From contig CBDFLJ010000001.1 in the NCBI GenBank assembly GCA_965248835.1, positions 384,001 to 448,000 on the forward strand: 64,000 nt of DNA, read 5' to 3'. The DNA comes from Alphaproteobacteria bacterium. Its GTDB lineage: Bacteria; Pseudomonadota; Alphaproteobacteria; MPNO01. The notes beneath the pieces are model-generated. The model had not been told where the DNA came from. It did no database searches and saw nothing but the letters and a program-made list of their open reading frames with translations. A program made the translations under genes and the position numbers. Of this stretch, positions 1 through 64,000 are shown piece after piece; the stretch's first letter is position 1; every line of letters begins with the position of its first letter.

Positions 1-90
1 CTGCTCGCCCGCCGCGTCCGCGCGCTGCGGCTTGCCACGGTCCACGCGCGGCCCGATCCTGGCCTCGGCGGCCAAGTGAGTCCACCTTAG
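1..90 (+). CDS. ccmC: 3' end of heme exporter protein C (partial)
   Basis: Frame 1 reads LLARRVRALRLATVHARPDPGLGGQVSPP* (stop 88-90). The basic RRVRALRL tail and the position directly upstream of ccmD-ccmE fit CcmC. Confidence 0.6.
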   Translation: MLARRVRALRLATVHARPDPGLGGQVSPP

Positions 91-97
91 GCGGGAC

Positions 98-310
98 ATG
101 TCACAAACCGCCGACATCTTTGCAATGGGAGGGTATGCGGCCTTTGTCTGGCCGGCTTACGCCATTGCATTTCTGGTGATCGGCGGGCTGATCGTCCACT
201 GCATCGCAAGCTTGAGAGCACACGCGCGCGAGGCGGAAGAAGCCGAGGCAGCCAGCCCGCGCCGGGCGCGGCGCAGGCGCTCCGATCCGGAGGGCGGCGA
301 TGACCCGTAA
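98..310 (+). CDS. ccmD: Heme exporter protein D
   Basis: 70 aa; MGGYAAFVWPAY motif, one TM segment, charged tail; lies before ccmE. Confidence 0.9.
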   Translation: MSQTADIFAMGGYAAFVWPAYAIAFLVIGGLIVHCIASLRAHAREAEEAEAASPRRARRRRSDPEGGDDP

Positions 311-749
311 GCGCCGCCGCATGATGCTCGTCCTGCTCGGCACGCTGACGCTGGGGGTTGCCGCGGCGCTGGTGCTGAATGCCTTCGAGGACAGCGTGGT
401 CTTCTTCTACAGCCCGACCGAACTCGCCGAAAAGAAGCTGCCGCCCGAGCGCCGCTTCCGGGTCGGCGGCATCGTCGTCGAAGACTCTGTGGCGCGCGAG
501 GCCGACGGGCTGACCGTCCGGTTCCGCCTGACCGACATGAACAGCACCGTCCAGATCGCCTATACCGGCATCCTGCCCGACCTGTTCCGTGAGGGTCAGG
601 GCATCGTCGCCGAGGGCAGGCTCGATAAAACCGGCGTGTTCCGCGCCGAGGAGGTGCTGGCCAAGCACGACGAGACCTACATGCCGCCCGAGGTCGCCGA
701 AGCTCTCAAGAAATCCGGCCGCTGGCGCGGCGGGCAGGCCGCCGAATGA
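300..749 (+). CDS. ccmE: Cytochrome c maturation heme chaperone CcmE
   Basis: Motifs VFFYSPTE, GILPDLFREGQG and LAKHDETY (heme-binding His). Confidence 0.97.
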   Translation: MTRKRRRMMLVLLGTLTLGVAAALVLNAFEDSVVFFYSPTELAEKKLPPERRFRVGGIVVEDSVAREADGLTVRFRLTDMNSTVQIAYTGILPDLFREGQGIVAEGRLDKTGVFRAEEVLAKHDETYMPPEVAEALKKSGRWRGGQAAE

Positions 750-2722
750 TCGCCGAGATCGGCCACCTGGCCCTGGTGCTCGCCCTGCTGCTGGCGCTGG
801 TCCAGGGGATCGTGCCGATGTGGGGAGCCGCGCGCGGCGATTCGGCGATGATGGCGATGGCTCGTCCGGCGGCCGTGGGCCAGCTTGTGCTGTCGGCGAT
901 CGCGTTCCTCGCCCTGATCCAGCTTTTCGTGACCTCGGACTTCTCCGTCGCCCTGGTCCACAGCCATTCCCATACGCTCAAGCCGCTGCTCTACAAGATC
1001 ACCGGCGTGTGGGCGAACCACGAGGGCTCGATGGTGCTGTGGGTGCTGATCCTGGCGCTGTTCGGCGCGATGGTCGCTTGTTTCGGCGCCAACCTGCCGG
1101 CCAGCCTGCGAGCCCGGGTGTTGTCGGTCCAGGGGCTGGTCGCGGCGGGGTTTTTCGCTTTCATCATCTTCACATCCAACCCGTTCCTGAGGCTCGATCC
1201 GGCGCCGCTGCAAGGAAGCGGGCTCAACCCGCTGCTCCAGGACCCCGGCCTCGCCTTCCACCCGCCGTTCCTCTATCTCGGCTATGTCGGGTTCTCGATC
1301 GCGTTCTCTTTCGCCGTCGCCGCCCTGATCGAGGGCCGCGTCGATCCCGCCTGGGCACGCTGGGTGCGCCCGTGGACGCTGTTGGCGTGGTGTGCGCTCA
1401 CCGTCGGGATCGCTCTGGGGAGCTGGTGGGCCTATTACGAGCTCGGCTGGGGCGGCTGGTGGTTCTGGGACCCGGTGGAGAACGCATCGTTCATGCCCTG
1501 GCTCGCCGGCACCGCGCTGCTGCATTCGGCGATCGTGGTGGAGAAGCGCGACACGCTGAAGGGCTGGACGGTTCTGCTGGCGATCCTCACCTTCGGGTTT
1601 TCGCTGCTCGGCACCTTCCTGGTGCGCTCGGGCGTGCTGACCTCGGTCCACACGTTTGCCGCCGATCCCTCACGCGGCGTGTTCATCCTGGCGCTCCTGG
1701 TCGTGGTCATCGGCGGCGGGCTCGCGCTCTATGCCGTGCGCGCGCCGGCGCTCAAGGGCGGCGGGCTGTTCGCCCCGGTCTCGCGCGAAGGCGCCCTGGT
1801 GCTCAACAACCTGCTGCTGACCACCGCGGCGGCGGTGGTGCTCCTGGGCACGCTCTACCCGCTGGTCCTCGATGCGCTGGGCGGCGGCAAGGTCTCCGTC
1901 GGCCCGCCCTTCTTCGAGGCGACATTCGTGCCCATCGCCGTGCCGCTCCTGCTGGCGTGCGCGGTCGGCGCGATGATGGCCTGGAAGCGCGGCGACCTGG
2001 CGGGCGTGCTCGGCCGGCTCAAGGCCGCCGCGATCCTCGCGCTCGCGGTGATGGCAGTCGCCGCCTGGCGGGCCGGGATCGAGGACATGCTGGCGGCCTT
2101 CGGGCTGGGTGTCGCGGCCTGGCTGTTCGCCGGCGCCCTGATCGAGCTGGCCGAGAAGATCGGTCTTTTCCGGCTACGCGGGGCCGAGACCGCTCGACGC
2201 GCCGCCGCGCTGCCGCGCGCGGCCTGGGGGATGACGATCGCCCATGCCGGGCTCGGCGTCATCGTCGCCGGCATGGTCGCGGCCTCGGCCTGGCAGACCG
2301 AGCGCATCGTGTCGATGACCCCGGGCCAGACAACCGACCTCGCCGGATACCGGGTCGTTTTCGAGGCCGTCGGCCGGACGCGCGGACCCAACTACGAAGC
2401 GGTCACCGGCCGCTTCAAGCTGATGGACGGCGGCCGGACGGTCGCCGACCTGCGGCCCGAGAAACGCTCCTATCCGGCGGAGGAATCGCAGACCACCGAG
2501 GCGGCGATCCACACCACCTGGCTCGCCGACGTCTATGTCGTCCTGGGCGACCGCTCGGCGGGCGGGGCCTGGGCGGTGCGGCTCTACCACAATCCGCTGG
2601 TGCCCTGGATCTGGATCGGCGCGGTCGTGATGGCAGCCGGCGGGCTGGTCTCGCTCACCGACCGGCGGCTCCGGGTCGGCGCGCCGCGCCGCGCCCGCGC
2701 AGCGGTCGGGGAAGCGGCCTGA
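746..2722 (+). CDS. ccmF: Heme lyase CcmF
   Basis: WGGWWFWDPVENAS (WWD domain) motif, HPPFLYLGY, many TM helices. Confidence 0.97.
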   Translation: MIAEIGHLALVLALLLALVQGIVPMWGAARGDSAMMAMARPAAVGQLVLSAIAFLALIQLFVTSDFSVALVHSHSHTLKPLLYKITGVWANHEGSMVLWVLILALFGAMVACFGANLPASLRARVLSVQGLVAAGFFAFIIFTSNPFLRLDPAPLQGSGLNPLLQDPGLAFHPPFLYLGYVGFSIAFSFAVAALIEGRVDPAWARWVRPWTLLAWCALTVGIALGSWWAYYELGWGGWWFWDPVENASFMPWLAGTALLHSAIVVEKRDTLKGWTVLLAILTFGFSLLGTFLVRSGVLTSVHTFAADPSRGVFILALLVVVIGGGLALYAVRAPALKGGGLFAPVSREGALVLNNLLLTTAAAVVLLGTLYPLVLDALGGGKVSVGPPFFEATFVPIAVPLLLACAVGAMMAWKRGDLAGVLGRLKAAAILALAVMAVAAWRAGIEDMLAAFGLGVAAWLFAGALIELAEKIGLFRLRGAETARRAAALPRAAWGMTIAHAGLGVIVAGMVAASAWQTERIVSMTPGQTTDLAGYRVVFEAVGRTRGPNYEAVTGRFKLMDGGRTVADLRPEKRSYPAEESQTTEAAIHTTWLADVYVVLGDRSAGGAWAVRLYHNPLVPWIWIGAVVMAAGGLVSLTDRRLRVGAPRRARAAVGEAA

Positions 2723-2734
2723 CGGAGCCCGGCG

Positions 2735-3274
2735 ATGAAACTCTCCACGATCCTGCCCGTGGCGCTTTTCGCCGTCCTGGCCGGGGTGTTCGGCGTCTAC
2801 CTCTTCCAGGTCGGCTCCGGCAAGAACATCCAGGAGATCCCCTCGGCGCTGATCGACAAGCCGGCACCCGCGCTCGACCTGCCGCCGATCCGGGGGCGGA
2901 ACGACGGGCTCTCGTCCGCGCAGCTCGCCGGCAAGGCCTCGCTGGTGAACGTCTTCGCCTCCTGGTGCCCGCCCTGCCGGGTCGAGCATCCATTGCTGAT
3001 GCGCCTGGCCGGCGAGGGGGTCCCGATCTACGGCATCAACTACAAGGACAGGCCCGAGGACGCGCTCGGCTTTCTCGACCGGCTGGGCGATCCCTACCGC
3101 GCGATCGGCGCGGACGCGACCGGGCGCACCGCAATCGACTGGGGCGTCTACGGCTATCCCGAAACCTTCGTCGTCGATAGGACCGGGCGCATCCGCTACA
3201 AGCACATCGGACCGATCATGCCGCGCGACCTGGAGTCCCGGATCCGGCCGATTCTCCAGCGGTTGGCGCAATGA
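2735..3274 (+). CDS. ccmG: Thiol:disulfide interchange protein CcmG/DsbE
   Basis: ASWCPPC thioredoxin motif and GVYGYPETF. Confidence 0.93.
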   Translation: MKLSTILPVALFAVLAGVFGVYLFQVGSGKNIQEIPSALIDKPAPALDLPPIRGRNDGLSSAQLAGKASLVNVFASWCPPCRVEHPLLMRLAGEGVPIYGINYKDRPEDALGFLDRLGDPYRAIGADATGRTAIDWGVYGYPETFVVDRTGRIRYKHIGPIMPRDLESRIRPILQRLAQ

Positions 3275-3753
3275 GACGCGGCATCCTCCCGCTGGTCCTG
3301 TTGGTGGTCCTCGGCGCGGTCGGCGCTCATGCGGTCGAGCCGGGCGAGATCCTCGACGACCCGGTGCTCGAGGTCCGCGCACGCGAAATCTCCAAGGAGC
3401 TGCGCTGCCTGGTGTGCCAGAACCAGTCGATCGACGACTCCGATGCCCCGCTGGCGCGCGACCTGCGCATCCTGGTGCGCGAGAGGCTGGTGGCCGGCGA
3501 CGCCGACGGCGCGGTGATCGCGTTCATCGCCGCACGCTATGGCGATTTCGTGCTGTTGCGCCCGCCGTTCAAGCCCACGACCTACGCGCTGTGGCTGGGC
3601 CCGGCAGCGATCTTCCTTGCCGGCGCGATCGGCGTCGTCGTGTTCTTGCGGCGACGCCGCGGCGCGTTGCCGGCGGCCGCTTCCGCGCCGCCGTTGAGCG
3701 AGGAGGAGTCCCGCCGACTGGCGAAGCTGATGGACGGGGATCGGCAGCCGTGA
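3271..3753 (+). CDS. ccmH: Cytochrome c biogenesis protein CcmH/CycL
   Basis: LRCLVCQNQSIDDS motif and RYGDFVLLRPP. Confidence 0.95.
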   Translation: MRRGILPLVLLVVLGAVGAHAVEPGEILDDPVLEVRAREISKELRCLVCQNQSIDDSDAPLARDLRILVRERLVAGDADGAVIAFIAARYGDFVLLRPPFKPTTYALWLGPAAIFLAGAIGVVVFLRRRRGALPAAASAPPLSEEESRRLAKLMDGDRQP

Positions 3754-5123
3754 CGCTGTGGATCCTGCTCGCCGTGATAGTGGTGGGCACGACAGCGGCG
3801 ATTCTGATCCCGCTGCTGGTTCGCCAGCGCCCGGCGCAACCCCGCGCCGAGCACGACCTGGAGATCTATCGCGACCAGCTCGTCGAGGTCGAACGCGACC
3901 GGGCACGCGGGCTGATCTCGGAGGACCAGATCGAGGCGGCGCGGACCGAGATCGGCCGCCGGCTGCTCGCGGCCGAGGACGCGCTGTCGGCCGAAGAACC
4001 GGCGCAACGCACCGATACGCGCGCCGGCTTGGCCGTGGTGCTTGCGCTGGTCGTGCCGCTGGCCGCATTCGGGCTCTACGGCTTGCAAGGCTCTCCCGGA
4101 CTGCCCGGCAACCCGGCTGCCGAGCGCCCGCCGCCCGCCGCTGCGGATTCGGCCACAACTCCGCAGATGGACGACATGGCGGGTCTGGTCGACCGGCTAG
4201 CCGAAAAGCTGCGCCAGAACCCGGCGGATGCCAAGGGCTGGACACTGCTGGCGCGGTCGCTGTCCACGCTCGAGCGCCATGACGAGGCAGCCAAGGCCTA
4301 CGCGCGGGCCGCCGCGCTGCTGCCCGATGATGCCGGCGTCCGCGCGCAGTACGGCGAGGCGCTGACGGCAGCGAACCAGGGCCGGATCGGCGCCGCGGCG
4401 CGGCTCGCCTTCGCCGAGGCGCTGAAGCGCAATGCCGCAGAGCCGCGAGCCCGGTTCTATATGGGCCTGGCGGCGCTGCAAGCGGGAGACCGTGCCGGCG
4501 CGCTGGCCCAATGGCGCGCGCTCGCCGCCGATTCCAGGCCGGACGACCAATGGATGCCGATGCTGCGCGAGCGAATCGCCGGTCTTGCCGAGGCCGAGCC
4601 CCCGCCCCCACCCCGGCCGCCGGCCGACCGCGGGCCGAGCCAGGAGGATGTGGCTGCCGCACAGCTTATGTCGCCGCAGGATCGGATGGCGATGATCCGC
4701 GGCATGGTCGCCGGCCTCGCCGAACGCCTGGCCGAGCAGCCCGACGACGCCGATGGCTGGGCGCGGCTTGCCCGATCCTACCGCGTGCTCGGCGAGAACC
4801 AAAAGGCGCATGACGCCTTGGCCCGGCTCGCCCGGCTCCGGCCGAACGACGTCGGCGTGCTGACCACCTATGCGCGCTCGATAATCCAGACCGCCGAGGG
4901 CAAACCGCTGCCGAGAAGCTTGGCAACCGTCATCGGCCGGGTTCTGGAGCTCGATCCCGACAACCGGTCGGCGCTGTGGATCGCCGGCCTTCTCGCCGAG
5001 CAGACGGGCAGCGCGGAGGAGGCACGGGGTTACTGGCGGCGCCTCCAGGCCAAGCTGCCGGAAGGGTCGCCCGAACGGGTCGATCTCGACCGGCGGCTCG
5101 ACGCGCTGGACAAGCCGAGGTGA
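3750..5123 (+). CDS. ccmI: Cytochrome c biogenesis protein CcmI/CycH (TPR)
   Basis: GTG at 3750 overlaps the ccmH stop; TM segment, then YRDQLVEVERDRARGLI...EIGRRLL, then TPR repeats. Confidence 0.9.
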   Translation: MTLWILLAVIVVGTTAAILIPLLVRQRPAQPRAEHDLEIYRDQLVEVERDRARGLISEDQIEAARTEIGRRLLAAEDALSAEEPAQRTDTRAGLAVVLALVVPLAAFGLYGLQGSPGLPGNPAAERPPPAAADSATTPQMDDMAGLVDRLAEKLRQNPADAKGWTLLARSLSTLERHDEAAKAYARAAALLPDDAGVRAQYGEALTAANQGRIGAAARLAFAEALKRNAAEPRARFYMGLAALQAGDRAGALAQWRALAADSRPDDQWMPMLRERIAGLAEAEPPPPPRPPADRGPSQEDVAAAQLMSPQDRMAMIRGMVAGLAERLAEQPDDADGWARLARSYRVLGENQKAHDALARLARLRPNDVGVLTTYARSIIQTAEGKPLPRSLATVIGRVLELDPDNRSALWIAGLLAEQTGSAEEARGYWRRLQAKLPEGSPERVDLDRRLDALDKPR

Positions 5124-5207
5124 CCGCGGCGTGATGACCGATCTTGCCGGCCGCGGCCGCACGCCGTAACGTCTGTCGGCCAGGATCAAGCGAATGGGGA
5201 GAAGGCC

Positions 5208-6275
5208 ATGCCGGTCAACGGATTCGACGTCTTCGATGCCGACGGCCACGTGCTCGAGCTGGACGACGAGCTGATCGAGTACTACGAGGGCGATCTGGCC
5301 GACAAGAAGCGGATGAAGACGATGCCGATCTTCCCGGCGCTCGACGGCTGGTCGCGCGGCCCGATGATCGCCAAGGAGGATTCCAACCGGAAATACTGGC
5401 ACACCGACGCGGCGGTGTGGTCGGAATGCCTGGCCGATATCGGCGCCGACGGCAGCGTGCTGTACCCGACCGCGGCCCTCGCGCACGGGCTGATGCGCGA
5501 TGTGCGCTTCGCGGTCGCGACCGCAATTGCCTACAACAACTGGCTGGAGGACCGATACACCTCCCAGGACGAGCGGCTTTACGGCGCGGGTGTGCTGGCC
5601 GTCCAGGACCCGCAGGCCGCGGCGGCCGAGCTGCGCCGCTGCGCGAAGAACCGCAAGCGGTTCCCGGCAATGGTGCTGCCCACCGTCACCAAGCTGGGCA
5701 AGACATACGGCGATCGGTTCTTCTGGCCGATCTTCGAGGCGGCGGCCGAATGCGACATGGCGCTGGCGCTGCACGGCGCGCCGTCCGAAGGCTTCGGCTT
5801 CGACCACTTCACCCGCTACATCGCCTCGCACACGCTCGAGCACCCGGTGCCGCTGTTCATCAACCTCACCGATATGATGTTCGCCGGCGTCTTCGATGCC
5901 TTCCCGACGGTCCGGTTCGCCTTCCTGGAAGGCGGCTGCTCGTGGATCCCGTTCATGATGGACCGGATGGACTACGAGTTCGATTCGATGCACGGGATCG
6001 CCTCGCGCAAGGAGCTCAAGAAGCGCCCCTCGGACTATTTCCGCGAGGGCGAGAGCATCTGGGTGGCGATGGAGCTGGGTGAGAGCTCGCTGCCGCTGAT
6101 CGTGGACATGATCGGCTCCGAGCGCATCGTCTACGCCTCGGACTACCCGCACGAGCCGTCCTTCGAGGATCTGACGACCGAGTTGCCGGAGTTTCTGAAA
6201 TCCGGAGCCCTGTCCGCCGAGGCCAAGGCCAACGTCGTCAACAACAACGCGCGCCGGCTCTACCGGATCAACTGA
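5208..6275 (+). CDS. Amidohydrolase_2 family protein (possible decarboxylase/hydratase)
   Basis: DADGHVLE N-terminal metal motif, FLEGGCSW and YASDYPH. Confidence 0.8.
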   Translation: MPVNGFDVFDADGHVLELDDELIEYYEGDLADKKRMKTMPIFPALDGWSRGPMIAKEDSNRKYWHTDAAVWSECLADIGADGSVLYPTAALAHGLMRDVRFAVATAIAYNNWLEDRYTSQDERLYGAGVLAVQDPQAAAAELRRCAKNRKRFPAMVLPTVTKLGKTYGDRFFWPIFEAAAECDMALALHGAPSEGFGFDHFTRYIASHTLEHPVPLFINLTDMMFAGVFDAFPTVRFAFLEGGCSWIPFMMDRMDYEFDSMHGIASRKELKKRPSDYFREGESIWVAMELGESSLPLIVDMIGSERIVYASDYPHEPSFEDLTTELPEFLKSGALSAEAKANVVNNNARRLYRIN

Positions 6276-6304
6276 GGCCGCCGGCCGAGCCGAGCCGCAA
6301 CAGC

Positions 6305-7183
6305 TCACGCGCCTTCGAATCGATCCTCGAAATCGATGATCTCGTCGAACCCCATCAGCGTATTGAAGTCGCCGAAGGGGTGAAGATCGGCATCCGCGGC
6401 CGAGGAGGCGCCGTGGTCGCGGAGCGCGCGGTAGATCCGGGTCAGCGCCTCGGTCGCGGCGAGGAAGCCCGAGGCCGGGAAGATCGCGACCTGGAAGCCG
6501 AGCGCGGCAAGCTCGGCCGGCGTCAGCACCGGGGTCAGCCCGCCCTCGACCATGTTGGCCATCAAGGGCGCATCGAACAGCCGGCCGGCCTCGGCCATCT
6601 CCTCGGTATCGGCCGGCGCCTCGTAGAACAGGATGTCCGCGCCCGCCTCCTGGAAGGCCTCGAGCCGACGCAGCGCTTCGTCCTTGCCGGCAGCCTTGCG
6701 CGCATCCGTGCGGGCGATGATCAGGAAGTCGCCGCTGATCCGCGTGTCCAGCGCCACCTTGATCTTGCGCACCATCTCCTCTTTCGGGACCAGCTTCTGG
6801 CCCTGGGTGTGGCCGCACTTCTTCGGAAACGCCTGATCCTCGATCTGGATGGCGGCAACGCCCGCACGCTCATAGCCCTGGACGGTGTGGCGGACGTTGA
6901 GCGTCCCGCCATAGCCGGTGTCGGCATCCGCGATCAGCGGCGTCGCGGTCCCGCGCGCGATTTGCGCCGCGCGCGAGACCATGTCGGTAAAGGTGGCGAT
7001 CCCCGCATCGGGCAGCCCGAGATGCGAGGCGACCGTGCCCGAGCCCGTCATGTAGATCGCCGGGAACCCCATCGAATCGGCGATCCGCGCCGAGATCATG
7101 TCATAGACCCCGGGCGCGGTGATGAACTCGCCCGCCCGCAGGCGGTCAGCAAGGCTCTTGGACGTCTCGGCACGGCCATTCAT
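6305..7183 (-). CDS. Isocitrate lyase/PEP mutase family protein (methylisocitrate/dimethylmalate lyase-like)
   Basis: ADADTGYG, IQIEDQ, KKCGH and ARTDA motifs. Confidence 0.88.
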   Translation of the reverse strand: MNGRAETSKSLADRLRAGEFITAPGVYDMISARIADSMGFPAIYMTGSGTVASHLGLPDAGIATFTDMVSRAAQIARGTATPLIADADTGYGGTLNVRHTVQGYERAGVAAIQIEDQAFPKKCGHTQGQKLVPKEEMVRKIKVALDTRISGDFLIIARTDARKAAGKDEALRRLEAFQEAGADILFYEAPADTEEMAEAGRLFDAPLMANMVEGGLTPVLTPAELAALGFQVAIFPASGFLAATEALTRIYRALRDHGASSAADADLHPFGDFNTLMGFDEIIDFEDRFEGA

Positions 7184-7225
7184 TGCTCGGGGCTCCCTGT
7201 CGGTCCTGCGTGTTCGGGACCTGCG

Positions 7226-7870
7226 TCAATCGGCGGCGAAGCAATAAAGCAGCCCCGCACCCCCGGTGCCGACCAGGCCCGCCTGGCTGCATCCCCTGGA
7301 CCCGTGCGCGGCATTCCAGGACGTGTTGCCGCCGCCGTGCCGGTCGTGATGCCCGACGGTTGCGCTGCCCTTGTCGTTGCTGGTCCAGCTGCTGCAGGTC
7401 TTATCGCCTTTTTCCCAGGGGAAATAGGTCGTGCCGTCGGCCTTCGTGCCGGTCAGGATGTCATGCTGGTTGGGCTGGTCGCCGCGCCCTTTTACGCGCT
7501 TGCCGTTCTCATCCAGGGCGGTTCTCTTGACGATGTTCGGGTTCAGATGGAGCGCATCGAGGTCGGTTGCGATCAACTCGCCCGTGGCGTTGTACCACGG
7601 TCCGATGCCGATCCGGTCGCGCGCTGAAATACCGCGCTTCCCCGCAACCTGAGTGCTGAGATAGGCGCGCCATGTGCGCCCGGTCGAGCCGGCGGCACCG
7701 GCCAGTTTCGTGCAATGGGCGTCGGCGCCCGCCAAGCCGCCCAGATTCGCGCCATCGCCGATCCCGACGCTGGTGACGAAGAATCCCATCGGAGGATCCG
7801 CCGCCAGCGCCACCGGCGCGCTCACCACGAGCAGGATGCCTGCCGCCGCTATCGAAGTCATGAGTCTCAT
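7226..7870 (-). CDS. Secreted lectin/endostatin-like domain protein
   Basis: Signal peptide; GANLGGLAGADAHC..LA..AG...TWRAYLS motif; C-terminal LLYCFA; 4 Cys. Confidence 0.7.
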   Translation of the reverse strand: MRLMTSIAAAGILLVVSAPVALAADPPMGFFVTSVGIGDGANLGGLAGADAHCTKLAGAAGSTGRTWRAYLSTQVAGKRGISARDRIGIGPWYNATGELIATDLDALHLNPNIVKRTALDENGKRVKGRGDQPNQHDILTGTKADGTTYFPWEKGDKTCSSWTSNDKGSATVGHHDRHGGGNTSWNAAHGSRGCSQAGLVGTGGAGLLYCFAAD

Positions 7871-8241
7871 CGCGATTCCCCTGTCCTGATTGTCGATGTC
7901 CCAACGGCCAGGCCATCCGAGCTTCGACAGGCTCTTTTGTTTGGCCGCAGGTCCTTCTCGGACGCGTTACAGGCGAAATTCTATGCCCGTGCCGAAGCCG
8001 AGTCTATCTGGGCCGGAGGTTCGGGGATGCACACCGCGATGGGCCGTCACCGCCCTGTCTCGCCGGGTATCCATTGCCCGATCGCCGCGTTTAGAATGTG
8101 GCGACGGAGGCAGCGCCACAGTCCGGCAGCGGGATCTGAGCGGATCTCGTTCAACCGGGTGACCGTGTCCCGAATCTACGGCCGGCACCGCCTGGGGCTA
8201 GCGCCGCAGGGCCATTCCTGAGCAGCGGGGAGACCGTTTCC

Positions 8242-9231
8242 ATGCCCAACAAGCTTCGCCTTACGCTCGCCACCGGCGATTACGAAAGCATCCGCGCGCT
8301 CAAGGAAGGCGCAGTCGTAGTCGATGGGGTAGAGCTCAACGTTCTCACCGACATGGACTCCTCGACCCGCCACTGGCGGATGCTCCGCAACCGCGACTTC
8401 GATGTCTGCGAGCTGTCGCTGTCCTCCTACCTGGCCGCCAAGGACCAGGGCTACGACCTGGAGGCGATCCCGGTCTTTCTCCACCGCCGCTTCCGGCACG
8501 GCTTCATCTTCATCAACAAGGCCGCCGGCATCACCGGGCCCAAGGACCTCCTCGGCAAGCGGATCGGCATAAAGACCTTCCAGACCACGGCGATCCTGTG
8601 GATGCGCGGCATGCTGGAGCAAGAGTACGGCGTGCCGCACACCTCGGTGGGATGGATCTCCGAACTCGACGAGGACGTCGCCTTCACGCCCAAGCCGGGG
8701 CTCCGGTTCGAGCGCGCGCCGGCCGGAAAGACGGTCGAGGGCATGCTGGCCGAGGGCGAGGTCGAGGCCTGCATGCACGCCGACCTGATCGACCCGATTA
8801 TCGAGGGCGATCCGCGGGTCGGCCGGCTGTTCGAGAACTACGCCGAGGTCGAGCGGGAATACTACAGGAAGACCCGTATCTTCCCGATCATGCACGTGAC
8901 CGCGATCAGGGCCGAACTGGTCGCATCGCACCCCTGGCTTGCCCAGAACCTGATCGACGCCTTCGAGGCCTCCAAGGCCGCCTCATACCGCCGGCTTGCC
9001 AACCCCCGCGTGGTGCCGCTGGCCTGGTACCGCAGCTACTGGGACGAGGAGACCGAATTCTTCGGCGGCGACCCGTGGGCGTACGGCCTGGGCAACGACA
9101 ACCGGCACAATCTGGAGACCGCGATCGGCTATTCGCACGACTGCGGCCTGATCGGCAGGCGCCTGTCGGTCGATGACATCTTCCTCCAGCCCGAGGTCGA
9201 TGCCGGCCGCGTCAGACGCAAGCGGTTGTAG
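8242..9231 (+). CDS. 4,5-dihydroxyphthalate decarboxylase-like / PBP2-fold protein
   Basis: LTLATGDYE, FDVCELSLSSY, PVFLHRRFRH, FPIMH and DPWAYG motifs. Confidence 0.75.
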   Translation: MPNKLRLTLATGDYESIRALKEGAVVVDGVELNVLTDMDSSTRHWRMLRNRDFDVCELSLSSYLAAKDQGYDLEAIPVFLHRRFRHGFIFINKAAGITGPKDLLGKRIGIKTFQTTAILWMRGMLEQEYGVPHTSVGWISELDEDVAFTPKPGLRFERAPAGKTVEGMLAEGEVEACMHADLIDPIIEGDPRVGRLFENYAEVEREYYRKTRIFPIMHVTAIRAELVASHPWLAQNLIDAFEASKAASYRRLANPRVVPLAWYRSYWDEETEFFGGDPWAYGLGNDNRHNLETAIGYSHDCGLIGRRLSVDDIFLQPEVDAGRVRRKRL

Positions 9232-9244
9232 GCAATCGTCGGGG

Positions 9245-9859
9245 TCAGCGCGAGTAGTACTCGATGACCAGGTTCGGCTCCATCTGGACCGGGTAGGGGA
9301 TCTCGGCGAACTGCGGCACGCGCAGGAATGTCGCCCTCATCTTGTTGTAGTCGACCTCGAGATAATCCGGCACGTCGCGCTCCGGCGAGTCCATCGCCTC
9401 CAGCACAAGCCCCAGCTCGCGGGACTGCTCGCGGATCTCGATCACGTCCTCGACCCCGACCCGGTAGGACGGGATCGTCACCCGGCGGCCATTGACCAGG
9501 ATGTGGCCGTGGTTGATGAACTGGCGCGCGGCGAAGACGGTGGGCACGAACTTGAGCCGGTAGACCACCGCATCCAGGCGTTGCTCCAGGAGCCCGACCA
9601 GGTTCTCGACCGTATCGCCGCGGCGGCGGACGGCCTCCTCGTAGGTGCGGCGGAACTGCTTTTCGGTGATGTTGCCGTAATAACCCCGCAGCTTCTGCTT
9701 GGCGGCGAGCTGGGTGCCGAAGTCGGAGGTCTTGCGCCGTCGCTGGCCGTGCTGGCCCGGCGGGTATTCACGCTTGTTGACCGAACTCTTTGGCCGGCCC
9801 CACAGGTTCACGCCGAGCCGGCGGTTGATCTTGTACTTCGAGCGCACGCGCTTGGTCAT
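9245..9859 (-). CDS. rpsD: 30S ribosomal protein S4
   Basis: [16 protein letters not shown]...PPGQHG...[11 protein letters not shown]...LVIEYYSR; start placed at the ATG at 9859. Confidence 0.98.
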
Positions 9860-9965
9860 TGCCAGGTCCTTGCGTCCTGTTTCTGGGTGTTTTTGTCCCG
9901 ATAGGCCGTCCCGGACGTGCCGGGACGACGGGGCATTCGGCCCGCGTTCTCGGAAATGCGCGCGG

Positions 9966-9993
9966 AGTATAGGGATCGGCTGCGCGGAGTCAA
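9966..9993 (-). promoter_or_regulatory. Putative sigma70 promoter of rpsD
   Basis: Minus strand reads TTGACT-N16-TATACT followed by a GC-rich discriminator. Confidence 0.65.
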
Positions 9994-10784
9994 ACATCGC
10001 GCTTTCGCTGCGCGCGCCGCCCGGTGAGTCCGACGATGATCCCGCGCAGTGTGCGAACCTCCTGGTCGGTCAGCTCGGCGCGGGTGAAGATGTTGCGGAT
10101 GTTGCGCACCATGCGCGGGCGCTTGGCCGGCGGGTAGAGGAAACCGCAGGCATCGAGCTCGGTTTCCAGATGGTCGAACAGGTCCTGGATCTCCGCCTGG
10201 CTCGCGGCCCGGGCGCCCTTGCGCATCAGCCGCCCTTCGGCCGGCGGAACGGCCGCGCCGGCCTGGTGCCACTCATAGGCCACCAGCAGCACCGCCTGGG
10301 CGAGGTTGATCGAAGCGTAGGCCGGGTTCGCCGGCACGATCACCAACGCCTCGGCAAGAGCGGCGTCCTCGTTGTCGAGCCCGCTCTTTTCGCGCCCGAA
10401 AAGGAGCGCCGTGCGCTCGCCGCGGATCCGATATTCGCGCATTCGCGCCGCGGCCTCGTTGGGGTTCAGGACCGGCTTGACCATGTCGCGCACCCGGGCG
10501 GTGGTGGCGAGCACGTGCGAGACATCGCCAAGTGCCGCTGCGGTGGTCTCGAACAGGCGCGCATCGGCGAGCACCGCATCGGCACCCGAAGCAGTGTTGA
10601 TCGCCTTCTGGTTGGGCCAATCCCCGCGTGGAGCGACCAGGCGCATTTCGGTCAATCCGAAATTGAGCATCGCGCGCGCCGCCGCACCCACATTCTCGCC
10701 GAGCTGCGGCTTGACCAGGACGACGATCGGACTATTCGGATCGGCCGCCGCGACCGCCCTCCGGCTGCGGTCGGTCCCAGCCAT
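9990..10784 (-). CDS. trmJ: tRNA methyltransferase TrmJ/LasT (SPOUT) family
   Basis: [27 protein letters not shown] and SINLAQAV motifs. Confidence 0.85.
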
Positions 10785-10835
10785 CAAGCCCTTTCCCCGT
10801 GCGGTGGCGCTGGTCGGGCTGAACACCGCAACGGT

Positions 10836-12431
10836 CTATGCCGCCGAAGCGCCGTCGCGGAGCAGCTTGTAGGTGATCGAGTCGTTGAGCGCGTTGTAGG
10901 AGGCATCGATCACGTTGGTCGAAACCCCGATCGATGACCAGCTTTGCTCGATCGGGTCGGCGCTTTCGATCATCACCCGGGTGACCGCTTCGGTGCCCGC
11001 CTCTGGCGTCAGAATCCGGACCTTGTAGTCGACTAGGCGCATGTCCGCGAGCCCGGGATAGATCGGGATCAGCACCTTTCGCAGCGCGTTGTCGAGCGCA
11101 TTCACCGGGCCGTTGCCTTCGGCGACCGCCATATGGCGGTCGTTGCCCATGTCGACCTTGACGGTGGCCTCGGACAGCGTGATCAGCTCGCCCCGGGCGT
11201 TCCAGCGGCGCTCGTCGAACACCCGGAAGCCGTGGAGCTGGAAGTATTCCGGCACCTGGCCGAGCACCCGACGGGCCAGAAGCTCGAAGCTTGCGCCTGC
11301 GCCGTCGTAGGCATAGCCCTCGAACTCGCGGCGCTTGACCTCCTCCAGGAGCCGCGGGACCTTGGCGTTGCCGGGATCGATCTCAAGCCCGATCTCGCGG
11401 AACCGGGCCAGGATGTTCGACCGGCCGGCCTGGTCGGAGACCACGATATGGCGCTGGTTGCCGACCAGGGCGGGATCGACGTGCTCGTAGGTTCTGGGGT
11501 CCTTTTCGACCGCGGAGACGTGCAGCCCGCCCTTGTGGGCGAACGCGGATTCGCCGACATAGGCGGCGTTCCTGGCCGGCGCCCGGTCGAGCCGCTCATC
11601 CAGCAGGCGGGAGACCGCGGTCAGACGGGAGAGCCCGTCGGCATCCAGCCCGGTCTCGAAGCCCATCTTCAGCATCAGGGACGGGATGATCGCCACCAGG
11701 TTGGCGTTGCCGCAGCGTTCGCCCAGGCCGTTGAGCGTCCCCTGGATCTGGCGCGCGCCGGCCCGGACGGCGGCCAGGCTGTTGGCGACCGCGTTCTCGG
11801 TGTCGTTGTGGCAGTGAATGCCGAGACGGTTGCCGGGAACCATTTCGGCCACCTGGCCGACGATCCGCTCGATCTCGTCGGGCAGCGTGCCGCCGTTGGT
11901 GTCGCACAACACGATCCAGCGGGCGTCGGACTCATGGGCGGCTTTGACACAGGCCAGCGCGAATTCGGGATCGGCCTTGTAGCCGTCGAAGAAATGCTCG
12001 GCATCGAACATCACCTCGTCCTTGTGGCGGCCGAGGTGGGCGACGCTGTCGGCGATCATCGCGATGTTCTCGTCCTTGGAGATGCCGAGCGCGACGTCGA
12101 CGTGGAAGTCCCAGGTCTTGCCGACGATGCAGGCGACCGGCGCCCTGGCGTCGGTCAGCCCCGCCAGCCCGGGGTCGTTTTCGGCGCTGCGCCCGGGGCG
12201 CCGGGTCATCCCGAAAGCGGTCAGCCGCGCCCGCGCGAGGGCCGGCGGGCCGGCGAAGAACGCATCATCGGTCGGGTTCGCTCCAGGCCAGCCGCCCTCG
12301 ATATAGTCGATCCCCAGCCGGTCGAGGGCCCGCGCGATCGCCACCTTGTCGGCGACTCCGAAATCCACCCCTTGGGTCTGCGCTCCATCGCGCAGCGTGG
12401 AATCGAACAGGTAAACGCGGTTGTCCGACAT
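10836..12431 (-). CDS. cimA: Citramalate synthase
   Basis: DSTLRDGAQ, EGGWPGANP, FDAEHFFDG, HCHND and AHKGGLH motifs. Confidence 0.92.
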   Translation of the reverse strand: MSDNRVYLFDSTLRDGAQTQGVDFGVADKVAIARALDRLGIDYIEGGWPGANPTDDAFFAGPPALARARLTAFGMTRRPGRSAENDPGLAGLTDARAPVACIVGKTWDFHVDVALGISKDENIAMIADSVAHLGRHKDEVMFDAEHFFDGYKADPEFALACVKAAHESDARWIVLCDTNGGTLPDEIERIVGQVAEMVPGNRLGIHCHNDTENAVANSLAAVRAGARQIQGTLNGLGERCGNANLVAIIPSLMLKMGFETGLDADGLSRLTAVSRLLDERLDRAPARNAAYVGESAFAHKGGLHVSAVEKDPRTYEHVDPALVGNQRHIVVSDQAGRSNILARFREIGLEIDPGNAKVPRLLEEVKRREFEGYAYDGAGASFELLARRVLGQVPEYFQLHGFRVFDERRWNARGELITLSEATVKVDMGNDRHMAVAEGNGPVNALDNALRKVLIPIYPGLADMRLVDYKVRILTPEAGTEAVTRVMIESADPIEQSWSSIGVSTNVIDASYNALNDSITYKLLRDGASAA

Positions 12432-13816
12432 TATTGGCGCCTCCAGTCGGTCGTTCCGTCCGGACGGTCGAGGACGACGACGTTGTGCTTTTCGACGAGC
12501 TCCTCGCGCAGCCGGTCCGCTTCGGCGAAATCGCGGGCGGCGCGAGCGGCCGCGCGGGCGGCGACCAGGAGGTCGATCTCCGAGGACGCGCCGTGCTTGA
12601 GCCAGGCTTCGGGATCCTGATCCAGCAAGCCGAGCAGAGTGCCGGAGAAGGCGAGCGCGGCCTTGAGCCTCGCGCGCTCCTCGGCCGAGGCGGCCTTGTT
12701 GAGCGCCGAGGCGATCTCGTGCATTCCCGCAATTGCGCGCGGCGTGTTGAGGTCGTCCTCGAGCGCGGCGACCACCGGAGCGGCGCGCTCCGGCACGGCC
12801 CGGTCCTCAGGCGGGCCCTGGATGTCGCCGGCGTCGGCCAACGCGCCGTAGAGCCGGTCGAGAGCCGCTCTGGCGCGCGCGATGCCGTCGAGGGAATAGT
12901 CGAGCGGCTGGCGGTAGTGGGCGGCAAGCAGGCCGAGCCGGATCGCCTCGCCGGGGGCGCGGTCCAGGAGGTCGTGTACGGTGAGAAAGTTGCCGAGCGA
13001 CTTCGACATCTTCTCGCCGTCCACCGTCACGTAGCCGTTGTGCATCCAGTGGCGCACGAAGGTCTTGCCGTGGTGGGCGCAGGTCGACTGGGCAATCTCG
13101 TTCTCGTGATGGGGAAAGATCAGGTCCTGGCCGCCGCCGTGGATGTCGAAGGTCTCGCCCAGGTGTTTCCCGGACATGGCCGAGCACTCCAGGTGCCAGC
13201 CGGGCCTACCGCGGCCCCACGGGCTGTCCCAGCCGGGTTGGGCGGCATCGGCGGGCTTCCACAGGATGAAGTCGGCGGGGTCCTTCTTGTAGGGTGCGAC
13301 TTCGACCCGGGCGCCGGCAATCAGCTCGTCCCGGCTGTGGCGGGACAGCGCGCCGTACGCCGCCATCGTCGCGACCGAGAACAACACATGGCCGTCGGCA
13401 GTGTAGGCATGGCCCGAGGCGATGAGCGTTTCGATCATGGCGATCATCTCGGCGATGTGATCGGTCGCCTTGGGCTCGATGTCGGGAGGCAGGGCGCCGA
13501 GCGCCGCCATGTCCCGGCGGAAGGTCTCGGCGAAACGCGTCGTAATCGCCTCGATCGGCTCGCCGGTCTGCTGTGCGGCGGCGATGATCTTGTCGTCGAT
13601 GTCGGTGATGTTGCGGACATAGGTGACATGCGCCGCCCCATAGAGATGGCGCAGCAGGCGGTAGAGCACATCGAAGACCACGACCGGGCGCGCGTTGCCG
13701 ATATGGGCGAAGTCGTAGACCGTCGGCCCGCAGACATAGACCCGGACGTTCCCGGGATCGAGCGGCGTGAAGGGTTGCTTTGCGCGGCTGAGCGTATCGT
13801 AGAGGCTCAAGGCCAT
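12431..13816 (-). CDS. cysS: Cysteine--tRNA ligase
   Basis: CGPTVY, HIGN, GWHLECS and KMSKS motifs. Confidence 0.97.
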   Translation of the reverse strand: MALSLYDTLSRAKQPFTPLDPGNVRVYVCGPTVYDFAHIGNARPVVVFDVLYRLLRHLYGAAHVTYVRNITDIDDKIIAAAQQTGEPIEAITTRFAETFRRDMAALGALPPDIEPKATDHIAEMIAMIETLIASGHAYTADGHVLFSVATMAAYGALSRHSRDELIAGARVEVAPYKKDPADFILWKPADAAQPGWDSPWGRGRPGWHLECSAMSGKHLGETFDIHGGGQDLIFPHHENEIAQSTCAHHGKTFVRHWMHNGYVTVDGEKMSKSLGNFLTVHDLLDRAPGEAIRLGLLAAHYRQPLDYSLDGIARARAALDRLYGALADAGDIQGPPEDRAVPERAAPVVAALEDDLNTPRAIAGMHEIASALNKAASAEERARLKAALAFSGTLLGLLDQDPEAWLKHGASSEIDLLVAARAAARAARDFAEADRLREELVEKHNVVVLDRPDGTTDWRRQ

Positions 13817-13818
13817 GC

Positions 13819-15484
13819 TCAGGCCCTGCCCTTGAAGGCGTTCACGATCGGGTAGCGCCGGTCGCGGCCGAAGGACCGGCGGGTGATCTTCACGCCGGGC
13901 GGTGCCTGGCGGCGCTTGTACTCCGCGCCCAGCAGCATGCGCCAGACCCGCAGCACCAGCGGGCGCTCGAACCCGGTGTGCTCCATCGTCGCGTCGACGC
14001 CCATGTCACGCTCGATCAGGCAGTCGAGGATGGCATCGAGCACGTCATAGGGCGGCAGCGTGTCGTCGTCGCGTTGATCCGCCTTGAGCTCGGCCGAGGG
14101 CGGCTTGGTGATCACCGTCTCGGGGATGACGGCGCCGGCCGGGCCGAGGGCGCCTTGGGGGCGGTTCTCGTTGCGCCAGCGGCAGAGCGCGAAGACCATG
14201 GTCTTGTAGACGTCCTTGAGCACCGAATAGCCGCCGCACATGTCACCGTAGAGAGTCGCATAGCCGACCGACATCTCGGATTTGTTGCCGGTCGAGACCA
14301 CCATCGCGCCGGTCTTGTTGGACAGCGCCATCAGCGCCAGCCCGCGGGCGCGTGCCTGAATGTTCTCCTCGGTGGTGTCCGGCGGCAGGTTGCCGAAGAC
14401 CGGCCGCAGCATGGACTCGAAGGCCTCCATCGCCGGGCCGATCGAGATGGTGTCGAGCGCGACGCCGAGTGCGGCGGCGGTGGCGGCCGCGTCCCGCAGG
14501 CTCTCGGCCGAGGTATAGGGCGACGGCATCATCACGCAGCGCACCCGGTCCGGGACCCAGCGCATCGGCCGCGACCGCAGCGGTCAGCGCCGAGTCGATG
14601 CCGCCGGAAAGCCCGATGATCACGCCGGGAAAGCCGTTCTTGACGACGTAGTCCCGCAGGCCGAGCGTCATCGCCTCGTAGACCGAGGCAAGCCCCGTCT
14701 CGGGCGCATGGCGCGCGGCGGTCTCGCAGTTCCAGGCGCCGTTCTCGCGGGCCCAGCGCGTGGGCAGCAGCGCCTCGCGCCAGCTCGGCGCCTGGGCGCG
14801 GAGCGCGGCATCGCCGCCGAGCACGAACGAGCCGCCGTCGAAGACCAGCTCGTCCTGTCCGCCGATCTGGTTGACGTAAATCATCGGCAAGCGCGATTCG
14901 ATCACCCGCGAGACCGCGAGGTTGAGCCGCTGGTCGGTCTTGTCCACCTCGTAAGGCGAGCCGTTGATCACCACCAGGATCTCCGCGCCCGACTCTTCGA
15001 GGCATTCGACGACCTCTTCGGTCCACATATCTTCGCACACCATCACGCCCAGGCGGACCCCGCGGAAGTTGATCGGTCCGGGCAGAGGGCCGGCGGCGAA
15101 GACGCGCTTTTCGTCGAACACGCCGTAATTTGGCAGGTCGTGCTTGCGCCTTATGTCGGCGATCCTGCCGTCATCGAGCAGGACGGCGGCGTTGTAGACC
15201 GCACCGTTCTCTTCCCACGGCGTTCCGACCAGCATGCCCGGCCCGCCCGCGAGGGTCTCGGCGGCCAGCGCCCGGAGCTCGCGCAGGACCGTCTCCTGGA
15301 AGGACGGGCGGACCACCAGATCTTCGGGCGGATACCCCGACAGCGCCAGCTCGGTGGTCACCACCAGGTCGGCGCCCATGTCGGCCGCCTCGCTCCGCGC
15401 GGCGCTCAGCCGCCGGGCATTGCCCACCACGTCGCCCACCGTCGGATTGAGCTGGGCAAGGACGATTGTCAGCCCGTCGGTCAT
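13819..15484 (-). CDS. nadE: Glutamine-dependent NAD+ synthetase, split by a +1 frameshift near 14552
   Basis: Nitrilase domain (LPNYGVFDEKR, VCED) plus GLSGGIDS in ORF 14243-15484. The synthetase domain continues (ENIQAR, TGNKSE, PPSAEL) in ORF 13819-14565. One extra base in GGT CCC GGA CCG versus the expected GGT CCG GAC CGG. Confidence 0.9.
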
Positions 15485-15508
15485 CGTCGAACGGCGTTTC
15501 CGGCGTCG

Positions 15509-16897
15509 CTATTCCGCGGCAACGGTGTGGCGGGCGGTGCCATCGGCCCGGTCGCGTTCGGCTTTCAGCGCCTCGGCCACCAGGAAGGCGAGCTCGAGCG
15601 ACTGGCTGGCATTGAGCCGCGGGTCGCAATGGGTGTGATAGCGGTCGCCGAGATTGGCCTCGGTGACGGCCTGGGTGCCGCCGATGCACTCGGTGACGTT
15701 CTGCCCGGTGAGCTCGACATGGATGCCGCCGGCATGCGTCCCCTCGGCGCGGTGGACGGCGAAGAAATCGCGCACCTCCGACAGCACGGATTCGAAAAGC
15801 CGGGTCTTGAAGCCGTTCCCGGCCTTGACGGTGTTGCCGTGCATCGGATCGCAGGCCCAGACCACCCTGCGCCCTTCGCGCGCGACCGCGCGGACCAACG
15901 CGGGGAGCTTGTCGGCGACCCGGTCGGCGCCCATCCGGGCATACAGCGTCAGCCGGCCGGGCAGGTTCGCCGGGTCCAGCCGGTCGATCAGCCGCAGCAG
16001 GTCATCGGCCTGGAGCGTCGGGCCGGCCTTGAGGCCCAGGGGGTTGGCCACCCCGCGCAGGAACTCGACATGGGCCTCGTCGATCTGGCGCGTCCGGTCG
16101 CCGATCCACAGCAGATGGGCCGAGGTGTCGTACCAATCCCCGGTCGTCGAATCGACCCGGGTCATCGCCTCCTCGTAGCCGAGCAGCAGCGCCTCGTGCG
16201 AGGTGTAGAAATCGGTCTCACGGATCTGCGCGACCGTGTCCGAGGTCAGCCCGCAGGCCGCCATGAAGCGCAGCGTCTCATCGAGCCGGTTGGCGAGGTC
16301 CGCATAGCGGTCGGCCATCCCGTTGGCAACGAAATCGAGGTTCCAGCGGTGGATCTCGTGGAGGTCCGCATAGCCGCCCTGAGCGAAGGCGCGCAGCAGG
16401 TTGAGCGTCGCCGCAGACTGGTTGTAGGCCTGGATCATGCGATCGGGATCGGGCACGCGGGCGGCGGCGGTGAACGGCATGTCGTTGATCATGTCGCCGC
16501 GGTAGCTCGGCAGCTCCACCTCGTCGACGGTTTCGGTATCGGACGAGCGCGGCTTGGCGAACTGGCCGGCGAGGCGGCCGATCTTGACCACCGGGACACC
16601 GCCGCCGAACACCAGCACGACGGCCATCTGCAGCAGCACTCGGAAGGTGTCGCGGATGTTGTCGGGGTGAAACTCCGCGAAGCTCTCGGCGCAGTCGCCG
16701 CCCTGCAGCAGGAAGGCCCTGCCGTCTGCGACATCGGCGAGTTGGCTTTGCAGCCGGCGCGCCTCGCCCGCGAAGACCAGCGGCGGATAGCCCCGAAGGC
16801 GGCCTTCGGCAGCCTCCAGCGCAGCCGGATCAGCGTATTCCGGCACCTGGCGGATCGGCTTGGAACGCCAGCCGTCGGGGGTCCACTCCCCGCTCAT
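15509..16897 (-). CDS. 3-deoxy-7-phosphoheptulonate (DAHP) synthase class II
   Basis: [33 protein letters not shown] and CDPRLN motifs. Confidence 0.95.
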
Positions 16898-17020
16898 CAC
16901 ACCTGTCTCCCTGCAAAACCCCGTACGAGCGGTCGAGCGCGCCGCCCTATACGCGATTACCGGCGATTGTGCCAGCAATTCCTCGCCCGCTCAAACCGCG
17001 GACAGGCGATGCTCGGTCGC

Positions 17021-18397
17021 CTATTCGGCCGCCTGGGCGTCCGGCTCGGCGAGCGGCGTGCGCATGGTCACAAACTCCTCCGCCGAGGTCGGGTGGATGC
17101 CGACCGTGGCGTCGAACTGCGCCTTGGTCGCCCCGCATTTGAGCGCGATGCCGAGCCCCTGGACGATCTCCCCGGCGTCGGATCCTGCCATATGGCAGCC
17201 GAGGACCCGGTCCGTGGCGCGGTCGACGACGATCTTCATCATCGTACGGTCGGCCTTCAGCGTCATGGTATGCTTGAGCGGGCGGAACGTCTCGCGATAG
17301 ACGTCGATGGCGCCGTAGCGCGCCCGCGCGGCCTCTTCGGTAAGACCGACCGTGCCGATATTGGGGTTGGAGAAGACCGCCGTCGGGATGTCGGCATAGT
17401 CCATCGACAGGTCCTTGCCGTCGAACAGATTGGCGGACAGGACCATCGCTTCGCCGATGGCGACCGGGGTGAGTTGGATCCGGTCGGTGACGTCGCCTAT
17501 GGCGTAGACGTTGGCAACGCTGGTCCGGAAATATCCATCGACCATGACCGCGCCGTTGTCGCGCTGGGCGATACCGGCGGCCTCGATACCCATGTCGGCG
17601 ACGTTGGGCACCCGGCCGACGGCGAGCATCACCTGGTCGGCCTCCAGCGTCTCGCCGGTGTCGAGCCTGACCGAAAGCGCGCCGGCGGTCTTGTCGATGC
17701 GCTCGATCTCGGTGCGCCAGCGGATGTCCACGCCGTGGCGCGCCATCTCTTCGGCCAGATGGGTGCGCAAATCGATGTCGAAGCCGCGCATGAACAGCGG
17801 GCCGCGGTAGAGCTGGGTGACCTGCGCACCGTAGCCGTTGAAGATACCGGCGAACTCGACGGCGATATAGCCGCCGCCGACGATGATCACGCGGTCCGGC
17901 CGCTCGGGCAGGTAAAACGCGTCGTCGGAGACGATGGCGTGCTCGATCCCCGGAATGGACAGAAGCTGCGGCCGTCCGCCGGTCGCGATCAGGATATTTT
18001 CAGCCGTCACCGTCTCGCCGCCGACGTCAATCATGTGGGCGTCGCGCAAAACCGCGCGGGCCTCGATGATCCGCACCCGGTTGGTCTCCAGGATCCGCCG
18101 GTAGACGCCGTTGAGCCGCTCGATCTCCTTGTTCTTGTTGGCGATCAACCTCGGCCAATGCAGCTTCGGCGCACCGAGTGTCCAGCCGTAGGCGGCCGCA
18201 TCCTCGGCGTCCTCCGGGTAGTGCGCGCCATAGGCAAAGAGCTTTTTCGGAATACACCCGACATTGACACAAGTCCCCCCGAGGAAGCGCTCCTCGGCGA
18301 TTGCAACGCGCGCGCCATAGGACGCCGACATCCGGGCCGCCCTGACCCCGCCCGACCCCGCGCCGATGACAAACAGATCATAGTCGTAGGCGGCCAT
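17021..18397 (-). CDS. gor: Glutathione-disulfide reductase
   Basis: GAGSGG, GGTCVNVGCIPKK and IHPTSAEE motifs. Confidence 0.95.
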   Translation of the reverse strand: MAAYDYDLFVIGAGSGGVRAARMSASYGARVAIAEERFLGGTCVNVGCIPKKLFAYGAHYPEDAEDAAAYGWTLGAPKLHWPRLIANKNKEIERLNGVYRRILETNRVRIIEARAVLRDAHMIDVGGETVTAENILIATGGRPQLLSIPGIEHAIVSDDAFYLPERPDRVIIVGGGYIAVEFAGIFNGYGAQVTQLYRGPLFMRGFDIDLRTHLAEEMARHGVDIRWRTEIERIDKTAGALSVRLDTGETLEADQVMLAVGRVPNVADMGIEAAGIAQRDNGAVMVDGYFRTSVANVYAIGDVTDRIQLTPVAIGEAMVLSANLFDGKDLSMDYADIPTAVFSNPNIGTVGLTEEAARARYGAIDVYRETFRPLKHTMTLKADRTMMKIVVDRATDRVLGCHMAGSDAGEIVQGLGIALKCGATKAQFDATVGIHPTSAEEFVTMRTPLAEPDAQAAE

Positions 18398-18439
18398 GCG
18401 CACCTCCCGCGGCCTAGGTGCGACGCGGCGGGCCGGTTG

Positions 18440-19891
18440 TCAACGCGCCAATGTCAGCGACAAGCCGGGCTTGCTGATATGGATGCGGTTGCAGTCGCTG
18501 CGCTCGGTGAGCGCGCGGACCAGGCTGACCAGAGGGTGCCGGCCGGTCGGGTAGTCGGCAGGCGGCGGAGCGGCCCTCATCGCTGCGACGTCGTCTTCGC
18601 CGAACAGCCAGCGCAGCACCATTTCCTCATCGGAGATGCCCGCACCGCCGTAGCGGGCGCGCATCGCGGCCAATGTCGGCGGGGGCGCATCCGGACGCGT
18701 CACCTCGGCGGTTCGCGGACGCTGGAGGATGCGCTGGCGGATTTCAGGATCCATCGCCGCGATCGCCTCGGTGCCGTAATAGCCCAGCGCGTACGCGATC
18801 ACCTGGTCGCTAACCTCGCGGTAGCGCTGCCCGGTGATCACGTTGATCGCCGCCTGGCTGCCGACGAACTGGGACAGGGGCGTGACCATCACCGGATAGC
18901 CGAGCTCGGCCCGGACCCGGACCGTCTCCTCCAGGGTCTCCGGCAGCCGATCCGCCATGCCCACCAGGTCGAGTTGATGGGCAAGGTTGGAAATCATCCC
19001 GCCCGGAACCTGGTGGCGGTACTGGGCGGCGTCATAGCGCAATGGCGCGCCGACGGGCAGGCCCTCGCGCGCGGCAATGGTTGCGAAATGCGCCGAGACC
19101 TCTTCCAGGGCTTCCAGATCGACCGCCGGCTCGTAGCCCAGCGCGCGGGCGTTCGCGGCGACATCGAAGACCGAAGGGTTGGACGCGCCGTCCGAGAGCG
19201 GCGGGATCGCGGTGTTGACGATGTCGATCCCGGCCTCGATCGCTTCCAGGCAGCATAGCGGGCCGAGCCCGGTGGTGCAGTGGGTATGGAACTCCACCGG
19301 GATCTCGCCGGCATTGGCGAGCACGATCGGCGCAAGGGAAGCGGTCCGCTTTGGAGTCAGGAGCCCGCCCGGGTCCTTCAGACAGATCCGATAGACCGGC
19401 AGGGCGGCAGCGAGCCGGCAGCGCTCGGCGTAATAATCGTCGGTGTGCACCGGCGAGATCGAGTAGATCAGGTTGAGCACCGGCTTGAGCCCGGCATCGT
19501 TTGCCGCATCGACGCGGCGCTTCCAGCCTTCGAGCCCGTTCCACGGGTCGGACAGCCGGACCTCGGCGATGCCGTTCTTCGCGCACAGCGCGAGGAACAG
19601 CCCGAACATCTCCGGCGGCTCGTCCTCGAAGGTGTTGATGCGGCCCGCGACCAACCGCAGCGGGGTGTCGGGCGTGCGCCCGGCAATCAGCCGCATGCGC
19701 TCGAACGGATCGTCCTTCAGGTCGCGGACGGCCTTGCCCAACTGTCCGTCGGAGATGAGCTCGATCGCATCGAAGCCCGCGCCGTCGAGCCGCGCCGCGA
19801 CCGGCATCATCATCGCGGTGGTCATCGACGAGGCCCACAGGCTGAGCGGGCCGTCGCGGAGCGTGCAGTCGACGAAGCGGATCGCACTCAC
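18440..19891 (-). CDS. Stand-alone carboxyltransferase (pyruvate carboxylase B / oxaloacetate decarboxylase alpha-like)
   Basis: DCTLRDG, CLKDPGG, HTHCTTG, HQVPGGMISN and GYPVMVTPLSQ motifs; no fused biotinyl domain. Confidence 0.82.
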   Translation of the reverse strand: MSAIRFVDCTLRDGPLSLWASSMTTAMMMPVAARLDGAGFDAIELISDGQLGKAVRDLKDDPFERMRLIAGRTPDTPLRLVAGRINTFEDEPPEMFGLFLALCAKNGIAEVRLSDPWNGLEGWKRRVDAANDAGLKPVLNLIYSISPVHTDDYYAERCRLAAALPVYRICLKDPGGLLTPKRTASLAPIVLANAGEIPVEFHTHCTTGLGPLCCLEAIEAGIDIVNTAIPPLSDGASNPSVFDVAANARALGYEPAVDLEALEEVSAHFATIAAREGLPVGAPLRYDAAQYRHQVPGGMISNLAHQLDLVGMADRLPETLEETVRVRAELGYPVMVTPLSQFVGSQAAINVITGQRYREVSDQVIAYALGYYGTEAIAAMDPEIRQRILQRPRTAEVTRPDAPPPTLAAMRARYGGAGISDEEMVLRWLFGEDDVAAMRAAPPPADYPTGRHPLVSLVRALTERSDCNRIHISKPGLSLTLAR

Positions 19892-20349
19892 GGCGCCGGC
19901 TCGATCCCGAACAACGGCTGACCGTACTCGACCGATTGGCCGTCGGCGACGAGGATTTCCGCGATCACGCCGGCGGAGTCCGCGGCCACGGCGGTGAAGA
20001 CCTTCATCACCTCGACCAGCCCGACGGTGGTACCCGGCTCCACACGCGCGCCCTTTTCGACGAAGGGCGCCGCGCCGGGGTTGGGACCCGCATAGAAGGT
20101 GCCGACCATGGGCGATTGCACGGCGACCAGCCCGGGCCGCAACGCGGCGACGCTCGGTGGCGGCGGCGGTGACGGCGCGGATCGGGCGGCCGGGTGCGTG
20201 GGTTGACCGGCCGGCGCGGCGGTTGCCGGCCGGTAGCCGCCTTTGGCCACCGAGAGCTTGAGCGAGCCTGTCTCGAGTTCGAAGAAGTCGAAGTTCGACC
20301 TGTCGATCAGCTCGAGGATCTCGCGGACCTCTTCTTCGGTCAGCTCCAT
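19888..20349 (-). CDS. Biotin carboxyl carrier protein (AccB-like)
   Basis: SPMVGTFY, EVMKV biotinylation motif and VEYGQPLF. Confidence 0.9.
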   Translation of the reverse strand: MELTEEEVREILELIDRSNFDFFELETGSLKLSVAKGGYRPATAAPAGQPTHPAARSAPSPPPPPSVAALRPGLVAVQSPMVGTFYAGPNPGAAPFVEKGARVEPGTTVGLVEVMKVFTAVAADSAGVIAEILVADGQSVEYGQPLFGIEPAP

Positions 20350-20358
20350 GCCGTCCGC

Positions 20359-21399
20359 CTAAAGCACCGCCTCGGCCAGCAGGCGCAGCGCCTCGATCGA
20401 CGGCTCCTTGGCGATCAAAGTGTGCACGTGGCCCTTGGCCGCGGCCTCTTTCCAGGCGCCCAGCCGGTCGCGGATGCGCGCGGGCGGGCCGACCAGGGCG
20501 ATGTCGTCGACCAGTTGATCAGGGACCGCCGCCGCCGCCTCGCGGTGCTTGCCGTCGAGGAACAGATCCTGGATCTTCACCGCCGCGTCTTCGTATCCGA
20601 GCAGCTTCGCGTAGTCGTTGTAGAAGTTCTTGCGGCGTGCGCCCATGCCGCCGACATAGAGCGCCATGTGGCGCTTGACCTCGGCGCGGCAGGCCTCCAG
20701 GTCTTCACCCGGATGGATCGGCACGAAGGGGGCGATTGCGAAATCCGCCAGCGTCTTGCCGCCGCCGGCCTTGGCGAAGCCCTCCTCGATCGGTCCTGCG
20801 AACAGGTCGAACCGGTCCGGGTTCATGAACACCGGGAAGAAGCCGTCGGCGAGCTCGGCCGCGGTGCGAACGCCGGCCGGGGTGAACGCGCCGGTGAAGA
20901 TCTTCAGCGGCGCGAAGGGATGGAGGATGCTCTTCAGCGGCTTGCCGAGCCCGGTCGTGCCGGGCCCGGTCGCCGGGATGCGGTAATGCTCGCCCTGATG
21001 CTCCAACGGAGCCTCGCGGGCGAAGACCTTGCGGATGACCGAGATGTATTCGCGTGTCCGGGTCATCGGCTTGCCGTAGGGAACGCCGTACCAACCTTCG
21101 ATCACCTGCGGTCCCGACGGGCCGATGCCGAGCACGAAGCGGCCGCCGGAAAGCGCCTGCAGAGTCATCGCCGCCATCGCCGCGGCGGTGGGCGTGCGCG
21201 CACCCATCTGGATGATCGCTGTGCCGACGGTGATCCGCGAGGTCAGTGCCAGCATCCAGGACGCGGGCGTGATCGCATCGCTGCCGTAGGCCTCCGACGT
21301 CCAGATCGAGTCGTAGCCCAGACGCTCGACCTCGCCGACCGCCGCGGAATCGACCGAGAATCTGGACCCCGAATAGCCGAACGTCACGCCGATCTTCAT
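20359..21399 (-). CDS. LLM class (probable F420-dependent) oxidoreductase
   Basis: WTSEAYGSDA, GPSGPQVIEGWYG and LYVGGMGA...NFYN motifs; ATG at 21399. Confidence 0.85.
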   Translation of the reverse strand: MKIGVTFGYSGSRFSVDSAAVGEVERLGYDSIWTSEAYGSDAITPASWMLALTSRITVGTAIIQMGARTPTAAAMAAMTLQALSGGRFVLGIGPSGPQVIEGWYGVPYGKPMTRTREYISVIRKVFAREAPLEHQGEHYRIPATGPGTTGLGKPLKSILHPFAPLKIFTGAFTPAGVRTAAELADGFFPVFMNPDRFDLFAGPIEEGFAKAGGGKTLADFAIAPFVPIHPGEDLEACRAEVKRHMALYVGGMGARRKNFYNDYAKLLGYEDAAVKIQDLFLDGKHREAAAAVPDQLVDDIALVGPPARIRDRLGAWKEAAAKGHVHTLIAKEPSIEALRLLAEAVL

Positions 21400-21663
21400 T
21401 CCCTGGCCCCTGCGTCGATCTGAAAACTCGCCATCGCATCGAGAGCGCCGTTCGCGGTGGCCGCGATCAGACGCACGCGCCGCGGAATCGCGGGAACTAT
21501 TCGCATTCGGTCCGGCCCTCACGGTCGGGGTAAGATAGCAGGCATAACCGTTCCGGGCCGGGCGCGGCAAGCCCGACGGAAAGGCGCCAGTCCGGCCGTG
21601 TACCGTCAAGGAGGCGTGGCGGGCAAGTCCGTGTGAGCGGCGATATCGGTGGATGGTTGAGCG

Positions 21664-23136
21664 ATGCGGTTCCTGACCCGCGCGGTAAGCGGCCTGTTCC
21701 TTGCCGTGATCACCTTCGGGCTGATCGGGCTCGGCATCTGGCGGCTCCAGGACGCGATCGGCGCCCGCGAAGCCGGGCAGGCCGAGCCGGCGCGCGAGCG
21801 CTCCTACGCGGTCGAGGTCACGACGCTGCGACCGCAGACCGTCCGGCCGGTCATCACCGCCTACGGTGAGGTCCGCGCCTGGCGCATGCTGGAGATTCGC
21901 GCCGGTGCCGCCGGGCCGATCACCGAGCTGTCGGCCGGCTTCCGCGACGGGGCGAGCGTGGCCGCCGGCGAGCCGCTGTTCGCGATCGATCCGACCGATT
22001 ACCGGCGCCGGGTCCGCGATGCAAAGGTCGGGCTCGTCCAGGCCCGGGCCGATCTTGCCGAGGCCAGGGAAGCCTTCGTCCTGGCGGCCGAGGAAGCGCG
22101 CATCGCCAGGCGCCAGCTCGGCCTCAAGGACAGCAACCTGGTGCGCAAGAAGAAGCTGATGGGCAAGGGCATCGTCGCCCAGGCCGCCCTCGATGAGGCG
22201 CGCAACGCCGTCGCCAACGCCCAGCAGACCCTGAATACACGCCTGAAGGCCGAGCTTGCCGCAAGGACGCGCATCGGCACCGCCGACCTCGCGGTCCAGC
22301 GCGCGGCGATCGCCCTGGAGGACGCCGAGAAATCATTGGCCGACGCCCGTTACCGCGCGCCGTTTGCCGGACCCTTGACCGGCGTGGTCGCGACGCTCGG
22401 CCGCCGGGTGACCCGGAACGAGGTGCTCGGCACCCTGATCGACAGGTCGACGCTGGAAGTCTCGTTCCGGGTCACCGACGCGGCCTTCGGCCGTCTCCTG
22501 GCCGAGGGCAGCGGCAGCGCGCTCAAGCCGCTGAAGGTTACCGCGCGCCTGGCGCTCGGCGAGCGCCGCATCGCGGTCGCGGGCACGCTGGAGCGCGCCG
22601 GGCCGCTCAGCAAGCTCTCCGAGGGCGGGCGCATGGTCTTTGCACGCATCGAGGCCGCGGACGAGACGGCGCTGCGCCCGGGCGACTTCGTCACCGTCGA
22701 GGTGGAGGAGGAGGCGATCCAGAACGTCGTGGTGATCCCGGCCGAGGCGGCAACCCAGGACGGCAAGATCTTTCTGCTCGACGCGCACGACCGATTGGAG
22801 GAAGTCACCGGCCGCATTCTGCGGCGCCAGGCCGACACGCTGGTGATGGCGGGCCTGCCGTTCGGGCGGCGCTATGTCAGGGCGCGCCTGCCTTATCTCG
22901 GCGCCGGGGTCGCGGTGACGCCGCGCGAGGCCGGCGCGGTGCCGGAGACCGCGGCACCGCCCGCGATGATTTCGCTCGACAACGCGCGGCGCCGCGCGAT
23001 CATCGCCTTCGTCAAGGCGCGCACCGGCATGCCGTCTGAAATAAGGGCGAGGATTCTGGCCGCGCTCGCCAAGCCGCGTGTTCCCGCGGCCATGGTTGAG
23101 CGGCTGGAGGCCCGCATCAACGGCGCCCGACGGTGA
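21664..23136 (+). CDS. RND efflux periplasmic adaptor (MFP) subunit
   Basis: N-terminal TM segment, lipoyl-like/coiled-coil hairpin, RAPFAG and LRPGDFV; adjacent to the RND permease. Confidence 0.85.
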   Translation: MRFLTRAVSGLFLAVITFGLIGLGIWRLQDAIGAREAGQAEPARERSYAVEVTTLRPQTVRPVITAYGEVRAWRMLEIRAGAAGPITELSAGFRDGASVAAGEPLFAIDPTDYRRRVRDAKVGLVQARADLAEAREAFVLAAEEARIARRQLGLKDSNLVRKKKLMGKGIVAQAALDEARNAVANAQQTLNTRLKAELAARTRIGTADLAVQRAAIALEDAEKSLADARYRAPFAGPLTGVVATLGRRVTRNEVLGTLIDRSTLEVSFRVTDAAFGRLLAEGSGSALKPLKVTARLALGERRIAVAGTLERAGPLSKLSEGGRMVFARIEAADETALRPGDFVTVEVEEEAIQNVVVIPAEAATQDGKIFLLDAHDRLEEVTGRILRRQADTLVMAGLPFGRRYVRARLPYLGAGVAVTPREAGAVPETAAPPAMISLDNARRRAIIAFVKARTGMPSEIRARILAALAKPRVPAAMVERLEARINGARR

Positions 23137-26100
23137 GGACGCCGAGCACGGACGCCGACGGCGGACGGCTCGCCGGACTGTTCCGCTACTTCGTCGATCA
23201 CCGCACCGCAGCGAACCTGCTGATGGTGGTGATGCTGCTGGCCGGCCTGTTCTCCGCCACCCAGATACGCTCGCAGTTCTTTCCCGACGTCGCCATAGAG
23301 GTCGTGCGCGTCAACGTTGTCTGGTCCGGTGTCGGGCCGGAGGAGATCGACCGCGCGGTCGTCGCCCGGCTCGAGCCGGGGCTGCGCGCCGTCGACGGCC
23401 TGGAGACCCTCCGCGCCTCCACGCGCGAGGGGCGCACCACGATTCGCCTGGAGTTCGTGGCGGGCTGGGACATGGAGGCCGCGGTCGAGGAGGTCAAGGC
23501 CGCGGTCGAGGAGACGCCGGACCTGCCGGGCGATATCGAAGAGCCGACGATCCGCCGCGCCCGGTTCCGCGACCTGGTAACCGACGTGATCATTTCCGGA
23601 CCGGTCTCGCTCGCCTTGCTGCACGACTATGGCGAGGAGCTGCGCACGCGGCTTTTCCGGGCCGGGGTCACCAAGACCCGCCTGATCGGCGTCAGCGCGC
23701 CGAAAATCCGGATCGACGTGCCGCCCGATGCGCTGGAGCGCCACGGCCTGACGCTGCGCCGGATCGCCGATGCGGTCGCCGCGGAGACCGGCATCCGGCC
23801 GGTCGGCGATTTCGCCCAGGGCACCGCGCGGGTCCGCACCGATGCCGGGCGCGAGACCATCCGGCGGATCGCGGCCATCGCCGTCCGCTCGCTGCCCGAC
23901 GGCAGCAAGCTGCGCCTGAGTGACTTCGCCAGGGTTCACGAGGAGGGGCTCGACCGCGGTCAGGCGCTTTTCCGCAGCGGCAAGCCGGCGGTCCGGGTCC
24001 GAATTGAGCGCGACGCCAAGGGCGATTCGATCGCGCTGCAGCAGACGGTTGAGGATGTCGTGGCCCGGATAGCGTCGAGCCTGCCGCAAGGCATCGAGAT
24101 GACGCTTACCCGCACCCGCGCCCGGGCGATCACCTCGCGGCTCGACCTGCTGATCAACAACGGTTCGATGGGTCTCGCGATCGTCCTGGTGCTCCTGTTC
24201 CTGTTCCTGTCCGCGCGGACCGCGTTCTGGGTGGCCGCCGGCATCCCCGTCGCGATGGCCGCGACCGTCGCCCTGATGTACGTCGCCGGGTTCACCTTCA
24301 ACATGGTTTCGCTGTTCGCGTTGATCCTGTGCCTGGGCATCGTCGTCGACGATGCGATCGTGGTCGGCGAACACACGGACCATCTAGCCGGGCAGGGCCT
24401 GTCGCCGGCCGACGCCGCGACGCAAGCCGCCCGGCGCATGGCGGGTCCGGTTTTCAGCGCTTCGATCACCACGGTGATCGCCTTCGCCGCCATCATCCTG
24501 ATCAGCGGACGGTTCGGTCGGCTGATCGCCGATCTTCCCTTCACCGTCTGCGTGGTGGTGATCGCGAGCCTGATCGAATGCTTCATCATCCTGCCCGCCC
24601 ACATGCGCCACGCCCTGCAGTCCGGCGCGCGCAAGCGCTGGTTCGATGCGCCGGGCCGGATGGTCAACCGCTTCTTCGTCCGGTTCCGCGAAGGCGGGTT
24701 CCGGCGCTTCATCCGCGCCGTGATCCGGTTGCGCTATCCGGTCTGGGGGATGGCCTTGCTGCTGCTCGCGGTCTCGGCCTCGGCGGTGATCGACAGGACG
24801 GTGCGCTGGCGGTTTTTCGTCGCACCCGAACGCGGCACGGTGACCGCCAATATCGCCATGCTGCCGGGCGCGGTGCGGGCCGACACCAAGGCGATGCTGG
24901 ACGAGCTCGACCGCGCGCTGGCGGTGGTCAACGACCGCTATGCCGCGAAATACGGCCGCGCGCCGGTCGAGCTGTCGATCGCCAAGCTCGGCGGCACCAC
25001 CGGCCGCGGGCTGACCGGTGCCGATACCATGGACCCCGACCGCCTGGGCGGCTACGACATCTCGCTGATTGATCCGGACGAGAGACCCTATACCGGCTTC
25101 GCCTTCCTGGCCGATTGGCGGGGCGAGATCCGCCGGTTGCCGAAGCTCGAACGCCTCGCGCTGCGCCGCGAGCGCCGCGGTCCGGGCAGCGGGGATATCC
25201 ATATCCAGCTGTCGGGCGCCGACAGCCAAACGCTCAAGACCGCCGCGCTCGACCTCCAGGCCCGGCTCGCGCGGTTCCCGGCGGTCAGCGGGCTGGAGGA
25301 CGACCTGGCCTACGACAAGCCCGAGTTCGTGGTGCGGCTGACCCCGCGCGGCGAGGCGCTGGGGCTCAGCACCGCCGCGCTTGCCCGCACGCTGCGCGAA
25401 CGCCTGGACGGCATCGAGGCGGCGTCGTTCGCGCGCGGCACCCATGAAGTCGAAGTCAGAGTCCGCCTGCCCGAAGACGCGCTGGGCCGGTCCTATCTGC
25501 ACCGTGCCAAGCTGCCGGTAGCGGGCGGCGCCTTCGTGCCGCTGTCCTCGATCGCGACCCTGGAGCAAAAGCAAGGCTTCTCCGTCATCCGGCGCGAGGC
25601 CGGTGAGCAGGTGGTCACCGTCTCCGGCGACCTTGACGACGACGCGGCGGCGCGGACCGCGGTCGGCGACGCGCTGGCCGGCGAGATCCTGCCCGAGATC
25701 GCGCGGCGCTACGGCATTCGCACCTCGCTCGGCGGGCTTACCGAGCAGGAGCGCGACTTCCTGTCCGACGCCAGACTCGGCCTGGCTTTGTGTCTGGTCG
25801 GGATCTATCTCGTGCTGGCCTGGGTGTTCGGATCCTGGTCGCGTCCGATCGTGGTGATGCTGGTGATCCCGTTCGGGCTGATCGGGGCGATCTGGGGCCA
25901 TCACCTGCACGGCATCCCGCTATCGATGTTTTCGGTCGTGGGCCTGTTGGGGATGACCGGGATCATCGTCAACGATTCGATCGTGCTGGTGACCACCATC
26001 GACCGGCGGCTCGAAACGCAAAGCGCGGTCGCCGCGGTGATCGACGGGACCTGCGACCGCCTGCGCGCCGTGCTCCTGACCACGCTGACCACAATCGGCG

Positions 26101-26306
26101 GGCTTGCGCCGCTGTTGCTCGAGACCAGCCGCCAGGCGGCGTTCCTCAAGCCCACCGTGCTGACCCTGGTCTACGGGCTCGGCTTCGGCGTGGTGATCGT
26201 CCTGATGATCACGCCGGCCGCGGTGGCGATCCAACAGGACATCGGGCTGCACTTGAAAAGCGCGCGGCGGATGATCCGCTGGCGCGCGCGGCGATGGACA
26301 GGCTGA
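23133..26306 (+). CDS. RND efflux permease (AcrB/AcrD/AcrF family)
   Basis: 1057 aa; AANLLM, GIVVDDAIVVGE, GIIVNDSIVLV and RLRAVLLTTLTT motifs. Confidence 0.93.
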   Translation: MRTPSTDADGGRLAGLFRYFVDHRTAANLLMVVMLLAGLFSATQIRSQFFPDVAIEVVRVNVVWSGVGPEEIDRAVVARLEPGLRAVDGLETLRASTREGRTTIRLEFVAGWDMEAAVEEVKAAVEETPDLPGDIEEPTIRRARFRDLVTDVIISGPVSLALLHDYGEELRTRLFRAGVTKTRLIGVSAPKIRIDVPPDALERHGLTLRRIADAVAAETGIRPVGDFAQGTARVRTDAGRETIRRIAAIAVRSLPDGSKLRLSDFARVHEEGLDRGQALFRSGKPAVRVRIERDAKGDSIALQQTVEDVVARIASSLPQGIEMTLTRTRARAITSRLDLLINNGSMGLAIVLVLLFLFLSARTAFWVAAGIPVAMAATVALMYVAGFTFNMVSLFALILCLGIVVDDAIVVGEHTDHLAGQGLSPADAATQAARRMAGPVFSASITTVIAFAAIILISGRFGRLIADLPFTVCVVVIASLIECFIILPAHMRHALQSGARKRWFDAPGRMVNRFFVRFREGGFRRFIRAVIRLRYPVWGMALLLLAVSASAVIDRTVRWRFFVAPERGTVTANIAMLPGAVRADTKAMLDELDRALAVVNDRYAAKYGRAPVELSIAKLGGTTGRGLTGADTMDPDRLGGYDISLIDPDERPYTGFAFLADWRGEIRRLPKLERLALRRERRGPGSGDIHIQLSGADSQTLKTAALDLQARLARFPAVSGLEDDLAYDKPEFVVRLTPRGEALGLSTAALARTLRERLDGIEAASFARGTHEVEVRVRLPEDALGRSYLHRAKLPVAGGAFVPLSSIATLEQKQGFSVIRREAGEQVVTVSGDLDDDAAARTAVGDALAGEILPEIARRYGIRTSLGGLTEQERDFLSDARLGLALCLVGIYLVLAWVFGSWSRPIVVMLVIPFGLIGAIWGHHLHGIPLSMFSVVGLLGMTGIIVNDSIVLVTTIDRRLETQSAVAAVIDGTCDRLRAVLLTTLTTIGGLAPLLLETSRQAAFLKPTVLTLVYGLGFGVVIVLMITPAAVAIQQDIGLHLKSARRMIRWRARRWTG

Positions 26307-26353
26307 GCCGACGGCGGCACAATGGCGCCCGACGCGGTCAACGGAGCGGAACC

Positions 26354-26773
26354 ATGGCAAAGCTGCGCCATCTCGCCATGCAGGTGCCCGACCTGGACAA
26401 GGCGGGCGCGTTCTACAAGTCGGTCTTCGACATGGAACAGGTCGTGCGGGCCGACACCCCGTTCGGCAACGTGCTGATGCTGACCGACGGGGTGATCAAC
26501 CTTACGCTGCTCAATTTCCCCGAGGGCACCAAGGGCATGATCAACGGCCCCGACTGGGCCGGGCTTCACCACATGGGCTTCGTCATCGAGGATGAACAGG
26601 AGACGATAGGGCGGATCGAGGCCCACGGCGGCGAATACTTCACCACCCTGCCCGACGGCTACGAGGGTATCCAGGCCGAGGTCAAGTACAAGGACCCCAA
26701 CGGCGTGGTCTTCGACATCTCCGAGCACGGCTGGCTGACCCGGGCGCTCGAAAAGGCCGAAGCCGCCGAATAG
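26354..26773 (+). CDS. VOC/glyoxalase family protein
   Basis: MAKLRHLAM.VPDLDKA, GLHHMGF and KDPNGVVFDISEHGW; GGAG RBS upstream. Confidence 0.85.
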   Translation: MAKLRHLAMQVPDLDKAGAFYKSVFDMEQVVRADTPFGNVLMLTDGVINLTLLNFPEGTKGMINGPDWAGLHHMGFVIEDEQETIGRIEAHGGEYFTTLPDGYEGIQAEVKYKDPNGVVFDISEHGWLTRALEKAEAAE

Positions 26774-26837
26774 CCCGACCGTCCGGCGGCGCGCTTCTGA
26801 CGCGGACCGGACTCCGTCTCACGTCGGAGGGCTTGGC

Positions 26838-28142
26838 ATGAGCGATCTCGACGCCGACGCGCTGCGTGATCTGGTGCGCCCCGACCGGGTGCACCGCGAT
26901 TTCTATGTCAGCCCGGCGGTCTTCGAGCTGGAGATGGCCCGCATCTTCGCCCGCGCCTGGTTGTTCGTCGGGCATGCGAGCCAGATCCCCGCCCCCGGGG
27001 ATTTCATTACCACGCGGATCTGCCGCCAGCCGGTGATCATGAGCCGTGACGACGACGGCGAGATCCATCTGCTGTTCAACCGCTGCACCCACCGCGGCGC
27101 GCAGATTTGCACACAGTCCAAGGGCAGCACGCAGCGCTTCGAGTGCCCCTATCACGGCTGGGCGTTCAGGACCGACGGCAGCCATGCCGGCGCGCCCTAC
27201 CCCAAGCGCTACGCCAAGGAATTCCTGGACGGCGGCGGGCTCGACCTGGCGCGGGTGCCGAGGATGGCGGTCTATCGCGGCTTCGTGTTCGGAAGCCTGA
27301 GCGCCGAGGGGCCGGCGCTGGAGGACTTCCTGGGGCCGATGCGCGCCCACATCGACGACATGGTCGACCGCGCCCCGGACGGCGAGGTCGAGGCGAGCGC
27401 GGGCGTCTTCCGCTACCGCTTCGCGGCCAACTGGAAGATCCAGATCGAGAACCAGAACGACCTCTACCATCCGATGTTCACCCACGCCTCGACGACCGCG
27501 GAGGACGGCACCCAGTTCCGGCGCCAGGGCGCGTCGCAGGACGAGGCGGGCTCGGTCAAGCTGCTGTCGTCCGGGGCGGCGCTCAACGAGGCGTGGGAGG
27601 ATCTGCCGGTCGGCGGCTGCCGCTACGGCCACACCTATTCGGGCCGCTTTCCCATGGACAAGGCCAACAGCGGCCCGGTCTTCGAGCGCTACGCCGCCGC
27701 GCTGGAGGCCGGACGCGGCAGGAAACGCGCCGGCGAGGTCATCAACCTCACCCGGCACAACAGCATTTTCTATCCGCAATTCTCCATCCAGTACCTCACC
27801 CAGCACATAAGGGTGATGAACCCGATCTCGGTCGATTGCACCGAGAACACCATCATCCCGCTCAAGCTCAAGGGCGCGCCCGAGGAGATGTGGCGTGCGG
27901 CCTTGCGCAGCAACAACAACAGCCATTCGCCCGCCGGCATGGTGATGTCCGACGACATGGAGGTCTGGACCCGCTGCCAGAACGGGCTCGCCACCCAGGG
28001 CGAGGACTGGGTGGTCTTCGCCCGCGGCCTCGGTGAGGAGGCGACCGACAACCAAGGCAACTATGAAGGGCGCGGCACCACCGAGACCTGCGCGCGCCAT
28101 CAGCACCTCGCCTGGCTGGACTATATGTGCCGCGAAGGCTGA
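26838..28142 (+). CDS. Rieske aromatic ring-hydroxylating oxygenase, alpha subunit
   Basis: CTHRG...CPYHGW Rieske motif; NWK...ENQNDLYHPMFTH and DDME mononuclear iron ligands. Confidence 0.92.
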   Translation: MSDLDADALRDLVRPDRVHRDFYVSPAVFELEMARIFARAWLFVGHASQIPAPGDFITTRICRQPVIMSRDDDGEIHLLFNRCTHRGAQICTQSKGSTQRFECPYHGWAFRTDGSHAGAPYPKRYAKEFLDGGGLDLARVPRMAVYRGFVFGSLSAEGPALEDFLGPMRAHIDDMVDRAPDGEVEASAGVFRYRFAANWKIQIENQNDLYHPMFTHASTTAEDGTQFRRQGASQDEAGSVKLLSSGAALNEAWEDLPVGGCRYGHTYSGRFPMDKANSGPVFERYAAALEAGRGRKRAGEVINLTRHNSIFYPQFSIQYLTQHIRVMNPISVDCTENTIIPLKLKGAPEEMWRAALRSNNNSHSPAGMVMSDDMEVWTRCQNGLATQGEDWVVFARGLGEEATDNQGNYEGRGTTETCARHQHLAWLDYMCREG

Positions 28143-28633
28143 GGACGAAAGCGGCTGCCTTGGGTTCGGACATCGAGAGTTTCCTGATCCACGAAGTACG
28201 CCTCCTGGACGAGCGCCGCTTCGAGGAATGGATGAGCCTGTTCGCCGAGGACGGCTATTACTGGGTGCCCGCCGCACCGGACCAGACGGACCCCTATGAG
28301 GCGGTGTCGATCTTTTTCGACGACCGCGAGATGATGAGAACGCGGCTGGCGCGGCTCGACCACCCCAAGATCCATTCCCAGATCCCGGCCAGCCGCACCT
28401 GCCATTTCGTCTCCAACATCGACATCGAGGCGGCGTCGGGCGCGGACGACGGGATTCTGGTCCGTTCGAACCTGCTGATGCTGGAATACCGGCTCGACAA
28501 GCAGACCGCTTACGGCGGCCATTGCCGCCACCTGCTGCGCGTCAAGCCCGACGGCGGCTACGAGATCGCCTGGAAACGGGTCGATCTGATCAACTGCGAC
28601 GGCATCTTCGAGGTTCTGTCGGTGCCGTTTTGA
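28127..28633 (+). CDS. Aromatic ring-hydroxylating dioxygenase, beta subunit
   Basis: FLIHEVRLLDERRFEEW...YWVP and KRVDLINCD; follows the alpha subunit. Confidence 0.9.
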   Translation: MPRRLRTKAAALGSDIESFLIHEVRLLDERRFEEWMSLFAEDGYYWVPAAPDQTDPYEAVSIFFDDREMMRTRLARLDHPKIHSQIPASRTCHFVSNIDIEAASGADDGILVRSNLLMLEYRLDKQTAYGGHCRHLLRVKPDGGYEIAWKRVDLINCDGIFEVLSVPF

Positions 28634-28646
28634 GCCGACCGGCCCG

Positions 28647-29470
28647 TCAGACCGGCACCTCGCCCTCGACGGCGATGCGCCGCAGCAGGCGGCGTTCGCC
28701 GGGATCGAAGGCGGTGCGGGCGTGGAGCGTGCAGCGGTTGTCCCAGATCAGCAGGTCGCCGACGCGCCAGCGGTGCTCGTAGACGAACGCATCCCGCTCC
28801 ATGTGGTCGAACAGCTCATCGAGCAGCGCATCGCTCTCGGCCCGCTCCATTCCCTCGACCGACTCGGTGATCAGCCGGCAGACATAGAGCGCCTTGCGGC
28901 CGGTCCGGGGGTGGGTGCGCACGATCGGGTGGGTCCAGCGCGGCGCCTCCGGCCGGGCTGCGGCGCTGCGCTTGCAGGGGTTGCGCAGGTAATCGTAGAC
29001 GTTGAGCGCACGCCGCCCTTCGATCCGGTCTCTGGTCGCCGGCGGCAGCGCGTCATAGGCCGCGTAGGTGTTGGCGAACCGCGTGTTGCCGCCGGCCGAC
29101 GGGACTTCGATCGCGTGCAGGCTGGTCGCCGAGGCCGGCACCTCGAAATAGCACTGATCGGAATGAAACCAGACCTCGCCCTCGGGCAGGATCGCGTCGT
29201 CGCGCACGTTCGAGACATAGAGCACCGCCTCATGCTCGATCTCCATGCCGAATTGGACGCGCGCGGTCTGGTTCTGGATGGTGCCGAAATTGGCGCAGAA
29301 CGCGATCTGCTGGTCGTTGTCGAGCGTCTGGCCGCGGATCAGCAGCACCTGGTGGTCAAGCCACGCCCGCTCGATTCCTCGAACGTCGCCCGGTCCAGCG
29401 GTTGGGCGAGATCGACGCCGCCGACCTCGCAGCCGAGGGCATCGGACAACCGGGTCAACGTGATCGCCAT
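28647..29470 (-). CDS. TauD/TfdA family 2-oxoglutarate-dependent dioxygenase, with a -1 frameshift near 29376
   Basis: N-terminus MAITLTRLSDALGCEVGGVDL is in one frame; HSD, HPIVRTHP and WDNRCTLHAR are in another. Adding one A (GAA ATC) restores FEEIERAWLDHQVLLIRGQ. Confidence 0.85.
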
Positions 29471-29594
29471 GGCCGTGCCTCCGTAATGCCGGGCGCCGAG
29501 TCTAGCGCAGCCGCGCCCCGTTGCCGAGCCGGGTTCCTGCCGCACTCGGCGCGGTTGGGGGATTGCGGCGATTTGGCCGCACGGCTAGGCTTCG

Positions 29595-29780
29595 CCCAGT
29601 GACGGTTCCCTTCGGGGAGGCAAGAGGGAACAGGGAACGGCGGCACCCCGAAGAGGTGCGTCGAAGCCCTGGCTGCCCCCGCAACTGTGAGCGGCGAGCG
29701 CGCGCCCGACCGATGCCACTGGGAAACTGGGAAGGCAGGGCGCGAGTCGAGACCCGCGAGCCAGGAGACCTGCCGGCACA
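29595..29780 (+). promoter_or_regulatory. Cobalamin riboswitch
   Basis: Contains AAGAGGGAA, GCTGCCCCCGCAACTGT, GCCACTGGG...GGGAAGG and the B12 box GAGCCAGGAGACCTGCC; upstream of a btuB-like gene. Confidence 0.95.
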
Positions 29781-29880
29781 GCGTCACCCAACCGCCGGCC
29801 GGGGTGTGTCAGTGGGGACGGAAGCCCCGTCGGCGGTGACGCGCGGAAACGTGTCGTCACCGAAGGTTGGGGAAACCGTC

Positions 29881-31824
29881 ATGACAATCGATATTCGAAC
29901 CCTGGCAGCGGCCGTGCTCGCCGCGAGCGTGGCTACCACTGTCCGGGCGGCGGACGATCCGGTGCGCGGGCAAGCCGACATCGTGGTCTCGGCGAGCCGG
30001 ATCGAGGTGCCGGCCGAGGAGATCGGCACCGCGGCGACGGTGCTCGACCGCGAACAGATCGAGGACAGCCAGACGCGGGTGACCTCCGACATCCTGCGGC
30101 AGGTCCCGAGTGTGGCGGTCAACCGCAGCGGCCCGGTCGGTACCTTCACCCAGATCCGCATCCGCGGGGCGGAGGCCAACCAGACCCACGTGCGCATCGA
30201 CGGGATCGAGGTGAGCGATCCGGCGTCCAGCAACGAGTTCGATTTCGCCAACCTCCTCGCCACCGACATCGAGCGCGTGACCGTCCTGCGCGGTGCCCAG
30301 AGCGCTCTCTACGGCAGCGACGCGCTGGCCGGCGTGATCGACATCCGCACCCGGCGCGGCGAAGGCCCGTTTTCGATCGAGGGTTTCGCCGAGGGCGGCT
30401 CGTTCGCGACCACGACCGGCAATGTCAGGCTCGGCGCCGGCAACGAGCATCACGACTACGCGCTGTCGGTGACCGGGCTGCGCAGCGACGGGATCAACAT
30501 CTCGCAGTTCGGCGACGAAAAGGACGGCTATCGCAACCTGTCGACATCGTTCGTCGGCGCGGTGCGGCCGCGCGAGTCCGTCGAGATCGAGGCCGCAGCC
30601 CGTTACACCCGCTTCAGGCTCGAGACCGATGACGACGACTTCGCCTCTCCGGCCACCCCGACCCAGGGGCTGGTCATCGACACCGACGACGATTCCAAAG
30701 GGTGGTTCTTTTACGGTCGGCTGGGCGGCGCGGCAGAGCTGATCGAGGACAAGTTGACGCAGAAAGTCGAGGTCGCATTCACCGACACCAAGCGCGAGGG
30801 CTTCGCTGCGGGCACCCGCGAGGTGCTGCGCAAGGGCGACCGGCTGAAGGTCGGCACCCAGTCGCTCCTGTCCTTGCGGACGCCCGGGATCGCCGATGCT
30901 GAGCACCATTTCGTTGCCGGATACGAGTACGAACGGGCGCGCTTCGACAAGTCCGAGTTCGGCGTCGCCCTGGAACGAAAGATCGTCGAGCACAGCGTCA
31001 TCGGCGAGTACCGCATTGGGCTGATCGACAGGGTTTTTCTGTCTGGCGCGGTCCGGCGCGACTGGAACGAGTTCTTCGACGACGCGGCCACTTGGCGGGT
31101 GACGGCCGCGATCCTGGTGCCGGAAACCGAGGCTCGCATCCATGGCAGCTACGGCACCGGGGTGACCGATCCGACCTTCGATGACCTGTTCGGCTTCGAT
31201 CCCGATTCCTTCGTCGGCAACCCGTCGCTGCAACCGGAAGAGTCCAGGAGCTATGATGTCGGGGTCGAGGTCTCGCTGGCCAGCGGTCGCGCGGTCTTGG
31301 ATGTGACCTATTTCCACGCCACTCTGGAGAACGAGATCGTCCCGACCTTCGATCCCGCCACCTTCCTCGGATCGGTCGTCAACCTGGCCGCGGACAGCAA
31401 GCGGCGGGGCGTCGAGGTGAGCCTGACTGCGCGTCCGATGCCCGGCCTGTCGGTGACCGGCAGCTACACGTACACGCGGTCGCGGGACGGCACCGGATCG
31501 GCGGAGATCCGCCGGCCGCGCGACCTCGTCAGCCTCAACGGGGCCTACCGTTTCATGAACGACCGCGCGATGATCAACCTCGGCATCGACTATAACGGCG
31601 ACCAGGAGGACAACCGGTTCTTCGTGACCATGCCGCCGAGGCGGGTGACGCTCGATTCCTACACCTTGGTCAGCCTCGCGGGATCCTACAGACTCGGCGA
31701 CGGCGTCGAGGTTTTCGCGCGGGTGGAGAATGCGCTCGATGAGACCTATCAGGAGGTCTTCTCGTCCCGAACGCACGGCATCGCCGGCTTCGCCGGCGTT
31801 CGGGCCAAGCTCTGGCCCAACTGA
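29881..31824 (+). CDS. btuB: TonB-dependent receptor, probable vitamin B12 transporter
   Basis: Signal peptide, DIVVSASR TonB box, plug motifs (IRIRGA, IERVTVLRGAQSALYGSDA) and RVENALD; follows the riboswitch. Confidence 0.88.
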   Translation: MTIDIRTLAAAVLAASVATTVRAADDPVRGQADIVVSASRIEVPAEEIGTAATVLDREQIEDSQTRVTSDILRQVPSVAVNRSGPVGTFTQIRIRGAEANQTHVRIDGIEVSDPASSNEFDFANLLATDIERVTVLRGAQSALYGSDALAGVIDIRTRRGEGPFSIEGFAEGGSFATTTGNVRLGAGNEHHDYALSVTGLRSDGINISQFGDEKDGYRNLSTSFVGAVRPRESVEIEAAARYTRFRLETDDDDFASPATPTQGLVIDTDDDSKGWFFYGRLGGAAELIEDKLTQKVEVAFTDTKREGFAAGTREVLRKGDRLKVGTQSLLSLRTPGIADAEHHFVAGYEYERARFDKSEFGVALERKIVEHSVIGEYRIGLIDRVFLSGAVRRDWNEFFDDAATWRVTAAILVPETEARIHGSYGTGVTDPTFDDLFGFDPDSFVGNPSLQPEESRSYDVGVEVSLASGRAVLDVTYFHATLENEIVPTFDPATFLGSVVNLAADSKRRGVEVSLTARPMPGLSVTGSYTYTRSRDGTGSAEIRRPRDLVSLNGAYRFMNDRAMINLGIDYNGDQEDNRFFVTMPPRRVTLDSYTLVSLAGSYRLGDGVEVFARVENALDETYQEVFSSRTHGIAGFAGVRAKLWPN

Positions 31825-31827
31825 GCG

Positions 31828-32673
31828 ATGGCCGGCCAGCCGGCTGCGATAGCCCTCGCCTGCGCGATAGCGCTCGCAGCCGTGCCGGCCGCGGGGGCGA
31901 AGCCGGCGCGCATCGTTTCGATCAATGTCTGCACCGACCAGCTCGTGCTTATGCTGGCCGAACGAGCCCGCATCGTTTCACTCAGTTTTCTGGCGACCGA
32001 CGAACGGGCCTCGGCGATGAGCCGCGAAGCGGCCGGGCTGCCACGCAACCACGGCCAAGCCGAGGAGATCATCCTGCTCGACCCCGATATCGTGATCGCG
32101 AGCAGCTTCACCACCAGTGCAACCAACGCGCTGTTGCGTCGGCTCGGCCACCGAGTCGTCGAGGTGCCGGTCGCAACCACGCTTGACGATGTGGGACGCA
32201 GCATCGTCCTGGTTGCCGAGGCGATCGGCGAGCCCGAGAAAGGCCGCGCGCTGATCGACAGGTTCGCGGCCCAAATCTCTGCGGCCAAGCGGCCCCGTCA
32301 GGGGGCACCACTCGTCGCGCTCTACTGGGCGAACGGATACACTTCGGGGACCGGCACACTCGCCAACGCGGTCGTCGAGGCGGCCGGGTTCAGAACGCTC
32401 GGCCGCACGCTGGGCATTGCCGGGACCGGCATCCTTCCGTTGGAGACCCTGTTGGTTGCGCGGCCCGACGTCCTGATCCTCGGGCGCGAAAGGGCCGCGC
32501 CGGCACTTGCCGGCGCCGTGCTGCGGCATCCGGCGCTCGCCCGCAGCTTCGCCGGCCGCCCTTTGATCCGCCTGCCCGACAACTTGTGGCTCTGCGGCAC
32601 GCCGCACGTCGCGGCCGCCTTCGAGCGGCTGGTGCGGCTGCGCACCGCCCTCACCGAGGGACAGCCGCGATGA
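31828..32673 (+). CDS. btuF: Cobalamin ABC transporter substrate-binding protein
   Basis: RIVSINVCTDQL motif; position in the operon. Confidence 0.78.
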   Translation: MAGQPAAIALACAIALAAVPAAGAKPARIVSINVCTDQLVLMLAERARIVSLSFLATDERASAMSREAAGLPRNHGQAEEIILLDPDIVIASSFTTSATNALLRRLGHRVVEVPVATTLDDVGRSIVLVAEAIGEPEKGRALIDRFAAQISAAKRPRQGAPLVALYWANGYTSGTGTLANAVVEAAGFRTLGRTLGIAGTGILPLETLLVARPDVLILGRERAAPALAGAVLRHPALARSFAGRPLIRLPDNLWLCGTPHVAAAFERLVRLRTALTEGQPR

Positions 32674-33662
32674 GGGCCGGGCGTGGCCTGCTCGCGGGCC
32701 TTGCGGTCGTGGTGGCGATCGCCTTCGCGGCCTCTCTCCTGGTCGGGCCGGCGGCAATCGGCATCGGCGCGATGCTCGATGCGCTGTTCGGCGGCCGGGC
32801 CGGGACCGCGGCGGTGATCGTCCAGGAAATCCGCCTGCCGCGCACCATCCTCGGGCTCGCGATCGGTGCCACCCTGGGCCTGGGCGGCGCGGCGCTTCAG
32901 GGCTTCCTGAGAAACCCGCTGGCCGAGCCGGGGCTGATCGGGGTCTCGGCCTCGGCGGCCCTGGGTGCGGTGCTGACGTTCTATTTCGGCCTGGCGGCAC
33001 TTTTTCCCCTGGCGCTGCCGATCGGCGGGATGGCCGGCGCCTGCGTCGCGGTGATCCTGATCCAGGGGCTGGTGGGCAGGCAGGCGAGCGCGCTGACGGT
33101 GATCCTGGCCGGCGTTGCGATCACCAGCCTCGCCTCGGCGCTCACCGCCCTGGCGCTCAACCTCGCACCCAACCCGTTCGCCGCCCTGGAGATCGTCTTC
33201 TGGCTGCTCGGCTCGTTCGCCGACCGCAGCCTCGATCACGTCTGGCTCGCCGTTCCGTTCATGCTCGCAGGCTGGGTGCTGCTCGCGGGCCTCGCCCGCC
33301 CGCTCGATGCGTTGACGCTGGGCGAGGATACCGCAGCCACGCTCGGCATCGATCTTGCCGCGGTCCGCCGCCGGCTGGTCTTCGGTATCGCGCTGTCGGT
33401 CGGTGCGGCCACCGCTGTCGCCGGCGCGATCGGCTTCGTCGGCCTCGTTGTCCCCCACCTGATGCGCCCGCTGGTGGGCCACCGCCCGAGCGCGGTTCTG
33501 CCGGCCAGCGCGCTGGCCGGTGCCGCGCTGACACTGGCGGCCGACATCCTCGTGCGGCTGATCTCGCCCGGACGCGAGATCAAGCTCGGCGTCGTCACCG
33601 CGCTGGTCGGTGCGCCGTTCTTTCTTTATCTCGTGCTCAGAATGCGCAGGCGGCTGGTATGA
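32670..33662 (+). CDS. btuC: Cobalamin/Fe-siderophore ABC transporter permease (FecCD family)
   Basis: IRLPR, LRNPLAEPGLIG, GAIGFVGLVVPH and GAPFF motifs. Confidence 0.85.
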   Translation: MRAGRGLLAGLAVVVAIAFAASLLVGPAAIGIGAMLDALFGGRAGTAAVIVQEIRLPRTILGLAIGATLGLGGAALQGFLRNPLAEPGLIGVSASAALGAVLTFYFGLAALFPLALPIGGMAGACVAVILIQGLVGRQASALTVILAGVAITSLASALTALALNLAPNPFAALEIVFWLLGSFADRSLDHVWLAVPFMLAGWVLLAGLARPLDALTLGEDTAATLGIDLAAVRRRLVFGIALSVGAATAVAGAIGFVGLVVPHLMRPLVGHRPSAVLPASALAGAALTLAADILVRLISPGREIKLGVVTALVGAPFFLYLVLRMRRRLV

Positions 33663-34459
33663 GCCTCATCGAAGCACGCGGGCTGACGGTTGCGCTCGGC
33701 GGCGCCAGGATCCTCGACGGGCTCGACCTCGCGATCGAGGAAGGGGAGATGGTCGGGCTGATCGGCCCCAACGGCGCCGGAAAGACGACCCTCCTGAAGA
33801 CCCTGGCCGGTCTGCTGGAACCCTCGGCCGGCCAGGTGCGGTTGCGCAACAAGCCGCTGGCGGGGGTAGACCGGACGACCCGCGCACGCCTGCTTGCCTA
33901 TCTCGGGCAGGGAGCGGGACCACAATGGCCGGTCGATGTCCGCACCCTGGTCGAGATGGGCCGTCTGCCCCATCTCGACCCCTGGCGCGGGCCACGGCCG
34001 GCTGATCGCGAGGCGGTCGAGCGCGCGATGGCCGACTGCGCGGTTGCCGGTTTCGCCGACCGGCCGGCGACCGAACTTTCGGGCGGCGAGCTTGCCCGGG
34101 TCCTGCTCGCCCGGGCGCTCGCCGGCGAGCCGGACCTGCTGCTCGCCGACGAGCCGACTGCGGGGCTCGATCCCGCCCATCAGCTCGACGTGATGGACCT
34201 GCTCGCCGGGCTCGCCCGCAAGCGCCGGGCCGTCGCCGTGGTGATGCATGACCTGACGCTCGCCGTGCGCTTTTGCGGCCGTCTTGCGCTGCTGCATGGC
34301 GGGGCGATCGCCGCCGACGGTCCAGGTTCCGAGGTGCTCACGCCCGACAGGCTGGCCGCGTGTTACGGTATCGTGGCCCACCGCGGCTCGATCGACGGGC
34401 TGGAATATGTGATCCCCCATGCCCGCGCGGGCGGGGAACCGCCGGGTGCCGGGCAATAG
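33659..34459 (+). CDS. btuD: Cobalamin ABC transporter ATP-binding protein
   Basis: GPNGAGKT, LSGGE, LLADEPT and HDL motifs. Confidence 0.85.
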   Translation: MSLIEARGLTVALGGARILDGLDLAIEEGEMVGLIGPNGAGKTTLLKTLAGLLEPSAGQVRLRNKPLAGVDRTTRARLLAYLGQGAGPQWPVDVRTLVEMGRLPHLDPWRGPRPADREAVERAMADCAVAGFADRPATELSGGELARVLLARALAGEPDLLLADEPTAGLDPAHQLDVMDLLAGLARKRRAVAVVMHDLTLAVRFCGRLALLHGGAIAADGPGSEVLTPDRLAACYGIVAHRGSIDGLEYVIPHARAGGEPPGAGQ

Positions 34460-35276
34460 CACCCACGTCCGGACGGGCAGCAGGCTGCGATACGCCGTAG
34501 CGCTGTCTTTGGCCTTGCACGGGATGGCCGTCGCCGCAGCGCTGGCATGGTGGCAGTCCGATCCACGCCCGGTCCAGCCCGCAATCACGGTCGTGCTGGT
34601 TACACCGCAAGCCATGCCGCCGCCGGCCAGGGTCTCGGTAGCGGACTCCTTGGCCGGCCCGGCGCGCAAGGCACCGGCGCAGCACGCCCCGGCGGAGTCG
34701 GTCGCCCCGAATCCGGATCCGGATTCGGCTCCGTCGCCGGCGGCCGCGCGGCCGCTTGCGCTGGAGCATGTTGCGAACAAGCGGGATCGGTCGGAAACCG
34801 ATGCCCCGACCGCGCCTGCGCCGATCTCTGCCGCGGACGTTTCGGGGGCGCTCTCGATGGTGCCGGCCGAGCCGCAACCGGCGGTTTCGATCGAGCTTAC
34901 CGCACCGGCGAAGCCGCGCGCCGGAGCGAAGCCGCGCGCGCCGGCGCCGGTGGGGACCGGGACGGGGCCGGCCGCCGTCACGGCCCTCACCGACAAGGCC
35001 CCACGGTTCGAAGGTGCCGGTCTGGCCAATCCGCTGCCCCGCTATCCCTATCTCGCCCGCCGGCACGGGCAGGAGGGCCGGGTGGTGCTGCGCGTTCTGG
35101 TCACCGCCGCGGGCGATGCCAAGGCGGTTTTCATCCGACGGTCGAGCGGCTACCGTTTGCTCGACGAGGCGGCATTGAAGGCCGTCGGCACCTGGCGGTT
35201 CGTCCCGGCACGGAAGGCCGACATGCCGGTTGCCGGTGCGGTCGATGTGCCGGTCTCGTTCAGGCTGACCGAATGA
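34419..35276 (+). CDS. tonB: Energy transducer TonB (start uncertain; alternative GTG at 34446)
   Basis: SLALH TM anchor, Pro/Ala-rich linker, C-terminal PRYP..ARR.GQEGRV...SSG...LDEAAL...WRF.P. Confidence 0.85.
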   Translation: MPARAGNRRVPGNSTHVRTGSRLRYAVALSLALHGMAVAAALAWWQSDPRPVQPAITVVLVTPQAMPPPARVSVADSLAGPARKAPAQHAPAESVAPNPDPDSAPSPAAARPLALEHVANKRDRSETDAPTAPAPISAADVSGALSMVPAEPQPAVSIELTAPAKPRAGAKPRAPAPVGTGTGPAAVTALTDKAPRFEGAGLANPLPRYPYLARRHGQEGRVVLRVLVTAAGDAKAVFIRRSSGYRLLDEAALKAVGTWRFVPARKADMPVAGAVDVPVSFRLTE

Positions 35277-35288
35277 GGACGGCTCCCC

Positions 35289-36263
35289 ATGCCGCGCGGA
35301 TTGGAGGTCGAGCAGGTCCTGGCCCGCCATCTCGGTGATCCGGCCAGCAGCTTCAGCGTCGGCTCGCTGGGCGCGATCGCGGAGTTCCACCGGGATCCGG
35401 ACGAAGCGCTGACGCTCGATGACCGGGCGCATCTGCGCATCGCCACCGGGCGCGGCGCGCTGTCGATCGGCCGCGGCGCGGAGCCGGTCCCGCTGGCCTA
35501 TGAGACCCCTAGCAGGAACCGCAGAGGCTGGCAGCACGGCGTGGTCTTCTGCCTGCCGGCCGAGCGCGGGTGCGGTGCCGGGCGCAGGGTGCTGACGGAG
35601 ATCGGCCCGGACGCCGGCGCGGTGCGTGAGGCCGACCGCGGGGCGATCCTTTTCGACATGGGGCTCGGCGCGGCCAATGTCGATTTCTGCATCCGGACCG
35701 GCGATCCACCGCTGATCCGGACGTTGCGCGCAGGCCTCGGCCGGTCCGTCCTTGACCCCGGCAACCCGGCGATGGGTGTGATCTTGGAGGCCAATCCGCA
35801 CCGCATCGCGGTCTCGGCGATCGCCCGCTTGGAGGTCTTTCAACCGATCGGCCGGACGGTCACGCCCGAGGGTCCGCATACCCACGTCCTGCCCGACCTG
35901 TTGAAAACCGGCCGGACCCATGAGGCCGGGATACCGGTCCCGGCGGGGCTGCTGCCCTGCCTCAGCCTCTATCCCGCCAACCCGCTGGTCGACGGTATGG
36001 GCCGCGCGCGGCCGTTCGACCGCAAGAGCCTCGATGCGTTCCTGCCCTATATCGAGGCCTGGGGCGCCCCCGAACACGCCGGGGAGAAGCGGCGCGCCGC
36101 CAAGGCCCTGGACGCAGGGACCGCGCCGGAGACCTTCGAAGCCGCCGGCACCGCGATTGCCCGTGCCGCGCTGAAGGTCGCGCTGCGCCAACGCCGCCAG
36201 ACCGGCCCGTCGGACCCGTTGCTCGCGGCGTGGGAAACGGCCTTCGATGCCCCCGCGGGCTAG
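35289..36263 (+). CDS. Conserved hypothetical protein, last gene of the B12 uptake operon
   Basis: 324-aa ORF with GC3-rich codon use, 12 nt after tonB with a GAGG RBS; motifs SVGSLGAIAEF, LFDMGLG and TPEGPHTHVLP. Confidence 0.7.
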   Translation: MPRGLEVEQVLARHLGDPASSFSVGSLGAIAEFHRDPDEALTLDDRAHLRIATGRGALSIGRGAEPVPLAYETPSRNRRGWQHGVVFCLPAERGCGAGRRVLTEIGPDAGAVREADRGAILFDMGLGAANVDFCIRTGDPPLIRTLRAGLGRSVLDPGNPAMGVILEANPHRIAVSAIARLEVFQPIGRTVTPEGPHTHVLPDLLKTGRTHEAGIPVPAGLLPCLSLYPANPLVDGMGRARPFDRKSLDAFLPYIEAWGAPEHAGEKRRAAKALDAGTAPETFEAAGTAIARAALKVALRQRRQTGPSDPLLAAWETAFDAPAG

Positions 36264-36290
36264 GAAGACGGGATCGGCCTCGGCTCCGGG

Positions 36291-38117
<1,827 letters not shown>

Positions 38118-38121
38118 CGTT

Positions 38122-39507
38122 TCAGCTTTCCTCGAGGCGCTTTGCCGCCGCAGCAAGTTTCGCCTGTTTCTCGGCGCGCCGGCGGATGCGGAAGCCCTCC
38201 GCCCAGCCGTCCTCGACGGTCTGGCTCGTCCGCTCGACGGCCAGCGCGTCGGCCGGTACGTCGCGGGTGATCACGCTGCCGGCGCCGGTGATCGCGCCTT
38301 TGCCGACGGTGACCGGCGCGACCAGAGAGGTGTTCGATCCGACGAACGCACCGGCGCCGATCTCGGTATGCGACTTGGAGAACCCGTCATAGTTGCAGGT
38401 GATGGTGCCGGCGCCGACATTCGCCTTGGCGCCGACCCGGGCATCGCCGATATAGCTGAGGTGATTGACCTTGGCGCCATGCTCCAGGATTGCCGCCTTG
38501 ATCTCGACGAAGTTGCCGACATGGACCTCCGGTCCGACCTGTGTGCCGGGGCGCAGGCGGGCGAACGGGCCGACGATGGCGTCATCGGCAATCGTGGCGC
38601 CTTCAAGATGGCAAAAGGCGCGGATTTGCACCCGGTCTCCAACCTTGACGCCAGGGCCGAAAAAGACATGCGGACCGATACTCACGTCACGCCCCAACGC
38701 GGTATCGTGGCTCAAATAGACGCTGTCGGGGTCGAGCAGGCTGGCGCCTTCGGCCATCGCCCTGGCGCGCAGCCGGCGCTGGACCGCCGCCTCGGCGAGA
38801 GCGAGGTCGGCCCGCGCGTTGATGCCCATGACCTCCTCGGCCTCGTCGACCATGCACACCGCGCAGCCATGGCCGCGGGCGCGCGCGACCTCGACGATAT
38901 CGGTCAGGTAGTATTCGCCCTTGACGTTGTCGTCGTCGATCGCTTCCAGGAGCGGCAGAAGGTGGCGCCCGTCGACCGCCATGATCCCGGCATTGCACAG
39001 CCCGATCGCCCGCTGGGCCTCGGTCGCCTCGCGGTGTTCGACGATGGCCTGGAGCGCGCCGTCCGCGCCGATGACGAGCCTGCCGTGCTCCGCGGGGTCT
39101 TCGGGTCGGAAGCCGAGGACGACCACCGCGGGCTCGGCCGGAGCATGCAGCGCGGCCAACATGCGGGTCATGGTCGGGGCGGTGATCAGCGGCGTGTCGC
39201 CGTACAGGATCAGGACATCGCCGTCGAAGCCGGTCAGGTACGGACGCGCGGCCAGCACTGCATGCGCCGTCCCCAGCGGCGGGTCCTGGACGACCGTCGG
39301 CGTCGGCGCGACGGCATCGCAGACCTGCGCGGCGGCGCTGCCCACCACCACCACGCGGCGCTCGAATGCGATCTCGGCCAACCGGTCCAGCACATGACAC
39401 ACCATCGCCCGCCCGGCGATCTCGTGCAGCACCTTGGGCCGGGAGGATTTCATTCGCGTGCCGTTGCCGGCAGCGAGCACGATGGCCACGGATTTCCTGT
39501 CGCTCAT
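38122..39507 (-). CDS. glmU: Bifunctional UDP-GlcNAc pyrophosphorylase / glucosamine-1-P acetyltransferase
   Basis: LAAGNGTRMKS, GEYYLTD, hexapeptide repeats, HLSYIGD and ITCNYDG. Confidence 0.97.
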   Translation of the reverse strand: MSDRKSVAIVLAAGNGTRMKSSRPKVLHEIAGRAMVCHVLDRLAEIAFERRVVVVGSAAAQVCDAVAPTPTVVQDPPLGTAHAVLAARPYLTGFDGDVLILYGDTPLITAPTMTRMLAALHAPAEPAVVVLGFRPEDPAEHGRLVIGADGALQAIVEHREATEAQRAIGLCNAGIMAVDGRHLLPLLEAIDDDNVKGEYYLTDIVEVARARGHGCAVCMVDEAEEVMGINARADLALAEAAVQRRLRARAMAEGASLLDPDSVYLSHDTALGRDVSIGPHVFFGPGVKVGDRVQIRAFCHLEGATIADDAIVGPFARLRPGTQVGPEVHVGNFVEIKAAILEHGAKVNHLSYIGDARVGAKANVGAGTITCNYDGFSKSHTEIGAGAFVGSNTSLVAPVTVGKGAITGAGSVITRDVPADALAVERTSQTVEDGWAEGFRIRRRAEKQAKLAAAAKRLEES

Positions 39508-39605
39508 CTATCGAATGCCGGTTCACATTGGCGCGGTGGCGCCAGACGTTGCCACAAAGCTCTATTGGACGCCACGTCCTTTGCCCCGCTGCGGGCGCAT
39601 CCGCC

Positions 39606-40472
39606 CTATTGGTGCGCGGTAAGGACCCGGTTTTCGCCGTCGCCGTCGAAATCCGCGCGGGTCAGATGGGCGACGACCATGCCCCAGCGCGTGTCGTATT
39701 GGACCCGCACCGGTATCGGCGGCACGCCCTCGAAGATCGGCGCGATCCAGATCGCGGCGTTGCGCCCCTGGCTGCCGAACCCGCCATAGTCGTTCTCGCG
39801 CTTTTTGCCGTGCAGCATCTCCATGGCAACCTGGCATAGCAGCGCGGTGCCGGAAAACGCTGAATAGCGGTTGCGGACCAGCCGCTCCTCGCCCACCCGG
39901 TCGACGACGAAATCGAAACGGCGCTTGCCGTCGAAGACCGGGACCTTGGTATCGCATTTCTGGCCGGATTGGACCGCGTGCGACAGCAGAAGGATCGCGC
40001 TTGCCACATCGACCGCATCGCGCAGATCATCGGGCGGGATCTCGATGCGCTTGCGCTTGGAATTGGAGCTGACGACCTTGGGTCCATCCTCATCGAAGCG
40101 CAGCGTCATCCAGCCCTTCTTGCCGCGCCAGACTCTCTCCGAATGGGCCCTGAAGGGGCGTACCCGGGCCGCGTCCACCTTGCCGGAGGCGTCGGTCCGG
40201 AGCGACCAGGGGAACATGAAGCCGACGAAGCCCTGGGTCTTCATCGCCGCCTTCAGTTCGTAGCGGGTGCCTTCGAACGCCAGGCGTGCGTTGAGCTGCA
40301 GGGCCTCGAAGCCGCCGAAATAAATCGTGTAGTCGAGGCCGACATCGCGCCGTTTAGCGGATTCATCGGGGGGGCCGGCGGCCGCCGTGCCGCAGAGCGC
40401 GACCGCGAGGACGAGCCCAGCAGTCGCGCGCAGCGTGTTCCCCAAAAGGGCCATGGTGAGTCTCCCCGACAC
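39606..40472 (-). CDS. Exported DUF3108-like protein
   Basis: Signal peptide, YTIYFGG, VPVFDGKRRFD and a beta-rich body. Confidence 0.6.
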   Translation of the reverse strand: MSGRLTMALLGNTLRATAGLVLAVALCGTAAAGPPDESAKRRDVGLDYTIYFGGFEALQLNARLAFEGTRYELKAAMKTQGFVGFMFPWSLRTDASGKVDAARVRPFRAHSERVWRGKKGWMTLRFDEDGPKVVSSNSKRKRIEIPPDDLRDAVDVASAILLLSHAVQSGQKCDTKVPVFDGKRRFDFVVDRVGEERLVRNRYSAFSGTALLCQVAMEMLHGKKRENDYGGFGSQGRNAAIWIAPIFEGVPPIPVRVQYDTRWGMVVAHLTRADFDGDGENRVLTAHQ

Positions 40473-40551
40473 TCCGAAACCCCACTATATCGACCCTGTG
40501 CGGCGGGAAATCAAGCCGGACTCGGGGTGACGCCCGGTGCCGGCGGCTTGC

Positions 40552-40580
40552 TTGACACCCCTCGGCCGGCGCCCTTAAAT
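40552..40580 (+). promoter_or_regulatory. Putative sigma70 promoter of tRNA-Val
   Basis: TTGACA-N17-TTAAAT with a GC-rich discriminator, 18 nt upstream of the tRNA. Confidence 0.6.
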
Positions 40581-40598
40581 CCGCGCTCCCGATCGTTC

Positions 40599-40673
40599 GG
40601 GCGCGTAGCTCAGCGGGAGAGCGCTCGCCTCACACGCGAGAGGTCGCTGGTTCAATCCCAGCCGCGCCCACCA
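40599..40673 (+). tRNA. tRNA-Val(CAC)
   Basis: Acceptor stem GGGCGCG/CGCGCCC, D-arm TAGCTCAGCGGGAGAGC, anticodon arm CTCGC-CT-CAC-AC-GCGAG, T-loop GGTTCAATCC, encoded CCA. Confidence 0.97.
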
Positions 40674-40726
40674 TCCTCGCCATCGCCAAGCACTCGCCGG
40701 AGCGCATCCGCCCGGCCATCCCGCGA

Positions 40727-41500
40727 CTATGGCGTTGGGTGGCCGGGCCGGACTCCATCCGCCGGCGCTGATCCGCCAGCGGCGCCGGACGTCCAGGCAG
40801 CACAGATCTCCTCGAATTCGGCTCTGGTCGTCGTCCAGCCGACGAAGCGCTCGATGTTGAAGACCACCGCATCCTGGATCTGCGCCGGGCCGGCGGGCAT
40901 CGTCGCATCGCGCACCATGATCCCGTAATACTCGCGCGACAGGCCCTCGCGCAGCGTCCACTCCACGCCGACATTGCTGGCAATGCCCAGGACGACGATC
41001 GCCCGGATGCGCCGGGCGCGGAGCTGGGCGTCGAGCGCGGTGCCGGCGAAGCAGCTCGGGCGCGATTTCCGGATCACGATCTCGCCTTCGGCGGGCGCGC
41101 AGCGCGCAACGAAGTCGAAGTCCCAGCTTCCCTCCACCAGGACCTGGCCGGCAAGCTCCGGACGCTCCCGCATGAGCCGCAGCGCGGGCGATTTGTGCCA
41201 CCAGGGCGAGTCCGCGGGCGCGTCGCTGAAATCGGCGGCGAAGCCGTTCTGGGAGTGGAACACGGGCAGGCCGGCGCGCCGGGCCGCAGCCAGGACGCGG
41301 GCCACGGCGTCGATGACCCCTTCCGCGCCGGCGAGGTCGAATCCCAGCCGGTCGAGATAGCCGCCGGGCGAGCAGAACGCGTTCTGCATGTCGTTGATGA
41401 CGACGGCGGTCGAGCTCGCGCCGAGCGGGATCGGCTCCGGGCGGGCATTCAAATTCGCCACCCGGTCAATCCCACCACCGTGATCTGTCGGTTCCGCCAT
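40727..41500 (-). CDS. Isochorismatase family protein, RutB-like
   Basis: ARPEPI, NDMQNAF..PGGYLD..GFD and SPWWHKSPALRLMRERPEL; the catalytic Cys position reads Gly (GIASNVGVE). Confidence 0.8.
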   Translation of the reverse strand: MAEPTDHGGGIDRVANLNARPEPIPLGASSTAVVINDMQNAFCSPGGYLDRLGFDLAGAEGVIDAVARVLAAARRAGLPVFHSQNGFAADFSDAPADSPWWHKSPALRLMRERPELAGQVLVEGSWDFDFVARCAPAEGEIVIRKSRPSCFAGTALDAQLRARRIRAIVVLGIASNVGVEWTLREGLSREYYGIMVRDATMPAGPAQIQDAVVFNIERFVGWTTTRAEFEEICAAWTSGAAGGSAPADGVRPGHPTP

Positions 41501-41741
41501 CGCTGCTTCACCCCGTCGCTTGCGGCATCGCGCTTCGATCATAACGCCTCGCCCGTCCCTCGGGGAGCGAGTCGGGCGCGCGGATGGCTTGCGGACGGGG
41601 GCCGATCGCCTATGTTTGGAAGCGATGTCGGGATGAGCCGCAAGGACGGACGATGATGCATTGCCGTGCCGCAACCTGTCTTGCCGCCGCCTCTGCTTCG
41701 AGGACGGCCGCGGCGGCCTGCCCCGTGCGGGGGGCATAAGC

Positions 41742-42575
41742 GTGGTCTGTGCGGTCTCGGACGGTGTAAGGCTCTACTGTGAGGACACCGGGTCGGGCAC
41801 GCCGATCGTCTTCGTCCACGAGTTCGCCGGCGATTGCCGGAGCTGGGAGCCGCAGGTCCGCTATTTCTCCAGGCGCTACCGCTGCATCACCTACAACGCC
41901 CGCGGCTACCCGCCTTCGGACGTGCCCGAGGCGTCCGCGGCCTACGGCCAGGCCCAGGCGGCCGATGACATCGCGGCCGTCATGGACCATTTCGACATCG
42001 CGCGCGCCCACGTCGTCGGGCTGTCGATGGGCGGGTTCGCGACGGTTCATTTCGGCATGCGCCACGGCGAACGCGCCCGCTCGCTCGTGGTCGCGGGCTG
42101 CGGCTATGGCGCACCGCCGGACAAGCACGCGGCGTTCTCGGCCTCCGCGCAAGCCAACGCGGACCGGATCGACCAGATCGGCATCGAGGCGTTTGCGGCC
42201 GCCTACAGCGAGATGGAAGGCCGCCAGACCCTGAAGCGCAAGGACCCGCGCGGCTTCGCAGCGTATCTTGAGCAGTTCGGCTCCCATTCCGTGCACGGCT
42301 CGGCAATGCACATGCGCCATGTTCAGGGGGCGAGGCCCTCGCTGTGGGACTTCGCCGACGAACTGGCGGGACTCGCCATGCCGGTACTGGTGGTCTCCGG
42401 CGATACCGACGGCGATTGCCTGGAGACCGGCATCTTCCTCAAGCGTACCATCGGCGATTGCGCCTTCTGGCTCGCGCCGGATACCGGCCATGCGGTGAAC
42501 CTGGAGGAGCCCGACGCCTTCAACCGCGAGCTCGCGGCCTTCTTCACCGCTGCGGAAGCGCGCAGCCCGGCCTGA
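41742..42575 (+). CDS. Alpha/beta fold hydrolase (start uncertain)
   Basis: FVHEFAGD, YNARGYPPS, GLSMGG nucleophile elbow and GHAVNLEEP. Confidence 0.85.
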   Translation: MVCAVSDGVRLYCEDTGSGTPIVFVHEFAGDCRSWEPQVRYFSRRYRCITYNARGYPPSDVPEASAAYGQAQAADDIAAVMDHFDIARAHVVGLSMGGFATVHFGMRHGERARSLVVAGCGYGAPPDKHAAFSASAQANADRIDQIGIEAFAAAYSEMEGRQTLKRKDPRGFAAYLEQFGSHSVHGSAMHMRHVQGARPSLWDFADELAGLAMPVLVVSGDTDGDCLETGIFLKRTIGDCAFWLAPDTGHAVNLEEPDAFNRELAAFFTAAEARSPA

Positions 42576-42847
42576 GGGCGGTCATCGACAAGGTGTCCGG
42601 CCGCGGCGTTTCGGACTGGATCGCGGTCCGGCAGGACCAGCAGGGCCTGGCCTCGCGCGCCTACGGCGTCAAGCGCGGCGCGGACATCACCAACCTGTCC
42701 GCGGCGGCGATGGACGCATGGGTCGCCCGCGCTGCGTCAGCCCACGAGCTGTGGGCCAAGGAGATGGACCAGCGCGGCCATGACGGCGCGGCGCTGGTCG
42801 CCTTTCTCAAACAGACCGCTCGGAAATACCAGGCGATGGCCAAGTAA
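42572..42847 (+). pseudogene. Orphan C-terminal fragment resembling a TRAP transporter DctP solute-binding protein
   Basis: Reads LRAVIDKVSG...GADITNLSAAAMDAW...WAKEMDQRGHDGAALV...KY*; no start codon or RBS; begins at the hydrolase stop. Confidence 0.45.
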
Positions 42848-42898
42848 CCGCCGCCGCCATCGGCGCCCGGCGGTGCAGACATCGTCGGAACCGGGCGT

Positions 42899-43420
42899 TC
42901 AGAGAATCGTGCTCAGCGCACCGTCGGGCAGGACGGTGTGGTCGAGGCGAACCTCGCGGCGGGCGACCGCGAGGCCCGAGGCGGTGCGGCGCAGCACGTC
43001 GCGGCGTGCGCCGACATAGAAGCCGCCGTCGGGGATCGTCCCGCGGCTGCGCCAGACCAGGATGTTGGAGTCCACCCGGTAGGTATCCGGCGACGGCGCA
43101 GTCTCCACATGGAAGTTCGACAGGAAGCGGCGCGCCAGCGACGGCGGGTTCTCGGCGTGCGACAGCCTGGGGTCGGCGAGCTGGCGGACCCTGAGCGTAA
43201 GGCTGGGCAGGGATTCGTCGACGATCGCAACCTCGACCGGCTGCGCCTCGGCTCGGCGCGCGACGCGGGCCAGAACCAGATAGCGGACATCTTCGGTCAG
43301 CAGCGCCAGCCAGTCCTCGTAGGCGCGGCGGTCGAGCACGGCCGCCTCGTGGTGCAGAAAGCGCTGGGCCTCGACATAGGCCGCGTCGTCGACGGGCGCC
43401 CCGACCGGGCGGCCCGCCAT
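42899..43420 (-). CDS. Aromatic ring-hydroxylating dioxygenase, beta subunit
   Basis: FLHHEAAVLDRRAYEDWL, AENPPS..RRFLSN and RRDVLRR motifs. Confidence 0.88.
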   Translation of the reverse strand: MAGRPVGAPVDDAAYVEAQRFLHHEAAVLDRRAYEDWLALLTEDVRYLVLARVARRAEAQPVEVAIVDESLPSLTLRVRQLADPRLSHAENPPSLARRFLSNFHVETAPSPDTYRVDSNILVWRSRGTIPDGGFYVGARRDVLRRTASGLAVARREVRLDHTVLPDGALSTIL

Positions 43421-44730
43421 TAGCGATTCGACCGCATCGCGCCGTCCCAGCAACGCATGAAGCTGAACTGGGCAACCTCGGTGTTGGCCGGCCGGAAAGC
43501 ACGGCCGGGCCATTTGTGATCGGACTCCGGGTTGTCCTGGAAGAGCAGGCTGGTTTGGAAGCTGTAGGGGTAGCGCCGGGCGATCGGGTTGTTGCTGGCT
43601 TGGGTCGCGGAGGCCCAGATTTCCAGGTCGTCCTGCTCGAAGACCCCGGCGGCGCCGAAATTGTGGAACCCGTGCTTGAGCGCGCGGTCCTTGTAGCCGT
43701 CATCGGCCTCGGCTTCGGCGAGCACCCAGCTCAGCACCTCCATCTCGGTCGCGCTCACCGGCTGCCACAGCCGGATGATCAGCGCCTTCTCGCCGAGCGC
43801 CACCTGGGTCTCGATGAACGAGAAATTGGGGAAGACCGTGCCGACGCAGACGCGCAGGTGGTGGAGCATCGAGAGCTGGTCGGCCCCCAGCGCATCGGGG
43901 TAGTACGGCATCAGCGCCGGGGCGTGGGTGAGGTAGTTGCCCTCCGGCATGCCGGGCGCGAGGTAGGTCAGCGTGCAACCATGGCCCTGGTCGGTCACCA
44001 CCTGGTAGCTGTCTCCGCTGGCGTTGTAGAAGCCCTCCTTGGCCGAGCGCACCTTGTCGAGCTCGATCGGCCCGGCGTGGGTGGAGCGCACGTGCTGGCT
44101 GTCGCCGATGAAGTTGAGCGAGCCGATCTTCCAGTTCGCTCCGACCCGCCAGCGATGGGGCGGCGCCAGCACCTCCATGCCGCGCGGGGTGCGCCAGAAG
44201 AAGGCATCGAGATACCAGGCAATGTCACCGAGGAAGTCCGCCAGATCGACCACGTCCTCGTTCCACGACCCGAAGACCAGCCCACGGAAGGTCTCCACCC
44301 TGGGAGCCGGGATCAGCCCCCAGTCGGCGAGGTCGGTGCCCGGTGGCAGATGCTGGTCGTAGGTCGTGGTAATCAGCCGGCCGTCGCGCGCGTAGCTCCA
44401 GCCGTGATAGGGGCAAACGAAGCTGCGCGTGCTGCCCGAATCGGCGCGGCACAGCCGGGTGCCGCGGTGCCGGCAGCTATTGAGCAGGACCCGGATCCCG
44501 CCGTCGGAATCGCGCACCACGATGACCTGGGCGCTGCCCAGTTTGCGAACGACATAGTCGCCGGCTTCGGGGATCTCGCTCTGGTGGGCAAGGAACACCC
44601 AGGTGCGGTCGAAGATCCGTTCGACCTCCAGCCGGTAAACCTCCTCGCTAACGAAAGCATCCCGGCTGACGATGCCCCGGGCGGCATCGACCCAACCCTG
44701 GCCGAGCCCATTCGATGCGTTGCCGTCCAT
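43420..44730 (-). CDS. Rieske aromatic ring-hydroxylating oxygenase, alpha subunit (biphenyl/phenylpropionate-like)
   Basis: NSCRHRG...CPYHGW; NWK...NFIGDSQHVRSTH; FEQDD. Confidence 0.9.
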   Translation of the reverse strand: MDGNASNGLGQGWVDAARGIVSRDAFVSEEVYRLEVERIFDRTWVFLAHQSEIPEAGDYVVRKLGSAQVIVVRDSDGGIRVLLNSCRHRGTRLCRADSGSTRSFVCPYHGWSYARDGRLITTTYDQHLPPGTDLADWGLIPAPRVETFRGLVFGSWNEDVVDLADFLGDIAWYLDAFFWRTPRGMEVLAPPHRWRVGANWKIGSLNFIGDSQHVRSTHAGPIELDKVRSAKEGFYNASGDSYQVVTDQGHGCTLTYLAPGMPEGNYLTHAPALMPYYPDALGADQLSMLHHLRVCVGTVFPNFSFIETQVALGEKALIIRLWQPVSATEMEVLSWVLAEAEADDGYKDRALKHGFHNFGAAGVFEQDDLEIWASATQASNNPIARRYPYSFQTSLLFQDNPESDHKWPGRAFRPANTEVAQFSFMRCWDGAMRSNR

Positions 44731-44816
44731 GGCGAGTCCCGCCGTTGCCGGTCCGATCGGCTCCGATCTTACGGGCTTGCGCAACCGCTGGCCAGCGCCT
44801 GGGCCACTCGGTGCTA

Positions 44817-44840
44817 TGCGGGTGCGGGTGCGGGTGCGGG
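44817..44840 (+). repeat. (TGCGGG)x4 tandem repeat
   Basis: Four exact hexamer copies between the grxD stop and the Rieske alpha start. Confidence 0.85.
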
Positions 44841-44850
44841 TTCGGAAGGT

Positions 44851-45198
44851 CTATTCGGGGTTGGCGAGCTGGATGTTGATGCCGCGGGTGCTGAACAGCT
44901 CCATCAGTTCGCCGGTGCCGTACATCTCGCGCACGATGTCGCAGCCGCCGACGAACTCGCCCTTGACGTAGAGCTGCGGAACGGTCGGCCAGTTGGAGAA
45001 GGCCTTGATCCCCTCGCGCAGCTCGGGGTCCTGCAGCACGTCGATGCCGCGAAAGGCCACGCCCAAATTGCTGAGCGCCTGGACCACGGTCGCCGAGAAG
45101 CCGCATTGCGGGAAGACCGGCGTCCCCTTCATGAACACGACGACGTCGCTGTCGGTGATGTCCTCGCGGATACGGTTGAAAACGGTGGGCTCGCTCAT
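44851..45198 (-). CDS. grxD: Monothiol glutaredoxin Grx4
   Basis: FMKGTP..PQCGFS, WPTVPQLY and GGCD motifs. Confidence 0.95.
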   Translation of the reverse strand: MSEPTVFNRIREDITDSDVVVFMKGTPVFPQCGFSATVVQALSNLGVAFRGIDVLQDPELREGIKAFSNWPTVPQLYVKGEFVGGCDIVREMYGTGELMELFSTRGINIQLANPE

Positions 45199-45225
45199 CG
45201 GTGGCTCCTTCGCGAAACGTGCGGC

Positions 45226-45465
45226 TCAGCTGTCCTCTGGGGTCGTGGTCTGCAGGGCCAGCGCGTGAAGCTCGCCGCCCATGCGGCCCTGAAGCGCCTG
45301 GTAGACCATCTGGTGCTGCTGGACGCGGGTCTTGCCCTTGAAGGCGGTCGAGACGACGTGCGCGGCATAGTGGTCGCCGTCGCCGGCCAGATCCTGGATG
45401 CTGACCTGCGCATCGGGCAGGCTGTCCCTGATCAGGCGCTCGATCTCCCCCGGGTCCATGGGCAT
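45226..45465 (-). CDS. bolA: BolA family protein
   Basis: DLAGDGDHY, RVQQHQMVY and LHALAL motifs. Confidence 0.92.
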   Translation of the reverse strand: MPMDPGEIERLIRDSLPDAQVSIQDLAGDGDHYAAHVVSTAFKGKTRVQQHQMVYQALQGRMGGELHALALQTTTPEDS

Positions 45466-45498
45466 CGCGGCTGTCCTTGTCCTTCACCCCGGCTCGCA

Positions 45499-47672
<2,174 letters not shown>

Positions 47673-47688
<16 letters not shown>

Positions 47689-48428
47689 GGCCCGCCCCTC
47701 CGGCGCAGCCTGATCGGCTCGCGGATCCGGGCGCCCGGCTGGCGGTCCCACAGCGGCACGTGAGCGTGGCGAAAAAACGGGATCAGCAGGGCGCCGGCGG
47801 CGAACCCGCCGATATGGGCCCACCAAGCAACCCCGGCCCCGCCGCCGGGATCGAGAAAGGCATTCAGCAGATCGAGTCCGATCCAGCTTCCCAGCACGAT
47901 CACGGTCGGCAGGCGGATCGGGATGACCGAGAACAGCAGGCCCCAGATCCCGACCCGGGGGTGGAGGACGAGATAGGCGCCGAGCACGCCGGAGATCGCC
48001 CCGCTGGCGCCGATGGTCGGGATTTCGGAGACTGGCGCGCTCCAGGCATGGGCAAGCCCCGCAACGGTCCCGCACAGCAGATAGAAGACGATGAACCGCC
48101 GGTGGCCCATCGCGTCCTCGACATTGTCGCCGAACACCCACAGGAACATCATGTTGCCGATCAGGTGCAGCCAGCCGCCGTGCAGGAACAGGCTGGTCAG
48201 CAGCGTCGCCTCGGCCGGCAGCGCCGCAAGGCTGGGCGGAAGCCTGGCGTTGCCCCACAAGACGCTCGGCACGACCCCGAAGCGGTAGACCGCGGCATTG
48301 CCGGCATCGGACGGCAAGGCCGCCTGCCAGAAGAAAACCAGCACGCAGGCCGCAATCAGCGCCAGCGTGACGTAGTGATAGCGAATCCAGGTCCGCGGGT
48401 TGTCGTCGCTGAAGGGGACGAAGACCAC
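47673..48428 (-). CDS. Rhomboid family intramembrane serine protease
   Basis: [18 protein letters not shown] (catalytic Ser) and AHIGGF (catalytic His). Confidence 0.92.
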
Positions 48429-48434
48429 GCCGGT

Positions 48435-49109
48435 TCAGCCCGACAGCGCCCGGGCCAGCCCCTCGAACAGCGGTGCCCCGTCGGTGCCGCCAAGCGCCAA
48501 GTCCACGGCGCGCTCGGGATGGGGCATCATCCCCAGCACGCGGCCGGACGGATCGAGGATGCCGGCGATATCGGCCATCGAGCCGTTCGGATTGTCGCCG
48601 CCGGGCCCATAGCGAAAGACGATGAGCCCCTCGCCTTCGAGCCGTGCCAGAGTTTCGTCATCGGCGACATAGTTGCCCTCGTTGTGAGCGATCGGCAACC
48701 GGATCGGCGCGCGGGCCGCATAGAGTGCGGTGAAGATCGTATCGTTGCGTTCGACGCGCAGCCCGACGTCGCGGCAGACGAACCGCAGGCCCGCATTGCG
48801 CATCAGCGCGCCGGGCAGCAGCCCCGCCTCGGTCAGCACCTGGAAGCCGTTGCAGATGCCGAGCACGGCGACGCCGGCCCGCGCCTTTTCCGCGACGGCG
48901 CGCATCACCGGCGAATGGGCCGCCATCGCGCCGGCCCGCAGATAGTCGCCATAGGCGAACCCGCCCGGCACCACGATCAGGTCCACATCGGGCAGCGCGG
49001 TCTCGCCATGCCAGACCATCCTCGGCGCCCGCCCCGCCGCCATCCGCAAGGCCACCGCCGCATCGCGGTCGCAGTTCGACCCGGGAAAGACGATGACGGC
49101 GGATCTCAT
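48435..49109 (-). CDS. purQ: FGAM synthase glutaminase subunit PurQ
   Basis: [25 protein letters not shown] and MMPHPER motifs. Confidence 0.97.
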
Positions 49110-49348
49110 GAATCGATGGTGATCGCGTAGTCCTCGATGACGGTGTTGGCGAGCAGGCGCTCGCACATCCGGCTCAGGGCGTCGCGAGCCCGGGTGGAGT
49201 CGGTCTCGGCGAGGTCGATGTCGAGCACCTTGCCCTGGCGGACCGCGCCGATGCCTGCGAAGCCGAGCGCGGCCAGCGCCTGGGCGACAGCCTTGCCTTG
49301 CGGGTCGAGCACGCCCGGTTTGAGGGTGATGTGGACCCGAGCCTTCAC
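49106..49348 (-). CDS. purS: FGAM synthase subunit PurS
   Basis: (V)[17 protein letters not shown]...[10 protein letters not shown]. Confidence 0.95.
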
Positions 49349-49373
49349 CCGGGTGTCACGGCGGCGGTCGCGG

Positions 49374-50138
49374 TCATTGCATGACCGCCGGGCCCTTGAG
49401 GTCGCCGGGCCCACCCTCGAGCAGGATGCCCAGACGGCGGGCGACTTCCTGGTACGCCTCCTCGACCCGGCCGAGATCGCGGCGGAAGCGGTCCTTGTCC
49501 ATGCGCTCGTTGGTCTTGATGTCCCACAGGCGACAGTTGTCGGGGCTGATCTCGTCGGCAAGCACGATTCGCATGTCCTCGTCGTTCCACAGCCTGCCGT
49601 ATTCGAGCTTGAAGTCGACCAGGCGGATGCCGACGGCGACCAGCAGGCCGGTCAGGAAATCGTTGACCCTGAGCGACATGTGCATGATCTCGTCGAGCTC
49701 TTGCGGCGAGGACCAGCCGAAGGCGGTGATGTGCTCCTCGGCGACCAGCGGATCGCCGAGGTCGTCGGACTTATAGTAGTACTCCACGATCGAGCGCGGC
49801 AGCGGCGTGCCCTCTGCTATGCCGAAGCGCTCGGCGATCGAGCCGGCGGCGACGTTGCGCACCACCACCTCGACCGGGATGATCTCGACCTCGCGGATCA
49901 ACTGCTCGCGCATGTTCAGGCGGCGCACGAAATGGGTCGGAATCCCGATTTCGGCGAGCTTGACCATCAGGAACTCGGAGATCCGGTTGTTCAGCACGCC
50001 CTTGCCGGTGATCGTGCCCTGTTTGGCGTTGTTGAACGCGGTCGCGTCGTCCTTGAAGTACTGCACCAGGGTGCCGGGCTCGGGCCCTTCGAAAAGGACC
50101 TTGGCCTTGCCCTCGTAAATCCGTCTGCGGCGGGCCAT
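49374..50138 (-). CDS. purC: SAICAR synthase
   Basis: [22 protein letters not shown] and DEISPD motifs. Confidence 0.97.
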
Positions 50139-50263
50139 CGTGTACGTCTTTAAGACACCGGGAAAGGCGTGCGGCGCGGCGATCGGCGCGGCTGCCTTCG
50201 TATATCAACTAGATCCTTTCCGAACAATGGCAAGGCACGCGCGCCCGGGACGATAATGCTCAT

Positions 50264-51025
50264 TCAAATTTCAACCGGCCGGTGCGGCCTCTCGCCCGGC
50301 CGGCCGGCGCAGAACAGCCAGAGCGGACGGACGGGCGGACGGTCTGCCGCCGGCAGTGCGATCAGCGAGCTCGACAGGGTGCCGAACGGCGTTTCGGTGA
50401 CCACCGTCATTGCCTCGCCCGGGCCGGCGCCGGGCAGGCTGTCGCGTGAGGCGAGGAGCGCGATCCAGGCCGACCAGTCCCCGGCCTCGGGATCGGGCGC
50501 CGGCGCAGCGGCAAAGCGCGGCCGGTGCAGCCTTATCCGCGCCGAGCCCTCGGCATCGTCGAGATCGAAGGCGCTCAGCATGCCCAGCCCGTCGGCAAGC
50601 GGCTGCAGGTTGATCCGCCCGTCGCCGTCCGCGCCCAACCCGCGCAGCCAGAAGGCATCGCGGTTATCGGCGATGACCATGTTGAAGCTGCGGTAGCTGC
50701 GTGCATCGATCGCCGCCAGCGCGCGGGCTGCCTCGTGCGCATCGGCGTGGTCGAGCGCTTCGAGCACCAGCTCGCCGCGGCTGCGCAGGATCGGGTCAGG
50801 CCCGAGCGATTCGCGCCGGTTGAGGATGCCCGCCGCCACGCCCCAATCGTTGAGCCCGAGCCAGGTGCCGCCCGCGAGCTCGTCCATCCCGGCTACGACA
50901 TCCGGCCGGGCGGGCCAGTGCCGGGCGGGTGGGCGCCACGGCCGGTCGGCCATCTCGTCGCGGTTGGACGCCAGCAGAACCGGCCAGGGATGACCCGGCC
51001 GGCGCAGTATGATCAGGGTGCACAT
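50264..51025 (-). CDS. NRDE/TANGO2 family protein
   Basis: MCT N-terminus, SNRDE, GGTWLG and SRGEL motifs. Confidence 0.88.
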   Translation of the reverse strand: MCTLIILRRPGHPWPVLLASNRDEMADRPWRPPARHWPARPDVVAGMDELAGGTWLGLNDWGVAAGILNRRESLGPDPILRSRGELVLEALDHADAHEAARALAAIDARSYRSFNMVIADNRDAFWLRGLGADGDGRINLQPLADGLGMLSAFDLDDAEGSARIRLHRPRFAAAPAPDPEAGDWSAWIALLASRDSLPGAGPGEAMTVVTETPFGTLSSSLIALPAADRPPVRPLWLFCAGRPGERPHRPVEI

Positions 51026-51135
51026 CCTATCCCGTCCGGCCGATAAGTCGTTGCAGCCGGACCGGCGCGGCTGTATTTGGCAGGGTGAGCCCGACATGGT
51101 GGGCTGGACCGGCAGGCCAGGGGAGAGACACGCGC

Positions 51136-51453
51136 ATGACGACCTTCAATGATCGCGAAAAGGGCTTCGAAGCCAAGTACAAGCACGACCAGGAGACCCA
51201 GTTCAAGGTCACCGCCCGGCGCAACAAGCTGCTCGGGCTATGGGCCGCGGAAAAGCTCGGCCTCTCGGGCGATGCCGCGGAGGCCTATGCGAAGGAGGTC
51301 GTGGTCTCGGACTTCGACGAGCCGGGCGAGGAGGATGTCTTCCGCAAGGTCCAGGGCGACCTCGACGGCAAGGGCGTCTCGGAGAAGGACATCCGCTACC
51401 AGATGGAGCGGCTGGTCGCCGTCGCCCACGAGCAGGTCGCCAGGAAAGACTGA
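51136..51453 (+). CDS. DUF1476 / F1Fo-ATPase inhibitor zeta subunit
   Basis: MTTFNDREKGFE.KY.HD...ARRNKLLGLWAA motif. Confidence 0.9.
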   Translation: MTTFNDREKGFEAKYKHDQETQFKVTARRNKLLGLWAAEKLGLSGDAAEAYAKEVVVSDFDEPGEEDVFRKVQGDLDGKGVSEKDIRYQMERLVAVAHEQVARKD

Positions 51454-51485
51454 GACGGGCGGTTGGCGTCTGGTCCGGACAAGCG

Positions 51486-52787
<1,302 letters not shown>

Positions 52788-52839
52788 TACGCCCAGTCTA
52801 GCAGAATCACCGGGCCGAGGTCACGGTGTCGGGTTGGGC

Positions 52840-53742
52840 TCACCTTGCGGCGGCGATCATCGCACGCAGGTCCGGAGCGAGGGCGCGCGCGATCAGACGG
52901 GCGAGAGCCGGCCAGCCCGACTCCAGGGCGGTGATCTCCTCATCGTTGGCTTGATGGAGCCGGCCGATCTCCCGGCCACTCGGATCGTCGAGCCGCCAGA
53001 CCAGGCTGAGCCGGCGGCGCGCGCCGACCGGCGGGCCGAGTGTGATTGTGCCGTTCAGGAGCAGGTTCCCGGCCGTCCGACGGCGGGCCAGCCGCAGACC
53101 GCGGTCGGGCAGCACCGCGCCGAGCGCCCGGCGCAGCACCGCGCCGTCGAGGCTTGCCGGGGTCCGAAGGGTTTGAAGGAAAACGGCGCGTGCGCCTTGT
53201 GCCCGCGGCGGCGGCAACGAATCCTCGCCTCGGATCAGGGCAGCGATCCCGTCGGCTGCCGATCCGGCGAGCGCCTTGACCATAGCCGGTTCCCCCGACC
53301 GCCATGCCCGGACGGATGGCCGGGCCTTGACCCGGTGACGGCCGAGCGGCCGGGCCTGGGGATCGACAAGGTACCAGACGGCCTCGACATCGAGCCGTCC
53401 GCTCGCGGACGGCACCGCCTCCGCCTCGCCGTAGACGAACAGGCTGCGCCGGTTGCCGACAGAAAAGGCAGCGGGGATATTGCGCTCCAGCAGCGCCTCG
53501 ATCAGCGCGAACGTCACCGCCCGCGACGTCGGCTCCGGCGCGCCGGCGAGGTCGAGCACCGCAACGCCCGACCCATCCTTGACGTAGATCAGCGGATTGG
53601 CGGCGGCCGTATCCGAAGAAGGCGCGAAGGGGCGGGGAAGCGGTTGGCACGCGGCGAGGACCGCAACGATCAGCAACCAGGCGAGCGGGCCGGACCTAGA
53701 GCGCACAGGTCGCCAACAGGCCCAGGACCAGGAGGCACGCAA
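52840..53742 (-). CDS. Hypothetical lipoprotein (start uncertain)
   Basis: Lipobox-like VLAACQPLPRPF; co-oriented between pgeF and purB. Confidence 0.6.
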   Translation of the reverse strand: MRASWSWACWRPVRSRSGPLAWLLIVAVLAACQPLPRPFAPSSDTAAANPLIYVKDGSGVAVLDLAGAPEPTSRAVTFALIEALLERNIPAAFSVGNRRSLFVYGEAEAVPSASGRLDVEAVWYLVDPQARPLGRHRVKARPSVRAWRSGEPAMVKALAGSAADGIAALIRGEDSLPPPRAQGARAVFLQTLRTPASLDGAVLRRALGAVLPDRGLRLARRRTAGNLLLNGTITLGPPVGARRRLSLVWRLDDPSGREIGRLHQANDEEITALESGWPALARLIARALAPDLRAMIAAAR

Positions 53743-53767
53743 AGATGATCAGGTGCGGCACGACCCC

Positions 53768-54529
53768 TCACGGCGCAAGGACGATGCTCGACAAGGCCCG
53801 ACCATAATCCGTTTCGCCTTCGATGCACGACCGCCGGTAGCTGAAAAACCGTGCCGAATCGGCGCAGGTATCGGCGCCGGTCACCGAGACGGCGGCCAGC
53901 CCCAGCGCTTCCAGCCTGCTTGCGACATAGCCTTCCAGGTCGAAATGCGGCCGGCCGGCTTCATCGGGGGCAGAGAACCATATCCGGTTTTCGGCATCCT
54001 CTGCCTCGAACGACGCGGCGAAGTCCGGGCCGATCTCATAGGATGCCTGGCCGATGCACGGCCCCACGGCGGCAGCGATCCGTGCGCGCGCGGCGCCCAG
54101 CCCCTCCATCGCTTCGACCGTTGCGGCCAGCACACCCGCCAACGCGCCGCGCCAGCCGGCATGGGCCGCGCCGATGACCCCGGCGTCCAGGTCCGCGAAC
54201 AGCACCGGAGCGCAATCGGCGGTCAGAATGCCGAGCGCAATCCCGGGCACCGCGGTGACCAGTCCATCGGCCTCCGCCCGGTCCCGGTCGGGCGCCTCCA
54301 CGCGCAGTACTGTCGTCCCGTGGACCTGATAGGCGGTCCGCAACGCACCGGCCGGCAGCGCCATCGCGGCCATGGCGCGGGATCGGTTCTCCCGCACCGA
54401 AGCCGCATCGTCCCTGGAGCCCAGGCCGCAGTTGAGCGCAGCGTAGATCCCGCCGGAGACGCCCCCGGCGCGGGTGAAGAAGGCGTGCCTTACGCCTGCG
54501 CGGCGAGCGAGGATCTCGCTGTTCAGCAT
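53768..54529 (-). CDS. pgeF: PgeF/YfiH family protein
   Basis: HAFFTRAGG, QVHG, TADC.PV, AHAGWRG and FFSYRR motifs. Confidence 0.9.
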   Translation of the reverse strand: MLNSEILARRAGVRHAFFTRAGGVSGGIYAALNCGLGSRDDAASVRENRSRAMAAMALPAGALRTAYQVHGTTVLRVEAPDRDRAEADGLVTAVPGIALGILTADCAPVLFADLDAGVIGAAHAGWRGALAGVLAATVEAMEGLGAARARIAAAVGPCIGQASYEIGPDFAASFEAEDAENRIWFSAPDEAGRPHFDLEGYVASRLEALGLAAVSVTGADTCADSARFFSYRRSCIEGETDYGRALSSIVLAP

Positions 54530-55623
54530 GTCCGCCCGCCGGTCTCGCTGCGCTCGAACCCGGCCGGGACAGGTGTATCGGAGCCGGTCAGCGCAATCGC
54601 CTTGAACAGCAGGCCCATCTGGTCGGGGGCGACCAGGCGCCGGCAGCCCGAGCGGATGCCGGCGCGCTGCGCCGGCTTGGCCGCGGCAAGAAGCCGCTGT
54701 TGCCGTGCTTGCAGGCCGAGCCGGGTGAGGAAAACCCCCTGCGGCACCGGTCCGTGGACCGCAGCGCCGCGCGACCGGGCAGCATGGGCCAGCGCCTGGA
54801 AGTCGACATGGGCGGACAGGTCGGCCTCACCCGGCGCATCGAGGACGGCGGCGGGGCGGTGCCGCCTTACCGCCTGCAGCGTCTCGCCGGGTGCGCTCCG
54901 GCCGTGGCCGTAGTCGATGATCAGCGCAGCGCCGCTCGAACCGACGATGCGCTCGGCGATCGACGCAACGACCGCGCATGCGGCCGGGCTGGTCTCCCAC
55001 ACCGCGCCGTCGGGTGCGTCGGGGTCCACCATGTTCGGAACATGCGCCAGCGGGCCGTCGACGAAGCACAGCCGGCCGGTCCCGTGGTCGATTGCGACGC
55101 ACCGCCGATGCCAGCCGGCGCCGTGCCGGACATAGTGTTCGACCGGCAAGGCGTCGAAGAATTCATTGGCGATCAGGATCAACGGGCCTTTGGGCAGGGC
55201 GTGGAGTCCGGCGTGCCAACGCGCCCGGTTGCCGCCAAGGGCGGCGCGCTGCAGGCGTGTGAGCACCGGGCTGGTCTCGATCAGTCGGAGGTCGATCGCG
55301 GCGGCGAATTCCGGCAGCGTCGTCGACGCTGCGCGCAGGACATCGGCCATCAGCGTGCCGCGCCCCGGGCCGAGTTCGGCCAGCACCACCGGTGCCGGCG
55401 CGCCCAGGGACTGCCAGGCGACCGCACACCAGGCACCGATCAACTCGCCGAAGACCTGGCTTATCTCGGGCGCGGTGATGAAGTCGCCGTTCCGCCCCAA
55501 CGGGTCGCGGCCGCGGTAGTAGCCATGATCGGGGTCGTTGTTCGCCGCTTCGATGAACGCCGCCAGCGGCATCGGCCCCTCGCGCTCGATCCGGGCTCGG
55601 ATCACTTCTTCCAGCGGCGTCAT
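54523..55623 (-). CDS. SAM-dependent methyltransferase MidA/NDUFAF7 family
   Basis: GDFITAPEISQVFGE, ELGPGRG, ANEFFDALP, IDYG and DLSAHVDF motifs. Confidence 0.9.
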   Translation of the reverse strand: MTPLEEVIRARIEREGPMPLAAFIEAANNDPDHGYYRGRDPLGRNGDFITAPEISQVFGELIGAWCAVAWQSLGAPAPVVLAELGPGRGTLMADVLRAASTTLPEFAAAIDLRLIETSPVLTRLQRAALGGNRARWHAGLHALPKGPLILIANEFFDALPVEHYVRHGAGWHRRCVAIDHGTGRLCFVDGPLAHVPNMVDPDAPDGAVWETSPAACAVVASIAERIVGSSGAALIIDYGHGRSAPGETLQAVRRHRPAAVLDAPGEADLSAHVDFQALAHAARSRGAAVHGPVPQGVFLTRLGLQARQQRLLAAAKPAQRAGIRSGCRRLVAPDQMGLLFKAIALTGSDTPVPAGFERSETGGRTC

Positions 55624-56408
55624 CGGCGGCATGCGCGGAAGATCAGGTAGAGGCCCGCAAGCAGCAGCGGCAGCGACAGAAGCTGGCCCATGGTCGTGCC
55701 AAGCACGAGGAATCCCAGATGGACGTCGGGCTGGCGGAACAGCTCGGCGAACCCGCGCGCGATCGCGTAGCCGGCGAAGAACGCCCCGCTCACCAGCCCC
55801 GGACGTTCCAGCGCCCGGCCGCGACCGGCCAGGAGCGCCAGGATCGCGAACAGCACCAGGCCCTCGAGCACCGCCTCGTAGAGCTGGCTCGGGTGACGCG
55901 CCAGCGGCCCGCCGCCGGGAAAGACCATGCCCCACGCCGCTGTGGTCGTGCGCCCGTAAAGCTCCCCGTTGATGAAATTGGCGAGCCGGCCGAGGAACAG
56001 CCCGATCGGCACTGCTGCACAAATAAGATCGCCCAGCGCCGGCCACGCGATCCTGCGCGTCCTGGCGAAGGCCACCGAGGCAAGGACCATGCCGCACACC
56101 CCACCATGGAAGGACATGCCGCCCTGCCACATGGCGAGAACCTCGCCGGGGTGATCGAGGAAGTAATCCGGCTTGTAGAACAACACGTAGCCGAGCCGGC
56201 CGCCCAGCACCACGCCAAGCGTCGCCCAGAGTACGAAATCGTCGATATCCCGCGCGGCGATCCGCGCCGGCGACCGCCTGGCCAGGACGATCATGTAGCG
56301 CCAGCCGAGCAGGATGCCCACGACATAGGCCAGCGCGTACCAGCGGATCGCCAGCGGACCGATCTCCAGGGCGACCGGGTCGATGGCTGGGAAGGCGATG
56401 GCGTACAC
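55620..56408 (-). CDS. lgt: Prolipoprotein diacylglyceryl transferase
   Basis: IRWYALAY, GGMSFHGG, GRLANFINGELYGR and HPSQLYE motifs. Confidence 0.96.
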   Translation of the reverse strand: MYAIAFPAIDPVALEIGPLAIRWYALAYVVGILLGWRYMIVLARRSPARIAARDIDDFVLWATLGVVLGGRLGYVLFYKPDYFLDHPGEVLAMWQGGMSFHGGVCGMVLASVAFARTRRIAWPALGDLICAAVPIGLFLGRLANFINGELYGRTTTAAWGMVFPGGGPLARHPSQLYEAVLEGLVLFAILALLAGRGRALERPGLVSGAFFAGYAIARGFAELFRQPDVHLGFLVLGTTMGQLLSLPLLLAGLYLIFRACRR

Positions 56409-56424
56409 CGACCGACGCTCCGGT

Positions 56425-57354
56425 TCAGAGGTAGGGGTCGGCGTGGGCGAGAAAGCCGCCGACGTAACGCGCGACACCTTCCTCGAGCGGGGTGAACCGT
56501 GCCGTGTAGCCGGCGGCGCGCAGCCGGTCCAACACGGCCTGGGTGAAACACTGGTCGTCCTCGCCGCTGTACGAAAAGCCGGGTTCGGGCTCTTCGCCTT
56601 GCGCGCGGCCGACGGCGGCGACGACCTCGGCGGTGCTGCGCGCGACCCCGGTGCCCAGGTTGAACAGCCCGCTGACCTCCAGCGTGTCCAGCAGCCAAAG
56701 CATCACATCCACGCAATCGCCGACCCAGACGCGGTCGCGCCTCGACTCGGGCAGGCGCGTCCGGCCGCGCCATGCCCTGAGCGGCAGGCTCGGATCGGCA
56801 TCGCGGTGGTACTCGTTAGGCCCATAAGGGTCGAACAGCTTGAGGCCGGCCCATTGCGGCGGGCGCGGCGCGCCGGCGGTAATGGTCCGGGCGACCGCCC
56901 GATCGAACAGGTGCCGGGTCCAACCGCGCGCCGTGCTCGGCCGAAGGCGCGCCAGCGCGGCCTCGTCGATGTCGTCCTCGAAGCCCGCCTCGCCGTTGCC
57001 ATAGGTCTCCACGCTGGACGCATAGATCAGGCGCACGCCATGGGCCGCGCACCAGGCCCATAGGGTGGCCGCATTGTGATAGTTGCGCCGCAGCAGCTCA
57101 TCGACATCGTCGGCCTCGCCGTCGGCGTCCTCGGCCAGATGAAAGACCGCCTCGATCGGCGCGGCGGTCTCATCGAGGAAGGACATCAACCCCTCCGGCG
57201 CTATGATCGTAGCGATGTCGCGCTTGGCGATATTGCGCCATTTCACGCCGTTGCCCAGCCGGTCGCACACCACCAGCCCCGTGTGGCCACGGGCTTCCAA
57301 CCCGGCGATGAGGTTGGAGCCGACGAACCCGGCCCCACCGGTGACGACGATCAT
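56425..57354 (-). CDS. ADP-glyceromanno-heptose 6-epimerase (HldD/RfaD)-like protein with a degenerate active site
   Basis: MIVVTGGAGFVGSN, KWRNIAKR, YASS, PPQWAGLK and FNLGTG motifs; the YxxxK motif is absent. Confidence 0.75.
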   Translation of the reverse strand: MIVVTGGAGFVGSNLIAGLEARGHTGLVVCDRLGNGVKWRNIAKRDIATIIAPEGLMSFLDETAAPIEAVFHLAEDADGEADDVDELLRRNYHNAATLWAWCAAHGVRLIYASSVETYGNGEAGFEDDIDEAALARLRPSTARGWTRHLFDRAVARTITAGAPRPPQWAGLKLFDPYGPNEYHRDADPSLPLRAWRGRTRLPESRRDRVWVGDCVDVMLWLLDTLEVSGLFNLGTGVARSTAEVVAAVGRAQGEEPEPGFSYSGEDDQCFTQAVLDRLRAAGYTARFTPLEEGVARYVGGFLAHADPYL

Positions 57355-57458
57355 GCTGCCCCGCGCACGCTGACCGGCGTCCTTATAGGGGCGCACGAGC
57401 CGGACCGGCAAGCGGCAGTTGGATTGCCGGCGATCCGGATCCGAACCATAATGGCGCA

Positions 57459-57725
57459 ATGCGATCGAAGAACCGCCTTTTCGAGGATGCCGCACGCGTC
57501 GCCGAAGGCGCGCTGGGCACCATGGTCGGGCTGCGGCGCGAGGTCGAAGCCATGGTCCGGGCACAGTTCGAGCGCATGCTGGTCGGGATGGACCTGGTCA
57601 AGCGCGAGGAGTTCGAGGCGGTGCGCGAGATGGCCGCCAACGCGCGCGCCGAGCAGGAACGGCTGGCCGAGCGGCTCGCCGCACTCGAAGCGGCGCGGGA
57701 CGCCGGTCGCACGGGCGAGGGCTGA
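57459..57725 (+). CDS. UbiK/BMFP accessory factor family protein
   Basis: NRLFEDAAR...DLVKREEFEAVREMA..AR.E...L..RLAALE coiled coil. Confidence 0.85.
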   Translation: MRSKNRLFEDAARVAEGALGTMVGLRREVEAMVRAQFERMLVGMDLVKREEFEAVREMAANARAEQERLAERLAALEAARDAGRTGEG

Positions 57726-57827
57726 CCGGCCCGGCGGACTCGCCGCAGACCCGGACTTATCCCCAGACGGCGGCCAAACCCGCCCGCCGGCCAGGCAAAA
57801 CCCTTGCAACGCCGAATCGGATCTGGC

Positions 57828-57876
57828 ACGCTACATATTGTAGTCGTGGCGCCAGAGACTCCACAATATCTGGTCA
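57828..57876. promoter_or_regulatory. Tandem NrdR-box-like operators
   Basis: acgCTACATATTGTag (57828-57843) and ccaCAATATCTGGtca (57861-57876) compared with the consensus acaCwAtATaTwGtgt. Confidence 0.55.
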
Positions 57877-57940
57877 TTTCCGCGAATTTGCGTCGCCGGT
57901 ATCGGGTGCGTTCGCGGCGGCGTTGCCCGGGATCAATCGC

Positions 57941-58444
57941 ATGGACATTGAATTGGAAAGCCACTACGAGGTCGGGGCGAATCCGCTCGACCTGATGGAG
58001 GAGTTGGCTTCGGCCAACGAGTGGCGGTTCGACCGGTCCGGCCCGCAGGACCTTTCGCTGGAGGCCGCCGGACACTGGTGCGATTACCGGATTTTCATGA
58101 CTTGGCATCCCGATGTCCGCGCATTGCTGTATGCCTGCGCCTACGAATTGCGGGTTCCGGAGCAGCTACGCTCGCGGGTGGCGGTGCTGATCGCCATGGT
58201 CAACGAACGTCTGATCATCGGCCATTTCGACCTGTGGATCGGCGACGGGCTGGTCGTTTACCGGCATGCGCTGCTGCTGCGCGGGATCTCCGCGGCAAGC
58301 GTCGAGCAGCTCGAGGACCTGGTCGACATATCGCTCAATGAATGCGAACGTTTCTACCCGGCCTTTCAGTTCGTCATCTGGGGCGGCAAGGAGCCGGCGG
58401 AGGCCATCGAAGCCGCGATCCTGGAAACCAGCGGCGAGGCCTGA
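57941..58444 (+). CDS. YbjN domain-containing protein
   Basis: NPLDLME...W.FDR, GHFDLW and CERFYPAFQFVIWGG...ET.GEA. Confidence 0.88.
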   Translation: MDIELESHYEVGANPLDLMEELASANEWRFDRSGPQDLSLEAAGHWCDYRIFMTWHPDVRALLYACAYELRVPEQLRSRVAVLIAMVNERLIIGHFDLWIGDGLVVYRHALLLRGISAASVEQLEDLVDISLNECERFYPAFQFVIWGGKEPAEAIEAAILETSGEA

Positions 58445-58459
58445 ACGGAGGGAGGCCGC

Positions 58460-59275
58460 ATGGGCGAACGTCTGCTTCTGGTCGGCTGCGGCAAGATGGG
58501 CGGCGCGATGCTGTCCGGCTGGATGGAACGGGGCCGCGCGGCGGAGGACATCGTCGTGGTCGAGCCGGCCGCGGCCGCGGCCGCGGCGACCCGTTCACGC
58601 CACGGGGTGCGCGTGCTGGCCGATGCTGGAGCGATTGCGGACGATCAGCCACCGTCCGTCGTCGTCTTTGCGGTCAAGCCGCAAGGCCTGCCCGAAATCG
58701 CGCCGGCTTATGCCCCGCTTGCCGGCGCCGACACGGTATTTCTTTCGATCGCCGCCGGCAGGCCGTCGGGTTTCTTCGAGGCGGCACTCGGCGAGAACGC
58801 GGCCGTGGTGCGCAGTATGCCCAACACCCCGGCCGCGGTCGGGCGTGGGATCACCGCCGCCTACGCCAACCGCAAGGTCAGCCCGGCGCAGCGGAGCCTG
58901 TGCCAGGGGCTGCTGGAAGCCGTCGGCGAGGTCGTCTGGCTCGACGACGAGGAGTTGATGGATGCGGTCACCGCGGTCTCGGGCAGCGGGCCGGCCTATG
59001 TGTTTTTGCTGATCGAAAGCCTTACCGAGGCCGGAATCGCCGAGGGCCTGCCGGCCGAGATCGCCGCCAGGCTGGCGCGGGCGACGGTCGCCGGCTCGGG
59101 CGAACTCGCCCGGCAATCGAGCGAGGAAGCCGCCCAGCTTCGCATCAACGTCACCAGCCCGGGCGGCACGACCGAGGCCGCGCTCGGCGTCCTGATGGCC
59201 GGCGACGGTCTTGGACCGCTGATGCGCCGGGCTGTCGAGGCGGCCGCGCGCCGTTCGCGCGAGCTCGCCGGGTAG
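58460..59275 (+). CDS. proC: Pyrroline-5-carboxylate reductase
   Basis: GCGKMG, AVKPQ, RSMPNTP, SGSGPAY and VTSPGGTT motifs. Confidence 0.96.
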   Translation: MGERLLLVGCGKMGGAMLSGWMERGRAAEDIVVVEPAAAAAAATRSRHGVRVLADAGAIADDQPPSVVVFAVKPQGLPEIAPAYAPLAGADTVFLSIAAGRPSGFFEAALGENAAVVRSMPNTPAAVGRGITAAYANRKVSPAQRSLCQGLLEAVGEVVWLDDEELMDAVTAVSGSGPAYVFLLIESLTEAGIAEGLPAEIAARLARATVAGSGELARQSSEEAAQLRINVTSPGGTTEAALGVLMAGDGLGPLMRRAVEAAARRSRELAG

Positions 59276-59345
59276 GCCGCTGCCGTCGATCCCGATGGCG
59301 TAGCGTTTCGGTCGTGAAGGCTCCAGCAGCTTCCTCGGGTCGGGA

Positions 59346-60587
59346 TTACGCGACGGCGCTTTCGAAGACGCCATTGCGCATTACCCCGACACACGGGTTG
59401 ACGCCGAACCAGTAGCACAGCTCGGCCGGCTGCTCGATGTCCCAGAACGCCAAGTCGGCGCGCTTGCCGATCTCGATCGTGCCGCGGTCCGCAGCCATGC
59501 CAAGGGCGCGCGCGGCAACGCGGGTCACCCCGGCCAGCGCCTCCTCCGGCGTCAGCCGGAATATGGTGCAGGCCATGTTGAGCATCAGCAGCAGCGACGG
59601 CGTGGGCGAGGACCCCGGGTTGAAGTCGGTCGCGACCGCGATTTCCACGCCGCGGCTGCGCAGCGCCTCGATCGGCGGCATCCTGGTCTCGCGCAGGGTG
59701 TAGAAGGCTCCGGGCAGAAGGACGGCGACGGTCCCGGCGTCGGCCATGGCGGCGACTCCCTCCTCGGAGGTGTATTCCAGATGATCGGCCGACAGCGCGC
59801 CATAGCGGGCGGCAAGCGCCGCCCCACCCAGGTCGGAGAGCTGGTCGGCGTGCAGCTTGACCCTGAGGTCGTGATCGCGCGCCGCGGCGAAGACCCGCTC
59901 GGTCTGCCGGGGGGTGAAGCCGATGGTCTCGCAGAACGCATCCAACGCATCGGCAAGCCCCGCCTTGGCGACCGCCGGCAGCATGTCGCCGATCACCAGT
60001 TTGATATAGTCGTCCTGGCGTCCGTTATATTCCGGCGGCAGGGCATGGGCGCCAAGGAAGGTCGTGGCCACGCTGACCGGCAGCGCCTCGCCGAGCCGGC
60101 GCGCCACCCGAAGCTGCTTGAGTTCGCTCGCCCTTTCAAGCCCGTAGCCGGACTTGATCTCGACGGTGGTCACCCCCTCTTTTATCAGATGACGCAGCCG
60201 CGGCAGGGCGGCCTCGAACAGCGCCTCGTCGTCCGCCTCCCTCGTCGCCCGCATGGTCGAGACGATGCCGCCGCCGGCCTGGGCGATCTGCTCATAGCTC
60301 GCTCCGTTGAGCCGCATCTCGAACTCGCCGGCGCGGTTGCCGCCGAAAACCAGGTGGGTGTGGCAGTCGACCAGCCCCGGGGTCACCCAGCGCCCGTCGG
60401 TACGATGCACCTCATGCGCGCAGGTTTCCGGCGGGCCGGGCAAGGCGGACGGCGCGCCGACCCAGGCAATTCGGCCGCCCTTGACCGCGACCGCCGCATC
60501 GGTGACCGCGCCATAGGGCTCGCCGCCCGGCACCATCGTCGCGATATTGACGTTGATCCAAAGACTGTCCCAGATCTCGTTCGCCAT
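59346..60587 (-). CDS. hutI: Imidazolonepropionase
   Basis: [27 protein letters not shown] and ATDFNPG motifs. Confidence 0.96.
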
Positions 60588-60852
60588 TATTCAACTCCCC
60601 CTGCGGCAACGAGATTACCCGAAACGGCGCGGCTTGGCAGGCCTGGAGCACGTTCCGAACATGCTCTGGCACCACCGCTGCGCTGCAGCTAGGCTGCGGC
60701 CATCCACCCCGAGATGCTCGCAGGGGCAATCGATGAGCGGCCCGACCCTGCTCGACGACAGATGAAAATCCTCGACCCGAAGTCGCGGATGAGCCGACGG
60801 TCCATGGCGGGATCGGCGGGATGGCTGGCGCCTGGATGATCGGAGGCGCGCG

Positions 60853-61647
60853 ATGACCGAGCCGGTCTATGCGTTCTCCGCCGGCACGGCGCCCGTCCTG
60901 GTCAGCATCCCCCACGACGGCCGCCTGATCCCGCCGGAAATCGGCGGCCGCATGACCGGGGAAGCGCTGCGCATTCCCGATACCGACTGGCATGTCGGCC
61001 GGCTATACGATTTCGCCGGCATGATGGGCGCTTCGGTGCTGGCCGCGCGCTATTCGCGTTATGTCGTGGACCTCAACCGCAACCCCGCAGGCGAGGCGCT
61101 CTATCCCGGTGCGGACAATACCGAGATCGTGCCGTCCAGCACCTTTGACCGCGCGCCGATCTACCGCGCCGGCGAGGCGCCGGACGAGGCCGAGATCGCC
61201 GTGCGGGTGCGGGACTACTGGCAGCCCTACCACGACCGGCTCGGTACGGAGATCGCGGCGCTGAAGGACCGTTACGGGCGCGCCGTGGTCTTCGATGCTC
61301 ATTCGATCCGGTCGGTGGTGCCTCGGTTCTTCGAGGGCACGCTGCCGGATTTCAACTTCGGCACGGCATCGGGGGCCAGCGCCGATGCGGGACTGGCTGC
61401 GCGCGCGTTCGCGGTCCTGGATGCGGCTGCGGGCTACACGGCGGCCGACAACGGCCGGTTCACCGGCGGCTACATCACCCGGCGTTACGGCGCGCCAGAA
61501 GACGGCGTGCACGCGATCCAGCTCGAGCTGTCGCAGCGCACCTACATGGACGAGATCTATCCGTTCGACTACCGGCCCGATCTAGCCGGCACGGTGCAAC
61601 CGATCCTGCGCGACCTGCTGGCGGCGATTCTCGAATGGGCGGGATAA
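60853..61647 (+). CDS. hutG: N-formylglutamate deformylase
   Basis: SIPHDG, DTDWHV, SRYVVDLNR, DAHSI, GGYITR and HAIQLE motifs. Confidence 0.93.
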   Translation: MTEPVYAFSAGTAPVLVSIPHDGRLIPPEIGGRMTGEALRIPDTDWHVGRLYDFAGMMGASVLAARYSRYVVDLNRNPAGEALYPGADNTEIVPSSTFDRAPIYRAGEAPDEAEIAVRVRDYWQPYHDRLGTEIAALKDRYGRAVVFDAHSIRSVVPRFFEGTLPDFNFGTASGASADAGLAARAFAVLDAAAGYTAADNGRFTGGYITRRYGAPEDGVHAIQLELSQRTYMDEIYPFDYRPDLAGTVQPILRDLLAAILEWAG

Positions 61648-63008
61648 ACCGGAGCCTGACCTTCGCGCACCTGTCCACGCCCGACGGCTGGCTGTCGCCC
61701 GGCCGGGTGGATATCGAAGACGACGGAACGATCGCCGCGGTCGCGGCCGGCGATGCCGCGTTTGCGTTGCCCGGCACCGCGCTTGCCGGGATGCCCAACC
61801 TGCACAGTCACGCCTTTCAGCGGGCGATGGCTGGGCTCACCGAGCGGGCCGGCCCCGGCGAGGACAGCTTCTGGACTTGGCGCGAGGTGATGTACGGCTT
61901 CGTCGGCCGCCTCGAGCCCGAGGATGTCGAGGCGATCGCCGCACAGCTCTATGTCGAGATGCTCAAGGCCGGCTATACCGCGGTCGGCGAGTTCCACTAT
62001 CTCCACCACGACCGCGACGGCACGCCCTACGGCGATGTCGCGGAGATGGCCGGGCGCGTAACCGCCGCCGCGCGGCGCGCGGGGATCGCGATCACGCTGT
62101 TGCCGGTGCTCTACGATTCGGGTGGATTCGGCGGGGCGCCGCCGGCCGGGGAACAGCGCCGGTTCCTCAACGGTGCCGATCGGCTGCTGCGGATCATCGA
62201 GACCATGACGGAGCGCCACCGGACCGATGCCGAGGTGCGCGTCGGGCTCGCACCCCATAGCCTGCGCGCGGCGAGCCCTGCGGCGCTGGAGACCGCGATC
62301 GCGGGACTCGATGGCCTTGACCCGTCCGCGCCGATCCACATCCACATCGCCGAACAGACCAGGGAGGTCGAGGATTGCCTTGCGTGGTCGGGCAAGCGCC
62401 CCGTCGCCTGGCTGTTCGACAACCATCCCATCGGCCCGCGCTGGTGCCTGGTCCATGCTACCCACATCGATCCGGACGAGAGGCGCGCGCTGTCCGGAAG
62501 CGGCGCGGTCGCCGGCCTGTGTCCCACGACGGAGGCCAATCTCGGCGACGGCATCTTCCCGCTCCAGGCGTTCCTTGCCGATGGCGGCCGATTCGGCGTC
62601 GGCTCGGACAGCCACGTCTCGGTCAGCCCGGTCGAGGAGCTGCGCTGGCTCGAATACGCTCAGCGCCTGACCACGCGCCGCCGGACCGTAAGCGCACCGC
62701 CGGAAGGCTCGAACGGTGCGCGGCTCTATCATGAGGCGATATCGGCCGGCGCCCAGGCGCTGGGGCGTCGCGCCGGGGGCATCGCGCCGGGCAACCGCGC
62801 GGACATCATCGTCCTCGACCACGCCCACCCGCTGCTCGTCGGCAGAACCGGTGATCGATTGCTCGACAGCTACCTGTTCGCCGGCAACGAAAACCTGGTC
62901 CGCGACGTCATGGTCGGCGGCCGCTGGGTGGTGCGTGAGGGCCGGCACGAGAACGAGCAGCCGATCGCGCAAGCCTATCGCCGGGTGATTTCCCGGCTCT
63001 TCGGCTGA
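61635..63008 (+). CDS. hutF: Formimidoylglutamate deiminase
   Basis: PNLHSHAFQRAMAG, EFHYLHH, APHSLRA, HIHIAEQ and CPTTEANLGDG motifs. Confidence 0.95.
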   Translation: MGGINRSLTFAHLSTPDGWLSPGRVDIEDDGTIAAVAAGDAAFALPGTALAGMPNLHSHAFQRAMAGLTERAGPGEDSFWTWREVMYGFVGRLEPEDVEAIAAQLYVEMLKAGYTAVGEFHYLHHDRDGTPYGDVAEMAGRVTAAARRAGIAITLLPVLYDSGGFGGAPPAGEQRRFLNGADRLLRIIETMTERHRTDAEVRVGLAPHSLRAASPAALETAIAGLDGLDPSAPIHIHIAEQTREVEDCLAWSGKRPVAWLFDNHPIGPRWCLVHATHIDPDERRALSGSGAVAGLCPTTEANLGDGIFPLQAFLADGGRFGVGSDSHVSVSPVEELRWLEYAQRLTTRRRTVSAPPEGSNGARLYHEAISAGAQALGRRAGGIAPGNRADIIVLDHAHPLLVGRTGDRLLDSYLFAGNENLVRDVMVGGRWVVREGRHENEQPIAQAYRRVISRLFG

Positions 63009-63080
63009 GAATCGATCAAGGATGCCCCGCCGGCAGTGTTGCAGAAGGGCTGGTGTCAGCGACAGTGCTCCAAAACGGGC

Positions 63081-63109
63081 TTGTCGAGGGAATTGATTGG
63101 CGGCATAAA
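63081..63109 (+). promoter_or_regulatory. Putative sigma70-type promoter of the small structured transcript
   Basis: (C)TTGTCG-N17-CATAAA in an AT-richer patch; transcription start predicted near 63116. Confidence 0.4.
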
Positions 63110-63146
63110 GGTCACCTCAATGCAACAACGGAAAGGAGGTGATCCA

Positions 63147-63218
63147 GTGTCTCATTGTCGCCAACCGCGGACGCGGGTGACCTGGGTCTCCACCTATCGG
63201 GGGCCGTCCGTCGCCTGA
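63147..63218 (+). CDS. Putative 23-aa small peptide MSHCRQPRTRVTWVSTYRGPSVA
   Basis: GTG start 6 nt after AGGAGGT; TGA at 63216-63218; an in-frame ATG also sits at 63120. Confidence 0.45.
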   Translation: MSHCRQPRTRVTWVSTYRGPSVA

Positions 63219-63258
63219 TGCGACGCTCGCGGACACTGCGTTCCGCGGTTAGACAATG

Positions 63259-63288
63259 TAAGGGCCGCCCGGTTACGGGCGGCCCTTA
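63259..63288. terminator. Probable bidirectional intrinsic terminator
   Basis: Perfect 13-bp stem TAAGGGCCGCCCG-gtta-CGGGCGGCCCTTA between convergent units; only a weak U tract. Confidence 0.75.
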
Positions 63289-63293
63289 TCATT

Positions 63294-64000
63294 TCAGGCC
63301 GCGGCCTTGGCCGCGATCATCGGCAGGGTGATGACCAGCAGCTCGGTGTCGGTTTCGGCGGCGAAGGTGAAGGTCTCGCCGGGGTCGAGCCGGATGGCGG
63401 TGTAGCGGCGGTAACCATCGCCCTCGCCTTGGGTGACGAAGATCAGCCTGCGGTCGGGCGAGGCGGAAAACGTCTCCGACGCCCCACGATCGATTGCGAA
63501 CTGGTCGAGCGCCATGCCGCGCTCCGAAAAACTGCCGAGCGGCTTGCCGCGGACACTGCTTTGGCCCGCGAGCGCCGACCAGGCGAAGTTCTGCGGCTGC
63601 ATCACCACCGGGCCCTTGAACCGCGGCGCGGGGTAGGCGACGGGTTTGCCCATCACTTTCTGCCAGATCGCCTCGTAGCCGTCCTGGTTGCGCCGTCCCT
63701 CGCCCGAACCGTTGCGGCGGAAGACACCGCCCTCGAAAGTCCCTTCGGCCTCAAGCGCGCCGTGGCCGGCCTTGACCTGTGAGCGGCTGAGATAGCCCTG
63801 GCCGCTCGCCCCGCCGAATTGGAGGACCAGGACCAGCCGGTCGCTGTCACCTTCCTGCGGACCGTAATGGACGCCCTCGGGGAAATAGCCCACCTCGCCG
63901 GCATCGATGGTCAGCCGCGGGGCGATCGGTACGCTGCCCTCGATGCAGAACCGCACCTGGTCCCACGGATGGCGGTGGCGCGGGGAGAAGAAGGACGCGC
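63294..64000 (-). CDS. Cupin-like protein (5' end outside the window)
   Basis: Frame open to the window edge: ...FFSPRHRHPWDQVRF..EG...GYFPEGVHYGPQ. Confidence 0.7.
   Translation of the reverse strand, partial: ASFFSPRHRHPWDQVRFCIEGSVPIAPRLTIDAGEVGYFPEGVHYGPQEGDSDRLVLVLQFGGASGQGYLSRSQVKAGHGALEAEGTFEGGVFRRNGSGEGRRNQDGYEAIWQKVMGKPVAYPAPRFKGPVVMQPQNFAWSALAGQSSVRGKPLGSFSERGMALDQFAIDRGASETFSASPDRRLIFVTQGEGDGYRRYTAIRLDPGETFTFAAETDTELLVITLPMIAAKAAA

Follow-up and report, generated by a model that had tools for sequence, protein, structure and literature searches.

By its match to a family model, the RNA element studied here is a member of the published rre/CC2171 family of tiny alphaproteobacterial mRNAs, and it is not new. 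It lies in a window of 64,000 nucleotides (the whole stretch of DNA that was analysed), and the main outcome for this window is a correct label, a known family instead of a new riboswitch-like element. We give a probability of about 0.6 to the reading that the element is a small, separately transcribed rre/CC2171 mRNA of approximately 175 nt in which a mask would form first and a more stable rod would later free the leader. An earlier note on this DNA had described five pairings, (i) to (v), around a strong Shine-Dalgarno (SD) sequence and had read them as a conformational switch with an internal mimic of the 16S rRNA tail, without recognising the known family. All five pairings are present in the sequence, and the set was correct and carefully drawn; the RNA itself was already known, and comparison with relatives indicates that three of the five helices are real and conserved. 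Among these three, helix (iv) and the P1 part of helix (i) are contained in the Rfam consensus, and helix (iii) fits the published rreB model.

RNAs of the rre/CC2171 family occur widely in Alphaproteobacteria and, according to the accessible text of Hahn et al. (RNA Biol 2016/17, PMC5711450), bind 30S very tightly in Bradyrhizobium. Our comparison adds that an internal copy of the 16S tail is kept across orders in different spellings and that, in the lineages with 21-27 codons, release of the leader by a competing rod is predicted to wait until the RNA is complete. Confirmation by probing would provide the first structural handle on how rre/CC2171 RNAs control their own ribosome access.

Family membership and layout of the locus

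A scan against Rfam returned one clear match, at 63123-63286 on the plus strand, to RF01867 ("CC2171 caulobacter sRNA"), with 102.1 bits compared with a gathering score of 75, an E-value of 2.7e-22, and model positions 1-159 of 159 covered. The family consensus begins with the letters cAAcaAucGAAAGGAGGUGAUCCAGUGUCUCAUuGuC, and the source genome holds 1 RF01867 copy. The element sits in a 285-nt intergenic gap, whose flanking genes are listed with the other features in Table 1. On the upstream side, the PF01979 amidohydrolase gene begins within an N-formylglutamate amidohydrolase gene (PF05013, E 4e-74; window 60853-63008 for the two); this gene pair directly upstream of the RNA looks like the histidine-utilisation type.

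Table 1. Positions of the element's features and of its flanking genes in the window
Feature	Position	Strand	Remark
Amidohydrolase gene	61635-63008	+	one flank of the gap; PF01979
Predicted sigma-70-type promoter	63081-63109	+	TTGTCG 63081-63086, 17-nt spacer, CATAAA 63104-63109
17c region (GAAAGGAGGTGATCCAG)	63131-63147	+	perfect complement of own 16S rRNA 3' tail
Short ORF, 23 codons, GTG to TGA (MSHCRQPRTRVTWVSTYRGPSVA)	63147-63218	+	
P1, 5' strand	63153-63159	+	codons 3-5; pairs with 63252-63258; in Rfam consensus
P2 and imperfect extension, 5' strand	63163-63182	+	pairs with 63231-63250
Internal 16S-tail mimic (anti-SD)	63176-63198	+	can pair with 63135-63151
Stop-codon hairpin, CGTCGC / GCGACG	63209-63225	+	5-nt loop with TGA; Rfam consensus
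P2 and extension, 3' strand	63231-63250	+	
P1, 3' strand	63252-63258	+	directly before terminator hairpin
GC-rich terminator hairpin and short U-rich tail	63259-63295 (hairpin 63259-63289)	+	conserved
Cupin-like gene, convergent	63294 onward	-	other flank of the gap

The predicted promoter implies a transcription start near 63114-63120. CTTGnn and CATAnn boxes, 17 nt apart, recur at a fixed upstream distance among 47 loci (judged by eye and uncounted); in the 70%-majority consensus of the 33 RNAs of alignment A1, the -35 box keeps one T only and the -10 box appears as lower-case "taaa". A simple consensus scan for promoters returned 0 sites on both strands here, and a simple terminator scan also returned 0 sites. 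In the RNA runs, about a tenth of the sampled words were found, and the contigs came from relatives and continued into unlike flanks.

The terminator hairpin comprises 13 pairs, 6 of them with compensatory changes in the RNAalifold analysis of 33 relatives. It is probably bidirectional, because it adjoins the stop codon of the convergent minus-strand gene. Its stem, GAAGGGCCGNCC...GGNCGGCCCUUC, is almost unchanged between orders, which exceeds the conservation that a terminator needs. A sub-threshold Rfam match to xerDC (window 63264-63380; 27 bits compared with 72.5, E 0.021) overlaps both the terminator and the convergent gene's end and probably arose by chance.

The 16S gene of the source genome (L055, 1563.6 bits with the bacterial SSU model) ends in ...CTGGATCACCTCCTTTCTA, and the 17c region is perfectly complementary to this tail over 17 nt, compared with an rre threshold of at least 16 nt of perfect complement to the organism's own 16S 3' end. 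A canonical AGGAGG lies within it at 63134-63139, and G 63147 serves as the complement's last base and as the GTG start's first. The region is invariant in 33/33 aligned relatives, and the 17-nt complement is part of the RF01867 consensus. A third exact copy of the 13-nt core of the 16S tail was noticed in the genome (L054, G000:C1:1388533-1388545); it is neither an rRNA gene nor an rre RNA, on its opposite strand the letters form an extended SD, and this copy matched no RNA family.

Across the class, members of the family were detected in 22 of 151 genomes (one genome per family), 6 of them over the Rfam threshold, and within the order in 58 of 78 genomes (37 over threshold) and 20 of 24 genera. 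We fetched 52 loci and used the 47 with GGAGGTGA at the expected place; L007, L011, L023, L041, and L048, which are without an exact GGAGGTGA there, were excluded from later counts. A pattern scan over one genome per species gave at least 119 loci, from Sphingomonadales, Rhodobacterales, Hyphomicrobiales, Acetobacteraceae, Caulobacterales, and others.

Two 14-codon loci of Bradyrhizobium (L154 and L174, each beside a tRNA gene) and an 18-codon, rreR-type locus of Dinoroseobacter (L161) match RF01867 end to end, with 40-42 bits and E-values of about 1e-6, under threshold; loci of Methylobacterium and Brevundimonas score 96.8 and 91.1 bits. Because the rreB- and rreR-type loci match the model from end to end, rre and CC2171 are, on these alignments, one superfamily, with the window RNA in its core. 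The accessible text of Hahn et al. places rreB beside a tRNA gene, names Caulobacterales, Rhizobiales, Rhodobacterales, and Rhodospirillales, alphaproteobacterial orders only, as carriers of rre, and leaves Rfam unmentioned (PMC5711450). Expression of CC2171 in Methylorubrum extorquens has been seen on a Northern blot, with no function given in the accessible part of that report (bioRxiv 10.1101/2022.01.24.477521). Later studies of how rre/CC2171 RNAs function or fold were not found in the literature searched; three citing papers, from the laboratory of the original report, deal with other subjects.

Two groups of loci stood apart. Three loci on contigs labelled as Burkholderiales or Bordetella MAGs (L103, L121, and L155) carry the same 17-nt leader and GTG start, with AGA as codon 2 and ORFs of 24-27 codons starting MRD(D/H/Q)QG; they may represent a separate rre-like group outside Alphaproteobacteria or binning errors. 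Two loci from Azospirillum MAGs (L127 and L167) have the same leader, an MSHG start, and a 59-60-codon ORF with a signal-peptide-like hydrophobic stretch. Azospirillum is described as atypical, plasmid-borne and with an ATG start, in the accessible text of Hahn et al. (PMC5711450).

Rod, mask, and order of folding

The rod proposed as helix (i) is built from two helices. In P1, CATTGTC and GACAATG are perfect complements, as are AACCGCGGA (63163-63171) and TCCGCGGTT (63242-63250) in P2, which continues into an extension (63172-63182 with 63231-63240) that is imperfect, as had been described. Folding agreed with the claim that, in the rod state, the SD and the start codon stay free and P1 begins at codon 3. 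The rod is also conserved in relatives, where P1 is paired and covarying and a long-range P2 recurs.

The seven perfect pairs of P1 are matched by 99.6% of cells paired among the 33 aligned relatives. We then exchanged P1 strands between RNAs, using 106 RNAs (90 distinct, 46 sequence types; L017 and L018 were omitted for their poorly defined terminators). Cognate duplexes had a mean of -8.56 kcal/mol compared with -5.04 kcal/mol for non-cognate ones, and 0 of 5000 permutations were as low. The compensatory versions of P1 include CAUGGUUCAGC/GCUGACCAUG and AGUAAGCUU/AAGCUUAC.

When P1 was enforced, 29 of 29 distinct interiors folded a long-range P2 between their first and last 24 nt, with a mean of 15.4 pairs compared with 5.7 in shuffles, 44% of which reach 6 pairs. 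The spellings of P2 are diverse (CCGCGG, GGCCUUCA/UGAAGGCC, CGGUCG/CGACCG, and GUGCGGUCC/GGACCGUGU), and on the MAFFT alignment just 65% of its cells are paired, which is partly an alignment matter. The same exchange performed on P2 gave a cognate mean of -25.2 kcal/mol compared with -20.3 kcal/mol, which we do not take as proof because many of the rows are close kin. The first and last of the four local hairpins that RF01867 draws have low posterior in the model alignment here, and two pairs of the first are non-canonical. From sequence comparison and folding, P2 is likely real, though unproven against these local hairpins.

Helix (iii), the mask, had been proposed from an internal stretch (63182-63198) said to match the 16S tail at 13 of 17 positions and to be able to occlude the SD. 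The match was reproduced, and the pairing of SD and mimic proved to be conserved. The mask pairs 13 leader bases and leaves GAAA 63131-63134 free as a predicted toehold; over these 13 pairs, 427 of 429 cells are paired in the relatives (99.5%), compared with at most 61.7% in slid controls. The RNAalifold consensus of the 33 relatives is the mask and not the rod, with the helix in columns 23-39. Five variable pairs shift only among G-C, G-U, and A-U, and three unpaired internal columns vary freely. The duplex of the SD with the downstream region has a predicted energy of -19.8 kcal/mol (z -2.1), which 7 of 200 shuffles equal.

Covariation in homologues, which the earlier note had named as a check, was borne out in part. 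It is found in P1 (46 types, 0/5000), and on the MAFFT alignment two-sided change in rod pairs is not above shuffles (95/500). The mask changes on one side only among the 33 relatives; two-sided covariation is not possible there because the leader is invariant, and a coding constraint on the mimic may also act, because the mask overlaps codons. In other orders, the mimic is spelled differently, as GGAGCAGCCUC, and has the same role. In L012 and L015 this GGAGCAGCCUC mimic occupies another frame, which points to selection at the level of the RNA.

A third conserved structure is the stop-codon hairpin, helix (iv), in which 63209-63214 pair with 63220-63225 and TGA 63216-63218 lies in the loop, as the pairing had been drawn.

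Rod and mask draw on the same bases. With the rod formed, the mimic bases fall in the extension of P2 and in a tip hairpin (63185-63191 with 63199-63205), and 11 of them (63178-79, 63181-82, and 63185-91) are paired elsewhere than in the mask; the two folds are therefore mutually exclusive alternatives, in agreement with the earlier claim. The further claim, that the SD is hidden early and exposed late, stood for the window RNA and most of its relatives as a prediction, whereas part of the wider family stays masked. All results on the switch are equilibrium predictions over nested structures (RNAfold), with the pseudoknot of P1 and mask lying outside the model.

In the window RNA, prefixes ending at 63192-63204 and at 63228-63240 are predicted to adopt the mask, and those ending from 63252 on adopt the rod. 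Among the 33 relatives, a mask probability above 0.5 was obtained for 31 with a prefix ending after the mimic, 18 with one ending after the stop hairpin, 2 once P1 was complete, and 3 at full length. When each state was enforced at full length, the rod was favored in 29/33, with a median advantage of 3.8 kcal/mol (range -1.6 to 10.6); the value for the window RNA is also 3.8 kcal/mol. These predictions point, short of proof, to an RNA whose ribosome-binding site is hidden at first and becomes exposed later.

The same data have to be weighed against an alternative in which the RNA belongs to the same family and has no temporal switch, one fold being the working one and the other minor or accidental. 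On this view, either the mask would persist until a 30S subunit entered by way of the GAAAG toehold, which is the proposal for rreB, or the rod would be the sole relevant structure. The published rreB model, in the accessible text, works without a second fold (PMC5711450). Even among the close relatives, the full-length ensembles are mixed, with a downstream-paired fraction of 0.00 to 0.83.

The wider family also speaks for this alternative. From the 117 loci listed, 61 were analysed, 56 having been dropped by three filters (codon 2 not TCN, an ORF above 35 codons, or a terminator score below 24). Among these matches listed, 53 were masked as prefixes and 25 of the 61 full-length RNAs keep the mask, including the Bradyrhizobium-type with 14 codons; in 32 the masking drops by over 0.3, and 4 are more masked at full length. 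Within the matches listed, masking persists in the 14-codon (rreB) type and in most members of the 18-codon types, L069 and L145 (sphingomonad-type) being exceptions. What weighs against a single working fold is that rod and mask are both conserved in the lineage of the window and that a change from mask to rod with increasing length is predicted in most of the 33 relatives. We regard a switch-free RNA as possible, if on the unlikely side.

Taken at the level of the models, masking would be a family trait, and release by the rod would at most characterise the lineages with 21-27 codons; within that limit, the switch idea is reasonable. The predicted cost of opening the leader here is 4.5 kcal/mol, so that masking may be of little weight at equilibrium, because this is small compared with a 17-bp duplex.

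The preferred reading, mask first and rod later, suggests the following course of events. While transcription is under way, the mask would precede the rod, its partner being synthesised about 35 nt past the start codon. Completion of the 3' half would then let the rod, as the more stable fold, draw the mimic off and free the leader. A 30S subunit could then bind the leader through the 17-bp duplex and would sit at a start codon abutting a stable helix, an arrangement that would give strong binding and poor translation. As a tentative and rather doubtful extension of this scheme, the rre RNA here might be a co-transcriptionally timed 30S trap, a ribosome-parking device or a sensor of free 30S and not mainly a template, with the masked state fixed in the 14- and 18-codon lineages.

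The short ORF and the remaining alternatives

Start codon, second codon, and stop codon of the ORF are under visible constraint. Among the 47 homologues, the start is GTG in 35, ATG in 10, and TTG in 2; codon 2 is TCN (Ser) in 46, with all four wobble bases occurring, and the ORF has 18-32 codons. In the wider scan, codon 2 is TCN in 107 of 117 readable loci among the matches listed, and these 117 ORFs fall mainly into groups of 14, 18, and 21-27 codons, their peptides being specific to clades. In 16/16 family-level relatives, the stop codon, TGA or TAG, occupies the same fixed place. The conserved start, Ser2, and stop signals therefore speak for initiation and termination by ribosomes at these sites.

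Selection on the peptide itself is not apparent. In the 16 family-level relatives used for the codon-position test, an excess of third-position changes is absent (of 23 sites each, 11, 10, and 7 vary at the first, second, and third codon positions), and the changes in the ORF mostly alter the residue. The peptides of different clades are unrelated. The 23-residue peptide, which contains four Arg and is without a hydrophobic stretch, had no Pfam match and no NCBIfam match at E up to 10.

These data bear on whether the locus is an ordinary small-protein gene, in which the 23-residue peptide would be the product that matters and the helices would tune its expression. The conserved start, Ser2, and in-frame stop fit such a gene, and so does the likeness of peptides within clades among the matches listed (MSHC...TW(V/I) here, MSHGSA... 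in sphingomonads, and a 14-residue type in Bradyrhizobium), a conservation also reported by Hahn et al. in the accessible text (PMC5711450). The missing third-position excess, the mostly non-synonymous changes, the unrelated peptides between clades, and the lack of a Pfam or NCBIfam family all speak against it. According to the same accessible text, synthetic RreB and RreR were unstructured and their overproduction was without phenotype (PMC5711450). We consider a small-protein gene unlikely.

Still less probable, in our view, is a non-coding base-pairing sRNA whose mimic would mask the SD sites of other mRNAs in trans and whose leader would serve as an internal lock. Rfam does file the family as an sRNA, and the mimic, which contains CCUC, is conserved across orders and out of frame in two lineages. 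However, most of the mimic is paired in both predicted folds, such a function leaves the conservation of the start codon and Ser2 unexplained, and the property measured for rreB, in the accessible text, is the binding of its leader to 30S (PMC5711450).

The other two pairings of the earlier note are exact in the sequence and not conserved. Pairing (ii), CAGTGTC 63145-63151 with GACACTG 63232-63238, had been proposed to cover the start codon; as a conserved start-codon mask we rejected it, because 53.3% of cells paired compared with 34-47% in slid controls is background. Pairing (v) joins AGGTCACC (63109-63116) to GGTGACCT (63176-63183) and had been offered as a 5' element that could also bind the SD. 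This 5' anti-SD was rejected as well: same-genus relatives have GGTGGCCTC and GGCTGCCTC there, and others lack the element. The duplex of the upstream segment with the leader has -15.9 kcal/mol here compared with -12.2 and -9.3 kcal/mol in two same-genus relatives. Element (v) overlaps the predicted -10 box and the predicted start, and most of it is probably absent from the RNA, because the predicted promoter puts the start near 63114-63120.

Folding energy compared with shuffled controls had been named as a further check, which the single sequence barely passes. The fold of 63100-63295 has a z of -6.9, much of which stems from two parts of that stretch, the terminator and a hairpin involving element (v), which is probably untranscribed. 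For the core, 63117-63259, z is -1.41, with 14 of 200 shuffles as good, and for the prefix 63117-63204 it is -0.85; the case rests on comparison. Although these two z values and the non-conservation of (ii) and (v) are what chance pairings in G+C-rich DNA would give, the family-wide Rfam match, the covariation of P1, the long-range P2 in 29/29 interiors, and the mask paired in 99.5% of cells refute that explanation for (i), (iii), and (iv), and for the helices as a whole it is almost certainly wrong.

Comparison with known systems

The closest counterparts are the rre mRNAs, which the accessible text of Hahn et al. describes as carrying 17 nt complementary to the 3' end of 16S rRNA, the initial G of GTG among them (PMC5711450). 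The window RNA is built in the same way, with the complement ending in the first base of GTG and a short ORF behind it, and, with its predicted promoter and terminator, it would resemble them as a small stand-alone transcript. For rreB, masking of the SD has been proposed, with a 5-nt single-stranded toehold and the remainder in a conserved hairpin (accessible text of PMC5711450); here too, the 3' part of the complement falls in a conserved predicted hairpin and a few 5' bases, GAAA, are free. The published RNAs differ in their ORFs: rreB (165 nt, Bradyrhizobiaceae) and rreR (Rhodobacterales) are small mRNAs of 14 and 18 codons, respectively (accessible text of PMC5711450), whereas the one here comprises 23 codons and encodes an unrelated peptide. 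A second difference from rreB is the long rod, which competes with the masking hairpin and is the predicted winner at full length.

The Caulobacter model RF01867 shares P1, the stop-codon hairpin, and the terminator in its consensus. In that consensus, the leader is unpaired save for a 2-bp hairpin, whereas the leader here can be masked according to prediction, and local hairpins are drawn where the window RNA and its relatives fold the long-range P2. Rfam treats the family as non-coding, whereas the window RNA has an ORF of 23 codons.

Sequential masking of the SD is known from the type I toxin mRNAs hok and aapA1 (Helicobacter pylori). These are small-ORF mRNAs with a strong helix that closes the 5' and 3' ends and with internal anti-SD elements whose formation follows the course of transcription. 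Once complete, these RNAs are masked and depend on processing; they encode a hydrophobic toxin and are accompanied by an antisense RNA. In outline, the window RNA is similar, with a closing helix and an internal anti-SD formed in order of transcription, as predicted here. Unlike type I toxins, its peptide is Arg-rich and without a hydrophobic stretch, and no antisense unit was seen here in a scan for promoter-like sites, which gave 0 on either strand.

The STAB-SD or SD-like 5' stabilisers of Bacillus (cry3A) offer another parallel. Their main effect is 30S binding and not efficient translation; the STAB-SD is without a functional start codon behind it and stabilises the RNA. The SD-like sequence of the rre RNAs resembles them in that its main effect is 30S binding rather than efficient translation, strong 30S binding and weak translation having been measured for rreB in Bradyrhizobium (B. 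japonicum) according to the accessible text of Hahn et al. (PMC5711450). Unlike the Bacillus elements, rreB lived longer when its start codon was replaced (accessible text of PMC5711450).

What the first reader, a model, noticed from the sequence alone, without database searches (positions are those of the whole stretch)
63131..63218. Stand-alone mini-transcript with a 17-nt perfect complement to the 16S rRNA 3' end ('super Shine-Dalgarno') leading a 23-codon ORF
Seen: GAAAGGAGGTGATCCAG (63131-63147) follows an unstructured A/C-rich stretch and its last G is the first base of a GTG that opens MSHCRQPRTRVTWVSTYRGPSVA*. The unit has its own putative promoter (63081-63109) and terminator (63259-63288) and leads no downstream gene, since the next gene is convergent. 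Established: alphaproteobacterial 16S rRNA typically ends ...GCGGCUGGAUCACCUCCUUUC(U), so this is its exact reverse complement and reaches into the base of helix 45; ordinary SD duplexes are about 4-9 nt. The host 16S gene is not in this window. Inference: pairing this long would be expected to hold 30S subunits rather than allow efficient initiation. The unit could be a ribosome-binding, titrating or hibernation RNA, a protector or maturation guide for the 16S 3' end, or a tightly gated peptide gene. The peptide is basic and not hydrophobic, so it does not look like a classic membrane type I toxin. I do not recognise a named family for it.
Basis: partly seen in the sequence, partly recalled or inferred. 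Interest (0 to 1): 0.85.

Follow-up and report, generated by a model that had tools for sequence, protein, structure and literature searches.

The report
Known ribosome-binding small mRNA (CC2171/rre)
This is a real but already described alphaproteobacterial mini-gene: a short RNA whose start region pairs with the whole free tail of the ribosome's 16S RNA and carries a tiny reading frame, and whose role in the cell is still unknown.

Summary
GAAAGGAGGTGATCCAG (63131-63147) is the exact complement of this genome's own 16S rRNA 3' end. Its last G opens a GTG-started 23-codon ORF, and the unit stands alone between a conserved promoter-like motif and a covarying terminator hairpin.

It is not new. 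The locus is a full-length member of Rfam RF01867 ("CC2171" Caulobacter sRNA; 102.1 bits, cut-off 75). It also has the defining architecture of the rre small mRNAs published for Bradyrhizobium japonicum (rreB; Hahn et al., RNA Biol 2017, PMC5711450): a 17-nt complement ending in the G of GTG, then a short ORF. That paper showed 30S co-sedimentation, weak translation and start-codon-dependent turnover. It called the function elusive.

- Across about 130 homologous loci the start codon (GTG/ATG/TTG), the stop (all three kinds), the frame and the ORF length are conserved.
- The peptide shows no excess of synonymous change.
- An internal copy of the 16S tail (GACCUGGGUCUCCACC) can pair with the extended Shine-Dalgarno sequence (SD). 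That pairing excludes Rfam's long-range helix.
- None of the papers I could read links RF01867 to rre.

Verdict: already known; low interest.

The parts
63080..63108 (+). Promoter-like element: CTTGTC (63080-63085), 17-nt spacer, GCATAA (63103-63108). The transcription start site is inferred near 63115-63117 and is not mapped.
   Evidence: Read. CTTG-N18-21-YATA lies 22-23 nt upstream of the 17-nt region in 28 of 51 homologous loci, and 20-24 nt upstream in 31 of 51. The E. coli-type scan did not call it.
63123..63130 (+). CA-rich unpaired leader CAACAACG. It is the first positions of the Rfam model and the proposed toehold for the 16S tail.
   Evidence: model positions 1-8. Nearly invariant in the alignment of 30 homologues. 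Mean P(unpaired) 0.78.
63131..63147 (+). 17-nt exact complement of the host 16S rRNA 3' end (the '17c-region', an extended Shine-Dalgarno). GGAGG lies at 63135-63139, 7 nt before the start codon.
   Evidence: Predicted duplex with the 16-nt 16S tail is -30.4 kcal/mol, against -8.7 to -11.6 for GGAGG, AGGAGG and AAGGAGGU. Invariant or nearly so in 30 homologues.
63147..63218 (+). Short ORF: GTG start, 23 codons (MSHCRQPRTRVTWVSTYRGPSVA), TGA stop at 63216-63218.
   Evidence: ORF length, frame, start function and stop function are conserved across homologues. The peptide matches no Pfam or NCBIfam family.
63153..63159 (+). 5' strand (CATTGTC) of the Rfam long-range helix. It pairs with 63252-63258.
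   Evidence: alignment. 91.4% of cells paired, and 2 of 7 pairs change on both sides, in 20 homologues. Part of the minimum-energy fold of the window RNA.
63179..63194 (+). Internal mimic of the 16S 3' tail (GACCTGGGTCTCCACC), lying inside the ORF. It can pair with the extended SD (63135-63151). This is mutually exclusive with the long-range helix.
   Evidence: RNAalifold consensus of 20 homologues. 14 pairs, 95.7% of cells paired, 8 pairs vary on one side only, 1 is compensatory. Predicted duplex -24.1 kcal/mol. Forcing this helix costs 4.0 kcal/mol in the window RNA.
63252..63258 (+). 3' strand (GACAATG) of the Rfam long-range helix.
63260..63294 (+). Terminator: stem AAGGGCCGCCCG / CGGGCGGCCCTT with loop GTTA (63260-63287), then TTATCATTT. 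It is shared with the convergent gene, which ends at 63294.
   Evidence: 12 pairs, 98.8% of cells paired, 7 pairs with changes on both sides.
63123..63286 (+). Extent of the full-length match to Rfam RF01867 (CC2171 sRNA).
   Evidence: 102.1 bits, gathering score 75, E 3.8e-22, model positions 1-159 of 159. It is the single copy in the genome.

Best explanation
The locus is this bacterium's copy of the CC2171 (Rfam RF01867) / rre small mRNA. It is a stand-alone transcript of roughly 170 nt, made from its own RpoD-like promoter and ended by an intrinsic-type hairpin.

Proposed mechanism, in order:
1. The unpaired CA-rich leader and the first bases of the 17-nt region act as a toehold for the single-stranded 3' tail of 16S rRNA.
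2. Pairing then spreads over up to 17 bp (about -30 kcal/mol, roughly three times a normal SD). This fixes a 30S subunit on the RNA with the GTG seven bases after GGAGG.
3. The over-long duplex and the GTG start keep initiation slow, so the 23-codon frame is translated only weakly.
4. Passage of a ribosome to a stop at a conserved distance matters, probably by unfolding the RNA and triggering its decay. The peptide itself matters less.

The RNA can also mask its own SD with an internal copy of the 16S tail, as an alternative to the long-range helix that leaves the SD free.

Shown here: family membership, exact complementarity to the host 16S, conservation of the start codon, frame, length, stop and helices. 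Taken from published work on the analogue rreB: 30S binding, weak translation and ribosome-dependent turnover. Inferred: the toehold order of events, the two-fold switch, and the idea that the ribosome's transit is the selected feature. The physiological role remains unknown.
For: Family and 16S match:
- Full-length RF01867 match at 102.1 bits against a cut-off of 75. One copy per genome.
- Exact 17-nt complement to the host's own 16S end. The 17-mer occurs nowhere else in the genome.
- Predicted duplex -30.4 kcal/mol against -8.7 to -11.6 for ordinary SDs.

Distribution:
- RF01867 at E<=0.001 in 32 of 41 related genomes and 22 of 151 class-wide genomes.
- The exact 19-nt pattern occurs in 52 of 114 same-class genomes and 0 of 286 other genomes of the phylum. 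There is one copy in each, and the backwards control gave 0. One of the 52, G557, is an unpublished genome.

Conserved ORF:
- All 51 covariance-model (CM)-found loci have a start codon at the same place: 37 GTG, 12 ATG, 2 TTG.
- Their ORFs are 18-32 codons long (sd 2.1, against 43.5 and 37.8 in the other two frames). All three stop codons are used.
- In loci found by the 19-nt pattern alone, 76 of 79 have a frame-0 ORF of 14-35 codons, against 26 of 78 and 25 of 78 in the other frames.
- The distance from the start to the internal CTGG motif is a multiple of three (33, 36, 39, 42 or 48 nt; mostly 36, 39 and 42) in 50 of 56 loci.

Peptide not constrained:
- The synonymous fraction in frame 0 is 0.16-0.39, against 0.26-0.28 expected for random changes. 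It is not above the other frames.

Helices and a 16S variant:
- In G028 the 16S end is canonical, and the two A-to-G changes in its RNA would both keep pairing as G:U.

Stand-alone gene:
- The upstream hutF-like gene neighbours the element in 0 of 50 other loci. The downstream gene does so in 3 of 50.

Published (PMC5711450, Results and Discussion read):
- rreB has the same 17-nt region ending in the G of GTG.
- It co-sediments with 30S and is weakly translated.
- Its half-life rises from 10 to 37 min when GUG is changed to UAG.

CC2171 RNA was detected by Northern blot in Methylorubrum extorquens (bioRxiv 10.1101/2022.01.24.477521, passages read).
Against: - No expression evidence exists for this organism. 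No RNA run holds the locus. The start site is inferred, and the consensus promoter and terminator scans were negative.
- All wet-lab evidence comes from B. japonicum rreB. That gene has a 14-codon ORF, and its peptide is unrelated.
- The one rreB-like locus I scanned (L074, 14 codons, beside a tRNA) did not reach the RF01867 gathering score. Transfer of the mechanism therefore rests on the shared 5' module.
- The SD:mimic helix is not the thermodynamic optimum. The long-range helix fold was as good or better in 18 of 20 sequences, and forcing the SD:mimic helix cost 0.1-21 kcal/mol. Its 5' strand never varies, so support is almost entirely one-sided changes, with one compensatory pair.
- Across all 121 distinct loci the SD-to-downstream duplex beat shuffles at z<-2 in only 43.
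- The lack of a synonymous excess could reflect overlapping RNA-structure constraints on a functional peptide.
- The homologues compared are related to each other and are not independent.
Confidence: 0.8

Rival explanations
1. The 23-residue peptide is the functional product. The over-long SD, the GTG start and the self-masking fold are only a tight gate on its synthesis.
For: Start, stop, frame and length are conserved. Peptides look alike within clades, for example MSHC...TW[IV] in the RF01867 group, MSHGSA..RS in Sphingomonadales-titled loci and MSR.ILERGVGT in Rhodobacterales-titled loci. Hahn et al. report clade-level conservation of RreB and RreR.
Against: No synonymous excess in frame 0 in any of four clades. 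There is no similarity between clades beyond Met-Ser. The best-conserved peptide motif (TW[IV]) is encoded by the nucleotides complementary to the invariant SD. No Pfam or NCBIfam family matches. Synthetic RreB and RreR were unstructured, and presumed RreB overproduction had no growth effect (PMC5711450).
Confidence: 0.15
2. The RNA is a 30S-binding riboregulator. It would act as a sponge, a hibernation factor, or a shield or guide for the 16S 3' tail, and the ORF is incidental.
For: The duplex covers the whole free 16S tail at about -30 kcal/mol. rreB co-sediments with 30S, and this depends on the 5' bases of the 17-nt region. The 17-nt region is invariant across the class.
Against: This reading does not explain the conserved start codon function, frame, length and stop. 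Twenty-fold overexpression of the ribosome-binding form did not change growth, and the authors state that ribosomes greatly outnumber the RNA. There is one copy per genome.
Confidence: 0.1
3. It is a classical trans-acting base-pairing small RNA, as its Rfam label 'Gene; sRNA' implies. It would regulate other mRNAs, and the SD-like stretch would be a seed for anti-SD-like or CU-rich targets.
For: Rfam files it as an sRNA. Its structure is conserved. It is a stand-alone unit with no conserved neighbours.
Against: The invariant stretch is the exact complement of the 16S tail over 17 nt, far more than a seed needs. ORF features are conserved. No target is known in the papers I could read.
Confidence: 0.05
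4. It is a chance match or a relic of a 16S gene end.
For: None beyond the identity itself.
Against: Identity to the 16S stops exactly at the 17 nt. About 6e-4 chance occurrences are expected, and the only other copy is in the 16S gene itself. The element is conserved with its ORF and terminator in over 100 genomes.
Confidence: 0.01

Closest known systems
Rfam RF01867, 'CC2171' small RNA. By the preprint's account it was first found in Caulobacter crescentus by Landt et al. 2008, a paper I could not read. It was detected by Northern blot in Methylorubrum extorquens (bioRxiv 10.1101/2022.01.24.477521).
   Same: Full-length covariance-model match above the curated cut-off (102.1 against 75 bits). 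The model consensus itself carries GAAAGGAGGUGAUCCAGUGUCUCAUUGUC, the long-range helix and the terminator. The control search rings in Caulobacter vibrioides only.
   Different: Nothing structural; this is a member. Rfam and the preprint treat it as a non-coding sRNA with no known condition or function. The preprint's text contains neither 'Shine-Dalgarno' nor 'rreB'.
[quoted passage not shown]
   Same: A 17-nt perfect complement to the 16S 3' end whose last base is the G of a GTG start. A short ORF. A stand-alone transcript of about 165 nt with an RpoD-like promoter and a terminator. The SD is partly masked by a downstream hairpin with a free 5' seed. [quoted passage not shown]
   Different: The ORF is 23 codons here against 14. 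There is no peptide similarity. The genomic neighbours differ (histidine-utilisation genes and a cupin-like gene here; tRNA-Gly and a sensor gene there). A 14-codon rreB-like locus (L074) does not reach the RF01867 cut-off. The paper's text mentions neither Rfam nor Landt.
rreR of the Rhodobacter/Roseobacter group (same paper)
   Same: The same extended SD fused to a GTG start, and a short ORF. Loci of this type appear in my pattern scan (MSR.ILERGVGT, 18 codons).
   Different: 18 codons, an unrelated peptide, and not an RF01867 hit at the gathering score (L087).
Extended SD of rpsU in Flavobacteriales (PMC9976891; abstract seen in a search listing only)
   Same: An unusually long SD is used so that translation depends on the state of the 16S 3' tail. 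This is a works-like comparison only.
   Different: That SD leads a real ribosomal-protein gene in another phylum, where the anti-SD is normally sequestered. No homology.

Membership tests
Rfam RF01867 (CC2171 sRNA) | Covariance-model score at or above the curated gathering score (75 bits), over the full model | tested here: met
   102.1 bits, E 3.8e-22, model positions 1-159 of 159, window 63123-63286 plus strand. Same result in the whole-genome search.
Rfam RF01867 (CC2171 sRNA) | Consensus helices (long-range helix and terminator) supported in homologues | tested here: met
   Terminator: 98.8% of cells paired, 7 of 12 pairs change on both sides. Long-range helix: 91.4% paired, 2 of 7 pairs change on both sides, with slid controls at 22-41% paired. 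The inner hairpins were not counted.
Rfam RF01867 (CC2171 sRNA) | Expressed as a discrete small transcript | not testable with these tools
   No RNA run holds the locus. Northern evidence exists only for other species.
rre small mRNAs (Hahn et al. 2017) | At least 16 nt of perfect complementarity to the organism's own 16S rRNA 3' end | tested here: met
   17 nt against the genome's own 16S end.
rre small mRNAs (Hahn et al. 2017) | The last base of the complementary region is the first base of the start codon of a short ORF | tested here: met
   G63147 is both base 17 of the region and the G of GTG. The ORF is 23 codons.
rre small mRNAs (Hahn et al. 2017) | Stand-alone small transcript, not a leader of a downstream gene | tested here: met
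   A terminator follows directly and the next gene is convergent. Neighbours are not conserved: 0 of 50 and 3 of 50.
rre small mRNAs (Hahn et al. 2017) | Strong binding to 30S subunits, weak translation, start-codon-dependent turnover | not testable with these tools
   These are bench properties shown for rreB only.
Type I toxin mRNA | Short hydrophobic membrane peptide plus a cis or nearby antisense RNA | tested here: not met
   The peptide is basic with no hydrophobic stretch (read). No antisense unit is evident. The minus-strand ORF 63117-63236 has no support.
Leader peptide / attenuator | Short ORF upstream of, and co-oriented with, a regulated gene | tested here: not met
   The downstream gene is convergent, and the context is not conserved.

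The most novel reading that the evidence does not exclude
CC2171/rre RNAs are ribosome-state sensors rather than peptide genes or sponges. The transcript first masks its super-SD with a built-in copy of the 16S tail. It then refolds, or is invaded through the CA-rich toehold, so that a free 30S subunit is captured. The conserved 18-26-codon frame serves only as a measured track: its traversal by a ribosome unfolds the RNA and destroys it. The RNA's level would then report how many 30S tails are free and initiation-competent. None of the papers I could read proposes this, nor that the ORF is kept in length and frame without selection on its amino acids. The class may also reach outside Alphaproteobacteria, since two Burkholderiales-titled metagenome contigs carry a homologous-looking unit.
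Probability: 0.2. Interest if true: 0.6.

Novelty: already known. Interest (0 to 1): 0.25.

Why it matters
The element itself is ordinary for an alphaproteobacterium and would be labelled by any Rfam scan. What remains open is the role of a one-copy small RNA that is kept across the class. The exact pattern occurs in 52 of 114 sampled same-class genomes and in none of 286 others of the phylum. It pairs with the entire free tail of 16S rRNA. First, two bodies of literature (the 'CC2171 sRNA' of Rfam and the Caulobacter/Methylorubrum work, and the 'rre' small mRNAs of Bradyrhizobium) describe the same kind of gene without citing each other in the texts I could read. Second, comparative data point to the ribosome's passage, not the peptide, as the selected feature. 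That can be tested with simple recoding and frameshift mutants.

Tried and rejected
- Expression in this organism: the look-up of sequencing runs listed four holders from one study, and no RNA holder was listed.
- Consensus promoter and terminator scan: nothing called. I rely on cross-species conservation instead.
- Covariation with 16S: I wanted 16S ends from genomes whose RNA departs from the 17-mer (G029, G032, G021, G027, G028). Only G028 has the 16S end assembled, so this test has n=1.
- 16S relic: rejected.
- Other extended SDs in the genome: the two other 13-nt partial matches lie inside coding sequence with no start codon at SD distance.
- Peptide family: none in Pfam or NCBIfam. The longer protein-search tools were not used because the peptide is under their length limits.
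- Internal SD:mimic duplex as a class-wide feature: only 43 of 121 distinct loci beat mononucleotide shuffles at z<-2. I claim it for the RF01867-type group only.
- A third-position signature of coding was looked for and not found. Frame +2 gave a higher synonymous fraction (0.40-0.45), but that frame is not open, so I read this as a by-product.
- Literature: searches for CC2171, RF01867, rreB/rreR, the paper's title phrase and a Caulobacter ribosome-profiling term set found no functional follow-up to Hahn et al. in the held library. Three later papers of the same group cite it (listing only).
- Schrader et al. 2014 (PMC4117421, passages read) say two ncRNAs predicted by Landt et al. are in fact translated. 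They name them only in Dataset S1, which I could not open because supplements are closed. CC2171 may or may not be one of them.
- Supplementary figures of Hahn et al. were likewise not seen.
- Row dropped: L053 was dropped before all counts. It was a second, 27.7-bit hit in G081 and lacks the SD module.
- Row with no ORF length: L092 ran off its locus, so it gave none.

Full report
What is there.

The window reads GAAAGGAGGTGATCCAG at 63131-63147, and the last G starts GTG. The frame from that GTG gives MSHCRQPRTRVTWVSTYRGPSVA and stops at TGA 63216-63218.

The window is G000 C1:384001-448000. The only 16S gene found lies on the other contig, C2:466133-467632. It ends ...CCTGCGGCTGGATCACCTCCTTTCTAAGG. 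The 17-mer is the exact reverse complement of that end. One more G:U wobble is possible on each side, and all likeness to 16S then stops, so this is not a gene relic.

The 17-mer occurs twice in 4.89 Mb, here and in the 16S gene. Chance would give about 6e-4 occurrences (my arithmetic).

GGAGG sits seven bases before the GTG. The predicted duplex with the 16-nt free tail is -30.4 kcal/mol, against -8.7 to -11.6 for GGAGG, AGGAGG and AAGGAGGU.

Upstream lies the histidine-utilisation gene hutF (61635-63008; 659 bits to a formimidoylglutamate deiminase model), preceded by hutG and hutI. Downstream, a convergent ORF with a weak Cupin_2 hit ends at 63294.

What it is.

A scan of 62800-63500 against Rfam gave a full-length match of 63123-63286 (plus strand) to RF01867, the 'CC2171' Caulobacter small RNA. 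The score was 102.1 bits against a gathering score of 75, with E 3.8e-22. The genome has one copy.

A full-text search then found Hahn et al., RNA Biol 2017 (PMC5711450). I read its Results and Discussion. It describes rreB of Bradyrhizobium japonicum as follows:
- It is a 165-nt stand-alone mRNA with a 17-nt region perfectly complementary to the 16S 3' end.
- The last base of that region is the G of a GTG start, and a 14-codon ORF follows.
- The RNA sits in the ribosome pellet and co-sediments with 30S. This depends on the 5' bases of the 17-nt region.
- Changing GUG to UAG lengthens the half-life from 10 to 37 min.
- Overexpression does not affect growth, and the function 'remains elusive'.

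The authors also report 16-17-nt analogues before short ORFs in Caulobacterales, Rhizobiales, Rhodobacterales (rreR, 18 codons) and Rhodospirillales. The window's element has every sequence-level feature of that class.

The paper's text contains neither 'Rfam' nor 'Landt'. The Methylorubrum preprint that confirmed CC2171 by Northern blot contains neither 'rreB' nor 'Shine-Dalgarno', and says the condition affecting the RNA is unknown. In the texts I could read, then, the two names are not connected. I could not read Landt et al. 2008.

How widespread it is.

- RF01867 matched at E<=0.001 in 32 of 41 related genomes, and over the cut-off in 24.
- It matched in 22 of 151 genomes drawn across the class, and over the cut-off in 6.
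- The exact pattern GAAAGGAGGTGATCCNDTG, which excludes the 16S gene, was found once each in 52 of 114 same-class genomes and in 0 of 286 other genomes of the phylum. The reversed-pattern control gave 0. One of the 52, G557, is unpublished.
The 80 loci returned were almost all titled as Alphaproteobacteria.
- At Rfam's gathering score, only 3 of 18 such loci chosen to span the peptide types were RF01867 (Methylobacterium, Bosea, Roseiarcus). The Sphingomonas, Rhodobacterales, Mesorhizobium, Ancylobacter and 14-codon loci were not.

RF01867 is therefore one structural branch of a wider class that shares the 5' module.

Is the ORF real?

- In all 51 loci found by the covariance model, a start codon stands at the same place: 37 GTG, 12 ATG, 2 TTG. 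The second codon is serine in all but one, written with all four UCN codons.
- The ORF is 18-32 codons (median 23, sd 2.1). The distance to the first stop in the other two frames has sd 43.5 and 37.8. TGA, TAG and TAA are all used.
- In the 80 loci found from the 19-nt pattern alone, 76 of 79 have a frame-0 ORF of 14-35 codons, against 26 of 78 and 25 of 78 in the other frames.
- Where an internal CTGG[AG] motif is present (56 of 124 distinct loci), its distance from the start is a multiple of three (33, 36, 39, 42 or 48 nt; mostly 36, 39 and 42) in 50 of 56. Insertions and deletions have therefore kept the frame.
- These sequences are related to each other, so the counts overstate independence. 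The pattern nevertheless holds across clades.

Against a selected peptide:
- In four clades of equal ORF length, variability is about equal at the three codon positions.
- The synonymous share of single-base codon differences in frame 0 is 0.24, 0.39, 0.16 and 0.30. That is no higher than the 0.26-0.28 expected from random changes, nor than the other frames.
- Peptides of different clades share only Met-Ser.
- No Pfam or NCBIfam family matches.

My reading is that an ORF of set length is selected, and its amino acids hardly at all.

Structure.

The terminator hairpin (63260-63287) has 7 of 12 pairs with changes on both sides.

Rfam's long-range helix pairs CATTGTC (63153-63159) with GACAATG (63252-63258). 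It is 91.4% paired in 20 homologues, with two compensatory pairs, and it is part of the minimum-energy fold.

RNAalifold on the same 20 sequences instead paired the SD region with a downstream stretch, GACCTGGGTCTCCACC (63179-63194). Its consensus, GAYCUGGAUCNUCGCC, repeats CUGGAUC of the 16S tail. This helix has 14 pairs and 95.7% of cells paired. Eight pairs vary on the 3' side only, always keeping a pair, and one is compensatory (CCUG with CAGG in L039).

The two helices cross, so they are alternatives. By energy, the long-range fold is as good or better in 18 of 20 sequences. Forcing the SD:mimic helix costs 4.0 kcal/mol in the window RNA and 0.1-21 kcal/mol overall. The mimic is transcribed first, so a transient masked state is plausible, but that is inference.

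Hahn et al. predicted a similar partial masking for rreB, with a free 5' seed. The mimic also explains the best-conserved peptide motif, TW[IV].

Across all 121 distinct loci, the SD-to-downstream duplex beat shuffles at z<-2 in only 43. I therefore limit this claim to the RF01867-type group.

Other checks.

- Neighbours are not conserved: hutF-like in 0 of 50 other loci, and the downstream gene in 3 of 50.
- A CTTG-N18-21-YATA motif lies 20-24 nt before the 17-nt region in 31 of 51 loci. The E. coli-type scan called no promoter or terminator.
- In the one genome with a variant RNA and an assembled 16S end (G028), the 16S is canonical and both A-to-G changes in the RNA would pair as G:U.
- No RNA-seq run holds this locus.

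Verdict.

The interpretation that the duplex holds 30S and gates a tiny ORF agrees with published experiments on an analogue. The claim that no family exists is wrong. The element is an ordinary member of RF01867 and of the rre class, so it is already known. The physiological role of the class is still open, which keeps a little interest.

Noticed in passing
L101 (Burkholderiales-titled MAG contig) and L119 (Bordetella-titled MAG contig), at the pattern sites listed: Two betaproteobacterial-titled contigs carry the same 17-nt 16S complement fused to GTG. Both are preceded by ...caaccac and a tgctacact -10-like box. Similar 24-26-codon ORFs follow (MRD.QG...), with a strong terminator hairpin about 135-175 nt downstream. 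L119 also holds a cspA thermoregulator hit, which I take (from recall, not a call) to fit a non-alpha origin. The exact pattern was found in 0 of 286 non-alpha genomes of the phylum sampled, so such units look rare. The published survey names only alphaproteobacterial orders.
   Followed up: partly
L070 (Gemmatimonadetes-titled MAG), L099 (Phycisphaerales-titled MAG), L079 (Rhizobacter-titled MAG): The pattern plus a short ORF (20, 12 and 27 codons) and a downstream hairpin also occur on contigs titled outside Alphaproteobacteria. L070 starts MSSD like the Mesorhizobium-type loci and may be a mis-binned contig.
   Followed up: no
L074:5038-5056 (uncultured alphaproteobacterial MAG): A 14-codon version (MSCFKRCHLAGIAR) lies about 170 nt from a tRNA gene. 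This matches the published description of rreB (14 codons, next to tRNA-Gly). It does not reach the RF01867 gathering score.
   Followed up: partly
L125 (Azospirillum-titled MAG) and L097 (Acetobacteraceae-titled MAG): Here the same 17-nt region and start codon open longer ORFs of 59 and 48 codons. These ORFs have a hydrophobic stretch, so they look like small secreted or membrane proteins rather than the usual 18-26-codon frame.
   Followed up: no
window 59346-63008: A histidine-utilisation cluster lies just upstream of the element: hutI (minus strand), hutG and hutF (NCBIfam equivalog hits). It is not linked to the element in other genomes (0 of 50 loci).
   Followed up: yes
ORFs of four clades of the class: The synonymous fraction is consistently highest in frame +2 (0.40-0.45), although that frame is not open. 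This may reflect transition-type changes in stems falling at frame-0 second positions. It is unexplained.
   Followed up: no
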